DNA of 64,000 bases from a virus. The notes under the pieces are model-generated. The model was not told where the DNA came from, searched no databases, and saw nothing but the letters and a program-made list of their open reading frames with translations. Shown here one piece after another: positions 1 to 64,000 of this stretch (the stretch's first letter is position 1; every line of letters starts with the position of its first letter). The position numbers were made by a program, and so were the translations under genes. The DNA lies in the IMG/VR virus record IMGVR_UViG_3300027769_000918, positions 1 to 64,000 of that record, one strand, 5' to 3'.

Positions 1-210
1 GTGGTTCTTCTGCAGGTGGTTCTTCTGCAGGTGGTTCTTCTGCAGGTGGTTCTTCTGCAGGTGGTTCTTCTGCAGGTGGTTCTTCTGCAGGTGGTTCTTC
101 TGCAGGTGGTTCTTCTGCAGGTGGTTCTTCTGCAGGTGGTTCAACAACTGGTGGTTCAACAACTGGTGGTTCAACAACTGGTGGTTCAACAACTGGTGGT
201 TCAGGAGCTG
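1..210. repeat. 15-bp coding tandem repeat: GTGGTTCTTCTGCAG x9, GTGGTTCAACAACTG x4, one degenerate unit
   Basis: Directly visible; encodes PPAEE/PPVVE on the minus strand. Confidence 0.95.
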
Positions 211-1843
211 GTGCGGGTGGAGCAGGGGTTGGTGCAGGTGCTGGGGCAGGAACTGCATCAATTACTGCTTGTGCTGCTGCTACTATTGTAGGTGCGGTAG
301 TTACTTTTTCTACGGCTGTAGAAACAATTGCAAGGTCTGCTACCTTTTCAGTTAATGTTGTGCTTGCTGCTGCTAATGCAGTTACAGTATTTTGTGAAAC
401 AGTTGCAATAGGTGCAATAACTGTATTTATGTTTGCTGTATTTGTTGCAACAACTGTTGTAATTGCTGAGTTTAATGTAGCAATTTGTGCGTTTGCTGTA
501 TCAATTGCTGCCAATACTGTTGCATTATCTGGATCAGGTGTAGGAGTAAAGGCTGGTCCTTGACTTATTGTCCCATTAAATCCAGGACCTGAATTAGTAT
601 CAATAATAGGTGTTATTGCTCCGCCTGCTGTTTCTCTTATATTAAATCTAGCACCGTTTGGTATTGGTCCAGTAACATTAACATCTGCCTGCCATGCTCC
701 GTTAGATGGATTAACGTCTGCGTTAAATCTAACTTGAGTCATTTGTGTCTCGGCGGTAGTTAAAGGATAAACTCTAAGATCCCAAGCAACACTCAGTGTA
801 TTAGTAGTTGTTGAGTATGTGATTCCAGACCCATTACTCCATGTAGTCCAGTCCCAGCCTGCTATAGATATAGAAGGAGCATTAGGTGTAGTGTGATATG
901 TTCCACCTTCATTTACCCCAAAAGTAATTGTTGCATTAGAACCTACAAAAACATTGTTATATGTCACTCCACCCATCTGTAAATTAAAGGGAAGGTTCAT
1001 TCGAACGCCAGCGTCATCGACATTAGATAAAACATTTGTAGTTGTGCCGATAGTTGCTGCAAGGGCGTTGACTGCGTCTTGAGCGTTATTAATTGCTACG
1101 TTTGCTTGAGTTAATTGTGTTTGAGCCTCTGTTCGTGCAGGAGTTACTGCAGCTACCGCCGTATTTGCTCCCGCTATTGCAGTATTTGCCTCTTGTATTT
1201 GAGTAGTTGCATTTTGTACAGCAGCAGAAGCTGTTGCTGCTTGTGCTGCTTCTGTTGCAACTTGAGTGGCAACTTGTGTAATGGTTACTTCTGGTGCTGG
1301 GGTAACACTGTTTGCTGGAGTAGATGCTGCAACTACTGCTTCAACTAAAGTTGTTGCTGCTGCTGTTACTGTTGCGGCTGCTTCTGTAGCCACTGTCTGT
1401 GCAGTTACAACTTCTGGTGTTGCTGTTGTTGCATCTGCAGGGATTGCCGCAACCGCTGTTGTCACTGCTGCTACTGCAGTAGTAACATCTTGTATCACTG
1501 TTGTTGCAGTTGGTGCGATTGCACTGGTGTTTGCAACTTCTGCAACTGCTGCTACCGCTGTGGTTACTGCTGTATTTGCTTGAGCAACCTCTGTGTTAGA
1601 TGCTGTTACTGCTTGTACCGCTGTTGCTATTGTAGCAGTTGATGTTTCTGATGCTGCCACAGCTTGCGCTACTTCTGTAGTTGCTGTAGCAAGGGCTGTA
1701 TTAACTGCCTGCTGTGCTGGGCTTACTACAACCTGCTCTGAGGGCGCTGGGGGCTCATTAGCATTGGCAAAGTTAGGGCTAAAAAGGAAAAGCCAGCCAA
1801 TTATAAAAAGGCTGGTTAAAAAATACTTTAACTTTCTAGTCAA
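1..1843 (-). CDS. Large secreted/surface protein (partial, runs off the window): signal peptide, Ala/Thr/Val-rich region, NIDO-like globular domain, Pro-rich repeats
   Basis: Not in the ORF track because there is no stop in the window. TTG at 1843 has AGGAGA 7 nt upstream and reads MTRKLKYFLTSLFIIGWLFLFSPNFANA-NEPPAP. Internal DDAGVRMNLPFNLQMGGVTYNNVFVGSNATITFG; ends in (PPVVE)4(PPAEE)9+. Confidence 0.85.
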   Translation of the reverse strand, partial: MTRKLKYFLTSLFIIGWLFLFSPNFANANEPPAPSEQVVVSPAQQAVNTALATATTEVAQAVAASETSTATIATAVQAVTASNTEVAQANTAVTTAVAAVAEVANTSAIAPTATTVIQDVTTAVAAVTTAVAAIPADATTATPEVVTAQTVATEAAATVTAAATTLVEAVVAASTPANSVTPAPEVTITQVATQVATEAAQAATASAAVQNATTQIQEANTAIAGANTAVAAVTPARTEAQTQLTQANVAINNAQDAVNALAATIGTTTNVLSNVDDAGVRMNLPFNLQMGGVTYNNVFVGSNATITFGVNEGGTYHTTPNAPSISIAGWDWTTWSNGSGITYSTTTNTLSVAWDLRVYPLTTAETQMTQVRFNADVNPSNGAWQADVNVTGPIPNGARFNIRETAGGAITPIIDTNSGPGFNGTISQGPAFTPTPDPDNATVLAAIDTANAQIATLNSAITTVVATNTANINTVIAPIATVSQNTVTALAAASTTLTEKVADLAIVSTAVEKVTTAPTIVAAAQAVIDAVPAPAPAPTPAPPAPAPEPPVVEPPVVEPPVVEPPVVEPPAEEPPAEEPPAEEPPAEEPPAEEPPAEEPPAEEPPAEEPPAEEP

Positions 1844-1854
1844 CTAGGTATCTC

Positions 1855-1895
1855 CTAAGTAAAACAATATTTTTGTTTACTTAGTAATTATAGCA
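1855..1895 (-). promoter_or_regulatory. Extended -10 promoter (TGCTATAAT) with an inverted repeat over the likely TSS and RBS edge
   Basis: TGCTATAAT at 1895-1887; CTAAGTAAAACAA/TTGTTTACTTAG at 1855-1884. Confidence 0.6.
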
Positions 1896-1910
1896 GAATG
1901 TTAATTTAAA

Positions 1911-2099
1911 TTACTTAGGATTATCTGTTTTGTAAAAGCCATTTCCTTTAAACTGTATACCAAATGGAGTAAAGTGTCTAGTCATTTCTGACTCACATTC
2001 AACACATGTGTAGCCTGGATCTTCATCCACAATTGATCTGTGTACTGACATTGTTGCATGTGCATCATCATATGAGCACTTGTATTCGTATACTGGCAT
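1911..2099 (-). CDS. FmdB-family zinc-ribbon protein
   Basis: MPVYEYKC...CVEC...IQFKGNGFYKTD signature; the first knuckle is CSYDDAH rather than CxxC. Confidence 0.85.
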   Translation of the reverse strand: MPVYEYKCSYDDAHATMSVHRSIVDEDPGYTCVECESEMTRHFTPFGIQFKGNGFYKTDNPK

Positions 2100-2119
2100 T
2101 ACCTATCCTTTAAGTTAAA

Positions 2120-2167
2120 TGAGCCTTTTAGTGACTTGCTCAGGTCTCCTTCGGTAGCGAACCAAAG
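2120..2167 (-). ncRNA. Candidate structured RNA: hairpin followed by a compact H-type pseudoknot
   Basis: CUUUGGU-UCGCU-ACCGAAG hairpin, then GAC-CUGAGCAA-GUC whose loop UGAGC can pair with downstream GCUCA. Confidence 0.4.
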
Positions 2168-2168
2168 A

Positions 2169-2588
2169 TTATTTGATTTTAATTACTTTTGGTTTCTTTT
2201 CTTCTGGAACGATTCTATCTACATTAATATGCAACATTCCATCTTCAATTGAAGCTCCAGTTACTTCCATATATTCACCGAGCCCGAATGTTCTTGTGAA
2301 CTTACGTGCAGCAATACCTTTATGTAAGTATTCGCCGTCTGTAACTTCTTTGATTTCACCCTTAATAATAAGCGTTCCGTTATCAACGGATACGTCAATA
2401 TCTTCCTTGGTGAATCCTGCTACTGCAATTGATACCTGATATGTATCTTCGTCTAGCTTTAGTACGTCATATGGAGGATATGTTTGGCGTGTTGCAGCCT
2501 GATGGACATGTGCCATTCTTTCCATTTCACGATTAAAGCCAATAAAAAAAGGATCTCTAAAAAGATCCAGTGTTAGTGTGTTTACCAT
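2169..2588 (-). CDS. hsp20: Small heat-shock protein, Hsp20/IbpA family
   Basis: YPPYDV...VAGF..EDI.V....L.IKG...YLHKGIAARKFTRTF...DGMLHI...PEEKKPKVIKI alpha-crystallin pattern. Confidence 0.95.
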   Translation of the reverse strand: MVNTLTLDLFRDPFFIGFNREMERMAHVHQAATRQTYPPYDVLKLDEDTYQVSIAVAGFTKEDIDVSVDNGTLIIKGEIKEVTDGEYLHKGIAARKFTRTFGLGEYMEVTGASIEDGMLHINVDRIVPEEKKPKVIKIK

Positions 2589-2593
2589 TTTTG

Positions 2594-2652
2594 CTCCTTT
2601 TAAGCGAGTTAGTTTAGCATCCCCATAAGGCGGATGTAAAATAATTATAGCA
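2594..2652 (-). promoter_or_regulatory. hsp20 promoter (TGCTATAAT) and ROSE-like RNA thermometer
   Basis: TGCTATAAT at 2652-2644; 5' hairpin CAUCCGCCUUAUGGGGAUG (2636-2618); CUCGCU-UAAA-AGGAG (2608-2594) pairs the SD with a bulged G. Confidence 0.7.
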
Positions 2653-2661
2653 TATTTGATA

Positions 2662-3669
2662 CTAGATTTCCAGCCTATGCCAGGATTCTTTTAAGCTTGC
2701 TTGTGACACCCTAATAAACTTAGCGTTTTTAGCAAGGTCAGAAAGGTTTAAAACTCCACCATAAGAACATCCGCTGTTAATTGAGTTTTGCATATTTTTA
2801 ATTGTTTTTATGACCGACCCTTTATTATCTACTTTGCCTGCTTTGCCTTCGGAGTATGGATTTTTAACTCCCATTTTAATCTGAATCTCTTCTGAGGCCA
2901 GGCCTCTAAAAGAACCTGGTTCACCGTCACATTCATCATGTCCAGCAAACATAGAACCCATCATTACGGCACTTGCTCCTGCAGCAAAAGCTTTTACAAT
3001 ATCTCCATTATTTTTAATCCCGCCATCTGCAACAATTCCATTTATCTCATCACCTTTAACTTTTTCATACACGTCCATTATTGATGTTAAAACTGGTACA
3101 CCAAAACCAGTTTCGATTCTTGTCATACAAGCTGCTCCACCACCAATTCCAACTCTTACTGAATCAGCACCTGCATCCATAAGAGATTTGTAGGCTTCGT
3201 AAGAAGACACATTTCCTACCATTATGTGTATCTTATTTGGAACAATAGATCTTAATTGCTTAACTGCATCAACAACAACATTGGTGTGCCCTAAAGCAGT
3301 ATCTAATAATATAACTTTTACATTAAAGCTTAAAATTTTATTAATAAAATCAGTATCTTTAGCTTGATCAATGTTAATTGCAAAGCCGCTTCTTCCATTT
3401 AAAGACTCTGCTTGAGCAAATTTATCTTTAATGTCATTATGCCTTTGAACAAAACCGATTCCGTTTACTGAAGATATAGCGTTAAGCATTTTTGTACTAC
3501 TAATATACTCCATTGGAGCAATCATAATTGGAAATTTAAGATTAAGCCATGCTGCTTTATTATTTGGGTTTCCAATTTTCATAGAAAGATTTGGAAGCGA
3601 TCTACTTTTAACAACACTATTAGTTGCTGGCTCTAGCAGTACATCATCAAAGCATAAAGCTTCTTTCAT
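2662..3669 (-). CDS. IMPDH/GMP reductase family enzyme without CBS domains, more GMPR-like
   Basis: LCFDDVLL, PIMIAPME, LDTALGH, catalytic loop GIGGGAACMTR, ADGGI, MMGSMFAG; the flap has SEGK and lacks the IMPDH Arg-Tyr dyad. Confidence 0.85.
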   Translation of the reverse strand: MKEALCFDDVLLEPATNSVVKSRSLPNLSMKIGNPNNKAAWLNLKFPIMIAPMEYISSTKMLNAISSVNGIGFVQRHNDIKDKFAQAESLNGRSGFAINIDQAKDTDFINKILSFNVKVILLDTALGHTNVVVDAVKQLRSIVPNKIHIMVGNVSSYEAYKSLMDAGADSVRVGIGGGAACMTRIETGFGVPVLTSIMDVYEKVKGDEINGIVADGGIKNNGDIVKAFAAGASAVMMGSMFAGHDECDGEPGSFRGLASEEIQIKMGVKNPYSEGKAGKVDNKGSVIKTIKNMQNSINSGCSYGGVLNLSDLAKNAKFIRVSQASLKESWHRLEI

Positions 3670-3675
3670 TTATAT

Positions 3676-4083
3676 CTACTTTTTAGATTTTGCTCTAGCT
3701 TTTGCTAGCGCTTCAAAGTCTTTAACCTTGGTATCTCCCAGGTATCCCCATGCATATCCATCGGCAATCATTTGTTCATTGACTGATACTTTAGATCCGT
3801 CTAGAAATAGCCATCCAAGGATGCGCCCGTATTTTTCTGATGAGTCCATTTTTTCTGTTTTAATAACAACAGTCTTAGATGCATCAATTGCTTTCTTTAA
3901 ATATTCTTTAGATTCAAGGCCGAGTGCTTTTTCCATTTTATCTGAGGTACGGCTTTCAGGAGTATCTATTCCCGCTAATCTAACTCGTGAGCTAAATGAG
4001 ATATCAAATCCAAGATCAATATCTACATCAATAGTATCTCCGTCTACAACCTTTGTAACTTTTTTAACGTAGTACTCAAACAT
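3676..4083 (-). CDS. Thermonuclease (SNase-like)
   Basis: VVDGDTID, RVRLAGIDTPE, KYGRILG, VNEQMIADGYA. Confidence 0.92.
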   Translation of the reverse strand: MFEYYVKKVTKVVDGDTIDVDIDLGFDISFSSRVRLAGIDTPESRTSDKMEKALGLESKEYLKKAIDASKTVVIKTEKMDSSEKYGRILGWLFLDGSKVSVNEQMIADGYAWGYLGDTKVKDFEALAKARAKSKK

Positions 4084-4280
4084 TACTTAGCCTTCTTAGT
4101 TGGCGCTTTTTTAGCAACTTTCTTGGCTGGTGCTTTCTTAGTTACCTTCTTTGCGGGAGCCTTCTTGGCAACCTTCTTTGCTGGTGCTTTCTTTACTGGT
4201 GCTAAAATTTCATCTATCTTTACGCTATAAATATCTTCTTTAACTCCAAAAAAATCTTTAATCTTTTTTAAAACGCTCAT
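4083..4280 (-). CDS. Small basic histone-H1-like protein (KKAPAKK repeats)
   Basis: C-terminal KKAPAKKVAKKAPAKKVTKKAPAKKVAKKAPTKKAK; AGGAG RBS; own TGATATACT promoter at 4323-4315. Confidence 0.75.
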   Translation of the reverse strand: MSVLKKIKDFFGVKEDIYSVKIDEILAPVKKAPAKKVAKKAPAKKVTKKAPAKKVAKKAPTKKAK

Positions 4281-4332
4281 TTTTTTCTCCTTATTTTTTG
4301 TACTGCTTATGATTAGTATATCATTTTTTTAG

Positions 4333-4403
4333 CTTCTCACCATGGATTCGAACCACGATTCTCGCCTCCAAAGGGCGATGTCCTGCCGTTGGACGAGTGA
4401 GAA
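4333..4403 (-). tRNA. tRNA-Gln(TTG)
   Basis: Acceptor TTCTCAC/GTGAGAA; anticodon arm TCGCC-CTTTGGA-GGCGA; GTTCGAATC T-loop; no encoded CCA. Confidence 0.92.
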
Positions 4404-4407
4404 AGAG

Positions 4408-4478
4408 AGCGGATGATGAGAATCGAACTCACCCCTTCTGCTTGGAAGGCAGAGGCACTACCAATATGCAACATCCGC
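4408..4478 (-). tRNA. tRNA-Gly(TCC)
   Basis: GCGGATG/CATCCGC acceptor; TCTGC-CTTCCAA-GCAGA anticodon arm; U discriminator. Confidence 0.93.
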
Positions 4479-4486
4479 ATGTTACG

Positions 4487-4559
4487 TGTCCCTAGTTGGA
4501 TTCGAACCAACGCTGTATAGATTTTAAGTCTACCGCCTCTACCGCTGGGCTATAAGGAC
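4487..4559 (-). tRNA. tRNA-Leu(TAA) with short variable loop
   Basis: GTCCTTA/TAGGGAC acceptor; GTAGA-CTTAAAA-TCTAT anticodon arm; 5-nt variable region; A discriminator. Confidence 0.88.
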
Positions 4560-4564
4560 TTTCG

Positions 4565-4637
4565 TGCCTTCGGCAGGAGTCGAACCTGCGGCCAGTCGGG
4601 TAGAAACCGAATGCTCTGTCCTCTGAGCTACGAAGGC
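4565..4637 (-). tRNA. tRNA-Arg(TCT)
   Basis: GCCTTCG/CGAAGGC acceptor; TCGG-TTTCTAC-CCGA anticodon arm; GGTTCGACTCC. Confidence 0.92.
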
Positions 4638-4643
4638 ATTTGT

Positions 4644-4952
4644 CTAATCATTTGGAATATCTATATCCATATCCATTTCAACTAAACCCATTTCCTTTGC
4701 TACCTTTTTTCCTTCATCGGACATTTCAATTATTGCTTCAAGATCTTCATTATAAGTTACATTAATTAATCCTTTATTATATAAAGAAACCAGTGATTCG
4801 TTTACATGCTCTTCGTGTGCCTGCCAAAGTTCTGGTGCAAGTATTTTTGCTTTTTCAGTTATATTAAATATTAACTCGCCGTCTTCATCCATGCCAGACA
4901 ATTCTATTGCGCCTATTGAAAGATAATATTCCATTTTATCTTCGCTATTCAT
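4644..4952 (-). CDS. Acidic hypothetical protein inside the tRNA cluster
   Basis: 102-aa ORF with AAAGGTAG RBS-like site, lying between tRNA genes. Confidence 0.7.
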   Translation of the reverse strand: MNSEDKMEYYLSIGAIELSGMDEDGELIFNITEKAKILAPELWQAHEEHVNESLVSLYNKGLINVTYNEDLEAIIEMSDEGKKVAKEMGLVEMDMDIDIPND

Positions 4953-4964
4953 ATCTACCTTTCG

Positions 4965-5038
4965 TGCAACAAGTAGGACTTGAACCTACGATTACCGAAT
5001 TATGAGTTCGGGGCTTTAACCAACTAAGCTATTGTTGC
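4965..5038 (-). tRNA. tRNA with CAT anticodon, probably Ile2 (lysidine type) rather than Met
   Basis: GCAACAA/TTGTTGC acceptor; CCGAA-CTCATAA-TTCGG. Paired 1:72 and no GGG/CCC anticodon stem, so not an initiator. Confidence 0.85.
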
Positions 5039-5048
5039 TTAGAAGTCT

Positions 5049-5078
5049 ATTATAACGTGCCGTCTTGATTTTTGTCAA
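5049..5078 (-). promoter_or_regulatory. Sigma70-type promoter for the tRNA cluster
   Basis: TTGACA(5078-5073)-N18-TATAAT(5054-5049), about 10 nt before the first tRNA. Confidence 0.75.
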
Positions 5079-5298
5079 TAGTTTCTTCAACTATCTGCTG
5101 AACATATTCTGAAAAATGTTTACGGATATTGCCCATTGGTCTTTTACCAGATGCTATCCAAATTCTTTTATATTCAACTACATTAGAAAATGTTGTTGGA
5201 CATAAAACTATTCCATTATATTCTTTTAGTACTGTTGGTAGTGGAACATGCTTACCGCAACATTTACACTCTTTTGCTTTTTCTTGATAAGTACTCAT
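5050..5298 (-). CDS. Hypothetical protein, Cys-containing
   Basis: ECKCCGKH...LCPTT; start overlaps the terminase stop. Confidence 0.7.
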   Translation of the reverse strand: MSTYQEKAKECKCCGKHVPLPTVLKEYNGIVLCPTTFSNVVEYKRIWIASGKRPMGNIRKHFSEYVQQIVEETIDKNQDGTL

Positions 5299-7097
5299 AT
5301 TATCATCATCCTGTCCATTGCATCTTTTAAGTTTTCTGGTATTCTTGGAGCCTTAATCATATTAAAAGAGCTTGTTTCTCCATCTGGCTCTTTGCCAAAA
5401 TCATTATCATAACTCATTGATTCATAAGTATGAATATTTACTTCTTGATTAGAATCAAATCTAGTTCTACTTATAGCATTATAAATAGATCCGCATACAG
5501 CATCCGCCAAGTCCTTTGATCCTTTTCTGGGGTGGTCAACCTTGTCTCGCATAATTCTTAATTGAAGCAGTTCATCAATTAATAATTGAATATGAGGGCC
5601 AGTTAATCTTTCCTCTAAGACAACCATAGCCATGTCGTCGTAATGTTTTTTGGCGACAGATAGAATTTCTGTATTGATGCCATATTGTTTTAGTTGTTGC
5701 ATCATGTCATGAGAATTCCATCTGTCAAAAGTACATACGCTTATATTAAATCCCCTTGTTCTAAGTGATAAAATATAATCTTTAACCTCTGTAAAATCAA
5801 CAGATTTATCAGAAGTCGGTGTCCAATACCTGACTGCATCTATCTCAACAATTGGGGCTGGTTGAGAATATGTGTCAGTAACTTTAACATTAACCCATTT
5901 ATTAACATGTGCCATTGCAACTGCACAATGGTCATGCTTCTGGGCTAAGTCAACATGTAAAAAATATTTTTTATCTGGATCAGGAATAAACCATTCTTCT
6001 AGTCTTCCAAATGTGTCTACGGCAAGGTGACCTTTGTTAAAAGCTTTTTCAACTTTTTCTCTTGATTTAAAAAATGCATCTACGGCCTCTGGTGGCATGC
6101 ATGCAAATCTAGACAAGGCGTCCGTTGGGTTAGTAAAAAATGCAACTTTAAAATCATCAATAGTTCTTACTGGATTAATTTCCCATGTTGGACGCTTAAG
6201 TGCATATACTTTAGGAATCTTGTACGAAAGTATATGGTCTTCTTCCCATTGAACTTCAAACTCATTGCCTTCTGTTCCGTCTGGAAGATCGTTGTCCATC
6301 TTAAACTTATGCTCTCTAATAATAGTTTCTTTTTGTGCCACCACAGCATCGTATCTTTGTTGTATATAATCGTTCTTGTAGCGTGGAAAAGAAAGCAAAA
6401 TTACTTTTCCAAAGTCTGGGAAACGTGAATCAACTGATGCTCTATACATGTCATAGATTGCGCCACCTGTTTTTGCCTGATCATGCCCCGTTGTATTTTC
6501 AATAGCAAATCCTGAAATCTCATCTAGGATAACTACAATAACGTTATATCCTTCCCAAGCTTCTCTTTCTGAGTGGCCTGAGTGAACTGTAATTGCTTTA
6601 TCAAATTTAATTTCTGCTGCTTTATCGCTATACTTTCCAGCAAACCATGGCGACTTATCAATGCGTGTTTTAAATCCTTTAAAGAAAACGTTGCTTGCTT
6701 GCTGAGAGTTAATAGCAATATTAATAATATCAATGCTGTCCCCTGGTGGTTTACCATAATACGTAGCTGGATCTTTTAAGCACAATAGTAAATAAACTAT
6801 ATAGGCAACTGCAATTGTTGAGCAGTAATCTTTTCCTGATCCCTTGCCGAGTTGAGCAACTACTTCGTTTGCAGTTTGCTTAAATCGAATCTTTCCTTCT
6901 TCTTCACCAAACAATTTTACTAAAGTTGCTTCTTTATAAATTTGAGAACTTTTTTCAATTAATGTATACTGATATTCTGAGAGTGGTGGCAGGCCAAGAT
7001 AATCTGGGTGGTTAACAAATGTTCTTAAGTCGACTGGCTTTTCGTCAAACTCTTCCCCATCAAGCATGTCAATGAGGTCATCAAACTCAAACGACAT
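5295..7097 (-). CDS. terL: Terminase large subunit
   Basis: Walker A GKGSGKD, Walker B VILDE, nuclease HVDLAQKHD, FDRWNS, KDLADAV. Confidence 0.93.
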   Translation of the reverse strand: MSFEFDDLIDMLDGEEFDEKPVDLRTFVNHPDYLGLPPLSEYQYTLIEKSSQIYKEATLVKLFGEEEGKIRFKQTANEVVAQLGKGSGKDYCSTIAVAYIVYLLLCLKDPATYYGKPPGDSIDIINIAINSQQASNVFFKGFKTRIDKSPWFAGKYSDKAAEIKFDKAITVHSGHSEREAWEGYNVIVVILDEISGFAIENTTGHDQAKTGGAIYDMYRASVDSRFPDFGKVILLSFPRYKNDYIQQRYDAVVAQKETIIREHKFKMDNDLPDGTEGNEFEVQWEEDHILSYKIPKVYALKRPTWEINPVRTIDDFKVAFFTNPTDALSRFACMPPEAVDAFFKSREKVEKAFNKGHLAVDTFGRLEEWFIPDPDKKYFLHVDLAQKHDHCAVAMAHVNKWVNVKVTDTYSQPAPIVEIDAVRYWTPTSDKSVDFTEVKDYILSLRTRGFNISVCTFDRWNSHDMMQQLKQYGINTEILSVAKKHYDDMAMVVLEERLTGPHIQLLIDELLQLRIMRDKVDHPRKGSKDLADAVCGSIYNAISRTRFDSNQEVNIHTYESMSYDNDFGKEPDGETSSFNMIKAPRIPENLKDAMDRMMII

Positions 7098-7623
7098 CTG
7101 CTTCCTCTACTGGTACTGATTCAATTATGCCAGTAATTTGAGATAATCTTTTTGCAACATCCATCTTGCATTTTGGGCAAGTTGAAGAAACCTCTTTTAA
7201 TATCTTTACAAGAACTTCTTGCTTACGTTCTGTTTCAACAATCTGAGAAGCAATTTCATTATTTTCAAGTACGCCAACTGACTGTAGCATTGCTATTCTT
7301 TTTGTTTCTATATCAGCAATTAGTTTTAATGCACCAGACTTTACAGCTAACTGGCCTGCTTGATCTGCATCTTCTACTGTTTTCCAAGCTTCTTTAATCA
7401 GCATTGCATAATGCTGATCCGCTCCAGATATTGCTTCTCTGGCCCTATCTCGTATACCACTGTCGCTATGCACAACAGTCTTCCACTCATCAATGAATTC
7501 CAAAACTTCTTTTCTTTGAAATCCAGTAATTGTGGCTATTTGTGTAGGCGTGTTGCCCTTTAAGAGTTCTTCTACAACTCTATTCATTCTATCAAAATGC
7601 TGGGCTGGCTCTATTTCGCTCAT
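7087..7623 (-). CDS. Probable terminase small subunit (N-terminal HTH)
   Basis: HTH-like GNTPTQIATITG, helical body, overlaps the terL start. Confidence 0.6.
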   Translation of the reverse strand: MSEIEPAQHFDRMNRVVEELLKGNTPTQIATITGFQRKEVLEFIDEWKTVVHSDSGIRDRAREAISGADQHYAMLIKEAWKTVEDADQAGQLAVKSGALKLIADIETKRIAMLQSVGVLENNEIASQIVETERKQEVLVKILKEVSSTCPKCKMDVAKRLSQITGIIESVPVEEADVV

Positions 7624-7629
7624 TAACCT

Positions 7630-7658
7630 ATTGTACTTTCAGTTGACTAAAATGTCAA
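7630..7658 (-). promoter_or_regulatory. Promoter TTGACA-N17-TACAAT, leaderless start, palindrome over the -35
   Basis: -35 at 7658-7653, -10 at 7635-7630, ATG 6 nt later; TTGAC-N6-GTCAA at 7643-7658. Confidence 0.7.
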
Positions 7659-7984
7659 TTAGAATTAGCGTTTGCAATCTTTAATAATACTAAATATCCA
7701 ATTAAATCATCAATATCGTTATCTCCAGCAAAGCCCTGATTATTCTTTACTCTATTTAATTTATCATCAATACGAACCTTTAATTGTTCTGTTGAGTCCG
7801 CCGTTGAAAATATTCTTGCAGGTTCAAGGGCTGAGTTACCGTATGAGATATTTTTCTCAATTAGCATGTGTGCAATTTCATGGCATGCTGACCATATTTT
7901 ATTGCCAGCTGGAGCGCCTACTGATTTTAAATACAGATCACTACAATTAAAATTGTTAACATCTTCATATACTGGCTTTAGCAT
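7655..7984 (-). CDS. DUF1599/nucleotide-modification-associated domain 1-like protein
   Basis: KNISYGNS...RIDDKLNR...DIDDLIGYLVL pattern. Confidence 0.7.
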   Translation of the reverse strand: MLKPVYEDVNNFNCSDLYLKSVGAPAGNKIWSACHEIAHMLIEKNISYGNSALEPARIFSTADSTEQLKVRIDDKLNRVKNNQGFAGDNDIDDLIGYLVLLKIANANSN

Positions 7985-8534
7985 TATTCCGCCCCTTTTT
8001 TAATGTTGCAATAAAGTGATCGTCAATAGGGTTATTGGGATCTCTAGAATACTCTATGGTGTCTATTGTAAAATATTTTTCAACAATTGGCAATACCTGC
8101 GACGCAGAATGGTCAATCCAAGTTCTGCTGTGCAGCACCAACCTGTCCGCTATTTGAGACAAATCGGCTAAATATGAATTCAGCTCTGAGTCCTCTATAT
8201 GTTGAAATACAAGGCTTGCTAAAACTGTGTCAAATTTAAAAGACTTTACATATTCCCAATCAGTAGTGTATGTTATATTACTTAACTTGTTATCTTCTGG
8301 TACTAAACCTATCATGCTTGGCAAGTCAAAAGAAATAACTTTATCGTATGTATCTGATAAGGCTACGGAGTTTCTTCCCACCCCACATCCAAAATCTAAT
8401 GCTGTTGATCCGTGTCCAAATAAGGATCTTACTTCATCGTACACAGGCATATCTCTTAAAGGCCCATGATACCCAGTAAGTATAAGGTCTCCAGCTGTTT
8501 CCTGATTGGCGTTTAGCCACACGTCTTTGCTCAT
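7965..8534 (-). CDS. Class I SAM-dependent methyltransferase
   Basis: Motif I ALDFGCGVGR, FD, FDTVLASLVFQHI. Confidence 0.88.
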   Translation of the reverse strand: MSKDVWLNANQETAGDLILTGYHGPLRDMPVYDEVRSLFGHGSTALDFGCGVGRNSVALSDTYDKVISFDLPSMIGLVPEDNKLSNITYTTDWEYVKSFKFDTVLASLVFQHIEDSELNSYLADLSQIADRLVLHSRTWIDHSASQVLPIVEKYFTIDTIEYSRDPNNPIDDHFIATLKKGRNNAKASI

Positions 8535-8677
8535 CTTTTTTTAATCAATCCAAACTTTTCTAAATATCTCTGTATAGTCATAGCAGAAACCTTACACTCT
8601 TCAGCAATTTCAGTAACCGTTTTCTTTTGAACAGAATATCTTCTGAATAGCCAGTCTTTATTTTGATATAATTTCAT
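8531..8677 (-). CDS. Small HTH DNA-binding protein (48 aa, not in the ORF track)
   Basis: MKLYQNKDWLFRRYSVQKKTVTEIAEECKVSAMTIQRYLEKFGLIKKR; ATGA overlaps at both ends. Confidence 0.8.
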   Translation of the reverse strand: MKLYQNKDWLFRRYSVQKKTVTEIAEECKVSAMTIQRYLEKFGLIKKR

Positions 8678-9240
8678 CGCTCTGTTAGCACCTTGTTAGC
8701 ATAATGTGCAATGCCAAAGCTATCTGCAACGTCAAAATCCACCACATTTAAATTATACTTCCTATTAAAATAGTCAGCAGTTCTCTGCTTTCTCATGTTT
8801 CTTAATTTGTTTTGATACCATGAGTCAGCGTAACCTGGGTTCTCTACCCTAATGGCTTGTTTTTCTTCTTTAGTGGGATTCTTATTTCCTATGTAGGCTT
8901 GCCAAGATGAGGGGGAAATAGTTATAACTTTAGCCCCTGTTGACATAAGCTCTGCAATTACCACCCCGTAAACATAAGATAGTTTAATTACTGCATCTGC
9001 TGATTTAACAAACACTGCACCCTCAACAACAATGTAATCTGACTTTAACTCTTCAAGCATGGAATGCATTTTATTCTTTGCGTCATGGATCTTTTCATAT
9101 ATATCGAGACCATTAAGCTCAATCTTGCCCCACTTTAATGGCTTATCGTCTTCCATCAAGCAGAAAGCAATAGAGTTTGTTGAGGCATCTATGCCCAACA
9201 CCCTGTTTGCTTTTGTTTTTACAAGATCAGCCAATGTCAT
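8674..9240 (-). CDS. ruvC: RuvC-like Holliday junction resolvase
   Basis: VLGIDAST, IVVEG, DVADSFGIA. Confidence 0.85.
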   Translation of the reverse strand: MTLADLVKTKANRVLGIDASTNSIAFCLMEDDKPLKWGKIELNGLDIYEKIHDAKNKMHSMLEELKSDYIVVEGAVFVKSADAVIKLSYVYGVVIAELMSTGAKVITISPSSWQAYIGNKNPTKEEKQAIRVENPGYADSWYQNKLRNMRKQRTADYFNRKYNLNVVDFDVADSFGIAHYANKVLTER

Positions 9241-9505
9241 TTAGCATCCTTTTTACTTTGCCTTTTGTAGTTAAGTCTATATTCTTTTCACATGTAGCAC
9301 AGTATTCTGTTTTATTATATCTACTTAATTGTATCTTACATCTCTTGCATGGACGAACAGCACCGTTTCTGATAGCTTTCTTTTCATAGTATTTTTCCAT
9401 GATTCTGCGATTTGTTGCAACTCTGCAGCATTCATCTGTGCAATACTTTTGATTATGAGTCTTTGGCTCAAAATCTTTAGCACACTCCTTATTAGCACAA
9501 ATCAT
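9227..9505 (-). CDS. Cys-rich zinc-binding hypothetical protein
   Basis: CANKEC...YCTDEC...CKRC...CATC. Confidence 0.75.
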   Translation of the reverse strand: MICANKECAKDFEPKTHNQKYCTDECCRVATNRRIMEKYYEKKAIRNGAVRPCKRCKIQLSRYNKTEYCATCEKNIDLTTKGKVKRMLNDIG

Positions 9506-10293
9506 ACTTTAGGCACCACAAATAAATCTAAGTCTACTGTTCCTTCTGGTCCGCCTTTTGTATAACACTCTTTCTTAATTGGGCAGTATGTACAAGGCAT
9601 CTTTGACTTAGTCGCACCTTCTGGTCTTCTAGGGAGGTCTCCATTTTGAAAATTATCCCAGACAGACTCTAGCCATCTAAATGTGCTCTCAATAATTTCT
9701 TTATTGCGTTCATTCATGCTAATAGGAATTACTAGTATCTCTTGTGTATTTTTGTTTTCGTACAAGAAAAATCCTTCTTTAGCATTCTTTAGTTTCATGT
9801 ACGTAAGAAGCTGTAGCATATGATTTGCAGTAGGCTTCATCTCAGATTGTCTGGTATCCCAAACCTCTTGTTTGGCCGTCTTGATTTCACCAATTACAGT
9901 TTCACCATCATATTCCATAATTAAATCTATAAAGCCTCTAATTGGAGGATACTCGTTAATAATTTCTTCTTCTTCAGATTTAAACTGAGGCATTGTAGAA
10001 ATAAGTTTTTGAAGTCTTTCATGAGCTTGTGTTCCCTGAGCCATGTTTGCAACGGCAACAGCATCGTTATCGTCAATAAACATTGCACCACTAAATGCCA
10101 TGTACCAGTACCTTGGACAATTTCCGTGTCCATACCCAAGTGAGCTTGGGCTAAATGACTTCTTTGTCATCTCACCATCTGCACGTTTTGTATTTCTATA
10201 AGACTCATCAAGTAGTTGAGCAAATAGTTCTGGATCAAAGAACTTACCAGTGTGCTTTTTAAACTTGAGGTTCTTTACAATATCTCTAGCCAT
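9502..10293 (-). CDS. Cas4-like PD-(D/E)XK exonuclease
   Basis: CPRYWY, GFID, GEIKT, QLLTY, CTYCPIKKEC (four Cys for an Fe-S cluster); start re-called at MARDIV (10293). Confidence 0.85.
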   Translation of the reverse strand: MARDIVKNLKFKKHTGKFFDPELFAQLLDESYRNTKRADGEMTKKSFSPSSLGYGHGNCPRYWYMAFSGAMFIDDNDAVAVANMAQGTQAHERLQKLISTMPQFKSEEEEIINEYPPIRGFIDLIMEYDGETVIGEIKTAKQEVWDTRQSEMKPTANHMLQLLTYMKLKNAKEGFFLYENKNTQEILVIPISMNERNKEIIESTFRWLESVWDNFQNGDLPRRPEGATKSKMPCTYCPIKKECYTKGGPEGTVDLDLFVVPKV

Positions 10294-10783
10294 TGTTTGG
10301 CACCCACATTTTTTCTTTTCCTTTATTGTGATATCTAGCCATAACAAACAATAAGTCTGATAGACGATTTAAATACTTAGCAATGTTTGGATTTACATTT
10401 TCTATCTTCCAAACTTCACGCTCTGCCCTTCTTACAACAGTCCTTGCATTGTGCAGTGGTCCTGTTGGTAAAACAAAAGATCTTAAAGGTTCTAGATATT
10501 CATTATAGTCATCAATTACATTTTCTAAATATGTTACTCTGTTTTCAGATATTGTTATTGTTGAAGCACCTGCAAGCTCTGCGCCAAGATCAAATAAGTC
10601 GCTCTGAACTCTTTCAATAATATCATTATACTCATCGGTTGCCATTCCAATAGCAGAGTTGGCCTCATCTACAGCACCTATCGCTTCCATTATAGGGCTA
10701 GTCTTAGACACCCTTTCGTTATTAGCGTTAGAGGTTTGCCCATCATCGCCAGTTTTAGTATAAATTTTACTTAGTATTACCAT
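10286..10783 (-). CDS. pduO: ATP:cob(I)alamin adenosyltransferase, PduO type
   Basis: KIYTKTGDDGQT, GAVDEANSAIG, QSDLFDLGAEL, FVLP, ARTVVRRAER, YLNRLSDLLFVMAR; start re-called at 10783. Confidence 0.93.
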   Translation of the reverse strand: MVILSKIYTKTGDDGQTSNANNERVSKTSPIMEAIGAVDEANSAIGMATDEYNDIIERVQSDLFDLGAELAGASTITISENRVTYLENVIDDYNEYLEPLRSFVLPTGPLHNARTVVRRAEREVWKIENVNPNIAKYLNRLSDLLFVMARYHNKGKEKMWVPNNG

Positions 10784-10926
10784 CAGTGACCCCTTAAAGA
10801 ACGCCAAACATCTACTGCAATTTCATTAACTACAGATAAAGCAAAAACTGTTATAAAAAGCTGAGCAATAATTAATATTGGAAAAGATTTATTCTTAACC
10901 TTTTCTTCTAATAATTCTACGGCCAT
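10783..10926 (-). CDS. Small single-pass membrane protein (47 aa, not in the ORF track)
   Basis: MAVELLEEKVKNKSFPILIIAQLFITVFALSVVNEIAVDVWRSLRGH; AAGGAG RBS; TGATG overlap with pduO. Confidence 0.7.
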   Translation of the reverse strand: MAVELLEEKVKNKSFPILIIAQLFITVFALSVVNEIAVDVWRSLRGH

Positions 10927-11366
10927 CTTACTTCTCCTTTAGTAGAAAATACTAGGCCAAGGTGGTCTCCTGGTTCGACAAAAGTTTCATTAATTCCCTT
11001 TTGTGCCCAGCCCCATTCATTTCTTGGAAATGGCAAGGCCTGATTCTTTTTTACTAACACGGCCCAATATGCATTTTCTGGTGGCATGTCTTGGCATTTT
11101 TCAACACTGTTGTTGGGAAAATTATTTACTCTGCAGACAACAGCATTTCCATACTTTACTGTTCCCTCTATATTATACCCATGTGTCTTTAATAGATCTA
11201 AAGAATTAACTTTACCACTGGCACTGACGCATTTCTTTTCTACTGTAGAATTATTTCCGTAGTCTACGTATAGGTTAATGCACTTTGGTTGATTAGAATT
11301 TAAAACAAACAATCCTATTGCTGAACCAATAAAAATAAACACCAGCATAATTCTTTTTTGAATCAT
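10917..11366 (-). CDS. Membrane-anchored/exported protein with a transcobalamin-like (DUF4430-type) beta-grasp domain
   Basis: N-terminal hydrophobic anchor; SLDLLK...YGNAVVCRVNNFP...YWAVLV...W.WAQKGI....VEPGDHLGLVF. Confidence 0.6.
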   Translation of the reverse strand: MIQKRIMLVFIFIGSAIGLFVLNSNQPKCINLYVDYGNNSTVEKKCVSASGKVNSLDLLKTHGYNIEGTVKYGNAVVCRVNNFPNNSVEKCQDMPPENAYWAVLVKKNQALPFPRNEWGWAQKGINETFVEPGDHLGLVFSTKGEVRWP

Positions 11367-11701
11367 GAGTTATATCTAACGACATACTTAAGTGCATCTA
11401 CAAGTTTGTCTATGGACTCTTTTACTGAATAGTAAACATTCTTTTTATTATTATTTACAGTTCCCGCTTTATCTTTAGCAATAGTTGAATACACAGAAGA
11501 CATTACGGCAAACTTAGTAGACATTGCTTGAAGCTCCATAATTAGCATGGGTGCTTTAGCAGATGGAACATCTGGATTCATTAATAGCTTTACTACAATT
11601 GCTAATGCCTTGTCTAGATGTTCATCTTTCATAAACTCATGTAGGTCATTAAACTCAGTAATATTGCTAATTAGTTCTAGTGTGTTTTTTTCTTCTGCCA
11701 T
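11363..11701 (-). CDS. Phage hypothetical protein (helical)
   Basis: 112-aa ORF in the tightly packed replication operon. Confidence 0.75.
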   Translation of the reverse strand: MAEEKNTLELISNITEFNDLHEFMKDEHLDKALAIVVKLLMNPDVPSAKAPMLIMELQAMSTKFAVMSSVYSTIAKDKAGTVNNNKKNVYYSVKESIDKLVDALKYVVRYNS

Positions 11702-11781
11702 TTATCTACCTTATCTATAAACAATCCGAATGGATATCCGATTGCAAAACCTAACAACAACCCAAACAGGAAGGTTGTCAT
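11677..11781 (-). CDS. Small membrane peptide (34 aa, not in the ORF track)
   Basis: MTTFLFGLLLGFAIGYPFGLFIDKVDKWQKKKTH; TAATG overlap with the ssb stop; GAGG upstream. Confidence 0.6.
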   Translation of the reverse strand: MTTFLFGLLLGFAIGYPFGLFIDKVDKWQKKKTH

Positions 11782-12203
11782 TAGAATGGAACCTCTGCCT
11801 CTGTAATATCCCACTTAGAGGGGGCCGACCAAGAATCTGATTTAAGAGATTGCTTAAATGAACTTGATTCGTTTTTTGACAAAGACCAGGTTGTCACTGC
11901 AATTGTGTCTGCGTTTACATCATAAGATGTCCGACTATTACCTTCTTTGTCTTTCCATGTCTCTTCATAAATCTTTCCTACAATAACCACTTCTTGACCC
12001 TTTTTAAGTGTAGCAATGCTTTGCTCTGCTAAACTTTTCCACGCCTTAACTGTCCACCAAGATGTATCTTTGTCATCCCACTGGTTTGTTGCGTCATTTT
12101 TAACACGATCATTTGAAACAATGCGTAGTCTTACTCCGCCACCGTTTAGCTTAACTGGATCCTGCCCTACTCGACCAACGATTGTAATTGTTGGATTAGC
12201 CAT
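11781..12203 (-). CDS. ssb: Single-stranded DNA-binding protein
   Basis: ITIVGRVGQDP, WWTVKAW..LAE, KGQEVVIVG, C-terminal EVPF. Confidence 0.92.
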   Translation of the reverse strand: MANPTITIVGRVGQDPVKLNGGGVRLRIVSNDRVKNDATNQWDDKDTSWWTVKAWKSLAEQSIATLKKGQEVVIVGKIYEETWKDKEGNSRTSYDVNADTIAVTTWSLSKNESSSFKQSLKSDSWSAPSKWDITEAEVPF

Positions 12204-12504
12204 TTTTATTTTCCTCCCAGAATGCGATCAGATCTTCTAAGATCGACCACTCAATGATTCCAAGTCGAACCTTGGAATCCTCACCGATTATTATTTTAAG
12301 AGCGGGATGCATATCTCGACTTACCTTAAAAGTATCTGTACAGATTTTAGCCCATACATCTTTATTTAAATTAAATGATGCTTTCGCTTCTTTATAGTCC
12401 ACAAGGAACTGATTCCACTTTGCATCACCTTTTTGATAATCACCACGACCACTATTTTTTTGAGCCTTAGCGCCATCTCTTTTTACTTCTGCTCTTTCTG
12501 ACAC
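12196..12504 (-). CDS. Putative restriction-like endonuclease/resolvase
   Basis: NSGRG...KGDA...LVDYKE pattern, PD-(D/E)XK-like. Confidence 0.55.
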   Translation of the reverse strand: MSERAEVKRDGAKAQKNSGRGDYQKGDAKWNQFLVDYKEAKASFNLNKDVWAKICTDTFKVSRDMHPALKIIIGEDSKVRLGIIEWSILEDLIAFWEENKNG

Positions 12505-12692
12505 TACTGAACCTTAAAAACTGTTTCATGCCCTTTGGAACATCTCCAAGACATAACCAACTCTATAGGGTCCCAACTTGCTCCATTAACATCCTCGTCG
12601 CATGTATTACATGCTCTAAGACCTGGAAGCCTTTCTAATTCATACTCTTTTTGCTCAATCTTTTTATTAAAAAACTCATTAAGATTTGGCAT
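12504..12692 (-). CDS. Small zinc-ribbon-like protein
   Basis: CNTC...CSKGH. Confidence 0.7.
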   Translation of the reverse strand: MPNLNEFFNKKIEQKEYELERLPGLRACNTCDEDVNGASWDPIELVMSWRCSKGHETVFKVQ

Positions 12693-13683
12693 TTATCTCT
12701 TCTTCCAAGCTGTTTACAACATCTGGATTTTCCTTTAAATATGCTACAGCCTTTGCACGTCCTTGAAAACGTTCTCCATTTACTGTATACCATGCTCCAC
12801 CTTTTTCTACAATCCCGCACATTTCTGCAACATCAAGAGTTTCACCGACACGGTCTACACCAAGAGTTTCCCCTTGGTAGTAAAAGTCATACTGTCCTGA
12901 TAGATTTGGGGGACCGAGTTTGTTGTAATCAATAATCCAGTTAACTGGCCTTCCAACTCTTTGTTCAATGATCTTGTCGCCAACTTTAATCCCAGCTTTA
13001 ATAGCATTCGCCTCAGCTTCAGACGACCAGAGTTTAATGACAGTGGAAGAAAAGAACTTGACTGCCATGCCACCTGTTGGGATGTGACTAGCATGCATAG
13101 ATCCAAATTGATTTCGTTGTTGTGAGATGAGAACAAGTAGTGTGTTTTTGTTTGCATAATTTAACATTTTGACTGCGTGGGTCATATCCTTTGCTTCAGC
13201 GCCGATTTGCTTTGTATCCTGCAAATCTTTCATTTCATTTCCATCTTTTTCAAAATAAATTGCTGGCAACAATGCAGAAATTGAGTCAACAACTATCATG
13301 TCAACCCCAGCATCCATTAGCTTTGTTGCAACATCAACCATGTCGTTTACTGTTTTTGCTGGAGAATAGATAAGGGAAGATGAATCTACTCCTAAACTTT
13401 CAGCCCAAGACTGGTCGTATGACGCTTCGGCATCAATCCATGCACAAGTCTTTCCTTCTTTTTGCGCCATTGCAATCATTTGCAAACAGAACGAAGACTT
13501 ACCAGCAGATTTGTTGCCCCACACAAGGACTTGTCTGCCGTATCCTAGACCGCCACGGAGAGCAAAGTTTAATCCAATACTTGGTGTAAGTTGTTTTTCA
13601 ACTTGAACGTCCTGTGCTGATTGAACTCGTGCTCTTGTTTTTGGATCTAATTTTGCTAATACATCATCTATTAATATACTCAT
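12679..13683 (-). CDS. recA: RecA-like recombinase
   Basis: GGLGYGR, GNKSAGKS, WIDAE, VVDSISAL, ISQQR, TGGMAVKF, GGAWY...FQGR. Confidence 0.93.
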   Translation of the reverse strand: MSILIDDVLAKLDPKTRARVQSAQDVQVEKQLTPSIGLNFALRGGLGYGRQVLVWGNKSAGKSSFCLQMIAMAQKEGKTCAWIDAEASYDQSWAESLGVDSSSLIYSPAKTVNDMVDVATKLMDAGVDMIVVDSISALLPAIYFEKDGNEMKDLQDTKQIGAEAKDMTHAVKMLNYANKNTLLVLISQQRNQFGSMHASHIPTGGMAVKFFSSTVIKLWSSEAEANAIKAGIKVGDKIIEQRVGRPVNWIIDYNKLGPPNLSGQYDFYYQGETLGVDRVGETLDVAEMCGIVEKGGAWYTVNGERFQGRAKAVAYLKENPDVVNSLEEEINAKS

Positions 13684-13712
13684 GTAAACCTTTTCTTTCC
13701 CTTAGTATAGCA

Positions 13713-14060
13713 TTAAAATAAATTGCCGTGAAGCCTTGGTCTTTCTTTATTTATATTAATTTTTTTATCTAGAACTTCATCTAGGCTATGGATTAAATCT
13801 CCTGAATTTCTCATTGCTGCGTAAATGTCTAGTAATCTAATAATTACATCTGCCATTTCTTCAACAACTTCTTCTGACCCTTTATTTTTTCTAATTGCTT
13901 CAAGCACTTCTGTTACTTCAGAATGAACCAATGCTAATTTATTACCGACCTTATCATAGCTAATAGTTCCGTCCCAGAAACCTTTTTCAATTGCAGTTTC
14001 ATGTAGTACTGCAGAAAGAGCATCTAGTCCGTATTCTGTTACTATACTATTCGAAGTCAT
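13713..14060 (-). CDS. MazG-like NTP pyrophosphohydrolase
   Basis: LVHSEVTEVLEAIRK...EEMADVIIRLLD...NKERP..HG. Confidence 0.88.
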   Translation of the reverse strand: MTSNSIVTEYGLDALSAVLHETAIEKGFWDGTISYDKVGNKLALVHSEVTEVLEAIRKNKGSEEVVEEMADVIIRLLDIYAAMRNSGDLIHSLDEVLDKKININKERPRLHGNLF

Positions 14061-14316
14061 TAATTAGTTCCGCTTCTTTAATTTCGCCTTCTGCTAGCAT
14101 GCCGTTAAATTCAAATTCGCTATCAGATGGAAGTCTAAAGATAAACGCTGGTCCAGTTTCGTCGTAGTCTACAACGAGCTGCTTGTCTTTGTTGTCTGCC
14201 TCAACCAGAGTCTTTGTTTCAACCCTTACGCTACCTAGTGTTTCCAGGATAGCAACTAAAACCTTGCTTGCCGTTAGCGAAGCTTGTACTTCATTTACAT
14301 CATATTCTTCTGTCAT
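14047..14316 (-). CDS. Hypothetical protein
   Basis: 89-aa acidic ORF overlapping both neighbours. Confidence 0.7.
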   Translation of the reverse strand: MTEEYDVNEVQASLTASKVLVAILETLGSVRVETKTLVEADNKDKQLVVDYDETGPAFIFRLPSDSEFEFNGMLAEGEIKEAELINDFE

Positions 14317-17300
14317 TTTATTTCCTTTACCATTAAAGTTCCATCATCTAAAGTAGATAGGACAACCTTACACTTCATTCCTTCTCGCATTTTAGCAAGG
14401 GACATTTTATACATTGTTGGGAAAGCAATTACTCTAGTCAATTCTTTTTCTGAATTTGAAAGAATTATATGGCTCATTGTTTTCCCAGCCTTTGTTACAT
14501 ACGGAGTAAAGTCTACTACAACATACTCGTCTTCGTCAAGGTCATACCCCTTTTTGTACAGATAATCTACAAATGAATTAGAGCCTGAAGGATCAATATC
14601 GCTTACCTTTACATAACGAGCAATTCTATTATCACCCACAAGAATAAAATACATCTGTCCAGTTTCTATTTGTGTCTGCTCCGTGTGGAATAAGCCAATA
14701 GATCCAGTTTCATCTACCAGCTCAATACGTGCCCAACCATTGCCACGTTTAATTGACTTAACCATTCCAAACATTACAAATGAACCTAGGTCTTCAAATT
14801 CTTCAATTGGTCTAGCTTGCGATTTAATTCTTGGAGGTATTCCTTCTAAGTTAAATGTTGGTATACCTAAGTACTCGTAATAGTTGTCCTTCTCATTCCC
14901 ATTTCTTGGGTTATCTTCAAATGCCGCACCGCCAATTGCATTCAATGCAGAGATGGCACGACTATTAATTCCGCTTCCCTTCTTAGAAGCCTTTTCGATA
15001 AACTCTGAATAAGAATTAAATGGTCTTTGATCAATAATTTTATTTGCAATACTGTCTGAAATAAACTTTACTTCTCCGAGGCCAAATCGAATTGAGTCTC
15101 CTTTTAAAGAAAAGAAAACATCTGATTCGTTAATGTGTGGAAGTTTTATGCTCAACTTTAATCTTTTTGCCTCAATTAGATATTCCGTTCTGGCGTCTTT
15201 GTCATTTTCGTTTTTAAGAATTGAGAACATAAATTCCAAAGGATAATAAGTCTTGAGCCAAGCAGTATAGTAAGAGAGCATAGAGTAAGCAACAGCATGG
15301 GAACGGTTAAAAGAATACCCAGCATGAGCCTCGAAAGTATGCCATAACGTTTCGGCTTGCTTCTTAGAAATGTGTTTTGAAGCGCCATCAATAAAGCGAT
15401 CCTTGAACTGGTCGAATTCTTTTGCATCTTTTTTCTTTCCAATAATTTTACGAACCTTGTCAGCTTCTGACCAGGTCATTCCTCCTAGGTGCACACACGC
15501 TTGCATGACCTGCTCTTGATAAATAATAACTCCATATGTGTTTTCTGTAAACGGTTTCATGATTGGATGAATAAACTGTACTGCTTCATCACCATGCTTG
15601 CGTTTAATATAAGAAGCACCTACAGTATTCATTGCTCCTGGACGAACTAGCGCATTTGAAGCGGCAAGATCTTCAAACTTGTCTACACCCATTTTTATAA
15701 GCAAGTTTGTATAAGGAGTTGCTTCTGCCTGAAACACTCCCTTTGTATATCCTTCGCTTAATATTTTATATACGTTTGCATCGTCTAGTGGCAACTCAGA
15801 AAGATTAATATCTTTACCTGATCTCTTTTTAATTGAAGATAATGTATCTGAGATCACAGATAAAGTTTTAAGACCTAGGGCGTCTAGCTTAATAAGACCT
15901 ATATCTGCAACAGTATCCATATCGTATGCCACGACAGGAATTCTTCCAGAAACTAAATCACTTGCATCTGCTCTAGATTCAACTGGAGCATACTTTCTAA
16001 TATCATCTTTTGCAACAACAACTCCTGCTGCGTGTACGCCAACAGATCTAATTCTCCCACGCAATCTGTCTGCGAGCCAAACTACTTCTGGGTATTTAGT
16101 TCTAAATTCTTTTGTGTTGGGTGATTCAATAAAATCTTCAAAGGTATCAATAGACTTCATTGCACGGTTAACATCAGATAGTGGCACCATAAATACACGA
16201 GCAGCATCTCTAATTACACCCTTATCTTTAAAATAAGTGTATGTAGAAATAGATGCAACGTGCTTAAACTTTTTCTTTAAATAGTCTTTAACTTCTTTAC
16301 GACGGCGGTCTTCAAAATCAGTATCAATATCAGGAAAATCATTACGCTCTGGGTTAATAAAACGGAAGAACAATAGATCATATTTAATTGGGTCTACGTC
16401 TGTAATTCCAAGTGCGTAGCAAACAAGTGAGCCTGCAGCAGATCCACGACCTGGACCAACCTTAATATCATTTTCTTTTGCCCAATTAATCATATCTGCA
16501 ACTACTAAAAAGTAAGAAGCAAATGACTTATCTTTAATTACAGATAACTCTTCTTCAAGCCTATCAACATACACTTGAGACTCTGCGAGACCTAGTCTTT
16601 TAAGGCCTTCAGAGGCCATTTGAGCCAGTTTATCGTCGGCATCCGTCTTGGGTACTGGGAGCAAGTCTAAACCACTGTTAAAATCGTATTCTCCAATTTT
16701 GCCAGCAATTTCCATGGTGTTTTCATATATATCTGTACGATTAATGCCAGCCTTATTAAAATCAGCCTCAATCTCAGACCTTGATTGAATAAACAAATTA
16801 TAGTCCTGAAAAGATATTCTACGGTCTGGATACAGGTAATTTAATCTTTCATTAACATCTTTAATCTGTCTAGACATTTCAAAGTCGGCATCCTTATCCA
16901 TCTTAGGGGATGTTGATAAAATAAGCATAGCCTCTTCTAGTACACGATCTTCTTCTTTAGCAAAGTGAGCATCTCCTGTTGCCACCGCCTTAATTTTAAG
17001 TTCGTCAGCAAGCTCTAACAATTTAGAATTTATTTCTTCTGGATTGTGAGACTGAACCTCAACATAAAAATCTTCACCGAAAGTCTTTTTAAAATCTTTG
17101 AGAACAATCTTAGCTTCAGAGAATTCGCCTTTTTCGATAGACTTAGAAATAAGACCATTAAGACATCCAGACAATACAATAATGCCTTCCGAGTATTCAT
17201 TGAGGACCTCCCTATCAATTCTAGGCTTATGGTAGAAACCTTCATTCCAAGCAATCTCCTGAAGGATATTAATATTCTCTAAGCCTTTTTTGTTTTTTGC

Positions 17301-17582
17301 CAACAAGATTATGTGATTGTATGCCTGAATGGACTTATCTGTTTTAGATGATTTATCAAATCTATCTGTAGGTGAGATATAGGCTTCTACTCCTAAAATT
17401 GGCCGAATACCTTCTTGCTTGCAAGCAATTTGCATTTCTCTATGAGATGAAAGTGTCCCATGGTCTGTAATTGCAATTGCTGTCTGCCCTGCCGCTTTAG
17501 CAGCCTGCACAAGCTCTAATGGTGAATTTAGCCCATCCATTAATGAGTAATATGAGTGAACGTGTAAATGTGTAAAACTCAT
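14313..17582 (-). CDS. dnaE: DNA polymerase III alpha subunit
   Basis: PHP domain HLHVHSYYSLMDG, TDHG; GRGSAAGS; PDIDTDF; HAAGVV; YSFNRSHA. No intein. Start re-called at 17582. Confidence 0.97.
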   Translation of the reverse strand: MSFTHLHVHSYYSLMDGLNSPLELVQAAKAAGQTAIAITDHGTLSSHREMQIACKQEGIRPILGVEAYISPTDRFDKSSKTDKSIQAYNHIILLAKNKKGLENINILQEIAWNEGFYHKPRIDREVLNEYSEGIIVLSGCLNGLISKSIEKGEFSEAKIVLKDFKKTFGEDFYVEVQSHNPEEINSKLLELADELKIKAVATGDAHFAKEEDRVLEEAMLILSTSPKMDKDADFEMSRQIKDVNERLNYLYPDRRISFQDYNLFIQSRSEIEADFNKAGINRTDIYENTMEIAGKIGEYDFNSGLDLLPVPKTDADDKLAQMASEGLKRLGLAESQVYVDRLEEELSVIKDKSFASYFLVVADMINWAKENDIKVGPGRGSAAGSLVCYALGITDVDPIKYDLLFFRFINPERNDFPDIDTDFEDRRRKEVKDYLKKKFKHVASISTYTYFKDKGVIRDAARVFMVPLSDVNRAMKSIDTFEDFIESPNTKEFRTKYPEVVWLADRLRGRIRSVGVHAAGVVVAKDDIRKYAPVESRADASDLVSGRIPVVAYDMDTVADIGLIKLDALGLKTLSVISDTLSSIKKRSGKDINLSELPLDDANVYKILSEGYTKGVFQAEATPYTNLLIKMGVDKFEDLAASNALVRPGAMNTVGASYIKRKHGDEAVQFIHPIMKPFTENTYGVIIYQEQVMQACVHLGGMTWSEADKVRKIIGKKKDAKEFDQFKDRFIDGASKHISKKQAETLWHTFEAHAGYSFNRSHAVAYSMLSYYTAWLKTYYPLEFMFSILKNENDKDARTEYLIEAKRLKLSIKLPHINESDVFFSLKGDSIRFGLGEVKFISDSIANKIIDQRPFNSYSEFIEKASKKGSGINSRAISALNAIGGAAFEDNPRNGNEKDNYYEYLGIPTFNLEGIPPRIKSQARPIEEFEDLGSFVMFGMVKSIKRGNGWARIELVDETGSIGLFHTEQTQIETGQMYFILVGDNRIARYVKVSDIDPSGSNSFVDYLYKKGYDLDEDEYVVVDFTPYVTKAGKTMSHIILSNSEKELTRVIAFPTMYKMSLAKMREGMKCKVVLSTLDDGTLMVKEIK

Positions 17583-17791
17583 TAGTATCCGCCTAAACAT
17601 TCGTTTCTAGTGTGATAAAGTCTAATCTTAGTCATTGTTTTCTTGTTTGGTGCTGTTAATAATTCATTACAAGCTGCACAGTTCATATCCCATTCACCAG
17701 AGAAAAAATCATAGCGGTATCCGCTTTTTTGTTTACTATATTTTTCAATTCTAAATGCAGTAAACGGGTCTGGTATCTCGTATGAAATCAT
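17582..17791 (-). CDS. Small zinc-finger-like protein
   Basis: CAAC...HTRNEC; ATG at 17791 lies 7 nt after TAGAAT (leaderless). Confidence 0.65.
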   Translation of the reverse strand: MISYEIPDPFTAFRIEKYSKQKSGYRYDFFSGEWDMNCAACNELLTAPNKKTMTKIRLYHTRNECLGGY

Positions 17792-17816
17792 ATTATGTAT
17801 TCTACTAAATAAGGCA

Positions 17817-17838
17817 GGGCCAGTCAATAGACTGGCCC
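17817..17838 (-). terminator. Probable intrinsic terminator
   Basis: GGGCCAGTC-N4-GACTGGCCC perfect stem just after the stop at 17853. Confidence 0.65.
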
Positions 17839-17852
17839 CACTCATATTTATA

Positions 17853-18518
17853 TTACCAGTCTACGCTACTTGAAGATGAAGACTCTTCATTGTTGCCTTC
17901 TCCAGAGAAGAATGACTCTTGCTCTGTATATGGAAGGTCACGGACTGCTGTTTCCTCAAGCTTATAAAGCTCAAGCGATGTACCATCAAAAGGAGTTTCA
18001 TCCTTTGCTAGTGGGATAATTGTGTAACTAGTATCTGTTTTTGTACCTGTACGCTTGATTCGCCACATGAGATTTGTAATGCTTCCCATTTCACCAGCGT
18101 ATTCAATTAGTGTTGGTGTGATTGTTTTTCCACTTGAACCTTGTGACAAAATTCCGACATACGGATCTTCTTTGCCGTCATCAATAAGAACATTAATGTA
18201 AAGTCGTGAACGACCCTTCCATCCAGCCTTGTAGTCCTTGCGGTGTTGCTCACAGCCGTAGCACTTTCCTTGATCATCCATTGTGCATAAAGCCTTACGG
18301 CGATAGTCTTTTGGGTTTGTGTGTTCTACTGCAATAAATCCAAGACCTAGCTTTTCATTATAAGTAGGTGAGTCTGGATCAAGTTCTTGTAAGAAACGAA
18401 CCTTTACGCTTTCCGCATCTTCCAGCTTAACCCAACGAGCCTTTGTTCCGTCTCCACCAGAAGACTGTGGCTTGTCCATTACTTTATTAAGGTCTTTCAA
18501 CCCTTTTACTATGCCCAT
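17853..18518 (-). CDS. Phage ssDNA-binding protein (gp32-like, Zn site, acidic tail)
   Basis: WVKL....SVKVRFL, H...C...CYGC, IKRTGTKTDTSY, acidic/Ser tail ending DW; next to primase. Confidence 0.65.
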   Translation of the reverse strand: MGIVKGLKDLNKVMDKPQSSGGDGTKARWVKLEDAESVKVRFLQELDPDSPTYNEKLGLGFIAVEHTNPKDYRRKALCTMDDQGKCYGCEQHRKDYKAGWKGRSRLYINVLIDDGKEDPYVGILSQGSSGKTITPTLIEYAGEMGSITNLMWRIKRTGTKTDTSYTIIPLAKDETPFDGTSLELYKLEETAVRDLPYTEQESFFSGEGNNEESSSSSSVDW

Positions 18519-18570
18519 CTTTCCTCATTTCATATATTGGATGGTGTATATCCATCTTTAGTTTATTTTA

Positions 18571-19569
18571 TTATGGGTTCCAAGATCTGTACTCTATGTC
18601 AGAAACTGCATTTTTAATACAAGTTTTAATTTCATCATCTGTCATATCGCCAGCATCTTTTGCATCATGTGGATATATCTTACCATATTCGTGGGAAGAC
18701 CACAAGACATCCTTATTCTTTAATCTATTGGCTATGCTCAAGCCCAGCTCTCTGCCTGCCAAATCTGCGTCTGTCATTATAGTTATTTTATTAAAATACC
18801 TATTTAATAATTTATGCTGCTCTGTAGACAGTATTCCGCCTAGTGTTGCAACAACATTTGGAAACCCTGCCTGATGTATTCTAATTGCATCAAAGTTTGA
18901 TTCAACAACAATAACATTTTCTCCAATTTTTTTAGCACGATGTATGTTAAACAAAGTTTTGCTCTTTGGTAAATTGGTGCTATTCTTAAAAGACTTGCCT
19001 TCGATTGATCGTCCTACTAATCCGATTGGGGTTCCGTCTGGGCTATGAACTGGAGTAATTACCATATTCATATTAGAAGAATAACCCAATCTAAAGTGAT
19101 CAATAGAAGACTTATTTATGCCACGAGACAACAAGTAGTCCTGTGCATTTTTATTTTTTAGAATTTCTCCGTAAAGCTTATCTAGGGTTTCTTGCGAAAA
19201 CTCTTCAAAATCTGGTTTATCTTCAAACATACTTGCCATGACTTCATCAAAATTATTTAAAGCCTCTTGTTCTTGTGCGGCAATAAATCTAATAGCCTCA
19301 AAATCATTTTTGTGCAAAACTCTTCTAACTAATTCAGTTAATGTTCCAGATTCTCCACAAGATGGGTTAAAGCATAGCCAAGCACCAGACGATTTATTTA
19401 TGCAGCAACTTGCTGTGTGCCTATTAGAATGAAATGGGCAGTAAAACATAACCTCATTGCCTGGTTCCGCAACAACATCTAGCCCTAAAGCTTTTACTAT
19501 TGACTTGATATGGTTGGGCGCATATTGCGTGGAATCAATTTTCCTTGCGTTATACCCTCTGATAGCCAT
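18571..19569 (-). CDS. dnaG: DNA primase (CHC2 zinc finger + TOPRIM)
   Basis: CPFH...CFNPSC, VVESNFDA, MTDADLAG, KDAGD; start re-called at 19569. Confidence 0.92.
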   Translation of the reverse strand: MAIRGYNARKIDSTQYAPNHIKSIVKALGLDVVAEPGNEVMFYCPFHSNRHTASCCINKSSGAWLCFNPSCGESGTLTELVRRVLHKNDFEAIRFIAAQEQEALNNFDEVMASMFEDKPDFEEFSQETLDKLYGEILKNKNAQDYLLSRGINKSSIDHFRLGYSSNMNMVITPVHSPDGTPIGLVGRSIEGKSFKNSTNLPKSKTLFNIHRAKKIGENVIVVESNFDAIRIHQAGFPNVVATLGGILSTEQHKLLNRYFNKITIMTDADLAGRELGLSIANRLKNKDVLWSSHEYGKIYPHDAKDAGDMTDDEIKTCIKNAVSDIEYRSWNP

Positions 19570-19796
19570 GCCTGCTTCTTTCCTACGTATACACCATGGA
19601 GCGTCATTAAGAACTTCCATGTTTCGCCTGTAAATTGTACCGAAAATGCTGTGTCTATGTCAAGGACTCTAGCATATCCTTTTGACCTCATATCATGAGT
19701 AAGTAGATTTTCGTATTGCGGCTTAAGACTTATAAGCTGAATGTTATCATGAAACTCTACATCAATTTGAAATCTTTTAATTCTTTTGTGCGTCAT
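19497..19796 (-). CDS. Hypothetical protein
   Basis: MTHKRIKRFQ... fills the gap between helicase and primase; start re-called at 19796. Confidence 0.65.
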   Translation of the reverse strand: MTHKRIKRFQIDVEFHDNIQLISLKPQYENLLTHDMRSKGYARVLDIDTAFSVQFTGETWKFLMTLHGVYVGKKQAWLSEGITQGKLIPRNMRPTISSQ

Positions 19797-21021
19797 TCTG
19801 GAATGGGTTTTCGTAAATCTCTTTGACGATACCACGATTGATATCCCAGTCCAGGTAGAAGTTAAAGTCATGACCGTGTCTATTTTTTCTAGACACAATC
19901 TCAATCATATTAGTTTGAGGGTATCTATGAACAGCCATTGCCATATCTGCATCGTACTCAATTGCTTTGGACCAAGCAACTTGGCTCATCATAGGTGGAT
20001 TGTCTTGATCTGAAACATCATCAGCTGTTGCTGCAGTAATATCAATAATTGGGATATTGTTTGATACTGCAAGCATTTTAAATTCACGAGAAACATTTCT
20101 ATTTCTTTCTACTTCAGAATTTGAACGCTTGTTGTCATTAAAAAGCTGGTGGTAGTCTAAGATAACTAGATCTGGTTTATGCTGATCAATCTTGCCTTGG
20201 ATAGTTGCAGGAGTAACTTCTGACGCACCCTCATTGGAAATCAATACAAAACTATTCTTGCCCTCAAACTTCTTATTTCCCCAGTTACGAAAATCATCAA
20301 TATTAATATCACCCTTTGATAAATCGCTTGCCTTAAATATTCCAGATCCCAGCATTGTAAATATACGGTCACGCATATTCTCTGGAGACATTTCAAGCGA
20401 AACAATCATAGGCTTAAAGCCTTGTTCCCAAGCCTTACAAGCAAGGTACGAGGTAAACCAGGTCTTACCACGTCCTGGCCAACCAATAGCCACAATGAGG
20501 TGGCCTGGAGCCATTCCAGTTGGATATGCTTTATCAATAGCACTAAATCCAGTTAGGATTCCTGGGGCTCCACCCATTACAGATGAACGCTCTTTAACCG
20601 CTTCGTAATGTCGTGCTGCATTTTCAACATCAATAATATCTAAGTCTCTAACATTATTTGTAAAACGACTTAAGCTTGCCAAATCACTTTGCATTTGTGC
20701 AAGTACTCTAGATGCCGCATCTTCTTTTAGTGCTGACCCTCCACGAATAATAATGCTCTTTAACTTATTAGATATAAATTCATTTTTAAGTTGATCTAAG
20801 TAGTACCCAGTTTCAGCCTTGGCGTCTACTGGTTCAAAGTCTTTAAACTTTTCTTGTAAAATTCCAGCTTCTGGCACAGCTTTAAATTTATAATAGTATG
20901 ACTTTAAACCTTCCCAAATATCTTTGTGAGAAGTAAATAGCTCATCAACATTATCTGCAAGCAGTGTGCTGATATCTTTGTTCTTACATACGGCAGAAAT
21001 TAACGTTGCTTCTGTATTCAT
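19777..21021 (-). CDS. dnaB: DnaB-like replicative helicase
   Basis: GWPGRGKT, SLEM, ILDYHQL, IEYDAD, KNRHG. Confidence 0.95.
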   Translation of the reverse strand: MNTEATLISAVCKNKDISTLLADNVDELFTSHKDIWEGLKSYYYKFKAVPEAGILQEKFKDFEPVDAKAETGYYLDQLKNEFISNKLKSIIIRGGSALKEDAASRVLAQMQSDLASLSRFTNNVRDLDIIDVENAARHYEAVKERSSVMGGAPGILTGFSAIDKAYPTGMAPGHLIVAIGWPGRGKTWFTSYLACKAWEQGFKPMIVSLEMSPENMRDRIFTMLGSGIFKASDLSKGDINIDDFRNWGNKKFEGKNSFVLISNEGASEVTPATIQGKIDQHKPDLVILDYHQLFNDNKRSNSEVERNRNVSREFKMLAVSNNIPIIDITAATADDVSDQDNPPMMSQVAWSKAIEYDADMAMAVHRYPQTNMIEIVSRKNRHGHDFNFYLDWDINRGIVKEIYENPFQNDAQKN

Positions 21022-21335
21022 TCTTCGCCTTCCACCATCTTCTTAGTCTCTTCTAAAAGAATACTGCGGACTGCCTTATCCTTTTTAATTTCTTTTTCTA
21101 GCTGGTCAATTCTATCAAAGTTATTGTAAAAAAAGTTTAGTGGGTGACCCGACTTAGCTGTCTTAAAGTAATACTTTAATAACTCGATTGCACGGTCATA
21201 TCCTACACTATCAATAACGTCTTGCATAGCCCACTTTTCTCTAAACTTATTTACAGTTAAAGACTTATTGTATTTTTCTTTATACAAAGAAAGATATAGG
21301 CTTATAAGAATATAAGGCTGTTTTTCATTTGCCAC
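21018..21335 (-). CDS. Hypothetical protein (possible helicase loader)
   Basis: 105-aa ORF coupled to dnaB; function inferred from position only. Confidence 0.65.
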   Translation of the reverse strand: MANEKQPYILISLYLSLYKEKYNKSLTVNKFREKWAMQDVIDSVGYDRAIELLKYYFKTAKSGHPLNFFYNNFDRIDQLEKEIKKDKAVRSILLEETKKMVEGEE

Positions 21336-21528
21336 GCTTTAACTCTTCTTCTACCTCACGAGTCTTTTCAATAAGCTTATCTTCAACAAACTTATATACT
21401 CTTTCTGTAGCAGTATCTACATTTTCTCCGTCACGAAGATCATCTTCAACCCCTACGCCAATTTTAATGCTTTCATAGTTTCCAAGGTTCCTTGTAAAAG
21501 AAAGGTCTACCTTAACTCTCGTTGTCAT
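21325..21528 (-). CDS. Small phage protein
   Basis: FTRNLGNYESIKI motif; AAGGAG RBS. Confidence 0.75.
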   Translation of the reverse strand: MTTRVKVDLSFTRNLGNYESIKIGVGVEDDLRDGENVDTATERVYKFVEDKLIEKTREVEEELKRGK

Positions 21529-21635
21529 CTGTGCTCCTTCTTAATATGGTTAGATAATGTTAGGTGTGCAAAGTCAGATCGAACTTCAAGCTCTTTATTA
21601 CAATCTGGACAAATTACAATTCTGCTACTTGCCAT
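21525..21635 (-). CDS. Minimal C2H2-type zinc-finger peptide (36 aa, not in the ORF track)
   Basis: MASSRIVICPDCNKELEVRSDFAHLTLSNHIKKEHR; TAATG and ATGA overlaps. Confidence 0.65.
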   Translation of the reverse strand: MASSRIVICPDCNKELEVRSDFAHLTLSNHIKKEHR

Positions 21636-22120
21636 TACTCCGCCTTCCATACTGGGATAAACTTACCCTCTGAGCTCTTAGTATACAATATAATGTTGTG
21701 TTTGAGAAGCCCTAATAATTCAGCACGAGACGGCATGTTGTTTGAATGACCCACATCTAATATAAATTGATGAGTGTCCAAAATGTCCGTTTCGCTAAAT
21801 AAATATTTAGACCAGTTTTCATTTGTTGGATCACTAATTGGATATATCTTTGCAGGAGTTTTAATCTTACCTTCAAGTATATAGTCATGAATAGTTACAC
21901 TATGTTTATTTAAAAGTAATCCTACTTGTTTTACCGTATAGGCTTTATTTAAATGTTTATATACTTGAGAATAAGAATATAATACTCTTTTATGATCTGG
22001 ATAGCACCAAGCAACAAGTTCATCCTTTGATCTGGATGCCCTTAAAACTTTATGTACCTTATCGTTTAAGAAGAAATACCGTAGTTCTTTAAGGTTGCCG
22101 TTTCTTTTGCGTCTAGCCAT
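21635..22120 (-). CDS. HTH DNA-binding protein (MerR/excisionase-like)
   Basis: YTVKQVGLLLNKHSVTIHDYILEGKI. Confidence 0.7.
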   Translation of the reverse strand: MARRKRNGNLKELRYFFLNDKVHKVLRASRSKDELVAWCYPDHKRVLYSYSQVYKHLNKAYTVKQVGLLLNKHSVTIHDYILEGKIKTPAKIYPISDPTNENWSKYLFSETDILDTHQFILDVGHSNNMPSRAELLGLLKHNIILYTKSSEGKFIPVWKAE

Positions 22121-22251
22121 TTTCCAAAAGCACTCATTTCTTTGTTAACCATATTTCTTTTACCACACATAATACAAAATAATTCTATATGTAGCTTTTG
22201 AGAAAAAACTCTATCTACAAAAACTCTGCCTCCGCATTTGCTGCACCACAT
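22066..22251 (-). CDS. Zinc-ribbon protein
   Basis: MWCSKCGG...CIMCG; start re-called at 22251. Confidence 0.7.
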   Translation of the reverse strand: MWCSKCGGRVFVDRVFSQKLHIELFCIMCGKRNMVNKEMSAFGKWLDAKETATLKNYGISS

Positions 22252-23051
22252 TATAAAGTAAATACCTTTCCGTCCACTACGCAAGAGTAGTCTGGGGACA
22301 CATGAATCATTTGAATATGAGGATAATCATTTACAATGTGTGCAATAGCAAAACCTTTTTGCCAGTCGTGATGCTGTGTATACTTCATGCCTGGCCCCTT
22401 TTCATCGCACATGTGACCAATCTCATATCCACGAAGGGTCTCTCCTTCGCCATTATTTCTTAATTCATATGTTACCATATGTGAAGCAATTCTGTGTGAG
22501 TGTCCTCTAATTAAAGATACTTGTAGGTCCTCCATGTCTTTTCTGACTGATCCCGTTGCTGATATAGAAATTCCGTGATGTACGTGCACATCGCCAAATC
22601 GACGTTTAGGTAAAGAGTCATAGTAGATATATTCATAACCCAAAGAGTCTAGATTCCAAAGAGTTTCTGGTGTTACTTCTTTTAAATAATCTGGAAGCTT
22701 AGCATCCATGTAGTTAAAAATTCTAATGTCGTGGTTTCCTAAAGCAGAAAAAAGCTGAGCGTCAGGTAACATATCTCTAGTCTTTGCATAAAAATCTCTT
22801 GCCCCTTTTGCTTCATGACGCATCATTGGAACAATAAGATCTTTGCTATCTGTCTTATGCAAGGCAAGAAATTCTGAAGACAGTCCTTCATTGTATTTGC
22901 TATAACATGCTTGGTCATCAGTATCTCCCAAGTAATCAACTACATCTGGCTTAAACCATTTCATGACCTTAAACCATAAGGCAATCATCTTATCATCTTG
23001 ATACGGGAATTGCTGATCGGATGATAGCATCCACTTTAAATCGTTGCTCAT
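22251..23051 (-). CDS. Calcineurin-like metallophosphoesterase
   Basis: SDQQ, GDTDD, GNHD, HHG, GHSHR. Confidence 0.88.
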   Translation of the reverse strand: MSNDLKWMLSSDQQFPYQDDKMIALWFKVMKWFKPDVVDYLGDTDDQACYSKYNEGLSSEFLALHKTDSKDLIVPMMRHEAKGARDFYAKTRDMLPDAQLFSALGNHDIRIFNYMDAKLPDYLKEVTPETLWNLDSLGYEYIYYDSLPKRRFGDVHVHHGISISATGSVRKDMEDLQVSLIRGHSHRIASHMVTYELRNNGEGETLRGYEIGHMCDEKGPGMKYTQHHDWQKGFAIAHIVNDYPHIQMIHVSPDYSCVVDGKVFTL

Positions 23052-23068
23052 TTTCTACCTTAATATGT

Positions 23069-23133
23069 AAAAAAGTCACGGGTACGTGACTTTGATGTTA
23101 CAGTAATTGTAACATATAGGTTTAGATTGTCAA
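23069..23133 (-). promoter_or_regulatory. Promoter of the replication operon, followed by a terminator-like hairpin
   Basis: TTGACA(23133-23128)-N16-TACAAT with TG extension; AAAGTCACG-N4-CGTGACTTT plus U-tract at 23093-23069. Confidence 0.6.
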
Positions 23134-23137
23134 TAGG

Positions 23138-23590
23138 TTAAGCTTTTGGATCTAGTGTCCCAGAAGCTGTCCAGTGTATCTTGGCATTATTAATTGTCTT
23201 AGTTCCACTTGGAGCCTTGCAAAGTATTTTAAATCCTTTATTAGTTGCAGTAATAATCATTGGGGTGTACAAAGCTGAATCTGCTGCTGAAGCATACTCA
23301 ATTGTGACATTAATCATTGGAGTTTCCGTAAATGTTAAATCTCCAAATGATACAGAAAAAGACTTCATTGTTGTACTAAGAGTCTTACCAGTTATAATTG
23401 AGCCAACGGTTGTGTCCAAACCTTTAGCTGTAATAGATCCGCCATTAATTGTTGTGCTTTCAATTTTTACAGGAGTTACAGTTTCACCTTTAGCAATAAT
23501 ATTAATATTTTCAACAATCTTTCTAAGGACATCAGCTGTTACTGGATCCCCGTCTCCGATTGATATTGGTGTTAGATTGTTGAATGCCAT
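23138..23590 (-). CDS. Minor tail/fibre-associated protein
   Basis: Beta-rich, H-lectin-like C-terminus (FTETPMINVT...ITATNKGF...IHWTASG); last gene of the tail operon. Confidence 0.6.
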   Translation of the reverse strand: MAFNNLTPISIGDGDPVTADVLRKIVENINIIAKGETVTPVKIESTTINGGSITAKGLDTTVGSIITGKTLSTTMKSFSVSFGDLTFTETPMINVTIEYASAADSALYTPMIITATNKGFKILCKAPSGTKTINNAKIHWTASGTLDPKA

Positions 23591-23592
23591 TG

Positions 23593-23763
23593 CTACTCCT
23601 TAGTTTCCTTTTCAGGTTCTTTCTTTGATTTTAAAACTTCAATCTCTTCAGCAAGCTGTGTTATTTCTGCACGAAGAACGGCTATATTAGTCTCATAGTT
23701 TGAGACAAGTTCGCCAATTCTTTGCTGTAGTGCTCCTACTACTAGCTCTATTTTATTTGACAT
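23593..23763 (-). CDS. Small coiled-coil protein (56 aa, not in the ORF track)
   Basis: MSNKIELVVGALQQRIGELVSNYETNIAVLRAEITQLAEEIEVLKSKKEPEKETKE; AAGGA RBS. Confidence 0.75.
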   Translation of the reverse strand: MSNKIELVVGALQQRIGELVSNYETNIAVLRAEITQLAEEIEVLKSKKEPEKETKE

Positions 23764-23796
23764 AAAATTCCTTTTCTTTAGAGATTAAATATACCA

Positions 23797-26655
23797 TTAA
23801 ATTCCAGCGGCGTCAAGCCTATTTAATATTCTTTTTAATACACTTATTAGTATTGGAGAAAGACTATTATAATTAATGTTTTCTGGGGTCCCATCATTAT
23901 TATATTCAACTATATCTTCAAGGCCTTCAATTGCTGCTACCTCTTCTGCAATTAACCCTACACGATATGCTTCATCGCCAGACTCCATGTCAGCTATGCC
24001 CTGAAACTTAACTGGCCTTAACAACATAAGCTGAGTGTCTGTAAACTCTATATCTTGAATATTTGTTTTATATCTTCTTGAAGATGTAGATCTTGCTAAT
24101 TGTCCTGTAGTTGAGTTTAGCCACGCATTTGCTCCAGATGTGGTTGTGGATGGGGTGGCCGCTCCCGTTGTGGTTTTTTGAAAAAATGTATTGTAACCAG
24201 AGCTAAAAGTACTTGCTCCGTTTACAAAATCCATTGCTCCAGACAGAGTGGTGTTTGTACTTGTAACAGTTAAATAGTTATTGCTATCGGCCGCAATAGT
24301 TGCAGCGTTTTGATTAAGTAAAACAAGGCCATATGTTGTAGCATTTGCGTTAGCTGTTGCGCCCCAGTGCATTAATATTCCTGAAGATGCTGCGGCTAAA
24401 AGCTGTCCTCTAACGGTACCACCATAAACAACTCTTAAAGAATCTGTTGTTGCGTCCACTAATTCAACTCTGTTGCCAGAAGTACTTGTCTGAATTTTAG
24501 TTCCAGTTATAGTTCCACCAGTAATAGTGTTGGCTTCAAACTTTGAAGCAGTAATTCTTCCACCTTCAATTGTTCCATTCCATCCATCTAATTTTACTGG
24601 TGTATATCCTGTTGTGTAGTAGCTTCTAGATGTTATGTATTGATTGTCTACTGTCCATCCATTTGTAGTATCTCCTAAAGAAATAGTTCCATTTGAAGAA
24701 ATATTTAATGTTTGGTTTCCTCCGCTTGTTGCCCGAATACCATTTCCATCTACAACAAATCCATTAAATCCTGCTGTGCCACCAGTAATATTTAATCTGG
24801 CAACATCAATTTGTCCAGTTGTTATTCTGCTTCCATTTATTACCGTCGTATTTAAATCTAAAACCGTATTAATATCTGATGCTGCCATTTTTAATGCAGC
24901 TGCATTTGCTGCTGCCGTCGCAGCCTGTGAGGCCGCTGTTGCACTTTGTCCCGCTGCTATTGCTTCATTGTAAGCTTCGTCACCTCTGGCTTTTGCAATT
25001 GCCGCTTGTCCAGCTGCGGCACCAGCGTCTTGAATTCCCTGCAATGCATTTTGCTTAACAGTATCAATTGTTGTTCCGTCTGAAAGCTGTGTGCCAACAG
25101 TTAAAGTTCCAGCAAAGGAAGAGTTACCAGTTATCATGGCCCCAGAAGCTGTGAGAACTCCAGATTTGCTAACTTTAAATGGTGCTGTTGCTGATGAATT
25201 TTTTCCGATCCACATTCTAAAGTTTGCATCATTTGCATCAAGACGAACAATGTCATCTGTGTTTGCTCCACCCAATTCAAGTGAGCCCGTTAAACTATTT
25301 AGTCTTGCATTATTATTGCTAAATCCGTTTGTTGTTAATTGCCATCCTGCAATATTTCCAGCATTTGCAGTTATCTGACCATTTGCAGCATCTAGTGTTA
25401 TTGAGTTAGTTCCATTTGCAACCTTTAAACCAGTTGCATTTAAAGCAAATCCATTTCCAGTTAGGTTACCAGCTGAGTTGATTGTTCCATTATATATAGA
25501 TGCGTTAGTTGAAGCTAGCAATATGTTTCCAGTAAAAGATCCAGATCTTGCTGTTAGGTTACCTGTTACTGACAAATTTGTTCCGTCCCATAACAACTTG
25601 TCATTTGTTCCGCCAACAGAAAGTCTTGCTGCCGATGAAGCAGTAGTATTGCCTTGAATGTACCAGTAATTTTCTGGACCTAAGTAAAGCCCTTTATTAG
25701 CATTGTCTCCACCGATGCCGTAACCCATTTTCATGTCACCCGCTGTGATTGCAACATCTGCCGCCAACGATGTGCTTGCTGGTATTACAATATTTGGATA
25801 GCTCTTCCAGTCTGAGACGTTTGTATTGCCAAATTGATCGTATGTGCTTACACCAATTTCATATGTCTGCCCCGCCTTTACTCCATATAAATAAGTAGAC
25901 GTTGTTGTACGTCCAGGAACTGACATGTAGGTATAATCAGTTGTACCTACTCTTCTAAATCTTATTTGATATCCGTAGGTTGACTCGTCTGTGTTAGCTG
26001 TCCAGTTAAATAAAACCTTTTTATTAAAAGTAAACAATCCGTCTGGGTCATCTTGAACAGTTGCTGTCCCTACTGTAAAATCATTTGTTGGTGGATTAGC
26101 ATCTACAGTAATGGGATCTTTAATAACAATTGGTCCTGCAACAAATCCTGCAATACAACTTTGTCTAAACATGTCTCTGTGCACTACATAAACGTACTTA
26201 GGAAGCAGATCTGATGTTAATATATTGCATTGGTTAGATGTTCCAACGTAAACAACTTTTGATGATGGTGAAAAAGAATTTGTATTGCTTTCATAAACAA
26301 TTGTATCTGCATAACTTGCAAATGTTGGCATGTCCCATTTAACTTGATAAGAATAAAATCCACCTGCGGTTGTAACATTAGTAGGTGCTGTAGCGATACA
26401 CGGAATTTCTAGCTCTATTGTATATGTAGCAGACGGTGGTCCAAGGACTGGAGTTGATTGTGTTTCATCTGGATTTACATAATAATACTGAAAAACAAAA
26501 TTATATTTACCTGCAAGCTTTACTGGAAGTTTTTCTATTGTTATAGTATATGAGTCTTTAGATGAAAGTGCATTAGCAGTAGCAATTCCTGATGCATCTT
26601 TTTGTAAATCAGCAGAATTTGATCTATCTACTCCATCTAAACCTGGGTCTCTCAT
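23797..26655 (-). CDS. Tail fibre/spike with FN3-like domains and C-terminal S74 intramolecular chaperone
   Basis: FN3-like W...YQIRFR...GQTYEIGVSTYD; SSRRYKTNI...LRPVKF...GLIAEEV. Confidence 0.85.
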   Translation of the reverse strand: MRDPGLDGVDRSNSADLQKDASGIATANALSSKDSYTITIEKLPVKLAGKYNFVFQYYYVNPDETQSTPVLGPPSATYTIELEIPCIATAPTNVTTAGGFYSYQVKWDMPTFASYADTIVYESNTNSFSPSSKVVYVGTSNQCNILTSDLLPKYVYVVHRDMFRQSCIAGFVAGPIVIKDPITVDANPPTNDFTVGTATVQDDPDGLFTFNKKVLFNWTANTDESTYGYQIRFRRVGTTDYTYMSVPGRTTTSTYLYGVKAGQTYEIGVSTYDQFGNTNVSDWKSYPNIVIPASTSLAADVAITAGDMKMGYGIGGDNANKGLYLGPENYWYIQGNTTASSAARLSVGGTNDKLLWDGTNLSVTGNLTARSGSFTGNILLASTNASIYNGTINSAGNLTGNGFALNATGLKVANGTNSITLDAANGQITANAGNIAGWQLTTNGFSNNNARLNSLTGSLELGGANTDDIVRLDANDANFRMWIGKNSSATAPFKVSKSGVLTASGAMITGNSSFAGTLTVGTQLSDGTTIDTVKQNALQGIQDAGAAAGQAAIAKARGDEAYNEAIAAGQSATAASQAATAAANAAALKMAASDINTVLDLNTTVINGSRITTGQIDVARLNITGGTAGFNGFVVDGNGIRATSGGNQTLNISSNGTISLGDTTNGWTVDNQYITSRSYYTTGYTPVKLDGWNGTIEGGRITASKFEANTITGGTITGTKIQTSTSGNRVELVDATTDSLRVVYGGTVRGQLLAAASSGILMHWGATANANATTYGLVLLNQNAATIAADSNNYLTVTSTNTTLSGAMDFVNGASTFSSGYNTFFQKTTTGAATPSTTTSGANAWLNSTTGQLARSTSSRRYKTNIQDIEFTDTQLMLLRPVKFQGIADMESGDEAYRVGLIAEEVAAIEGLEDIVEYNNDGTPENINYNSLSPILISVLKRILNRLDAAGI

Positions 26656-27599
26656 TAGAAGGAAAGACCTATTCTATATTCTACATCAATCTCTCTTCCG
26701 TAAGATTTAACAATAGGATTTGTTAGTACGGATCTGCTGATAATAGAAGAGTATGTATTAAAACTATCTTCATCATTTATTCTTAACCCATCAAGCAGCA
26801 CTGTTGTGCTTCCGCTTGATTTTGCTTTTGCGCCGACTGATATTTTAATTATTGACTCTTTGTCTGGAGTACCTGAATTAAATCCAGAAGAGTAGAGGCT
26901 GCTTAACTGAAGAGGAATAATTTTATTTAAAAGAGAAGAGTCTCCTGAGTATCTTATTTCATAGTAATCAGAAGAAGAGCTATAGAATCTAACATATACG
27001 TAATCTAAGTTAGTATCTTGCTGCTTAAATGCAAGAGTTAAGCTATCATTTTGACTATATCCTAATAGATTGAAGTTTGTAGACAAATTATATTGCTTGC
27101 TGTTATTAGCGTTTGCCGATAAACTAAACCAAGTATTACCTATTCTTGGAGAAGGTGAAGATACAGTTGTTGCTGGAGCACCAGCGTCGTCTAGCCAGCT
27201 TAAATTGTTTTCAAAAGTAGAAATAAATCTACTGCTAAAATCTGAATTGCCTTCAGTTTCAGTTGGAAATAAACCAACTTCATTAATTGTTCCGACTATG
27301 TCTGTTGGAATAGTTGTTTTATAAACAACTGCATATGTTGAAACTCCTGTTTGAGCATTAGTTTGAATATCAATGCTTCCTAAATTAACTGCAGATCTAT
27401 AGAACTCAAAAGATAATTGAGTATCGTTTACAGTTGCTGTAGCGTTGCCAATTCCTATGGCTATGTCTTTATTATTAAATGACACAGCTCCAGCTAGATA
27501 CGATGTTAAAAATCTTTTACCAAATTTAGTTAAAAGGTTGGAGTTTCGGCATATCTCTTTGCCGTTCTCATAAAAGACGTATTCTCCTGTTATATGCAT
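26655..27599 (-). CDS. Minor tail/baseplate protein
   Basis: NLLTKFGK...IAIGIG...DTQLSFEFYR...INEVGLF; start re-called at 27599. Confidence 0.65.
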   Translation of the reverse strand: MHITGEYVFYENGKEICRNSNLLTKFGKRFLTSYLAGAVSFNNKDIAIGIGNATATVNDTQLSFEFYRSAVNLGSIDIQTNAQTGVSTYAVVYKTTIPTDIVGTINEVGLFPTETEGNSDFSSRFISTFENNLSWLDDAGAPATTVSSPSPRIGNTWFSLSANANNSKQYNLSTNFNLLGYSQNDSLTLAFKQQDTNLDYVYVRFYSSSSDYYEIRYSGDSSLLNKIIPLQLSSLYSSGFNSGTPDKESIIKISVGAKAKSSGSTTVLLDGLRINDEDSFNTYSSIISRSVLTNPIVKSYGREIDVEYRIGLSF

Positions 27600-27600
27600 T

Positions 27601-27948
27601 TTATCCTCCCTTTCCATAAACACCAATTACTCCATCGCCGACATGGTTTTTAACATTAAAAATAAATCTTGCTTGCGGTACACCCTTTTGATCATAATAT
27701 ATTTCTGACTTTACTAAAGTTATATCTTCTAGGTTTGGCGCCGCTAATTTTGTTTTTTCTTTATCATCATCTTCATCATCTTCACCTATTATTGGTGAAA
27801 ATGTGAACTTGCTGTTTGGAAGGCTGCCGCCTGGTGTATCGTCAAAATCATATGTAAATGGATTAATGATGTCCACATGCTCTTTTTTAAGAACCTTTAC
27901 AAGAGGATCATCTTCAAATAATTTTAACTTAGGGTTATTTTTTGCCAT
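27601..27948 (-). CDS. Hypothetical tail-region protein
   Basis: 115 aa; ATG 6 nt after TGGTAGAAT. Confidence 0.65.
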   Translation of the reverse strand: MAKNNPKLKLFEDDPLVKVLKKEHVDIINPFTYDFDDTPGGSLPNSKFTFSPIIGEDDEDDDKEKTKLAAPNLEDITLVKSEIYYDQKGVPQARFIFNVKNHVGDGVIGVYGKGG

Positions 27949-27965
27949 GTTAACATTCTACCATT

Positions 27966-30900
27966 TCAATTGACATAAATCGACCTACACAAAAGCTTTG
28001 TTGATGGGCCATTTACCCAGTCATGATTGATGTCTAATACTACGTATTTGCCAGCCGTGAATCCCGCTGGGATTGAGGTATCTTCTGAAGAATATAGACT
28101 TGCAATTGGGTATGATACTTCAACCACATCTCCTATTTGAATAAGTGGATTTGGAACTATTTCCATTTCCAAGATACTCTGCTGTTTTGACCACTGAGTT
28201 TTCATCCAGTCTGATAGGGCTTTTGCCTCTGATTCTTTTTGTATCCAATTTGAATCAAATGCAAATTGCTCTTCCTTGTCTATTGCTGTTAGGGTAGGAT
28301 CTAAATATTCATATGGGTCTGACTTAACAATGCTGTCTCCAATAACTTTAAAAAACTTTGTTTCTCCGTCGCTTAACATTGTATATGTGCCTGAGTTGTT
28401 CATTACAAATGCTTCCATGCTGAACGAGTCTATGTTTGACCCTACTATAGTAGCATACGGATTTAAAGTAATTACTGGATATCTTGGTATGGCTGGAGTG
28501 TTATCCCCAGATGTTATTCTTGAAGATATCTTTATTATTTCTCTTGCCACTGGACCAAATTCTTCCATGTACCCTATGTCTTCTACTACAGAGCCTTTAG
28601 ACATAACAAAATTAGAAAACTGTTTTACCAAAAATGAATTCTGTCCTAGGTAGTTTTTATATGGGTTGTACAATTCTTTAGTTATAAATTCTGAATCTGA
28701 TATTGGAGACGTGTACATATAGTCATATCTGGCTGTTCCTAATCCAGAAACTAAGCCTGCTCTATTTGTTATTGGGAGGGGAGACTTATCAATAGCAATA
28801 ATTTCTGTATTATCTATCATTAATTTAATAGACATAAAGGCCTCATTTGTACTAGAGAGAGACTTATTTGCTTTTACCTGAATGCTATACATTTTCCCGC
28901 CCTGAATGCTTTGAAATTGATTTGCATCAGTTTGTGTGTCTTGCAATACGGTTGCAACACCATTTACAACTTTAATAACCTTAACACATCTTTCTTTTAA
29001 ATCTCTTGCAACCGCACTTTGGGGTGGCTCAACATGAACAATGTACCCAGTTGTATGTGCTTCATTAAGGCAAAATGCTATACCTCCAACACATATCTGG
29101 TTCCCGCTTACTGTTCCATCTGAGTTTCTTGCTAGAGGAAAGTACATGCTTGTGCTTACAACAAAGTTGTCGTAGCCTGATCTTAATGTTTTTGCTGTTG
29201 TGCTAGATATTGTGTATTTAGTTGGAGAAGATGATGTTGGAGTTGCCGTAACTAAAGAATTGACTGTTAGCATTGACCTTGGAGCTTTTAGTTGGCTTGC
29301 ATCAGAAGACTCTAGCGATATGAGGCTGTTATTTAATGTTGAAGTTTTTGCATCTTTATCATAAACATATGTGGTCCATCTTGATTTTATGGCAGCAAGA
29401 TTAACTTCATGATTTGCTGGGGCGGACAAAAGCCCAAAAGCATTTCTTGTTTTAATTCTAAACTCACCTGTTGGCTTAAATGTTCCTGGCTGAGAAAGAC
29501 CTTGATATTTTGCAATATCAACATCAGATGTAATCCATTGTTCTGCAGTGTTTGACTGTCCAACTAGTTGATATATATACTTTATAGCATCATACTCAAT
29601 AATTTCTTTGTTTACTAAAAGATAACCTGACTTTTGATAAAATACATGGTCTACTGCTGACTCATATACTGAAACTGGCTCAGTAAATATTGATCCTCCT
29701 GCACCAGTCGATGCGCCTAGATCTTTAATTAATGCGGCTGCACCAAGTTTAATTATTCCAGACTCGTAAACTGGATCTGCAGAAAAGTTATATTGAGAAG
29801 TTAGCTGTGGAGTATATCTTACTTTAATTGCTTTTGCTGAAGGCACTGTTGTTTTTTTAAGATTTACAATGTTTGGAAGATTCTCTCCTATTTTTTCGTA
29901 TCTAAATTTAAAAGAAGACGCTTTGTTTGAAAAGATATACTCTCTTGTATAAAATTGCAAAACATCATATTCGTCAAAGACTGCAATCATTTGTGTGTCA
30001 TTGCATATGTCTTGTATGTGCTGCCACATTGTTTTTGTGCTATCTGTATAATAAAATAATGGAGTTACTGTTGAAGAGTCTGTTCCAGTAGAGTTAAAGT
30101 TATAATTGGTAAATCCTACGCTATCAAGAAGTCTTCTAATTATTGCTTGAGAAGAGTAGTCTCTCATCAAAATATCTGGAGCCATTATTTTTTGAAGATA
30201 GCCTGCACCATCAAGAGCGGTTATGCTTACATCTCCATGTTCTGTTATTGAAAAATCTTCTGTTCCATAAAAAACTCCATAGGGGATTGAGTCTGAATTT
30301 TGAATTTTAATAAATGGTTCAATTATAATATTTTTATAAAGATTAATTTTATTTTTATCAAATGAGAATGTTTTATCATACGCAAGACCTGTTCTATCAT
30401 AGCAATTTAAATCTAATGATAAAGAGTTTGCTGTCACCATTCCAACTGGAGTTATGCCATCAGAAGAATTAGAGGACTGTTTTCTAACATCAAATGTAAC
30501 CACTCTGTCTGATACATCTTTTACATACTTGGCAGCTATTTCAATTACCCCAATATACTCATTAGCAACACTTACTGATGTAACCTCAACCTTAATCTCA
30601 GAAATTCCTATTGGCTCTGATGGACTTGCAAACTTTGTTGTGCTCCAAGATGTTCCGTTGTAGTACAAATTAACTACACCATTATCTGGAACAGCAGCAT
30701 TTGTAGATATTGTTGATTCAACGCCTGATAAGTTTTTAATCTTTACTGTCCATGCAGTGGGCTTGCTATGTGATGTTTCAAATTTAATTACAATTTTATT
30801 TGATGCTGCAGTTTTTGCTGCAGGATAAGATACGGTTAATAGACATCCCGATAAGGAGTTCCCTAAAGCTCTTTTGCTAACCCAGTATTTATATTGAACT

Positions 30901-31220
30901 TTATCCCCTGGATAGTATAGTCTGTATGATTGATTTGTTGATGTTGAATATACTGTAGGGTATTGATTAATCTGAGAATTCATAATAAAATATTTTATTC
31001 CCGCCGTTTTAGGGCGGCGTGGATCAATAATTGTTTTTACTGGGAAAAGCTTTTGAAATGGAAGCGAGTCTCCCGTAGAAGTTGTAACGTCTGTTGAGCT
31101 TGTAATAGAGCATCCATCAATTAGCTCATTCATATTATACTCAATCCAGCAGCCTGGTACCGATGTATACGATACTGATTTGTTTATAGCATCAAGTGCC
31201 GTAGTGTATCCAGATAACAT
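27966..31220 (-). CDS. Large minor tail protein (tail tip/hub)
   Basis: 1084 aa, second gene after the tape measure; C-terminal PNPLIQIGDVVEV motif. Confidence 0.75.
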   Translation of the reverse strand: MLSGYTTALDAINKSVSYTSVPGCWIEYNMNELIDGCSITSSTDVTTSTGDSLPFQKLFPVKTIIDPRRPKTAGIKYFIMNSQINQYPTVYSTSTNQSYRLYYPGDKVQYKYWVSKRALGNSLSGCLLTVSYPAAKTAASNKIVIKFETSHSKPTAWTVKIKNLSGVESTISTNAAVPDNGVVNLYYNGTSWSTTKFASPSEPIGISEIKVEVTSVSVANEYIGVIEIAAKYVKDVSDRVVTFDVRKQSSNSSDGITPVGMVTANSLSLDLNCYDRTGLAYDKTFSFDKNKINLYKNIIIEPFIKIQNSDSIPYGVFYGTEDFSITEHGDVSITALDGAGYLQKIMAPDILMRDYSSQAIIRRLLDSVGFTNYNFNSTGTDSSTVTPLFYYTDSTKTMWQHIQDICNDTQMIAVFDEYDVLQFYTREYIFSNKASSFKFRYEKIGENLPNIVNLKKTTVPSAKAIKVRYTPQLTSQYNFSADPVYESGIIKLGAAALIKDLGASTGAGGSIFTEPVSVYESAVDHVFYQKSGYLLVNKEIIEYDAIKYIYQLVGQSNTAEQWITSDVDIAKYQGLSQPGTFKPTGEFRIKTRNAFGLLSAPANHEVNLAAIKSRWTTYVYDKDAKTSTLNNSLISLESSDASQLKAPRSMLTVNSLVTATPTSSSPTKYTISSTTAKTLRSGYDNFVVSTSMYFPLARNSDGTVSGNQICVGGIAFCLNEAHTTGYIVHVEPPQSAVARDLKERCVKVIKVVNGVATVLQDTQTDANQFQSIQGGKMYSIQVKANKSLSSTNEAFMSIKLMIDNTEIIAIDKSPLPITNRAGLVSGLGTARYDYMYTSPISDSEFITKELYNPYKNYLGQNSFLVKQFSNFVMSKGSVVEDIGYMEEFGPVAREIIKISSRITSGDNTPAIPRYPVITLNPYATIVGSNIDSFSMEAFVMNNSGTYTMLSDGETKFFKVIGDSIVKSDPYEYLDPTLTAIDKEEQFAFDSNWIQKESEAKALSDWMKTQWSKQQSILEMEIVPNPLIQIGDVVEVSYPIASLYSSEDTSIPAGFTAGKYVVLDINHDWVNGPSTKLLCRSIYVN

Positions 31221-31678
31221 TATACCTCTTCCAGGCCGATACTAACATCCCAAAATTCTTGTGGAGCATCAGAAGTTTTTTCTCTAACATTTCTCTTTAC
31301 AAGAGTGTGACTACAATTTGTAAAAACAACTGTAACAATTTCATCTCTTGCGGAAACTGCATTGTATGATATTTTAATCTTAAATGATCCCGTTCCTTTG
31401 TTTGAATAAAATGATTTAAGATCTACTGCTCCGTATCCATTATCTAATGTCATTGTGCTGTAAGAGGGAAGCATTGTCCATGAAGTGCTTATGGTTTTTT
31501 TGTCTGCAGTAAACTGTTTACGCATTGTTCCATTTGCCATTCTTTGTTGCTTCTCAATTCTATTTGTATCAATGCTAATTGGTTCACGATTATGCTCAGT
31601 TAATTTTGTCCAAACTGGGGTGTCATTTGTTGAAGTGTCTATGTAAAGAACTGAGCCAACTGGTAGCGTGACTGCCAT
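31220..31678 (-). CDS. Distal-tail (Dit)-like protein
   Basis: Immediately after the tape measure; RMANGTMRK...WDVSIGLEEV. Confidence 0.65.
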   Translation of the reverse strand: MAVTLPVGSVLYIDTSTNDTPVWTKLTEHNREPISIDTNRIEKQQRMANGTMRKQFTADKKTISTSWTMLPSYSTMTLDNGYGAVDLKSFYSNKGTGSFKIKISYNAVSARDEIVTVVFTNCSHTLVKRNVREKTSDAPQEFWDVSIGLEEV

Positions 31679-34600
31679 TAGATTAACCTACTTTCGCCAG
31701 ATTGTGATTTAATTAATTTAGCATCTTTTCCAATTGCTTGAACAGTTGCTTGTGTAACTTTTCTAATAAATGCATCTGCATCTTCACCTGGAGCCTGATT
31801 AAATGTCTGATAGACAATTGTTGATTCGCTGCTTGAGGATCCTGGAAGTAGTCCAGTTAATGCCTTTGCTCCTGCAGGAATATTAAAACTTGGGCTTGCA
31901 AATGGAATACTAGAAAGATTTGGAATAACCATATTATTATACAATAATTCTGGGCCCATGTCACCAACAATAGTAGGAATCTTTGGATCAATGTCCATTA
32001 ATCCTTTTCCAGCTTTTATCGCTGGCATGGTCCATCCACCTGGAGCATTCCAGTTTGCACCATTTCTATTTACAGAAAGAACCCATTTTGTTCCATTGCT
32101 ATCTGTAAATGTATTTTTTGATTTGTCTGCAGAAGCAGTATTTGCTTCTGTAAGATTTTTAAATTGCGGTGGTCTTGTTCCCGCTAATGGTTTAGTTATA
32201 GTTCTTCCTCCTGCACCATTTGTAGTAACAGTTGGAAGATTTCCGTTTGCTCCGCCCTTAAATGCTTTATCTAATATTGTTGCTAAGTTTTTATCTCCAA
32301 CAATAAATGTGTCAGTTGTAAATGCTTTGCTTGACATTGCCGCTGCTGTGGCTGCAGGATTTGTTGCTGGCACCCATCCACCTTTTCCTGGATATGCTCC
32401 GTTGGCAGCTGGAAGATTTGCACCTGCAGCTTTTGTTGGAGAAACTAAACCAGCAGATAGGTACTTTCCTAATTCTGTTTTTAAGAAATCCGTCTCGGTC
32501 ATGCCTGGGTTTTCTGTTTTCCATTTAGCTAAGTTTAACTGGTATGCTGATTGAGCATTATTTAAACCATCAATTGTTCCAATTAGTCCTGCAATCTTCT
32601 TATCAAGCGAAGCTAGGCCTGTCCCTGCAAGTGCTGCAGCATCTGCAAGCTTTTCATTAGCACTTTGTATTTTTTTAATTTCTGCAAGTGGTCCTGCATT
32701 TGCTTTATCTGCCGCAGCTTGAATTGCTCTAGTTTGCCCAAGATTCTGTATGTTGTTAACAGCGCCTTCATATCTTAATCTAGCCTGTGCTGCTTGTGCT
32801 GTATTCCCTGTAGACTCTGCAAATTGAAGTTCAAGTCTTGCAGATTCCATTTCACGATTAAGATCTGCATCTTCTTTTGCGGCGTTTAATGCTTTTATTC
32901 TTGCGTCAGCAAGCTTATTTGTTTTATCAATTTGATCTTGAAGCTCTTTTAGTCTCTTCTTAGAATCTATTTGAGCCTGTACACTTTGTCCAGCGGCCTT
33001 CTTTGCAAGGTCATCTCTTTGTTTTTTAAGAGCACCTAAATCTTTATATTCCTGTTCAAGCAATCCACCCTTGCCTTTATTAGCAGCAATAACTTTTTCA
33101 CTTATAATATTACCTATGTTGTAGAGTGCTGCAGTTTGCTCTGCATTTAATTTTGAAAGATCTCCAGCAAGACCCATTGCCTGCAATCTAAGCTTTTGCC
33201 ATACGCTAACAACTGTATCTGATGTACTTGCAAGCTCTTTAATTGCTGGATTTGCTTTTGCCATTTCATTAATAGTATCTCTTGTAAGCTTAGTTTGTCT
33301 AAACTGGCTAGCATTTAAATAATCCATCATCTTAATTTCTGCTTGAATTTTACTTATAGCTTCAGTTTTATTGGTTTTGTCTTTTCTTGCGGCTTCTTCG
33401 CTCTTTCTAACAATCTCGTCTACGCCAGCGTCTATTGCAGTTAATGCTGTGTTTAATGCAGCAGCTTGCGCTTGAGCTTCTCCTAGCCTTGCTGCTGTAT
33501 CAAATGACTTAAGAGAGCCTCCTGCTGCCGTTTTGGCATCTGTTATAGCATTAAAATCTTGGTTTCCAACTGTTGATGCTGCAGCCATTCCTGCATTTTT
33601 TGAAAGAGACATCATTGCATAAATTTTCTTAGTTGCATCTTCTGCAGACATTCCAGCAGCCATTAGTTGTGTTTTTAATCTTACAGCAACATCGCCTAAC
33701 TCAGCTTTCTTTGTTGAATTAATTAATTTGATTTGCTCAGAGAATGCACTTTTAACTTCATCTTTTAATTTTTTATATTCAGTAATAGTCATCTTAATTG
33801 GAATACCAGCCTGTGTCATACTTTCGTATGCAAGCTTGTTTGCCTCCATTAAGTCTTTTGATCTTTGAATGCTATCTTTAATTTTTTGATTATAGTCTGT
33901 GTATTTAAGTCCAGCTTTTTGTGCCGCTTCTGCTGTAAGGCCAAAACCTAATGCATTTAGCTTTAAATTTTCTTGATGCTTTTTCCATGCAGTATATCCA
34001 ACTGTTAATGCAGTTGTAACTCCAGTTATAGCTAATCCTAGAGGTGTGACAGAAGCAAGAACTCTTCCAAATATTGGGCCAAGCTTTGACATAACTGCGC
34101 CAGCTGAAGATCCAGCCTTGCCCATTGCCATAAGGTTTCCTGATGTCTGAGCTAATGGCTTAACTGTAGATGTTGCACCTTGTGGTAGTTTGCTAGTTAT
34201 GCCTCTTGTCATTCCACTCATTGCACCCATTGGCAGTAAGAATGGAAGTATATTTGATACGTTAGATATTGCAGCTCCTGGAGTTCCGCCAACTTTATTT
34301 CCCAGCATATTTCCAAGAATTGGAATTCCCATTGCAGCTAATAATCCTGCGACTAATCCTCCGCCTGCATATCCTTTAACTGGCCCGCCGTCTGCATAAC
34401 CATCAAGAACCATTCCTCCATTAGCATATCCTTGTGGTCCACCCTTACCAACATATCCGCCAGTTGCGTAGCCTCTTCTCCACTTCTTAGTAAGCATTGC
34501 GCTATTGTAGTCTGTAGAAACACGCTTTCTTCCAACTGGCATAAATCTTCCAAGCCAGTTGCTTCCTTCTTCCCTTATGGATTTTTTAAACATTTTTGTT

Positions 34601-37600
34601 CCGCCAGTTGTTATTGATTGTTTTGACCCGTCATATCCTGTAACAACAGCTGTTGTTTTTCCTTTTTTACCTGAAGCTGATGTAGGGCTTGTATAGATAA
34701 ATGGCTTATCCCCAGAAGCGGCCTTTGCTTCTGCTGCATTCATTGTAGGAGGTTTTTGGCCATCTGTGTACTGATCAAAACTATGTGGTCTAAAACCTGA
34801 AGGAGTATTTGCTAAAATCATAGCTTGTCTAAATCCAGGTCTTAACTCGGCTGGTAAAGAACGCATTGTATCTTTTCTTGCCCAGTCGTATACCTGAGCA
34901 AGGGTGTCATCATGATAAACTCTTCCATCCTGCAATCCCTTTGCAGCATCAAGTAGTCTTCTCTTAAATAACATTTGTGTTTGCTTATCCATTGGTGGAA
35001 GATATTTAAACAGCTTTGAGTTTCTAGCTGCAAGCGCTCTTATTAACTCTGATTTTGTAAGACCTCTTTTGCCCATTCTAAGAGCTTGGTTTTCTTCGTT
35101 ATAAAGTCCTAGCTTGTTTGAATCTATAACATCAACCTTATGATCTGGTAAAGCTTTTGCAAAAGATTCAGTTCCTTTTGGAAGATGTGGACCAAAATCT
35201 GAAAGCAATTCATGTGCCCTATACTCCATTGGCATGCTTGCATGAGCGCCAACTGTTTTGCTTGATGAGCTAATTCCTAAATCATTTAACTTGTCTAATA
35301 GTGGTACTCCAAGCTTATCTACAGCGGATTTTCTTAATACATATTCTCCCTCTGTAAGCCATGCTGGAACTGTATCTGTGCCACTTGGGCCTCCGCCTGC
35401 CATATAAACAGGTCCGCCAGTTGCCATTCTTTTTGGCATAGTTGTTGCTATGCTATATGGCGCACCGTATGTTTTTACACCTAAACCTTGAGCAATTCTA
35501 TTAAGAAGACCTCTTGTTCTTCCTGGACGAGAAAGCTCTTTCATATTTGATTTTCCAGCGCCGTCTACAACTGGTTGGTTTAGCAGTGGAACGGAAGTTA
35601 AATTAATACTTCTTCCTTGTTGTCCTGCAATATCAACTGCAGCGCCAGCTATCATGCTTTCAACCTGTGCATTAAGAGCCATAATTTTTGCTCTTGCTTG
35701 GTCAACCTGAATTTTACCAGCTTGCATTTCTGCAACAATTGCTGCAGATTGTTTTGCAGCATTTGCAGTTAAGTTTGTCATTGTTGGAAGTAGTGCTTCA
35801 TAAGAATCAGAAAGTTCTCTAGTAATTAAACCAGTTCTTGAAACTTCTGTCTTTAATGCTTTAATTTCTGTTTCTGATTGCATTGCTAATGCACCAGTCA
35901 TTGCATGCCACTTTGCTGCTTCTTCTGCAACAACTCCAGTCGACACTCCCTTTATAGAAGTTAGTCCTTCAACCGCAGGGAGATCTCCAGACATATACAT
36001 CTGTGGATTGTTGCTAATTTTTTGATTTACTCTAGGAGCTCCTGGGACAACTCCAAAAATTGTTTGAGCAGCTCTTTGTTCTGCTGTCATTCCAGCTACA
36101 GGATTCATGTGTGACATTGAGCGTGTATCTGTTGGGCTTAATAGTGGATGATTTGGATTTACCTGTCTTCCGCCGCCAGCAACAAGATTTCCAGCCATTG
36201 TAGTAAATGCTGGTGCTACCGATATTGCTCCTGATTTTGCTTTTTGTTCAAGTATTGTAAATTCAGCAATCAGACCATCTATTGCATTTTTAAGAACTGT
36301 TGCTGCTTTTGCATCGCTATAGAATGTAGCTTCTACAAGAGATCCCGCTTTTTGTGCTGCAAGAATTTCTGGAGTAAGCATTTTCCAGCCTTCTCCACCT
36401 TTAAACAATGCTCTAAAGTGTGAGGCTCCCTTAATAATATATCCAAAGAAGTTTGCAAGCACACCAGTCAACATAATAATTGGTCCCATGACCGCAGTAA
36501 GTCCTGTAACAAATGTTAAAATTGTTTTTACTGGGCCAGGTAGGTTGTTAACAAATTTAACTACGCTATCTGTAACGTTAATAAAAAATGTTTGTACTTT
36601 AAGAAATTCTTCTCCAATGCCAGCAAGGCTTGCTTTTAAAGACTCCACGGCTCTCTTGTACTTACCAGAAGCTGACTCTGTAACAAGACTTAATTCTCGG
36701 CTAGCTACATTTGCTAAGTCTTGTGAGCTTGCCTTCATTAAATCCATTACCTGTAATGTTTGGCTTCCTTGTTTTCCTAGATTCTCAAACAAAGCATTCA
36801 TTCTTGCAAATTGAAATTTACCAAATAGTTGCTCTATTGCTTGTTGCTTTTGAAGTGGATTTAAAGCATCAAGAGCAGACTGTAGCTCAAGAATCATTCC
36901 AGTTAGATCTCCAGCATTATCATTAACAATATTTTTAAGACTTATTCCCATACCTGCAAATTGTTCTTGTGCAACTTTTGTTGGGTTAATCAATGATGCA
37001 AGTGCTGACTTTAAAGCATTAGCGCCTTCTGATGCATTAATTCCGCCTTCTTTCATTGCCGTCATGTATAATGCTAAATCTTTTACGCTTCCACCAAGAC
37101 CTTGTACTACTGGTCCTGCTTTTGGAATAGCTTCTATTAAATCTGCAAGGCTTGTTGATGTCTGGTTTTCAACCGAGTTAAGGAAGTTAATTGATTCAGA
37201 TAATTGTTCTGTGTTTTGTTTAAATGCGGTTTGAATTGCAAGCGTTGCTTTCATTGCATCTTGTCTATCAACTTCACCAAGGACTGCAAGTCTTGTTGTT
37301 TCTTTTACGGAGTTAATAAGATCATTTCCAGTTTTTCCAGTTGCTGCTACATCCGCTGCAAGCTGAATTGTTTCTTTAAATGATGTACCGTATGCTTTTG
37401 CTAATTCTCTTGCAGTTGAAGATACTTCGTTTCTAATTTTTGCAAGATCTGCGGAAGAGCTTGCAGCAACTCCTCCGTATACTTTTGTAAGTCTTGTAAG
37501 CTCTGCATCTGCTTCTCTAAATGATTTTGCTGCTGCTGCGCCTAGTGCAACTAAAGGAACTGTAAGTCCTACTGTTAACTGGCGGCCAGCCCACTGAGTA

Positions 37601-38133
37601 TTTTTACCCCAATTAATTAATTGAACTCCACCATCTTGAATAACCTTGTTCATGATCTGAAGCTCTTGTCTTGCAAGAGAAGTCTTATTTTTTACAGCAT
37701 CTAGACCTTGAGGTATGTGAACATTGTATTGCATTAAGCCTTGAGCATTTTTGCCCAACGGCTGGATGATTGCATTTTGTAAAGCAACTTGCTGCTTAGC
37801 AAGATCTCTAATTAATCCGCCAGATGTTCTTGTGTGATCCTGAAATGTTCTAAAATAATCACGGAGTTTAAGTTTTCCAGTGTCTAGATTTCTTCCAAAC
37901 TTCTCTACATCAGATGTTAGTGTTACAAAGTGCGTAGAGAATTGACCTGTTCTTCTTAGGTTTTCCGCAAAAGATCTGTTCATAACTGCAACTTGATTTG
38001 CAAGTTTTGCATCAGATGCAATTATTTGTGCTTGTAATTTAGATAAAGAGGCTGATACCCTATTGACATCTGCAATAAGATTTGAAAAATCTGCATTAGC
38101 AACTATATTGGTTACTATGTTCTCATCAGCCAT
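31678..38133 (-). CDS. Tape measure protein
   Basis: 2151 aa, Ala-rich and helical; TP901-type core (GINASEGANALKS); TM-like stretches; follows the tail chaperones. Confidence 0.95.
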   Translation of the reverse strand: MADENIVTNIVANADFSNLIADVNRVSASLSKLQAQIIASDAKLANQVAVMNRSFAENLRRTGQFSTHFVTLTSDVEKFGRNLDTGKLKLRDYFRTFQDHTRTSGGLIRDLAKQQVALQNAIIQPLGKNAQGLMQYNVHIPQGLDAVKNKTSLARQELQIMNKVIQDGGVQLINWGKNTQWAGRQLTVGLTVPLVALGAAAAKSFREADAELTRLTKVYGGVAASSSADLAKIRNEVSSTARELAKAYGTSFKETIQLAADVAATGKTGNDLINSVKETTRLAVLGEVDRQDAMKATLAIQTAFKQNTEQLSESINFLNSVENQTSTSLADLIEAIPKAGPVVQGLGGSVKDLALYMTAMKEGGINASEGANALKSALASLINPTKVAQEQFAGMGISLKNIVNDNAGDLTGMILELQSALDALNPLQKQQAIEQLFGKFQFARMNALFENLGKQGSQTLQVMDLMKASSQDLANVASRELSLVTESASGKYKRAVESLKASLAGIGEEFLKVQTFFINVTDSVVKFVNNLPGPVKTILTFVTGLTAVMGPIIMLTGVLANFFGYIIKGASHFRALFKGGEGWKMLTPEILAAQKAGSLVEATFYSDAKAATVLKNAIDGLIAEFTILEQKAKSGAISVAPAFTTMAGNLVAGGGRQVNPNHPLLSPTDTRSMSHMNPVAGMTAEQRAAQTIFGVVPGAPRVNQKISNNPQMYMSGDLPAVEGLTSIKGVSTGVVAEEAAKWHAMTGALAMQSETEIKALKTEVSRTGLITRELSDSYEALLPTMTNLTANAAKQSAAIVAEMQAGKIQVDQARAKIMALNAQVESMIAGAAVDIAGQQGRSINLTSVPLLNQPVVDGAGKSNMKELSRPGRTRGLLNRIAQGLGVKTYGAPYSIATTMPKRMATGGPVYMAGGGPSGTDTVPAWLTEGEYVLRKSAVDKLGVPLLDKLNDLGISSSSKTVGAHASMPMEYRAHELLSDFGPHLPKGTESFAKALPDHKVDVIDSNKLGLYNEENQALRMGKRGLTKSELIRALAARNSKLFKYLPPMDKQTQMLFKRRLLDAAKGLQDGRVYHDDTLAQVYDWARKDTMRSLPAELRPGFRQAMILANTPSGFRPHSFDQYTDGQKPPTMNAAEAKAASGDKPFIYTSPTSASGKKGKTTAVVTGYDGSKQSITTGGTKMFKKSIREEGSNWLGRFMPVGRKRVSTDYNSAMLTKKWRRGYATGGYVGKGGPQGYANGGMVLDGYADGGPVKGYAGGGLVAGLLAAMGIPILGNMLGNKVGGTPGAAISNVSNILPFLLPMGAMSGMTRGITSKLPQGATSTVKPLAQTSGNLMAMGKAGSSAGAVMSKLGPIFGRVLASVTPLGLAITGVTTALTVGYTAWKKHQENLKLNALGFGLTAEAAQKAGLKYTDYNQKIKDSIQRSKDLMEANKLAYESMTQAGIPIKMTITEYKKLKDEVKSAFSEQIKLINSTKKAELGDVAVRLKTQLMAAGMSAEDATKKIYAMMSLSKNAGMAAASTVGNQDFNAITDAKTAAGGSLKSFDTAARLGEAQAQAAALNTALTAIDAGVDEIVRKSEEAARKDKTNKTEAISKIQAEIKMMDYLNASQFRQTKLTRDTINEMAKANPAIKELASTSDTVVSVWQKLRLQAMGLAGDLSKLNAEQTAALYNIGNIISEKVIAANKGKGGLLEQEYKDLGALKKQRDDLAKKAAGQSVQAQIDSKKRLKELQDQIDKTNKLADARIKALNAAKEDADLNREMESARLELQFAESTGNTAQAAQARLRYEGAVNNIQNLGQTRAIQAAADKANAGPLAEIKKIQSANEKLADAAALAGTGLASLDKKIAGLIGTIDGLNNAQSAYQLNLAKWKTENPGMTETDFLKTELGKYLSAGLVSPTKAAGANLPAANGAYPGKGGWVPATNPAATAAAMSSKAFTTDTFIVGDKNLATILDKAFKGGANGNLPTVTTNGAGGRTITKPLAGTRPPQFKNLTEANTASADKSKNTFTDSNGTKWVLSVNRNGANWNAPGGWTMPAIKAGKGLMDIDPKIPTIVGDMGPELLYNNMVIPNLSSIPFASPSFNIPAGAKALTGLLPGSSSSESTIVYQTFNQAPGEDADAFIRKVTQATVQAIGKDAKLIKSQSGESRLI

Positions 38134-38143
38134 TTATCAGTAT

Positions 38144-38512
38144 TTACTCCTTAACATATCCTAATCCTGCTCCGATTCCGAATCCTGCTTCTGCTGCAAA
38201 TTCTCCTTGTAGTGAAACTACATCATCTGAACTTGCTGTTATTCCTAAAGCCCTTCTTCGAACATCTTCAAAGGTAGAACCGTTTTCTTTTTCTTCTTCG
38301 CCCTCTAAGTTTATACCTTTAAGTCCTGCAGTAAACTTTCTGCTTTCTGTTTCCTTTTTAGATATAGACTTTAGAGTTTGAATAAGTTCTGGCATTGAAA
38401 GATTTGCTTCTAGCTCATCATAATTCCGCCAATGTCCTAGAAGAAAAACTTCTCCTTCTAAGGCAGCTAGATCTAGTTCATCCCAGCTAGAACCGCCGCC
38501 TGAGTTAAATTT
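38144..38512 (-). CDS. Tail assembly chaperone, -1 frameshifted C-terminal extension (gpGT-like)
   Basis: The -1 frame is open from slippery A-AAT-TTA (38512-38506) through WDELDLAALEGEVFLLG...MPEL to the stop at 38144; fusion about 222 aa. Confidence 0.8.
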   Translation of the reverse strand, partial: KFNSGGGSSWDELDLAALEGEVFLLGHWRNYDELEANLSMPELIQTLKSISKKETESRKFTAGLKGINLEGEEEKENGSTFEDVRRRALGITASSDDVVSLQGEFAAEAGFGIGAGLGYVKE

Positions 38513-38811
38513 GCTGACTCATCATCCATCTTAATTCCACCACATACTTCGAGTATGCGATTGATAGTAGGAATGTCAAGAGCTTCTTCTAAAGCGTCTC
38601 TATCTTTTACAAGATCTGGAACTTGCTTTTCTAGTGCAACTCCACAAGCCTCAATTAGTAGGTCTAGCGATTCACCTTGATCGGTGACTGATGCAGTCTT
38701 TTGAATAACTGCCATAAACTTTCTTAGCTCTTTAATTGATAAAGGCTTCAACGTAACTGTTGTGCCATTTTGCAGCTTGATTTCTTCTGTGCTATATATT
38801 GTAGTAGCCAA
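38473..38811 (-). CDS. Tail assembly chaperone (gpG-like)
   Basis: TTG start at 38811 with AGGAGG RBS; lies between major tail and tape measure genes. Confidence 0.85.
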   Translation of the reverse strand: MATTIYSTEEIKLQNGTTVTLKPLSIKELRKFMAVIQKTASVTDQGESLDLLIEACGVALEKQVPDLVKDRDALEEALDIPTINRILEVCGGIKMDDESANLTQAAVLAGMN

Positions 38812-38870
38812 TGTGTATCCTCCTAGGATTGTCTTAATTATTATAACATAAAGCATTTACCAGTACAACA

Positions 38871-38898
38871 ATAAAGCCCCCATAAATGGGGGCTTTAT
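38871..38898 (-). terminator. Intrinsic terminator after the major tail gene
   Basis: ATAAAGCCCCCAT-AA-ATGGGGGCTTTAT inverted repeat. Confidence 0.8.
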
Positions 38899-38912
38899 CT
38901 ACTTAATTTTAA

Positions 38913-39599
38913 TTAAGCTGGTGTCCAAGTACGGTCAATAATCTTACCGTATTCTGAACCTGTGTAACCTGCGTCTGGAAGCAAACGGAATGTTACTGGG
39001 AATGATGTTGGTGTATTACGTGCAAGTGAGAATTGTGACTGTTGTACAGACAATACACGACGTGCATAGTAAATACGCTCTGTTGTGGCTGAAGTGTCAG
39101 TTGGAGCTTGTCCAATTGCTACTAGCTGGCGCTCTGTTGGTGCAATACCAAGAGAACCTGCTTCTAGTCCAAGTGTCTTACCTGCGTTTGTAAGAGTTCC
39201 TTGTCCTTGTCCGAAAACTACTAGAACGTTCTCTAGTGTTCCTTCTGCCATTTCTGTTGCGATCATAACTTCCATCGCAGACTTGAAAAGCTTTGCTGTA
39301 TCAAGTAACTGGTCAACAGTTACTGAATCGTAAGTTGGGTTATAAGTGATCTGAAGACCATTGTTTGTATAACCTACGTTACGGTAAGCGTTATCTGTTA
39401 CAGCTTGTGCTGCGTCAAGAGTTGTACGGTATGATGTTGCAGAGTTAAATCCTGGAACACCGTCCTTCTTTCCAGCTGTTGCAGTCTTTGCAACTCCTGG
39501 CTCTTGGTTTTCAACATAACCTGTTACAGTTGAATCTGAATTCGAGATGTAAAGCGGTGAAGCTCCCACAAGAATATTTTTGGCTGAGTTAAATGCCAT
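38913..39599 (-). CDS. Major tail (tube) protein
   Basis: NILVGASPLY, VGYTNNGL...VTVDQLLD, FPVTFRLLPD; strong RBS, own promoter and terminator. Confidence 0.88.
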   Translation of the reverse strand: MAFNSAKNILVGASPLYISNSDSTVTGYVENQEPGVAKTATAGKKDGVPGFNSATSYRTTLDAAQAVTDNAYRNVGYTNNGLQITYNPTYDSVTVDQLLDTAKLFKSAMEVMIATEMAEGTLENVLVVFGQGQGTLTNAGKTLGLEAGSLGIAPTERQLVAIGQAPTDTSATTERIYYARRVLSVQQSQFSLARNTPTSFPVTFRLLPDAGYTGSEYGKIIDRTWTPA

Positions 39600-39683
39600 A
39601 GTGTCTTACCTCCTGTTTTAAAAATATATATATATTGTTAAACTTTGAAATCTTGGCTGGCTAGGCCCTTCCCTCTATATCCA

Positions 39684-39712
39684 ATTTTAGTGTATAATGC
39701 CCCAAAAGGCAA
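39684..39712 (-). promoter_or_regulatory. Structural-gene promoter TTGCCT-N17-TAAAAT
   Basis: Same architecture as the site at 45356-45328. Confidence 0.6.
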
Positions 39713-39713
39713 A

Positions 39714-40223
39714 CTATAGGAATCTGCCGTTTGAATCTACATGCCTTGCATATTTTACTTCAAGTATCACATCGGCTGACAGGAAGCCTGCTAGCTCCTC
39801 TGAAGGGGCTGTAGGAGAGATGTCTGCAACAAATATGCTATAAAACTTAAACTTCTGGGATATACCTGAATACAGGTTTGTGTCTCTTGCAGACTCATCC
39901 ATTCTTCTATATAGGTCAGTCATTAAATTTCTGATCTGATTAATCTCAGATATATCTGTAGAGTATATAGTAAATAGAATTTGCTCGCAGCATATTACCC
40001 AGTTGTCCTCGTAAGACATACCTACCTTATCGTAGACTATATGTTTTTTCCCGCTCAAAAATTGATTCATTTCTGGTTGCTGTTGTACTGGGATAATAGG
40101 AATTAATTCTTCTCCTAGATTATCGCTGTAGTAATCTGATGCTTGAAATAAACTATTTGATTTTAGTTGGCTCCATAAGTGCTTGCGAAGATCTAGCATT
40201 ACGTCATAGTTATAGTCTGTCAT
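39714..40223 (-). CDS. Tail terminator/completion protein
   Basis: Size and position just upstream of the major tail gene. Confidence 0.6.
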   Translation of the reverse strand: MTDYNYDVMLDLRKHLWSQLKSNSLFQASDYYSDNLGEELIPIIPVQQQPEMNQFLSGKKHIVYDKVGMSYEDNWVICCEQILFTIYSTDISEINQIRNLMTDLYRRMDESARDTNLYSGISQKFKFYSIFVADISPTAPSEELAGFLSADVILEVKYARHVDSNGRFL

Positions 40224-41002
40224 ACGGCACCTCCAAATGCTGCTACAAGGGCAGTTTCTGCCTGCATATTTACTGTATTTGGAGAAAATGAATATTTAAC
40301 TTTTCTTATGTCTCCAGGGAGCTTTAAAGCCTTTGTCATAGAAGAATTAAAAATCTGCTGAAACCTTGAATTTTTTATTGAAAGGTTTACTAGATTTCCA
40401 GTAAAAAATTGTGCATAAGCAATCTTAAATCTTCCCGTTGCTTTTCCGCCTCCAGGTCTCTTTACCGTGACTGGCATCCCCTTTGGCATTCTAACAACAA
40501 AACCGTCTATCTCAAATACTAAACGTTCAGCACTTCTTGGTCGTATAACAACTGGGTTTCCTGCTTCCATAACGGAGGCTTTATTTGTAAATACGTGTCT
40601 GGACTTTCCAAAGTTTGTTGGGACCATGGATTTAGATGGCTTGAACTCAGAAACAATTTTAAATGAAAGTCCACTTACTCCAGACATCTTTAAATTAAAA
40701 AGTCTTGAAGACGGAACACCTACCTTTTTCCATTCATAGACATGGTGAAGAGTTTTTGGATTGATTCTTGCTTGAGAATCTACATAATTTCCAAAATCTT
40801 TTTCTATTTGGTTAAATAGAATTGTTTGGAACTTTGATTGAAATTGTTTGTTAGTTGTTACTTTTGAAACAACAGAAGCTTGATAATAAATTGCAGCAGA
40901 AATTTGTGCAACAGTGCTATCCTTTAAAACGGTGCCCTTAGCCCCAGACATGCTCTTGTGCAATCCGCTAGCTGCTTGAACTAATACCGCACTAGTATCC
41001 AA
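40220..41002 (-). CDS. Neck/tail-completion protein
   Basis: LHHVYEW motif; position in the head-tail module. Confidence 0.55.
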   Translation of the reverse strand: MDTSAVLVQAASGLHKSMSGAKGTVLKDSTVAQISAAIYYQASVVSKVTTNKQFQSKFQTILFNQIEKDFGNYVDSQARINPKTLHHVYEWKKVGVPSSRLFNLKMSGVSGLSFKIVSEFKPSKSMVPTNFGKSRHVFTNKASVMEAGNPVVIRPRSAERLVFEIDGFVVRMPKGMPVTVKRPGGGKATGRFKIAYAQFFTGNLVNLSIKNSRFQQIFNSSMTKALKLPGDIRKVKYSFSPNTVNMQAETALVAAFGGAV

Positions 41003-41420
41003 TTGTCTGGTTCTCCGATCTCTTTACAGAGGTATTGTATCCTACTACTGTGCCGAATGGATCTGTCATTGGTGTCGATCCCATTACTTCAAAAACAGTT
41101 GGAGTATCTGTTGGAAAATTAGCTTCTACCCAAATAGCGGTACCGCTTGAATCAAGAATGTTTGTTATTTTTTCACGAAGACTAACTTTGCCAGTTGTTC
41201 TAATTTGCAAAATCTGATCGTTTACATATCTATTACTTAACACTTGCTTGTCGCCAGTTCTTGTTGAAGCAGAATTAGATATCACGCCTTTTGCATGGCA
41301 AGCCATGCTTCTGTCGTACTGCCATTCTCTTTTAAGGGCGCCTGTATTTGGATCTTGATAGTCTACTTGCTTATACACATCCATCTTCATAGTTAAAACT
41401 GAATCTATGACGTTAAACAT
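40992..41420 (-). CDS. Head-to-tail stopper/closure protein
   Basis: Beta-rich, 142 aa, follows the adaptor. Confidence 0.6.
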   Translation of the reverse strand: MFNVIDSVLTMKMDVYKQVDYQDPNTGALKREWQYDRSMACHAKGVISNSASTRTGDKQVLSNRYVNDQILQIRTTGKVSLREKITNILDSSGTAIWVEANFPTDTPTVFEVMGSTPMTDPFGTVVGYNTSVKRSENQTIGY

Positions 41421-42400
41421 TAGATAACTACCATTTGATTAATTACATAAGGCAGTAATATTTGATCAACATATACGTTACCAGTGCCTCTGTAAGTTTC
41501 AGAGTTATATTCAAACTTCCAGTCAAATGTTGATATACTCTTCATATATTTGTCTCTCCAGACTTTGTCTTTTGAGAAATAGTCTTTCATAAGTTCAATT
41601 GCTGCAAGTTCAACTTCATCTGGCACTTGTTCCCAGCCATACCTGCCTGCAACACGGTATACGTTATCTTTTCCAAATGCCCCGTTGCCCATGTCATTTA
41701 TAGATGGAGGAACCATTCCGTTTGCCACATAGACTGTATTATCAATCATGTTTGCACGATTTACTCTTACTCCAAAACCGCTTTCAGAAATAATAGTGCT
41801 ATAGCTCCAATTATTAACGTTATTAATTGTATCAACTAATAATACGTCATTTTGATAAAGTTCATGTAGATCTGCTAGCTTAAATGGTAACGGAAGAACA
41901 TCTGCTCCTGCCCCATATACTGTCTGAACGTCATCATAAAGGCTAAATACTTGGCCTGTATAATTTTCAATTATTTTTCTTGCATACCTTTCGGCTTCCG
42001 CAATTTCAAAATAAGATCTATAATTTGGATCAGATGGGTCTGAACCAAGTTTTAAAACATCTCCTGCTTGTGTAATATCAACATATGGAGTTACTACAAA
42101 AAGTTTATGCTCTTTTGTAATAGCTGTTCCTTCAACAGAATATTCCCAAACAAGCTTAAGTTGTTTATTTCTATTTGTTAGTGAATGCGAAGGGTAAACT
42201 TCATAGACACCAATATCTGTTTCTAACTTTGTTGGAGTTAATGTTGTAACAAGTGTGCCTGGATTAATAGCAGGTGTTACTGCTGGGTCTTCCGTTATGT
42301 CGTATACTTTGACAGTTGGAAGACTATCAGCATCTTTTGGGGAGCCTTTCCAATAAACCTTGTGCTTTACTGGTGAGTTTGTACCTACTAATATCTCCAT
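41420..42400 (-). CDS. Head-to-tail adaptor
   Basis: AERYARKIIENYTGQ...GRYGWEQVPDEVELAAIEL. Confidence 0.7.
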   Translation of the reverse strand: MEILVGTNSPVKHKVYWKGSPKDADSLPTVKVYDITEDPAVTPAINPGTLVTTLTPTKLETDIGVYEVYPSHSLTNRNKQLKLVWEYSVEGTAITKEHKLFVVTPYVDITQAGDVLKLGSDPSDPNYRSYFEIAEAERYARKIIENYTGQVFSLYDDVQTVYGAGADVLPLPFKLADLHELYQNDVLLVDTINNVNNWSYSTIISESGFGVRVNRANMIDNTVYVANGMVPPSINDMGNGAFGKDNVYRVAGRYGWEQVPDEVELAAIELMKDYFSKDKVWRDKYMKSISTFDWKFEYNSETYRGTGNVYVDQILLPYVINQMVVI

Positions 42401-42410
42401 TTAATAAAGG

Positions 42411-42818
42411 TTAAGCGTAGTAATCCTGAACTTCTTTAGGGGTTGCTATGCGGAAACCTTCCTCCTTGTCAAAAATTTTCTGAGCATCTTCTTCTGTCAT
42501 TGCAACAAAAGGGTGCTCTTTTGTAAATGTATATCCAACTATATCGTATCTGTAATTCTCTCTTGTCATTCTGACTAGAACTGTGTCCTCTGCCTTTTCT
42601 GACTTTGGATCAAATCTAGGAAGAATTTCTTCTGTTTCAGCAAACTCTTCAGCCGCCTCTTCAACATCCTTAATTGTCTTTTGATATACAGACCATGTTA
42701 CGCCCTCTTCGGCAAGTGCGGCAATAACGTCTGCCTTATTCTTAATTCCATCAGTATCAACTGCAAAGTCCTCTGCAATTTTTCTGAGTTCTGCAACTTT
42801 TAATGTCTCAAATGACAT
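42411..42818 (-). CDS. Hypothetical protein with N-terminal Rho-N/HeH-like motif
   Basis: FETLKVAELRKIAEDF.....KNKADVIAAL; TGCTATAAT promoter at 42852-42844. Confidence 0.65.
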   Translation of the reverse strand: MSFETLKVAELRKIAEDFAVDTDGIKNKADVIAALAEEGVTWSVYQKTIKDVEEAAEEFAETEEILPRFDPKSEKAEDTVLVRMTRENYRYDIVGYTFTKEHPFVAMTEEDAQKIFDKEEGFRIATPKEVQDYYA

Positions 42819-42867
42819 ATATTCTCCTTTGTTAGGTCCTTTAATTATAGCATTGTTAAATTAAAAT

Positions 42868-42899
42868 GAAAAGCCCCCAAAATTAATTGGGGGCCTTTC
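42868..42899 (-). terminator. Intrinsic terminator after the major capsid gene
   Basis: GCCCCCAA-N6-TTGGGGGC stem followed by TTTT on the minus strand. Confidence 0.8.
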
Positions 42900-42914
42900 T
42901 AGGGTTAATTCTAA

Positions 42915-43964
42915 TTAAGAAGCAACCTTAACGTTCTTTACGACTACCCAAGCGTCAGCTTGTTCGATTTGGACGCCAACACGTGTGTACATTGTGTACT
43001 CGATTGAGTCCTTACGTGGCCAGAAGAAACGGTAAACAGTTACATCACGCTTGATACCAATAACTACGTTATTTGGGAATGTCAAGTGGATATCTCCGTG
43101 TGAACCAGTTTGTCCTGAGTAATCTCCAGCTTGTGTCTCTGGAAGAAGTGGAACTTCAACAATCGGAATACCGAATGCGAATGGTGCCACATATCCTGCA
43201 GGTCCACCTAGTGGTGCAACTCCACCACGAATAACGCTTGAAGCGATATCTTGTGGAATTGTTTGGTTTGTTCCAATGCTGTTAGCATATAGGAAGTCCT
43301 GAATCAAGTTTGATCCAGCAAGGAAGCGAAGGTCTCCACGACGTTGCTTGTACTTACGTGGCATAGCCTTAAGTGCCTTGTTGAATACTTCACGAGAAAC
43401 TCCAGCACCGTTTGCGTCTACGACACGTCCTGATGCCTTTGCCTTCTTTACAACGCCATCAAATGACTTGTAAAGTGCGTCTCCTGTTAGGGATGTGTTT
43501 CCGTTAAGGATAACATCTTCGATGTCATTTCCTGCTTGTGTTGCCATCAAGCGGGCAATGTGATCTTCTAGGTCTGCACCTTCAATGTTGTCTTCTAGAG
43601 ACTCTGTTGAAAGCTCCCAGTCCATACGAAGCTTCTTTGTTGTCAAAGAGATCTTTGAGAAAGTTACTGCACTGTTTTCACCAGTGTTTTCTCCTTCTGA
43701 TGCGAGACGCATAAGCTTCTCGCCGATTGACATGCGGTCAATCTCTGCTGTGTCTGCCTTAAGTCTAACTGTACGGGCAACCTTACCGATTACGGTTGCG
43801 TCGAACATATAGTCTAGGAAGCGAGCAGATTGTTCTGGGTTAAGTAGTCCACCGTTTCCGTTTTCGGAAGCTCTGTGTACTCCTGTTCCACCAGTTGTTG
43901 AGCCAAATCCAGTTGATACTGTTGCACCAGCTGCGGCTGCTTTTTCTAATAGTTCATTGCTCAT
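42915..43964 (-). CDS. Major capsid protein (HK97 fold)
   Basis: GGLLNPEQSARF, ELSTESLEDNIEG, ILNG, FGIPIVEVP; follows the scaffold and is followed by a terminator. Confidence 0.92.
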   Translation of the reverse strand: MSNELLEKAAAAGATVSTGFGSTTGGTGVHRASENGNGGLLNPEQSARFLDYMFDATVIGKVARTVRLKADTAEIDRMSIGEKLMRLASEGENTGENSAVTFSKISLTTKKLRMDWELSTESLEDNIEGADLEDHIARLMATQAGNDIEDVILNGNTSLTGDALYKSFDGVVKKAKASGRVVDANGAGVSREVFNKALKAMPRKYKQRRGDLRFLAGSNLIQDFLYANSIGTNQTIPQDIASSVIRGGVAPLGGPAGYVAPFAFGIPIVEVPLLPETQAGDYSGQTGSHGDIHLTFPNNVVIGIKRDVTVYRFFWPRKDSIEYTMYTRVGVQIEQADAWVVVKNVKVAS

Positions 43965-43979
43965 ATTATTTCACCTACC

Positions 43980-44534
43980 TTAGTTAAATATTTCGTTCAC
44001 GGAACCGAGGAAAGAACCGTTCCATTTAGATTTCTTGATTGTTACTTCCTCTGATCGGCCAAGATCAGAAGACTTCTTAATTGCAGTCTCGGACTCTACT
44101 GCATCGACACGCTTTTGTACACCATCAATCGTGTTCTTGATATCATTTACAGCGCTTGAAAGCACTGTGTGTTGTTCTGCCAACTCTGAAATTCTAGCAT
44201 CTACGCTCTTGCTGAAAGCCTCAACAGTCTCTTGGATTGTTGTTACTTGTGCTGCATTAACTTCTGATGCCTTGTTTAGAGTTTCTGAAAAAAAGCCTTT
44301 TAGATCGCCTAACATCTTTGCAAAATCAGGTTCATCAACCTTATCTTCTGATACGTCGGCTGCTTTTTCCAGAGTCTCGGCAGTTGTGTCTTCTGCAACT
44401 GCATCTTCTGCAGGAGCATCTTCGACTGCAGGTGCTGCATCTGCTGCAACTTCTGCTGTCTCTTCTACGGTTGCTTCTGGTGCTGCTTCAACAGCTGCAT
44501 CTTCAACAACTACGTTTTCTGTATTTTCTGACAC
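43980..44534 (-). CDS. Nested in-frame scaffold protein (184 aa)
   Basis: AGGAGG(44547-44542)-N7-GTG(44534), in frame, at the protease/scaffold junction. Confidence 0.6.
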   Translation of the reverse strand: MSENTENVVVEDAAVEAAPEATVEETAEVAADAAPAVEDAPAEDAVAEDTTAETLEKAADVSEDKVDEPDFAKMLGDLKGFFSETLNKASEVNAAQVTTIQETVEAFSKSVDARISELAEQHTVLSSAVNDIKNTIDGVQKRVDAVESETAIKKSSDLGRSEEVTIKKSKWNGSFLGSVNEIFN

Positions 44535-45320
44535 TTCATTACCTCCTTCTGCGTTTGCCTGTTTTGCTATTTGTGTATCAGGCAACGTAAATCTTGAATG
44601 CTTATATGCATCAAGAATCTTATCAATCTCTTTTGACTTATTAACATCTGAACTTTCAACCCAACCAATTAGTTGTGCTGGCTTTCCAGATACTGGCGAG
44701 TCGTATGTTTTTTCTGTTGAGATAAAAACAGAATTGCTTTCTTCGCAATAAAAAATGTTTTCTGTTACAACTTCAGTTGCAATTCCTTTAAATATTAATT
44801 GACCATTTACCTTTTGAATAGACAACACGTTGCAAAGTTCATTTGCTGGAGAATCAACAATTGATAGTTCAATTAAATCATAATCTTTAATAAATCTTAC
44901 TGTCTTGCCATTTGCTTTATTAACTTCATTGTCTGACTCATTAATCTTTCCGCCAATTGAAAATCCAGAAAGAGTTCCGTCTAAAACTTTTTCCCATGTG
45001 TCTTGTGCGCCCTTTGAGATGTAAGCATCTACATAGACACCGTTGTAAAATTCTTTTGATTTTGGATCATAGTATGTTTCTGGCTTAAATGAAACAACTT
45101 TCCCAACTGCTGTTGAGTTATGCATTTCACGGAGATTTCCTCTAAAACCTTCAAATGCTTTTAAGCTTGCTTCTGCTGTAACAACGTCGCCTGTTTGATC
45201 TACATTGTCTAATGTAGCAAATCCAGACACCGTTCTTTTTTCACGGTTAACCTTAGTAAAGGGAACCGATAGACTGATGTTGTCGCCATGACTGGACCAC
45301 AAAGACTTTTCAATATTCAT
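43980..45320 (-). CDS. Prohead protease fused to acidic/coiled-coil scaffold
   Basis: VSGFATLDNVDQTGD, REMH, GFSIGG, ELSIVDSPAN (HK97-type protease). Confidence 0.9.
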   Translation of the reverse strand: MNIEKSLWSSHGDNISLSVPFTKVNREKRTVSGFATLDNVDQTGDVVTAEASLKAFEGFRGNLREMHNSTAVGKVVSFKPETYYDPKSKEFYNGVYVDAYISKGAQDTWEKVLDGTLSGFSIGGKINESDNEVNKANGKTVRFIKDYDLIELSIVDSPANELCNVLSIQKVNGQLIFKGIATEVVTENIFYCEESNSVFISTEKTYDSPVSGKPAQLIGWVESSDVNKSKEIDKILDAYKHSRFTLPDTQIAKQANAEGGNEVSENTENVVVEDAAVEAAPEATVEETAEVAADAAPAVEDAPAEDAVAEDTTAETLEKAADVSEDKVDEPDFAKMLGDLKGFFSETLNKASEVNAAQVTTIQETVEAFSKSVDARISELAEQHTVLSSAVNDIKNTIDGVQKRVDAVESETAIKKSSDLGRSEEVTIKKSKWNGSFLGSVNEIFN

Positions 45321-45327
45321 ATGCTTA

Positions 45328-45356
45328 ATTTTAGCGACTTATATATAAAAAGGCAA
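45328..45356 (-). promoter_or_regulatory. Promoter TTGCCT-N17-TAAAAT, leaderless start of the protease gene
   Basis: ATG at 45320 lies 7 nt after the -10; no SD. Confidence 0.65.
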
Positions 45357-45373
45357 ATAGTGGTTGAGCAGGT

Positions 45374-46945
45374 TTACTCAACTTGTCTTCCATCGCCCTT
45401 TGCATTTCTGCCTTCTCCTGAAACGTCTGGGGAAGTTGCTTGACGATCTTGTGACCTTTGTCTGGTATTTCCAGCTTGGGCTCTGATTTCTGCTGCTTGG
45501 GCTTGAAGGTCTACAACCTTATCTCCCCCATCAATTGGAATCATACCCTTTCTAATTCTAACTTCATTAGGTGTTATTACCTGCATTCTTAAATAACGCT
45601 CATCAATTTTAGACTGAGTATCTTCGTCTGTTAATGTTAATTCGTTAAATTTTAATACTAGCGCATCTGTCTTTTCGTCAAAAATATTGTTAATTTTCTT
45701 CTCTAAAATCATTTGGGCTGGTCGGCAAACCTGTTCTTTAAATGTCTTATCTGCATCACGAGCAACTGCCAAGTTTACTCCTTCTGGGGTGCCAATTTTA
45801 TTAATTGGTACACGGTGAGCTAGTAAGATTTCGTCTCTATTTGATTTACGATACTTTTCAAACGACCCTTCTTGATTGCCCGCCTCAATCGGTTCCATTT
45901 TAAATTCAACCTTTGAGTCTGGAGTATCTGAAGGAAGTGGGACGTAAAGAGATCTATGGTTTTTCCCTTTTAACCCAACCTGAAAAAACTCTAGCAATTT
46001 TCTTTCTGATTCTGGAGAAAGCTTGGCCCCTTTTACTGTAATAATATATCTTGGAACCGCCTTGTTTTCAAAATAGTCAAGGTTATATTTTCCAGAAAAT
46101 TCGTTTCCAACTAGGGCAACCTGTGCTGCAACAATGTCTGGTATTCCATAATAGTTGTTCATGGGGGTATACTTTTTTAAATGAATAATTTCATTTGGTC
46201 TATCTTCTTGTCCTGCAATAGGATTTTCTGTTTCTGAGTCTCCAAAGTTATTGAAGAACACGGCCTTACCATATAGCAATTGAACAAAGCCATCTCTAAG
46301 CCTGCGTACACGCATTGTCTTTGCTGGTATATGTCCTATGTATCCAATGTTTCCGCCAGTGGTTCTACCAACTTCAATATAACCGTTACCTGTTGCTTCT
46401 AAATCTGTGTACACCTTTATTAATGTTTGAGTAAAAGTATCTTCTTCGTTTGTAGTATCTAACCAGGCATGTAAATCTTGACGCAATTTGTTTAGCTTTT
46501 TGCGGGCTCGCTCTAATTGCTTTTCATCTGTTATAGAATCAAACGCATCATTTGTCTTTTTTGTTTCAACAAAATCGTAGCCCAGCCCTACAATATTTGC
46601 AACCTTTGCATTGATTGCTGCATAGTTATATGTTGAAACTTCATAAATTTTAGAAAGATATTCTTGATTGTATGGGGGCTCAATAAGATCAAACATGGCA
46701 TATCCACTGATAGCCTGTGCAAGAAGATTTTGTTGTGTTCCAACACCTTCAATACCTGTAAATGCTTTTGAAAACTCTCTATTAATTTTTCTTTTAAATG
46801 CTGGTCCAAGACCTCTTACTTTTCTTAGGTCGTCTCCGCTTATAGCAAATGGGTCATTTGTTGGCTGTTCTTTTTTGAAAGAAAACCAATCTGCTGTATT
46901 TGATATATCAATGGTGTTACCGTCTTCTTCTTGAAACTCAATCAT
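45374..46945 (-). CDS. Portal protein
   Basis: DLEATGNGYIEV, EIIHLK...YYGIP, YFENKAVP, ILLAHRVP, ITPNEVR. Confidence 0.93.
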   Translation of the reverse strand: MIEFQEEDGNTIDISNTADWFSFKKEQPTNDPFAISGDDLRKVRGLGPAFKRKINREFSKAFTGIEGVGTQQNLLAQAISGYAMFDLIEPPYNQEYLSKIYEVSTYNYAAINAKVANIVGLGYDFVETKKTNDAFDSITDEKQLERARKKLNKLRQDLHAWLDTTNEEDTFTQTLIKVYTDLEATGNGYIEVGRTTGGNIGYIGHIPAKTMRVRRLRDGFVQLLYGKAVFFNNFGDSETENPIAGQEDRPNEIIHLKKYTPMNNYYGIPDIVAAQVALVGNEFSGKYNLDYFENKAVPRYIITVKGAKLSPESERKLLEFFQVGLKGKNHRSLYVPLPSDTPDSKVEFKMEPIEAGNQEGSFEKYRKSNRDEILLAHRVPINKIGTPEGVNLAVARDADKTFKEQVCRPAQMILEKKINNIFDEKTDALVLKFNELTLTDEDTQSKIDERYLRMQVITPNEVRIRKGMIPIDGGDKVVDLQAQAAEIRAQAGNTRQRSQDRQATSPDVSGEGRNAKGDGRQVE

Positions 46946-47283
46946 TTCATGCCACCCATCTTTTTCATTTCATCTTTATAGTTTCCAATATCCATAGGGT
47001 CTGGAATTAGTCCCCAGTTAAGTCTTTGTTTTTGATATTCAAACTCTTCGTCGTCAATTTTTCTTCTTGCAGAAAGAAATTTAGGCCCGCCTTCATATAT
47101 ACCGAATGTGCGAACTTCTCTAGCCAAAGCATCGATTCTGGATCTATTGCCTTTTTTTGACGTGACTGAAAGAAAATTCCCATCGTCGTCTCCAATCCAT
47201 CTGCCGTCAGGCATTTCCCAGACGTATATGCCTAATGTGCTTTCTTCGTCAAGGACTTTATATTTAGTGTTATTAATATCCAT
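46942..47283 (-). CDS. Hypothetical protein upstream of the portal
   Basis: GIYVWEMPDG..IGDDDGNFL; ATG 8 nt after TGGTAAAAT. Confidence 0.7.
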   Translation of the reverse strand: MDINNTKYKVLDEESTLGIYVWEMPDGRWIGDDDGNFLSVTSKKGNRSRIDALAREVRTFGIYEGGPKFLSARRKIDDEEFEYQKQRLNWGLIPDPMDIGNYKDEMKKMGGMK

Positions 47284-47319
47284 AGGTCTTTATTTTACCA
47301 TTATTGTCTACTCAAGTCC

Positions 47320-47351
47320 AGCTTTTTGTCAAGCAGTGTGACAAAAAAGCT
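47320..47351. repeat. Inverted repeat (terminator or operator) at the fibre/head module boundary
   Basis: AGCTTTTTGTCA-N7-TGACAAAAAAGCT. Confidence 0.6.
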
Positions 47352-49167
47352 AAATATTGGCAGACTGATATTCAGTATTGTTAATTAAATAGGCAGTTGA
47401 GTCATTCCCTAAGACAGATTCCGATATAGAAAAAGAGGTATCTGAAACAGAAAGTACATACTGCCTAGTATAGAGCTGATAATGAACTGTAGCCTGCGAT
47501 GAATTTAAAGCCTCTGGGTATATTGCTATATTGCTATATACATTTGCTCCGCCTGATTTTGACCCGTCTTGGTTATAGTTAAACCTGGTATTGCTTGTTG
47601 CCTGTGAATTAAGCACAAGAATAATATGGTGGGGCATTCCATTTGTTAAAAATGAGGATATATTTGTAGAAGAGGTGTGATCTACTCCATTAACATATAT
47701 TGCAGATATCCCAGACTTTGTAATGGATCCCAAAGAATTCCATTCAAATATTTTTGTATTACTTGAATAAAGAACATTCTGTCCAGATACTGGGGTAAAT
47801 ATCATTTCTACAGTTCTGTAAGGGTTTGCTGAATCTAAGTTAATTCCTCCGCCATCAAGCATTCTTAAACCATTGTAGTCGTTATAGGAAATAATTGGGT
47901 GGTTATACCTTGATAGAGAATAGTCTTTATCTGAATATATTTTGTCGCTTGAGTTATCTGCATAGAAATCAAGGTTTGAAAAAAAGTCTAGTGACAGGGA
48001 TCTAAAAATAGGCAAATCTGTAGATGTGTTAGATGAAGACATTGTGACTTTTAAATAAAGCAGTCCGCTGGTTATGCCGTCATTTTTATTAAAATATGGA
48101 ACTGGGCTATTATTCTTACATGCTTGCCATGTTATGTTATCTCTACTTACTTGAACAACAATGTTTTCAACATCATCATCCCATGATATTTGTGAACTGG
48201 TAACGTCTAGAGATGAAGGTATAATTATTGTTTCAGTAAATGTAAAAGTTTTTGTTGCTGCCTCAGATGTCTCTAGGAAAGTTATGTAATCTCCACTTGT
48301 TGAAACTACAACATTTTCATCTGCAATCTGATCCCATGTTTTTGTGCCTGGGTAGTAGTACCTTGCAACGGGACGAATTTTTGAATGATTTAAACTAAAC
48401 AAATATCCGCCGTCTGGGTAAACTATCTGCGAGTAATCTAGTTCTTTTATTCCTTGCTGGTAATGCAATGCTATTTTTGAATTAGACAAATTGTATCTAT
48501 AAAAAGCAACAGAATCTATAACAAAATAATTATTTGTTGGGGCAGGGCCAGTAATAAATGCAGTGCTTGTGTTTGTAAATAATACATTGTTTAATTGTCT
48601 TGATGCAACCATTAAACCATTAAAATAAAGAGACAGAGAATTTTTATTATAGGATGCTACTATATGCATTGCTTTATTATTTGAAGCTTTATATCTTAAT
48701 ATATTAGAATAAACCTTAAATACAACATCTCCATTTTGATAGTATATGCCAATTTCGGAATCTGTGTCTGCAACTATTGGTACAGCAGAACTACTTGCAT
48801 TTGGTAGTTTTACCCATGCTTCTATTGAAAATGGGTTGTCTGAATAGTATTTATTTGCAAGTCCTGGCGTATCGTAGAAAATAGTTGTTTCATTAGAAAT
48901 TAATGTTCCGTATATTCCGCCTGCTACAAGTGGCATTATTTTGGATCCAGATATTCCAGAAACAGCTCCATTATTATTGTTACCTGAATAATCTAATACC
49001 GCTTGTCCAGATATGGATTCATATGAAGTAAATGCATCTCTTACTGCTTGATATGTAGGGTATGAAGAAATTAACTGGTTATAATAATCTATTGTGCCAG
49101 ACTTTACTTCATCCAAAGTATAATATGAAAGGGGGAAGTCTGCCAGTACTGTTCTGTAGTAAGACAT
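47350..49167 (-). CDS. LamG/concanavalin-like domain virion protein
   Basis: DYSGNNNNG, FSIEAWVK, MHIVASY...LYFNG, IDSVAFYRYNLS. Confidence 0.8.
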   Translation of the reverse strand: MSYYRTVLADFPLSYYTLDEVKSGTIDYYNQLISSYPTYQAVRDAFTSYESISGQAVLDYSGNNNNGAVSGISGSKIMPLVAGGIYGTLISNETTIFYDTPGLANKYYSDNPFSIEAWVKLPNASSSAVPIVADTDSEIGIYYQNGDVVFKVYSNILRYKASNNKAMHIVASYNKNSLSLYFNGLMVASRQLNNVLFTNTSTAFITGPAPTNNYFVIDSVAFYRYNLSNSKIALHYQQGIKELDYSQIVYPDGGYLFSLNHSKIRPVARYYYPGTKTWDQIADENVVVSTSGDYITFLETSEAATKTFTFTETIIIPSSLDVTSSQISWDDDVENIVVQVSRDNITWQACKNNSPVPYFNKNDGITSGLLYLKVTMSSSNTSTDLPIFRSLSLDFFSNLDFYADNSSDKIYSDKDYSLSRYNHPIISYNDYNGLRMLDGGGINLDSANPYRTVEMIFTPVSGQNVLYSSNTKIFEWNSLGSITKSGISAIYVNGVDHTSSTNISSFLTNGMPHHIILVLNSQATSNTRFNYNQDGSKSGGANVYSNIAIYPEALNSSQATVHYQLYTRQYVLSVSDTSFSISESVLGNDSTAYLINNTEYQSANI

Positions 49168-49189
49168 TATTTAACCCCCAATCATATTA

Positions 49190-49387
49190 TTAAAGTGCTG
49201 CTATTTGTGTTTGCTTTTCAGCAATTGCTGCATTAAGTGCTGCTACTGTTTCTGAAACAGGCTCTGCTTTTGCATTTTCTGCAATAAGCTGTACCTCTAA
49301 TGAATACATTGCGTACTCTAGGTTTCTAATTTCAGATTGCTTGATTGCAGCTTTTTCATCATCTGTTAGTATTGTATATGTTGCCAT
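49190..49387 (-). CDS. Small coiled-coil protein
   Basis: 65 aa; AGGAGG RBS. Confidence 0.7.
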   Translation of the reverse strand: MATYTILTDDEKAAIKQSEIRNLEYAMYSLEVQLIAENAKAEPVSETVAALNAAIAEKQTQIAAL

Positions 49388-49400
49388 TTTATCCTCCTTG

Positions 49401-49613
49401 TTAATTTAATGAAGCTTTTAAATTGAGTAGTGCCTCAATTTGCAACATTAATTCTGATTTTTGTATACCATAATATTCTATAGCCGAGATTGTTACTTGG
49501 CCCTCGTCTTCCCCTACGGGGAGAGAAATAACAGCATTTATCTTATCTATTCTACCATTTATAAAATTAATTTGATCTTGTATTATTCTAGCCTTATCGT
49601 TGACAGTAATCAT
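49401..49613 (-). CDS. Small helical protein
   Basis: Start re-called at MITVNDK (49613, TAATG overlap). Confidence 0.65.
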   Translation of the reverse strand: MITVNDKARIIQDQINFINGRIDKINAVISLPVGEDEGQVTISAIEYYGIQKSELMLQIEALLNLKASLN

Positions 49614-51205
49614 TATACCCAACCACTCCAAGGTCCATAGTAAGTCAACCCGTCTTTTCCAGTAACGTATCCTCTAACTCTTAGGTATCTTGCAGATGTT
49701 GTAAAGGTTAAATCCCCGTCTATGGTTCCAACTCTATAGTTCCAAGCGGTGTTAAATCCGAGGGAGCTGTCATAAACATTTCTAGTTGACGTTGTATATG
49801 TTTTTGTTCCAGAAGCTGTTGTTGATCCTCCTGAAGTTGAGTTTACTGTTCTGATGATCCATTCATAGTTAACATTCCCATTATAGTCTCCAGATGCCGA
49901 TACGTTATCCCATCCCCAGTTTATTTGAGAGCTAGCGTTTCTTCTATCAAAAATAATATATCCTATTGAATTAACAGTTGGTGTTATATATGGAACTGGG
50001 CCAACTTCATTTGATGAAACTCTACTTGAAGTTCCTCCGCCATTTGTTGCGTCTGCAAAAGCTTTGTAATAAAATCCTGCATCACTTGATGGAATTGTGT
50101 ATGAAAGATTTGCCCCTGTTGTGTTACTTGCAACTGTTGTTTCACTAAATATAACGTTTGCCGTTCCACGAATAATTCTAAAATCATAAGATGTTGGAGA
50201 ATTTGTAAAACCAGAAACCTGTGCGGTAATTGTAGACCCTTGCGTAACTGAACTTGCTGTCCAGCTTACAGAACCAGCAACTGGGGCTGGTTGAACTAGC
50301 GTTCCAGCTCCACCAGTATATCCAGAATATTTTGTTGTACAAGATATTCCAGTGCCAGATGCTCCGTAGCCCTGTGATCCACCTGATGTTTTTGGATAAA
50401 CAGTAATAGTGTTTGTATTTGTATTTCCTGGGTTATAAGAATAAGAGGTGCTTGTTGTGTTTGTAGTGTAGCTTCCATTTATGTATATATCATAAGATGA
50501 AGCTCCAGAAGCTGCTGACCATGATGCGGAGTGTATGTAGTTTGTGTTTATTGATCTAATAAAAACAGCAACACTGCCCGCAGTTCCACTTCCAGATGTG
50601 AATGTTTGAGAGCCTGGGTTTATTGTTACAGATCCGTTTGTTGTATATCCATCATAAGATGTTGCACTAGATCCTGCAGTCCAACTACCAGAATATGTTA
50701 AATTTGATACGTTAACAGTAACTGAACCTGGTGCTGTAGGGGTAACTGTTGCATCGGAACTTGAAACAGAAGAAAGCACTGGAAGTATTAATGTTCCTGT
50801 AGTTAAATTTAGCGGTGTTGTTCCTCTATTATTTGAAGCAAAAACCTTTACTCCTATAATCTTATCAATATCAGATACTGTTGTTTGATATAGATTACCT
50901 GTTGCGCCTGGTATATCAACTCCGCTTCTTGTCCATTGATAAGAATATGATGTTGGAATATAAGCGTCATCTGAATTCCATGTTCCAGTTGACACTTGAT
51001 AGATACATCCTAGTCTTCCACTTAAACCAGAATTAACTGTTATAGAGGGGCCTATTGAATTTTGTGGGAACTCTGGATAATATAAAATCCAGGAGGATCC
51101 GTTATATATCCATCCTTGTCTTGCTGAAGACCATGCTGATCCATTATAAATTTTTAATGATCTTTGATTATACCAGGCGTCATTGGCATATGCTCTTATA
51201 CTCAT
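49613..51205 (-). CDS. Fibre/receptor-binding protein with Ig/FN3-like domains
   Basis: Ser/Thr/Gly-rich; SYSYQWTRSG.DIPGATG..Y....DI; WSAASGASSYDIY; YGPWSGW terminus. Confidence 0.75.
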   Translation of the reverse strand: MSIRAYANDAWYNQRSLKIYNGSAWSSARQGWIYNGSSWILYYPEFPQNSIGPSITVNSGLSGRLGCIYQVSTGTWNSDDAYIPTSYSYQWTRSGVDIPGATGNLYQTTVSDIDKIIGVKVFASNNRGTTPLNLTTGTLILPVLSSVSSSDATVTPTAPGSVTVNVSNLTYSGSWTAGSSATSYDGYTTNGSVTINPGSQTFTSGSGTAGSVAVFIRSINTNYIHSASWSAASGASSYDIYINGSYTTNTTSTSYSYNPGNTNTNTITVYPKTSGGSQGYGASGTGISCTTKYSGYTGGAGTLVQPAPVAGSVSWTASSVTQGSTITAQVSGFTNSPTSYDFRIIRGTANVIFSETTVASNTTGANLSYTIPSSDAGFYYKAFADATNGGGTSSRVSSNEVGPVPYITPTVNSIGYIIFDRRNASSQINWGWDNVSASGDYNGNVNYEWIIRTVNSTSGGSTTASGTKTYTTSTRNVYDSSLGFNTAWNYRVGTIDGDLTFTTSARYLRVRGYVTGKDGLTYYGPWSGWV

Positions 51206-51213
51206 TTGCGCTC

Positions 51214-52437
<1,224 letters not shown>

Positions 52438-52439
52438 TT

Positions 52440-53507
52440 TTAAATTATACCACTTTCACGGTTCTGAGCGGCATGATAAAAGCCTAAGTTATCATGCAAT
52501 CTTTGATCGTCACATAAAGAAATAGCTATTTCACCTTGCTTTGAAGCCTCTTCATAATTGCCTAAATTATAGTTAGCTAGGGCAAGTAAATCATGTGGCT
52601 TCCAGCCCCAGGCCTCTGATTCACAAAAATATCCTAAAAACTTTTCTTTTATATCTAAGGCTAGCGATGCATATTCTTTTACCTTGTGCCAGTCCGATAT
52701 CTCGTAAAAATGTTGAGCTAGATCTACAAAAGGCTCTCTTCTTTCTGGGCATTCTGCAATAGCAAGTCTTAACCAATACTCTTTGTTTTCTGGCTCACAC
52801 TTTGCAATATATCTCATAGACTCGCATCTTTCTGGTTTCCAGAAAGCTGAGGGTAGCGATAAGTGTCTTTTAAATTCATCTGCAGACTCTTTATATCTGG
52901 CGTAATAAAATAGTTCTCTTGCATAATAATGTGCACATCTGTCGCTTGTTGGATCTTCCTGTGCTGCCATTTGCAATAAAGGAAGATACTGTCCTCTAGA
53001 TTTGTTATTGTCTGGATGATGGTAAATTTTAATATCTACATTTTGTCTTACTTCTTCTATTCCATAAAATGCAACAGATTCATGAATTGGATATTTCCAT
53101 CTATGTCCGTGTCTTGAATGAATTCTTAATGCATCAAATTCAACACCTGGATTCCCATTTGCATCAAATGAAGTAACTAGTCTATGTATTGGTCTTGTTA
53201 CTGTAGAAGGAAGTTTTTCTAATTCTTCCCTCCAACCTTCTGATAAAACCTCATCCATATCTAAAGATATACAGTAGTCTATATCTGATGGAATTAATGC
53301 AAGAGCTGCATTTCTAGCATCATCAAATCGCCAGGGGGCCACAGATATAGAGTGAACTTCTATACCTAAATGTGATGCTATTTCTTTTGTTTTATCGGTT
53401 GATCCTGTATCTGCAATTAATAAATAATCCGCATCTTGTGCAGATTCATACCAACGCTTAACAAATTGCTCTTCATTTAAAGCAACTGTATATACTGCTA
53501 TTTTCAT
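52440..53507 (-). CDS. Glycosyltransferase family 2 with TPR repeats
   Basis: [26 protein letters not shown], DxD (LDMDE), IHE, YYAREL TPRs; start re-called at 53507. Confidence 0.92.
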
Positions 53508-53524
53508 TAGTCTCCGACTTTTAT

Positions 53525-55894
53525 TTAGCCAATTATGGTGATGACACCTGTCATAGGAGCATGGAACTGACAAATATAGTATAGCGTAGAAGGAGCGGTT
53601 GCGTCAACAGTAAATGTAATTCCACCGACATCATCTCCATTATTTGTAACACCAGTATTATAGGCATCTGTAATACCTGTAGTTTGTGAAGTTTTAATCC
53701 AGAACGGGTGACCTGAAGCGTTTACAGTAAAGAAATAAGTTTGTCCTCTTACTAAAGTTAAAGATTTATTATTTGTTCCGTCAACAGTGTAAGCTCCTGT
53801 GCCTAAATTTGTTACTTGAAAATTTTGAACTATGCTTATTCCTGTAGGACCTGTAGGACCCCCCGAAGGTCCCGTTGCTCCTGTTGGTCCCGTAGGGCCT
53901 TGAAGTCCTGCACCTGTTGCGCCTGTTGCACCTGTTGCGCCTGCTGGTCCTGTTGCTCCTGCTGCGCCTGTTGGTCCTGTTGCGCCTTGTATACTAGATC
54001 CGTTTGCACCAGTAGGTCCTGTTGCTCCTGCTACGCCTGTTGGTCCTGTTGCGCCTACTGACCCTGTTGGACCTGTAGGGCCTTGAATGCTTCCTACATT
54101 TGTCCAGCTTGTTCCAGTCCATACGTATAACTGTCCAACTACCAAATACCCATCACCCAGAGATCCTGATGGACGTGCTGCTATAAGTGCTGCTTCTGTT
54201 GGATATGAGCCTAATATTCTTACAGATGTTCCATCGGCTCCTGTTGGTCCTGTTGCGCCTGTTATGCTTAATCCTGTTGGGCCTGTAGGGCCTGCTACTG
54301 TGCTTGCTGCTCCAGTAGCGCCTGTTGCGCCTGTTGCGCCTGTTGCGCCTTGTGTTAAAACAAAATTTAAAACTAAATCTGTATTAGTTCCTGAATTAGT
54401 TATAGATGGAACTCCTAATGGCCCTGTGCCAGTTACTGTTCCTAGTGTAATAGTTGTTGGGCCTGCTGGTCCTGTTGCACCTGTAGGGCCTTGCTTAAGA
54501 GTAAAATCTAAAATTGCTGCGCCGCTAGTTCCACTATTTCCAACTAATGCATTACCTGTTGGTCCTGTTGATGTTACTGTTCCTATTGAAACTGTTGCTG
54601 GATTTCCTGTTGGGCCTGTAGGACCTAGTGGTCCCTGTTGTAGAACAAAATCAAACACTCCGACACTGCTAGTTCCTGAATTTGTTACAGATGGTGTTCC
54701 AGTTGGTCCTGTTGATGTTATTGTTCCTATTGAAATAGTTGCTGGACCAGTTGCTCCAGTCGGACCTTGAAATTGTCCTGCATCTAACCAGGTTGTTCCA
54801 TCCCAAACATACAAATGTAAATCCGCTAAAACAATCCATGAATCACCCGATGTGTTTCCAGATGCTGGGAGAGCAGAAACTGTAGATTTTGTTCCTTTAA
54901 TATTAATTGATCTACCCGCTGCACCTGTTGCGCCTGTTGAACCTGTTGAGCCCGTAGGTCCTGTTGCACCTGTTGAGCCTGTAGGTCCTTTGTATGTTCC
55001 ACCATTTTGCCATGCGGTTCCATTATAAATATATATTTCTTGTGTTGAAGAAATAATATACGCTGCACCTAGTGCTGCATTTACTGGTAAATCAGATACC
55101 TGTGCTACTACGGTTTCAAGCCTTAATCCTTGTCCTTGTGCACCTGTTGCACCTGTTGCGCCTGTTGCGCCTGCTGAGCCTGTCGCACCTGTTGGTCCTA
55201 CTGCTCCATTTGTGCCAGACGTGCCAGATGTTCCTGGATTTCCAGTTACAGCAAACACCCAATCAGAATAAGTTCCTGTTCCATTTTTTGCATCTACTGC
55301 AACAGTTATACTTACATTTTTTACAACCTGTGTAATAATTCCTTCAACATATGTTGTTAAAGCAAGAGGATTAATAACACGAACACGCTGTCCTGCTGTA
55401 TATGCACCGCTATTATTTACATAAAATACTTTTGATCCTGTGGTGACTGGATTTGTTGTTATTGATGTTACATCTGAATATCCAGCTCCTGATGCTCCAG
55501 TAGTTCCTCCGCCAGTTCCTCCTCCTGAAAGAGTTCCTGAAAGATCTACTCCAGATATTGTTAAAGAATAACAATTTGGTGTTGTTGTAACTGCTGCAAT
55601 TGATTCTCCAGCATTTAAAATTAATGAATGCTCTAGTTTAAGAGTTGTATTATTTTGAACATTGACATTTCCATAAAGGGTATATTGGTCTAAACTTGAT
55701 CTATTTACGTTGTATAGGTTAAGGACCTGGTCTCCATTTTCACCTAGCAAGAATATGCTAAATGGCAGTGTAGAGCCACTAAAATTAGTTACCGTAAACT
55801 CTTTAATAATTATAGTTGATACAGCTGTGTATATTTTAGCTGGTGATGCTGGGATTAATGTTGGCCCTGCAAATCTAATTGGAGCATATGACAT
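53525..55894 (-). CDS. Collagen-like fibre protein with C-terminal cupredoxin-like domain
   Basis: GAT/GPT triplets; C-terminus GHPF...[13 protein letters not shown]. Confidence 0.88.
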
Positions 55895-55908
55895 ACTTTA
55901 AATCCCCC

Positions 55909-56625
55909 TTAGACTATAGACCACTTAGATATTAGATCTTTTTCAACAGTTTCATATTCTGCAAACTGCAAAGCTCTATCGTAAATTAAGAATTCTCCAA
56001 TTTTAAAATTGCCAAAAGATGAAACATATCTGCCAATTGCTTGTCCAGTCATTGAAGCTACTGGTCCACCTGTTACTGCACGTGAAACTTCAACTCTATT
56101 TCTTCTTACAATTCTTTGATTATTTGATGAGTCAAAAACAATTGTATAAATTTCTGTTGTGCCTGATGCTGCTGCGGTAACAATAGAACCTTGGTCGTCA
56201 TTATAGAATCCAACCCTGTGTGTATTACTTGTTAAATTTCCTGCAAAAAGATTTGTTCTTGTGCCTGTGTTAGTTCCACCAAATAACCATGTATTAGCGT
56301 TTGCTGGTTTTGAAGCTACATAAATAATAGTAAATGATCTTCCAGCAATATATGCCAGGGTTTGATCTGAGAATGTCATAAAATCATCTGTGCCATCAAA
56401 TTGAAGAGCTCCTAAGCCGCCTAATCCAGTTGCCTGAAAGAGAGGCTTATTTGCTTGAGTTGCTTGAACCATGTGGCGTTGTGCGCCTGATTTATCATTC
56501 CATGCCTGAACAAAATTAGATCCATCTCTAATTACTGTGCCAGGAAGTGCTGCGTCTAGATGCAGTCTTAAGCCTAATGTTGTAAATCTAGCTCTACGAA
56601 AATTTGAACGCTGGTTAGGTAGCAA
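55909..56625 (-). CDS. LamG-like lectin-fold protein
   Basis: LHLDAA...WNDKSG, FDGTDD, KIGEFLIYDRAL...KW. Confidence 0.75.
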   Translation of the reverse strand: MLPNQRSNFRRARFTTLGLRLHLDAALPGTVIRDGSNFVQAWNDKSGAQRHMVQATQANKPLFQATGLGGLGALQFDGTDDFMTFSDQTLAYIAGRSFTIIYVASKPANANTWLFGGTNTGTRTNLFAGNLTSNTHRVGFYNDDQGSIVTAAASGTTEIYTIVFDSSNNQRIVRRNRVEVSRAVTGGPVASMTGQAIGRYVSSFGNFKIGEFLIYDRALQFAEYETVEKDLISKWSIV

Positions 56626-57069
56626 TTATTTTTCCTCTGTTCCACCATAAACCACAGGCTTCTCTGGCCATGTAATCTCTGATACATTTGAATATTCTTT
56701 TAATAGATTAAGCTTTTCTCTATACTTTACCCACGCTTCTTTATCTTTTGCAGATAAATCTGACTTAGTTTCAAGTCCTTCTGTAGATATTAATTCAAAA
56801 TCAATATGCGCCAGCAAAATATCTTTTTGATCATCTTCAGATATAGGTTGCACTTCAACATTATAAACTTTTTTGCTTCTAATGTATGGTGTGCATGGAA
56901 CTAATTTTTCAGTATTTGAGTCATAGTCTAAATCTGTAACTACTGGATATAGGTCGTTTTCTTTTATAAAGTCCCCATAGTCGCCGCTAGAAGGAAATGA
57001 AGTATTAGGAAATAATACTGTTATTTCACCAACATTGATGACTTCGTTATCCTTGACTATTGCGTACAT
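56626..57069 (-). CDS. Tail-fibre assembly chaperone-like protein
   Basis: LFPNTSFP; C-terminal W.KYR..L...ITWPEKP. Confidence 0.7.
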   Translation of the reverse strand: MYAIVKDNEVINVGEITVLFPNTSFPSSGDYGDFIKENDLYPVVTDLDYDSNTEKLVPCTPYIRSKKVYNVEVQPISEDDQKDILLAHIDFELISTEGLETKSDLSAKDKEAWVKYREKLNLLKEYSNVSEITWPEKPVVYGGTEEK

Positions 57070-57087
57070 GGGTTCCCCTTTTAATTA

Positions 57088-57525
57088 TTAAATAAATAGA
57101 TCAGCGAATGCGTATCCGCCGTAAACGGTTGTTCCACCGTCTTTTGTGTAGAAGTTCAAAAGTGTTGTATTTGTAGATAGAAGTGGTGCTACGTTTGCAG
57201 CTCCGCCACCATCCCACTTAACAACTCCTGGCCATGTAATTGTATATGAACCGCCAGCCTTAATCTCAACTTGCCAAAAAGCAGCTTTCGCTGTTGATGG
57301 AAAGCCAGTGAATGCTACTGTCATATTACCGTTTGCAATCATCTTAAATACACCAGCTTCTGACAAATTGCATGTAGCTGTTCCTCCAGCGTTGATTGTT
57401 CCTTTATCAGAAAATTCAACTGGGATGTTAAAGTATGTAAAACCTTGGCCATTAATTGGGGCCTGAAGGTATGTGTATGTCCACAAAGATGGTGTAACAG
57501 CTTGTGGGCTCATTGATACTGGCAT
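57088..57525 (-). CDS. Fibre-associated beta protein
   Basis: TITWP..VKW.GG..P.L.....LNFYT.DGGTT.YG motif. Confidence 0.65.
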   Translation of the reverse strand: MPVSMSPQAVTPSLWTYTYLQAPINGQGFTYFNIPVEFSDKGTINAGGTATCNLSEAGVFKMIANGNMTVAFTGFPSTAKAAFWQVEIKAGGSYTITWPGVVKWDGGGAANVAPLLSTNTTLLNFYTKDGGTTVYGGYAFADLFI

Positions 57526-57552
57526 TTTATTCTCCTTTTATTTCTTTAATTA

Positions 57553-58485
57553 TTAAGCTTTTACGTAATAAGTAATCTTACAGATTCCTGAGCCGCCAGT
57601 GTTACCTTGTCCTGCGCCACCACCTGAACCTGTATTTGGTTGAGCGTTTGCACCTGTTGATCCGTAGTATTCTCCGCCACCATTGCCACCTCCGCATGCG
57701 CCTGCTCCACCGACTCCTCTTGCAGAACCTCCGCCTCCTCCAGCAATTCCATAGAGTCCTTCTCCACCGTTTCCACCTAATGAATATCTACCGCTGTCTC
57801 CGTGTGCACAGCCTTGGCCTCCGCTTGAAGAACCTTCTGAAGGATATCTAGTTCCTCCGTGGTATCCAGCATAGCCACCGCTGTTTTGAAAACGTACGTC
57901 AGCATTATGCCCACCTTGGTTTGCTCCGCCTCCGCCGCCTCCGCCGCCCCATGATGTTTGCCATGCGCCTTGGCCTCCGCCACCAGAACCTATTCCTGTA
58001 ATATTATCTGCTCCTGGCCCGCATGAACCAGATTGTCCATCTCCTTGAGTTGAACCTCCACCGTAAGCTACCATATAAAATGGTTGGCCAGATGTTCCAA
58101 ATGTTGAATTTCCGCCTTGTGCATTACAAGTACCACCGCTTGCAATTCCAATTGAAATTCCAGTTCCTACTGGTACTGATGATATATTAAGAGTTCTTCT
58201 TAAAAGTTGTCCTGCTCCACCACCACCGTGGCCTGTTGAGCTGCTTGTACATCCCCCACCTCCACCGCCACCAACAAGAATTACATCTACCATTGGAGCT
58301 GAGTTAGCAGGTCTTGTCCATGACCCACCAGAAAGTATATCTACGCTGTATGCATTGTAAAATCCTGATAAATTAGCAGCAATTAAAGGAACAGCAACTG
58401 CTGTTGCCAATGTTTGAGTTACGTTTTTAATTTCTGTGTCTAGCCCTGGTACATAAATTTGATTAATAGTTCCGTAAGTTGCCAT
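57553..58485 (-). CDS. Glycine-rich fibre protein
   Basis: WTRPAN...ILVGGGGGG...GGSGICKITYYVKA; paralog of 59035-60027. Confidence 0.8.
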   Translation of the reverse strand: MATYGTINQIYVPGLDTEIKNVTQTLATAVAVPLIAANLSGFYNAYSVDILSGGSWTRPANSAPMVDVILVGGGGGGGCTSSSTGHGGGGAGQLLRRTLNISSVPVGTGISIGIASGGTCNAQGGNSTFGTSGQPFYMVAYGGGSTQGDGQSGSCGPGADNITGIGSGGGGQGAWQTSWGGGGGGGGANQGGHNADVRFQNSGGYAGYHGGTRYPSEGSSSGGQGCAHGDSGRYSLGGNGGEGLYGIAGGGGGSARGVGGAGACGGGNGGGEYYGSTGANAQPNTGSGGGAGQGNTGGSGICKITYYVKA

Positions 58486-58487
58486 TA

Positions 58488-58736
58488 TTATTTTACCTCG
58501 ATTTCATATGTTGAATCTTCTAGTCTATCCTCTGGATTTGTTGGAATTACAGAAGCAGGAGCAATAAATTTATTTCCTTCTAATCTCCACATAATCCCTG
58601 GTTGTGGATCATACTCTGTAATTTCCATTCTTTCAAGTTGTCCAAAGTCTGGGTGGTTTGCAATAAAACTTTCTTCATCACAAACAATAACATTACCAAT
58701 TACATTATCTATTAATAGAGCCCAGTGTCTTGCCAT
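58488..58736 (-). CDS. Small fibre-associated protein
   Basis: HWALLIDNVIGNVIV...PGIMW...F pattern. Confidence 0.7.
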   Translation of the reverse strand: MARHWALLIDNVIGNVIVCDEESFIANHPDFGQLERMEITEYDPQPGIMWRLEGNKFIAPASVIPTNPEDRLEDSTYEIEVK

Positions 58737-58738
58737 TA

Positions 58739-59032
58739 TTATTCTCCCTCTGCTTCATTTGGAGATGGCTTAAGTTCAGTTGTAAATGCATCTGCTGGAG
58801 CAACGTTCTCTTCTGCTGGAGCATTTGCTATAAATGGAAGAACCTTATTCCACTCTTCTGTTTCTCTATTGTAAGTCCAGGAAGGTGCTGGCTTATCATC
58901 GTAATCCCAGTCTGTGTAATCAAACCAAAGTAGATCTTTTAGATCTTCGTTTTCTTGAATTGATTCAACACTTCTTAAGTTTAAAAGGTTATAAATTGTT
59001 CCGTCTTCATTAATAAATACGTAATCTCTCAT
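58739..59032 (-). CDS. Small acidic fibre-associated protein
   Basis: YVFINEDG...PAPSWTYN...W. Confidence 0.7.
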   Translation of the reverse strand: MRDYVFINEDGTIYNLLNLRSVESIQENEDLKDLLWFDYTDWDYDDKPAPSWTYNRETEEWNKVLPFIANAPAEENVAPADAFTTELKPSPNEAEGE

Positions 59033-59034
59033 AA

Positions 59035-60027
59035 TTATGCCTTAACGTAGTATGTAATAATAGCTACGCCGCTTCCTCCTTTATTACCGACACCATTTGA
59101 TGTACAATTTCCTCCGCCACCTGAGCCAGTTCCGTCACGTCCTGCTCCACCAGCATTGTCTACTGTTCCATGACCTCCTGCGCCTCCGCCTGCTGATCCT
59201 GCTCCTGCGTGACCTCCGCCGCCTCCGCCTGCAATTCCATACATGCCTGGTCCACCCATTCCTCCGCCGAATGTCCATGTGGTCCAGCTGTGGTTTGTTC
59301 CTGTACCTCCGCCAGATGCTCCAGGCCCAAAACCAAATCCTCCAGGGTATCCTGGTGATCCTGTTCCATTACTTCCAGCATGCGTTCTTGCTTGGAATCC
59401 TGGTCCGCCTGCTCCGCCTCCGCCTCCGCCAGCTCCTCTTTGCCACCAACCCATTGATCCTCCGCCTCCGCCTGAACCTCCACCGTTAACATTTCCCATG
59501 CCAGCACCCATTGAACCAGAGTTTCCATTATTGCCTTGATTATTTGCTTGGCCTCCGCCGCCTCCTCCGTAAGCTATGCAATAAAATGGTTGTCCGTTTA
59601 CACCAAATGTTGAGTTTGAGCCATTGTTTCCGTTTGCGTTTGTGCTGCCAATTGCTGGTCCGCCCGCTCCAATTCCAACTGCAATTGTTCCGCCAACTGG
59701 AATAGATGAAACGTCTAACCATCTTTCAATTAGTTGTCCCGCTCCGCCTCCGCCTGAACCAACGTTATCCCATGAAACAGCAACTCCGCCTCCGCCGCCT
59801 CCGCCAACTAAAACCAATTTAATAACTGGTCCAGTATTGGCTGGTCTTGTCCAGTTACTGGAAGAATAAATTCTTTGTTCTAATGGTAGATACATAGAAG
59901 ATACTCCACCTGCAGCAATTGCTTCTGCGGTAATACCAGCCTGTAACCCTTGTGTTACTGCAGCAGTAATTGTGGTTGTTAAGCCTGGCAAATAAGTTGA
60001 CTGCGAGGTGCTAGAAACTTCTGACAT
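59035..60027 (-). CDS. Glycine-rich fibre protein
   Basis: WTRPAN...LVLVGGGGGG...GGSGVAIITYYVKA. Confidence 0.8.
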   Translation of the reverse strand: MSEVSSTSQSTYLPGLTTTITAAVTQGLQAGITAEAIAAGGVSSMYLPLEQRIYSSSNWTRPANTGPVIKLVLVGGGGGGGVAVSWDNVGSGGGGAGQLIERWLDVSSIPVGGTIAVGIGAGGPAIGSTNANGNNGSNSTFGVNGQPFYCIAYGGGGGGQANNQGNNGNSGSMGAGMGNVNGGGSGGGGGSMGWWQRGAGGGGGGAGGPGFQARTHAGSNGTGSPGYPGGFGFGPGASGGGTGTNHSWTTWTFGGGMGGPGMYGIAGGGGGGHAGAGSAGGGAGGHGTVDNAGGAGRDGTGSGGGGNCTSNGVGNKGGSGVAIITYYVKA

Positions 60028-60044
60028 GTTATTACTCCCTTAAA

Positions 60045-60365
60045 TTATGATGATGTTATTTTTACGCCAGATATAAACATTGTAATTGCATTGTTATTTG
60101 ATGCTGTTACAAGAATACTTTCTGCTGTGTTAAGAACTTGCTTAATGTCTAATGTCATAAATGTTTGTGGTGGAAGACTTAGCTGATAAGCCAAAAATGT
60201 TCCTGCCATTTTTACGTTAAATGTTTGTGCTGCTAACGTAATATTTTGTACTGTGATTGATGTTACTACATCTGTCTCTGCCGCTGGAACAGTCCAAACT
60301 CCTACTTCTGAAGTTGTAAGTGTTCCTGCATAAAAACGTGCTGGTAAGCTAACTGTTGTTGGCAT
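60045..60365 (-). CDS. Small virion protein resembling the N-terminal domain of the 789-aa collagen
   Basis: Shared ..T..N.......F.......L.L...LN..ESI.......ISGV pattern. Confidence 0.7.
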   Translation of the reverse strand: MPTTVSLPARFYAGTLTTSEVGVWTVPAAETDVVTSITVQNITLAAQTFNVKMAGTFLAYQLSLPPQTFMTLDIKQVLNTAESILVTASNNNAITMFISGVKITSS

Positions 60366-60366
60366 T

Positions 60367-60699
60367 TTATATTACTCCCATATTCTGATAAATTGTAAAG
60401 TTGTTTAATTCATTTGCAACAGCTGCTACCTGTGTCGCTCCTGCTGCAGCTACTGCTGCTACTTGTGTGCTTCCTGCAGAGGCAACTGTTGTTACAGCAC
60501 CAGTTACTGCAGTTGAGATGTCATTAAGTTTTGTATTTGTAGCTGCCAAAACATCGTTGACTCCCAAAAGATTTCCCATTGACTCAATAGCTTTTGCTAA
60601 ATAAACCAATTCTTGTGCGCCCAGGGAAGATCCACTAAGGGCTGCGACCTTAGTCTTAAAAAGATCGACTTGTGCTGTTAAGCTTGCATAATCTGGCAT
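60367..60699 (-). CDS. Helical fibre-associated protein
   Basis: MPDYASLTAQVDLFKT; N-terminal paralog of 62010-62672; promoter TGCTATACT at 60728-60720. Confidence 0.7.
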   Translation of the reverse strand: MPDYASLTAQVDLFKTKVAALSGSSLGAQELVYLAKAIESMGNLLGVNDVLAATNTKLNDISTAVTGAVTTVASAGSTQVAAVAAAGATQVAAVANELNNFTIYQNMGVI

Positions 60700-60736
60700 T
60701 ATTGATCACCTCTTTGTATAGTATAGCATAATAACA

Positions 60737-61114
60737 TTATAAGGTAGGCTCCTCTGGCCACACTACTTCTGGCCCAGTTACTGTGTCTGGCATATCTCTG
60801 AGTGCTTGCCTGTAAGTTTCCCACTCATTCTTTTTTTCATCTGACAAGTTTGAATTTAAAAGCTGTGTCCAATCAGACTTGATCAATCTTTGATCTCTTT
60901 CGTCTCGAACATATCTTAATGTACTTTGAAGGGTTAGCCCATCTCTGTAATCAGACAATTCCTGCTCTGTCATAGGAGTTGGAATATTATTTTTTAATTG
61001 ATAAAGTAGTCCTTCAATTTCATCAACTTCGTGCCATCCAAGGCCTGGGGATTCTTCTGAGTTTACAAACTCTTCTTGAAAACCTTCTTCTGAAAATTTA
61101 ATAAAATATGACAT
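60737..61114 (-). CDS. Tail-fibre assembly chaperone
   Basis: VRDERDQRLIKSDWTQL...W..YRQALRDMP...WPEEP; start re-called at 61114. Confidence 0.85.
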   Translation of the reverse strand: MSYFIKFSEEGFQEEFVNSEESPGLGWHEVDEIEGLLYQLKNNIPTPMTEQELSDYRDGLTLQSTLRYVRDERDQRLIKSDWTQLLNSNLSDEKKNEWETYRQALRDMPDTVTGPEVVWPEEPTL

Positions 61115-62010
61115 TATCTGTCTCCCAATAAAGCTGCTCTGTTCCAAATACGCCATGAATTTATGACGTTGAATTCATTATTAAAATCATTATAAGTTGC
61201 TGCTGCTTCAGTTAATCTAAGGTCTGGTTGAATCCAGTAGTCTCCAAACGTTTGCTCTAAAGAATAAAACTTATTAATGTCGTAAACGTTATTTGAACGC
61301 CAGTAGTACATACTATTTGCTTGAGTAACAGCAACAGATGATGACGCTGGAATAGTTACGTTCCATGACCATGTGTAGTAAGAGTTTCCGCCTGTTCTAT
61401 TTACTGGAACAGTCCATGACATTCCGTTTGCTGTAGAATAAAGTTTTCCGCTTGAATAAGATGGTGTTCCAATTGCTACTCCTGATCCTTCATATCCTGA
61501 TGACCAATAATTTGAGTAATGCCCCCACATTGTAATTGTTTTATTAAGAGTTGGGTGAAAATTTCTTAAGAATATTGTTCTGAATCTCATTGGGTTATAG
61601 TTAGACCCGTTATTCCATTGAGAATAAGTTATTTCCCCTCCCACTACAGAGTTTTTAGCATATTCAATTACACCGTTTTCTTGGTTTGAACTATAGCTTA
61701 ATGTATTTTGTCTGCTGTTTGTTCCGAGAGACATCCAGAATGCTCTTTCACAATCCGCCTGTGTGCTATTTGTTAAATAGTTTGTGTATGTTGTCCATGC
61801 TTCGCCAGATGACCAGGTGTATGCCCAGCCTTGCGCTCTATTTGTTGTGGAAGTAATTGTCGGAATGTGATAAGGATATCTAGTTCCGTCTGTGACTTCT
61901 CTCATGGTATTATCAATACCAGTTTTAATACCTAACGAAGCTGGTGTAAGATTAAGAGATGCTGCTGTTACTCCAAGTGTTGGGAGCCATACGTCTGAAA
62001 AATTTGGCAT
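61114..62010 (-). CDS. Aromatic-rich putative receptor-binding protein
   Basis: Trp/Tyr/Asn/Ser-rich, followed by a fibre chaperone; start re-called at 62010. Confidence 0.6.
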   Translation of the reverse strand: MPNFSDVWLPTLGVTAASLNLTPASLGIKTGIDNTMREVTDGTRYPYHIPTITSTTNRAQGWAYTWSSGEAWTTYTNYLTNSTQADCERAFWMSLGTNSRQNTLSYSSNQENGVIEYAKNSVVGGEITYSQWNNGSNYNPMRFRTIFLRNFHPTLNKTITMWGHYSNYWSSGYEGSGVAIGTPSYSSGKLYSTANGMSWTVPVNRTGGNSYYTWSWNVTIPASSSVAVTQANSMYYWRSNNVYDINKFYSLEQTFGDYWIQPDLRLTEAAATYNDFNNEFNVINSWRIWNRAALLGDR

Positions 62011-62672
62011 TAGGTTAGTGTCCATCCTCTCACGGCATCTGAATAAACTAATGTCATTCTAGCTCCGTTAATATTAACTACAAGATTTTCTGCAAGTCCT
62101 TGGATCCGTTGAGAGTTTCTTCCAACTGTCCAATTTGTTGTTGCTGCCGCTCCAGTCATATCAATTAATTGAACTTGATAGCCTAGTGTTGGGTTTAATG
62201 GAAGTGTAATTGTAATTCCACCAGCATTAACAAATATTCTTTCATTATTTAAAGCTGTATAGTTAGATGTAATTATCTTCCATGAGGAAGGTACTGTTGA
62301 TAATGAAGTCTGAAGAGCAGAAACTGTTGATTGAAGTGTTGTATATTGAGCACCGTTAGTAGAAACAAAGCCTTCAATGTTTGTAACTTTTCCTTCAAGC
62401 ACAGATATATCTGATTCTGCTTCTGTTAATCTTGTACCATTTGTTGAAGCAGCAAATGCTGTAATTGCTGCATCTTTAGCTGTATTAATTGTTGCAATTC
62501 CGTCAACAACAGAGTTATTGATATCTGCAACGCCTAAAGTATTAGCTATTGCATTTAATGCCGCTCCAACTAATTGAAGTTCATTCGCATCAAGTGAATC
62601 ACTTGTCATTAAAGCAGAAGCTGCTGTTTTAAACTGAGTTATCTGAGTACTTAAGGATGAGTAGTCTGGCAT
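62010..62672 (-). CDS. Fibre protein (coiled coil + small C-terminal beta domain)
   Basis: ITITLPLNPTLG...D......N.TVGRN...I.G...LVYSD..RGW. Confidence 0.7.
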   Translation of the reverse strand: MPDYSSLSTQITQFKTAASALMTSDSLDANELQLVGAALNAIANTLGVADINNSVVDGIATINTAKDAAITAFAASTNGTRLTEAESDISVLEGKVTNIEGFVSTNGAQYTTLQSTVSALQTSLSTVPSSWKIITSNYTALNNERIFVNAGGITITLPLNPTLGYQVQLIDMTGAAATTNWTVGRNSQRIQGLAENLVVNINGARMTLVYSDAVRGWTLT

Positions 62673-62675
62673 TTT

Positions 62676-64000
62676 TTAGGCCTGCGCTTCCGTCCATGCA
62701 AGTACTGCTGATATATTTGCTGGTGCTGAACCGAGATTCGTAGCAACAATTGTAAGAATATCTGGGGCATTAGGGAAACCTGGTGCGGCTGTGCTGCCGT
62801 CTCCATTTAGAATAGAGTTACCTAGATCTCTTGCTTTTGAAAGGTCAATACGTGTTACAGAGTAGTTTGTACCTCCACCATTATCTGTGTAGAAAGCGAA
62901 GATACGGTCTCCACCAGAAACGGTGTTTGTAGGAGAAAGAACTGGTGATCCAGTTGTTCCTGTTCCATCATGATAGATAATTTGAGCAAGTGATCCAGAT
63001 CCTACTCTTGAATCTGACCAAGCAGTTGGAATATTAACTCCGTTGAGAGACTGTGCATTCAAAATTCCTTCTACAAGGAATTGTCCCTGTGCTAGCAAGT
63101 TAATACTGTATAGTTTTAGCTGCATGTTATTTGAAAGTTCACGCAGACCAAAGTTACGTCCTGTACCGTTATCAACAGAAGGTGCTACTCTAAGGGAAAT
63201 TAATGGACGTGCCTGTTGGGTAGCGCCAAAGGTTTGCACTACAGCACCATTAGGGCTAACTGCTGAAGATGCTTCATCTACTTGGGCAAGTGCATATGAA
63301 ATTGTATTTGAAGTTGTATTGCTTACTTGGAATGTTCCGTTATAGAAGCTTGATGTAGTTGCTGTAGCACCTGCACCTACTGCTTGGAATGGAATATTGA
63401 CCGATGCACGACTAAACAAAATTGTTGTACTAGTTGTACCAGTAATTGTCCATGTTCCATTAAACACGCTGTCTACTCCAGTAACAACTACAGTTTGTCC
63501 ATTTCTATGTCTATGTGCAACAGAAGTTGTAAGTTCTGCTACGTTTGCAGTCAATCTCTTATATGTAATTGTAGATACATCGTTTACACCCGAAATTGTT
63601 GCATTAAATCCTGGAAGCAATGAGTGAGGTGCTGATGTTGTAATTGTTGCAACTCCAGATGTTCTTACTCTTGAAACAATTGTTGCTGAAACAGATCCAG
63701 AACCACCGACCTGCAAGTAACGCTGCATACCAGCTGTAAAGATGAAGGAAGCGTCATCATCGAAGCCTCCGTCCATAATTACTGAAGATCCCCAGTGGCT
63801 CATAACAGGAGCACACTCTTGAGAAATAACTTGAACTGATACCTGAGCAGATCCTGAGCCTCCAGGAATTGTTGCGTCTGGTCTAAATGTTGCAGCTTGA
63901 TATGTGCCATTTAAGCTATAGGCTGCACCTGAATAATATGTTACATAAGGTTGTCTACGAATAATATTCATAGCATAACCCTTTGCTGTTTGGCTATATG
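62676..64000 (-). CDS. Large virion structural protein (partial, 5' end outside the window)
   Basis: Frame stays open to 64000; SHWGSSVIMDGGFDDD, repeated AT.TT...H....G..V...GV units, PLISLRVAPSVDNG, ...WTEAQA. Confidence 0.75.
   Translation of the reverse strand, partial: YSQTAKGYAMNIIRRQPYVTYYSGAAYSLNGTYQAATFRPDATIPGGSGSAQVSVQVISQECAPVMSHWGSSVIMDGGFDDDASFIFTAGMQRYLQVGGSGSVSATIVSRVRTSGVATITTSAPHSLLPGFNATISGVNDVSTITYKRLTANVAELTTSVAHRHRNGQTVVVTGVDSVFNGTWTITGTTSTTILFSRASVNIPFQAVGAGATATTSSFYNGTFQVSNTTSNTISYALAQVDEASSAVSPNGAVVQTFGATQQARPLISLRVAPSVDNGTGRNFGLRELSNNMQLKLYSINLLAQGQFLVEGILNAQSLNGVNIPTAWSDSRVGSGSLAQIIYHDGTGTTGSPVLSPTNTVSGGDRIFAFYTDNGGGTNYSVTRIDLSKARDLGNSILNGDGSTAAPGFPNAPDILTIVATNLGSAPANISAVLAWTEAQA

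Follow-up and report, generated by a model that had tools for sequence, protein, structure and literature searches.

Many aquatic phages need B12 for DNA synthesis via class II reductases, and the vitamin is scarce and produced by few microbes. How such a phage obtains its cofactor is the question raised by the locus described here, which belongs to an uncultured freshwater phage of actinobacteria whose host has not been identified. The window that was analyzed comprises 64,000 nucleotides of the virus record.

Gene order and insertion boundaries of the cassette

The first-pass annotation had described three overlapping, coupled genes in the replication block, and we found all of them in place on the minus strand. 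The first to be read (positions 10917 to 11366) encodes p149, a 149-aa protein with a predicted signal-anchored, type II membrane topology and a putative corrinoid binder. It is directly followed by the open reading frame (ORF) of p47, a 47-aa single-pass membrane peptide (10783 to 10926), which overlaps p149 by 10 nt, and then by that of a PduO-type ATP:cob(I)alamin adenosyltransferase of 165 aa (10286 to 10783; PF01923 and TIGR00636). The most likely PduO start is the ATG at 10783 to 10781, which shares one base with the TGA of p47 (TGATG) and yields the 165-aa product; the longest possible ORF begins at a TTG at 10807 and has 173 aa. Upstream, a gene on the same strand for a 112-aa protein of unknown function (11363 to 11701; phrog_9818) overlaps the p149 gene by ATGA. 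Downstream, a Cas4-like PD-(D/E)XK exonuclease (9502 to 10293, minus strand; PF12705 and phrog_1706) starts at the ATG at 10293, overlapping PduO by 8 nt.

Both flanking proteins have homologues in Streptomyces phage Coruscant, the 112-aa protein being 45% identical to gp199 and the exonuclease 41% identical to the Cas4-like gp198. The two Coruscant genes directly adjoin with nothing between them, and the p149-p47-PduO cassette sits exactly between their homologues. The 112-aa gene and the Cas4-like gene mark the two insertion boundaries of the cassette. Scans for sigma-70 promoters and terminators performed no better than on shuffled sequence, and a WhiB gene was not found in this virus record. 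A weak match to PF02310 (B12-binding) in the window was traced to a gene of the GMP reductase/IMPDH family and was rejected as a B12 protein.

PduO, the B12-dependent reductase and their linkage to p149

The assignment of PduO was supported by two profiles. PF01923 aligned over positions 1 to 170 of its 171 (E value, 1.9e-50; 171.7 bits against a cut-off of 24), and TIGR00636 scored 156.7 bits (cut-off, 108.45). The best solved relative was the PduO-type corrinoid adenosyltransferase 2g2d/6wgs (E value, 1e-30), with which KIYTKTGDDGQT, RSFVLPTG, and ARTVVRRAERE aligned at the corresponding segments, including the stretches KIYTKTGDDG, SFVLP, and RTVVRRAER. The roles of the N-terminal ATP-binding motif, the conserved Phe, and the Arg-rich active-site segments are known from LrPduO and MMAB. 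The scores and the aligned active-site segments bear out the earlier reading of a PduO-type enzyme with intact motifs. By family, the phage protein is an ATP:cob(I)alamin adenosyltransferase predicted to make adenosylcobalamin, its activity and trimeric state being inferred.

A candidate consumer of this coenzyme is encoded farther along the virus record, at about 80.0 to 81.9 kb, beyond the end of the window and about 70 kb from the cassette. It is an RTPR-type reductase and the only RNR-like gene in this record. TIGR02505 was by far its best-scoring family (E value, 1.6e-89; 300.9 bits), although its score fell short of the equivalog cut-off of 340, which 8 of the 25 related records surpass. 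The protein also contains the RNR-II insertion domain PF21995. From these profile matches, the protein is classed as a class II, monomeric, adenosylcobalamin-dependent ribonucleoside-triphosphate reductase. RTPR was detected in 19 of the 25 virus records bearing p149 and in all five of those at least 90% complete. The initial suggestion that the cofactor feeds a class II reductase was thus upheld by the presence of such a gene, with the correction that the enzyme is a monomeric RTPR and that its gene is not within the window.

Co-occurrence of the genes across related phages had been proposed as a check, and the linkage proved to hold in divergent phages. Wherever enough downstream sequence was available, p47 directly follows p149 (77 of 77 IMG/VR loci), an arrangement far beyond chance, and PduO follows the pair in most loci. 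In 23 of 58 IMG/VR loci, RTPR precedes p149 at a distance of 15 to 147 nt; among 80 metagenome loci, 43 have the two genes adjacent, no more than 400 nt apart. The complete order RTPR-p149-p47-PduO is present at 15 loci from IMG/VR and 38 from metagenomes. Some relatives carry RTPR-p149-p47 without PduO, and some loci have no adjacent RTPR. The association of p149 with RTPR and/or PduO recurs among families that are 45 to 60% identical and in different genome neighbourhoods; altogether, the cassette is widespread, with more than 190 contigs in IMG/VR and 239 stretches of metagenome sequence. The metagenome loci of lower identity that were inspected looked phage-like and carried tRNA arrays. 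In L053-L063, p149 and p47 are swapped together, with PduO and the flanks remaining 93 to 99% identical.

Fold and relatives of p149, and the p47 peptide

The AlphaFold (AF2) model of p149 (pLDDT, 81) begins with a helix at residues 2 to 23, in agreement with the N-terminal membrane anchor anticipated for this protein, and the pattern LDLL..G....YG..V..VN.FP...YW...W..G.....PGD.LGLVF, from which a DUF4430/transcobalamin-like domain had been proposed, is present. A Foldseek search with the model returned as its top 15 entries the beta domains of transcobalamin, intrinsic factor, and haptocorrin, together with the DUF4430 protein 3u7z. VIA-align superposed p149 on these 15 entries with Z scores of 9.6 to 11.0 over 93 to 101 residues (~95), at an rmsd of 2.5 to 3.6 for most of them. 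The best other fold reached a Z score of 5.9, and generic beta-grasp folds stayed at 5.9 or below. As modelled, the domain of p149 has a transcobalamin-beta/DUF4430-like SLBB beta-grasp fold, to which its relation is remote. Four of its cysteines are invariant (C29, C46, C78, and C91).

At the level of sequence, p149 matched no Pfam, PHROG, or NCBIfam model, and PF14478 (DUF4430) gave no match even at an E value of 1. The same profile matches only 1 of 65 distant p149 relatives (E value, 0.0033); it misses the Aurantimicrobium homologue, yet it has matches in 74 of 401 Actinomycetota genomes. In hhalign comparisons with DUF4430, the phage family alone gave a weak match (probability, 41%; E value, 2.8e-4), phage and cellular relatives combined gave 79.5% (1.5e-5), and the cellular relatives alone gave 92.3% (5.4e-7). 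Thus, the earlier proposal stands for the fold and fails for membership in Pfam DUF4430 by sequence. The phage-family profile yielded only chance matches against PDB sequences, its scan of 185,579 species genomes confirmed no relative, and neither p149 nor the whole region matched any of 50,697 deposited phage records.

Cellular relatives surfaced only when an actinobacterial profile was used in place of the phage-family profile. In profile searches of two samples, 401 genomes drawn from the phylum and 401 from the class, every genome with a relative measured at least 1.8 Mb, and the proteins were of lipoprotein or surface-protein type. They are lipoproteins of Microbacteriaceae, which align with the phage family at an hhalign probability of 100% (E value, 7e-42) and with p149 itself at phmmer E values down to 1e-13; they also show weak matches to NCBIfam NF040672 (the SCO2322 family). 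These are true homologues that share the four cysteines with p149. They differ from it in having a lipobox, which indicates an extracytoplasmic location, whereas p149 has a signal anchor. A fused EcfT-A-A' gene comes after 79 of the 80 cellular lipoprotein genes, the next product in 71 of the 80 loci has the fold of an ECF S-component, and 63 of the 80 loci are beside B12-dependent MetH. The supposed tie of p149 to ECF-type uptake loci is therefore real for its cellular relatives. Unlike the phage locus, the Microbacteriaceae operon has its own transporter and no p47-like gene. Four such genomes encode neither a PduO-type nor a CobA-type adenosyltransferase. Scanned at the Rfam gathering score, the window, 9 loci of Microbacteriaceae, and 12 loci from metagenomes yielded no cobalamin/AdoCbl riboswitch, so regulation by B12 is not shown.

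The N-terminus of the peptide p47 is rich in lysine and is followed by a single hydrophobic helix and a C-terminal tail of the form ...D(I/V)WRSxxGH, which is predicted to face outward; both the topology and the role of p47 are inferred. Across the IMG/VR loci its ending conforms to W[RK][SA]x[RTK]GH, and W41, R42, G46, and H47 are invariant in the p47 alignment (A5; W-R-x3-G-H). The gene at this position encodes 41 to 54 aa with one helix in the aligned loci. Variant forms were seen in loci L245 and L206, and a two-helix variant puts WR..GH in an outer loop. Searches for longer or fused forms found none. The peptide matched nothing in Pfam, PHROGs, or NCBIfam, and its tail motif is absent from the 80 cellular loci of the p149 relatives. 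Taken together, p47 is an obligate partner gene of p149.

Proposed role and relation to known systems

What the analysis shows is the genes themselves, the fold, the families to which PduO and RTPR belong, the conservation of the linkage, and the ECF and MetH genes that accompany the cellular relatives. On this basis we consider it likely, with real room for doubt, that the locus is a phage-borne B12 supply cassette serving the phage's own adenosylcobalamin-dependent RTPR. During infection, p149 would be inserted by its N-terminal signal anchor into the cytoplasmic membrane of an actinobacterial single-membrane host, with its disulfide-stabilized, transcobalamin-beta-like domain facing outward and binding a corrinoid; such binding is inferred, there being no binding data. 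The p47 peptide would lie beside it, N-terminus in and C-terminus out, and its WRxxxGH tail at the outer membrane face may complete the binding site or dock the pair onto a host importer. A membrane transporter encoded by the phage was looked for and none was found, and 13 phage records yielded neither an S-component nor an ABC ATPase. Uptake must therefore use the host system, and with the host unknown its route is open; the hand-over to a transporter, like the role in uptake as such, is inferred. Inside the cell, PduO would adenosylate reduced cobalamin with ATP, and the phage RTPR would use the resulting coenzyme to provide dNTPs, with an inferred benefit for replication.

Some observations count against a supply role. 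No sequence model of a B12-binding family matches p149, the DUF4430 profile match of the phage family alone is weak, and some relatives keep RTPR-p149-p47 while lacking PduO. The lack of a cobalamin riboswitch in the loci scanned and of a phage-encoded transporter counts on the same side. Moreover, p149 and p47 could capture another tetrapyrrole or corrinoid precursor, such as heme, cobinamide, or another cobamide, and not cobalamin itself. The fold tells little of the ligand, p149 falls outside Pfam DUF4430, and ECF-CbrT transports cobinamide too (PMC5997447). For the transcobalamin-like ECF system of Lactobacillus sakei, a case has been made for heme as the cargo, its transcobalamin-like pair having been modelled with heme (10.1101/864751), so the ligand of p149 could differ as well. 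We nevertheless regard another ligand as unlikely: the genes conserved alongside the pair encode an RTPR that depends on adenosylcobalamin and an adenosyltransferase, the cellular relatives adjoin MetH, and no heme-dependent phage gene was noticed. That p149 and p47 serve a function unrelated to B12, for instance as a surface or exclusion protein with an incidental linkage to PduO, is given hardly any credence here. The association with RTPR and/or PduO recurs in divergent families and in different neighbourhoods, and the fold match is specific; what keeps it in consideration is the lack of any direct biochemical evidence and the loci devoid of PduO or of an adjacent RTPR.

The direction in which the binder acts and the side of the membrane on which it acts also bear on the argument. 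By retaining B12 at the cell surface or obstructing the host importer, the binder could deprive competitors or co-infecting phages of the vitamin or keep it from host MetH. A block of import would, however, also deprive the RTPR of the phage itself, the close packing of the operon with RTPR and PduO favours supply, and the cellular homologues belong to import operons, which together make sequestration or blocking quite improbable. In its favour, the phage lacks a transporter gene, and the joint exchange of the binder pair between otherwise near-identical backbones could be the mark of an arms race. Animals possess B12 chaperones, MMACHC and MMADHC, and p149 might likewise be a membrane-tethered chaperone facing the cytoplasm and passing the cofactor between PduO and RTPR. 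The basic N-terminus ahead of its helix predicts N-in and domain-out, the four invariant cysteines suit an exported domain, the homologues with lipoboxes are extracytoplasmic, and the two-helix p47 variant has its WR..GH outside. In favour of a chaperone stand the linkage to two cytoplasmic B12 enzymes and the absence of an evident cleavable signal-peptide motif, and we deem a cytoplasmic chaperone highly improbable.

Within the supply reading, a more specific possibility can be offered as speculation, namely, that p149 and p47 constitute a two-piece, virus-encoded corrinoid-capture device. The tail of p47 might complete the site, for example with its terminal His as an axial cobalt ligand replacing the transcobalamin alpha domain, and/or it might replace an S-component by docking the loaded binder on a host ECF module. 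If this were true, about 200 codons would be all that a phage needs to redirect the vitamin import of its host.

No paper describing this phage cassette was found in the literature. It joins a putative surface binder to a new partner, the mini-peptide, and to an enzyme that activates the cofactor, and represents a concrete and widespread candidate for how phages with class II reductases obtain B12. If confirmed, it would be a virus-encoded vitamin-capture system through which the replication of phages is tied to how B12 circulates in lakes, would provide biochemistry with a very small corrinoid-binding module, and would point to an uncharacterized ECF-type B12 importer in Microbacteriaceae.

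Among known systems, extracellular transcobalamin-like SLBB proteins encoded in CbiQ/CbiO operons have been predicted to be B12 scavengers (Burroughs et al. 2007, PMC1796856). p149 shares the fold of this clade and of DUF4430 (Z scores of 10.4 to 11.0; 3u7z and 5no0/5np4), is like its members membrane-tethered and, by prediction, extracytoplasmic, and has relatives that are likewise encoded with CbiQ/CbiO-type (ECF) genes. It differs from DUF4430 in lacking a PF14478 match and in possessing the four conserved cysteines and an extra MPPxxAYWA segment, and from transcobalamin in having no alpha-domain partner, a small peptide being encoded instead. For marine RTPR virioplankton, Wu et al. 2023 speculated that such viruses "regulate or enhance B12 uptake" (PMC10547690). 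Stanwilliamsviridae phages of Streptomyces have the same RTPR (66% identity), a recombinase 57% identical, and a shared replication-module synteny; these cultured relatives, which are soil phages, carry neither p149 nor PduO.

The closest parallel in organization is the nrdJ-cbrS-cbrT-pduO cluster of Lactobacillales, which reportedly goes back to Rodionov et al. 2009. It is present in the B12-auxotrophic Lactobacillus delbrueckii, whose ECF-CbrT was characterized by Santos et al. 2018 (PMC5997447). Both follow one logic, in which a B12-dependent reductase is combined with an accessory protein, a membrane component, and a PduO adenosyltransferase, and many related phages have these in the same order (RTPR-p149-p47-PduO), with p47 at the position of the S-component CbrT. 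In the lineage of the window, the reductase is not adjacent and lies about 70 kb away. The phage element further differs in being viral and in that the 47-aa p47 takes the place of a six-helix S-component of roughly 190 aa.

Gene packing and predicted products of the cassette

The virus record carrying the cassette is 91,481 bp in length and ~71% complete by estimate, and the window comprises its first 64 kb. Five genes of the cassette region lie head to tail on the minus strand with overlapping stops and starts. The 112-aa gene (11363-11701) shares an ATGA overlap with the downstream gene of p149, the 149-aa putative corrinoid binder (10917-11366), which in turn overlaps by 10 nt the gene of the 47-aa membrane peptide p47 (10783-10926). 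A TGATG overlap then joins p47 to PduO (10286-10783; 165 aa counted from the ATG), and the latter overlaps by 8 nt a Cas4-like nuclease gene starting at 10293. Since genes for a UvsX-like recombinase, two Holliday-junction resolvases, an SSB, and a RuvC-like resolvase surround the cassette, the first-pass annotation was right to place it inside the replication block. A riboswitch search at Rfam gathering scores came out negative, and promoter- or terminator-like sites were not more frequent than in shuffled sequence. A small hydrophobic ORF of 45 aa (11677-11814, minus strand), 42-71% identical in related phages, sits just upstream of the 112-aa gene. Also on the minus strand are a cluster of five tRNA genes (4332-5038; Gln-TTG, Gly-TCC, Leu-TAA, Arg-TCT, and Met-CAT) and a phage-encoded protein of the GMP reductase/IMPDH family (2662-3669; PF00478, E 7e-65); the latter gave rise to a weak B12-binding-domain match, which was rejected as spurious.

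The PduO gene matched PF01923 (E 1.9e-50) and TIGR00636 (156.7 bits; cut-off, 108), and by these matches it is unambiguously assigned to the PduO-type adenosyltransferases. Among solved structures, the PduO-type corrinoid adenosyltransferase 2g2d/6wgs is nearest to it (E 1e-30). The alignment of the two takes in the ATP motif KIYTKTGDDG as well as the SFVLP and RTVVRRAER segments, in keeping with the earlier claim of intact motifs, and the phage enzyme is compact, with shortened loops.

p149 matched no Pfam, PHROG, or NCBIfam model, and relatives of nearly the same length were found in metagenomes (~195) and IMG/VR contigs (193). An alignment of 27 relatives revealed a basic start, then an N-terminal hydrophobic helix, four invariant cysteines, and the conserved blocks EGTxKYGxAVVCRVN, MPPxxAYWA, EWGWAQ, and PGDxLGLVF. 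The AlphaFold model (pLDDT 81, pTM 0.72) consists of a helix at residues 2-23 followed by a beta-rich domain. When the model was searched with Foldseek, the top 15 hits comprised only transcobalamin (whole or as the isolated beta domain), intrinsic factor, haptocorrin, and the DUF4430 protein 3u7z. VIA-align gave Z scores of 9.6-11.0 for these 15, with ~95 residues aligned in a domain of ~100 residues, and the next best hits were generic beta-grasp proteins (such as TtuB, MoaD/ThiS, and Urm1) at Z 5.9. These comparisons confirmed, at the level of the model, the predicted transcobalamin-beta/DUF4430-like beta-grasp fold. At the sequence level, the kinship to Pfam DUF4430 is remote: hhalign against a DUF4430 profile made from 20 actinobacterial loci yielded a probability of 41% (E 2.8e-4) for the phage family alone, 79.5% (E 1.5e-5) for phage and cellular relatives together, and 92.3% (E 5.4e-7) for the cellular relatives alone.

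p47 represents a genuine gene and accompanies p149 consistently. An ORF of 41-54 aa ending in W[RK][SA]x[RTK]GH begins at or just past the p149 stop in all 77 IMG/VR loci with enough sequence, and its 37 distinct sequences share a lysine-rich N-terminus and one hydrophobic helix mid-sequence. Only M1, W41, R42, G46, and H47 are invariant. Two loci fail the strict motif yet carry p47 variants. In L245 the variant has 54 aa and ends in HVWRMMTGH, with two tRNA genes between it and the downstream PduO; in L206 it has 81 aa and two hydrophobic helices, with AWRFYNGH in the loop between them and a basic C-terminus. Because of this two-helix form and its basic C-terminus, we infer by the positive-inside rule that the p47 motif lies on the outer membrane face. 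At L206:1037-1904 the order is p149 homologue, 53-aa Cys-rich ORF, and two-helix protein, and neither PduO nor RTPR (the monomeric adenosylcobalamin-dependent class II ribonucleoside-triphosphate reductase) was found near it. In L245 (4935-6430), L219, L200, and L198, all phage contigs of somewhat higher GC (0.42-0.50), the p47 homologue and PduO are separated by tRNA genes, and the cassette is flanked by others. A search for fused or longer p47 forms found none, nor were p47 copies found beside actinobacterial p149 homologues.

Genomic context in phages

The earlier annotation had named a class II ribonucleotide reductase as a possible consumer of the cofactor and its co-occurrence as a check. 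A single RNR-like gene was found in the record; it encodes 644 aa on the minus strand outside the window (~80011-81945), contains the class II insertion domain, and has the adenosylcobalamin-dependent RTPR model TIGR02505 as its best match (E 1.6e-89; 300.9 bits, just below the equivalog cut-off). RTPR is likewise present in 19 of 25 longer p149-bearing virus records, including all five that are at least 90% complete; it is missing only from six fragmentary records (20-67% complete). In 23 of the 58 IMG/VR loci with sufficient flanking sequence, RTPR lies upstream, its end 15-147 nt from p149 (PduO present in 15, absent in 8), and the order RTPR-p149-p47-PduO recurs in 38 of 80 further metagenome loci. 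In the lineage of the window, the reductase does not adjoin the three-gene cassette.

The record's RTPR and recombinase are 66% and 57% identical, respectively, to those of Streptomyces phages (Stanwilliamsviridae, ~130 kb). One such phage, Coruscant, has the order recombinase, small ORF, resolvase, gp199, Cas4-like gp198, small ORF, and RuvC. Its gp199 and gp198, 45% and 41% identical to the window's 112-aa protein and Cas4-like nuclease, adjoin each other, and their window counterparts are split by exactly p149-p47-PduO. Judged from this synteny, the cassette was inserted into an actinophage backbone that is conserved. Window 8531-13683 is collinear with Coruscant 62028-66213 through the RuvC-like and HTH genes, the exceptions being the cassette, the SSB, and the 45-aa ORF; in Yaboi, an endolysin follows the RNR. 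Among 50,697 phage records, neither p149 nor PduO was found in any Streptomyces phage. In our interpretation, soil streptomycetes make B12 and small-genome freshwater actinobacteria scavenge it, a difference that would account for the cassette being confined to the freshwater relatives.

In L053-L063, PduO, the 112-aa gene, and Cas4 are 72-99% identical to their window counterparts, with 93-99% identity for PduO and the backbone genes, against only 50-52% for p149 and 40-49% for p47. The latter two genes thus seem to be exchanged together between otherwise near-identical phages, an observation in support of their working as a unit.

Cellular relatives

An exhaustive phmmer search yielded 178 p149 relatives, the distant ones being high-GC with signal peptides or lipoboxes, and some with Pro/Thr-rich linkers and C-terminal anchors. 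In GTDB genomes, 206 related loci were confirmed, and all but one of the p149 relatives found were labelled Actinomycetota. From this range and the phage backbone an actinobacterial host is inferred, the host itself not being identified. Among the best 80 of the 206 loci, nearly every named taxon belonged to Microbacteriaceae (Aurantimicrobium, Aquiluna, Pontimonas, Cryobacterium, and Agromyces among them). By hhalign, homology between the phage family and the Microbacteriaceae one is clear (probability 100%, E 7e-42).

Directly downstream of the lipoprotein, 79 of these best 80 loci encode a fused CbiQ/EcfT with two ABC ATPase domains, which bears out the suggested tie to ECF-type uptake loci. 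A 255-aa polytopic protein comes next in 71, and a B12-dependent MetH is convergent to the operon in 63. The model of the 255-aa protein (pLDDT 87) resembles ECF S-components in fold, ~20 of the 22 best Foldseek rows being FolT, RibU, ThiT, PanT, BioY, or HmpT (probability 0.95-1.0, with weak E-values). This operon of transcobalamin-beta-like lipoprotein, fused EcfT-A-A', and S-component-like protein (L090:8001-15272 and 79 other Microbacteriaceae loci) is apparently undescribed. It fits a prediction, published in 2007, of B12 scavenging by extracellular transcobalamin-like SLBB proteins encoded in CbiQ/CbiO operons (PMC1796856). None of the nine Microbacteriaceae-type loci examined showed a cobalamin riboswitch, and four of these genomes have neither PduO-type nor CobA-type adenosyltransferases, consistent with MetH-centred B12 use.

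Proposed mechanism and comparison with known systems

Gene content, fold, family assignments, linkage, and synteny make up the observed part of the case. In the mechanism we propose, p149 would sit in the host membrane by its anchor and expose the binding domain to the outside, where it would capture a corrinoid. Beside it, the always co-inherited p47, whose WRxxxGH tail would lie on the outer side, may either complete the binding site or couple the pair to a host importer. No S-component or ABC ATPase was found in 13 phage records, and therefore any import must use host machinery. Phage PduO would then make the adenosylcobalamin that phage RTPR would use. The ligand, the topology, the hand-over to a host importer, and the physiological benefit are inferred.

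Wu et al. (2023) suggested, as speculation only, that viruses with RTPR might promote the uptake of B12 (PMC10547690), and no phage module of PduO plus binder was described in the literature searched. The cassette makes the cofactor supply of B12-dependent phages a directly testable question. Among described systems, the nrdJ-cbrS-cbrT-pduO cluster of the B12 auxotroph Lactobacillus delbrueckii (PMC5997447) comes closest, sharing its order and logic with the phage genes; in contrast to that cluster, the phage has a 47-aa peptide in the place of CbrT, and the element is viral.
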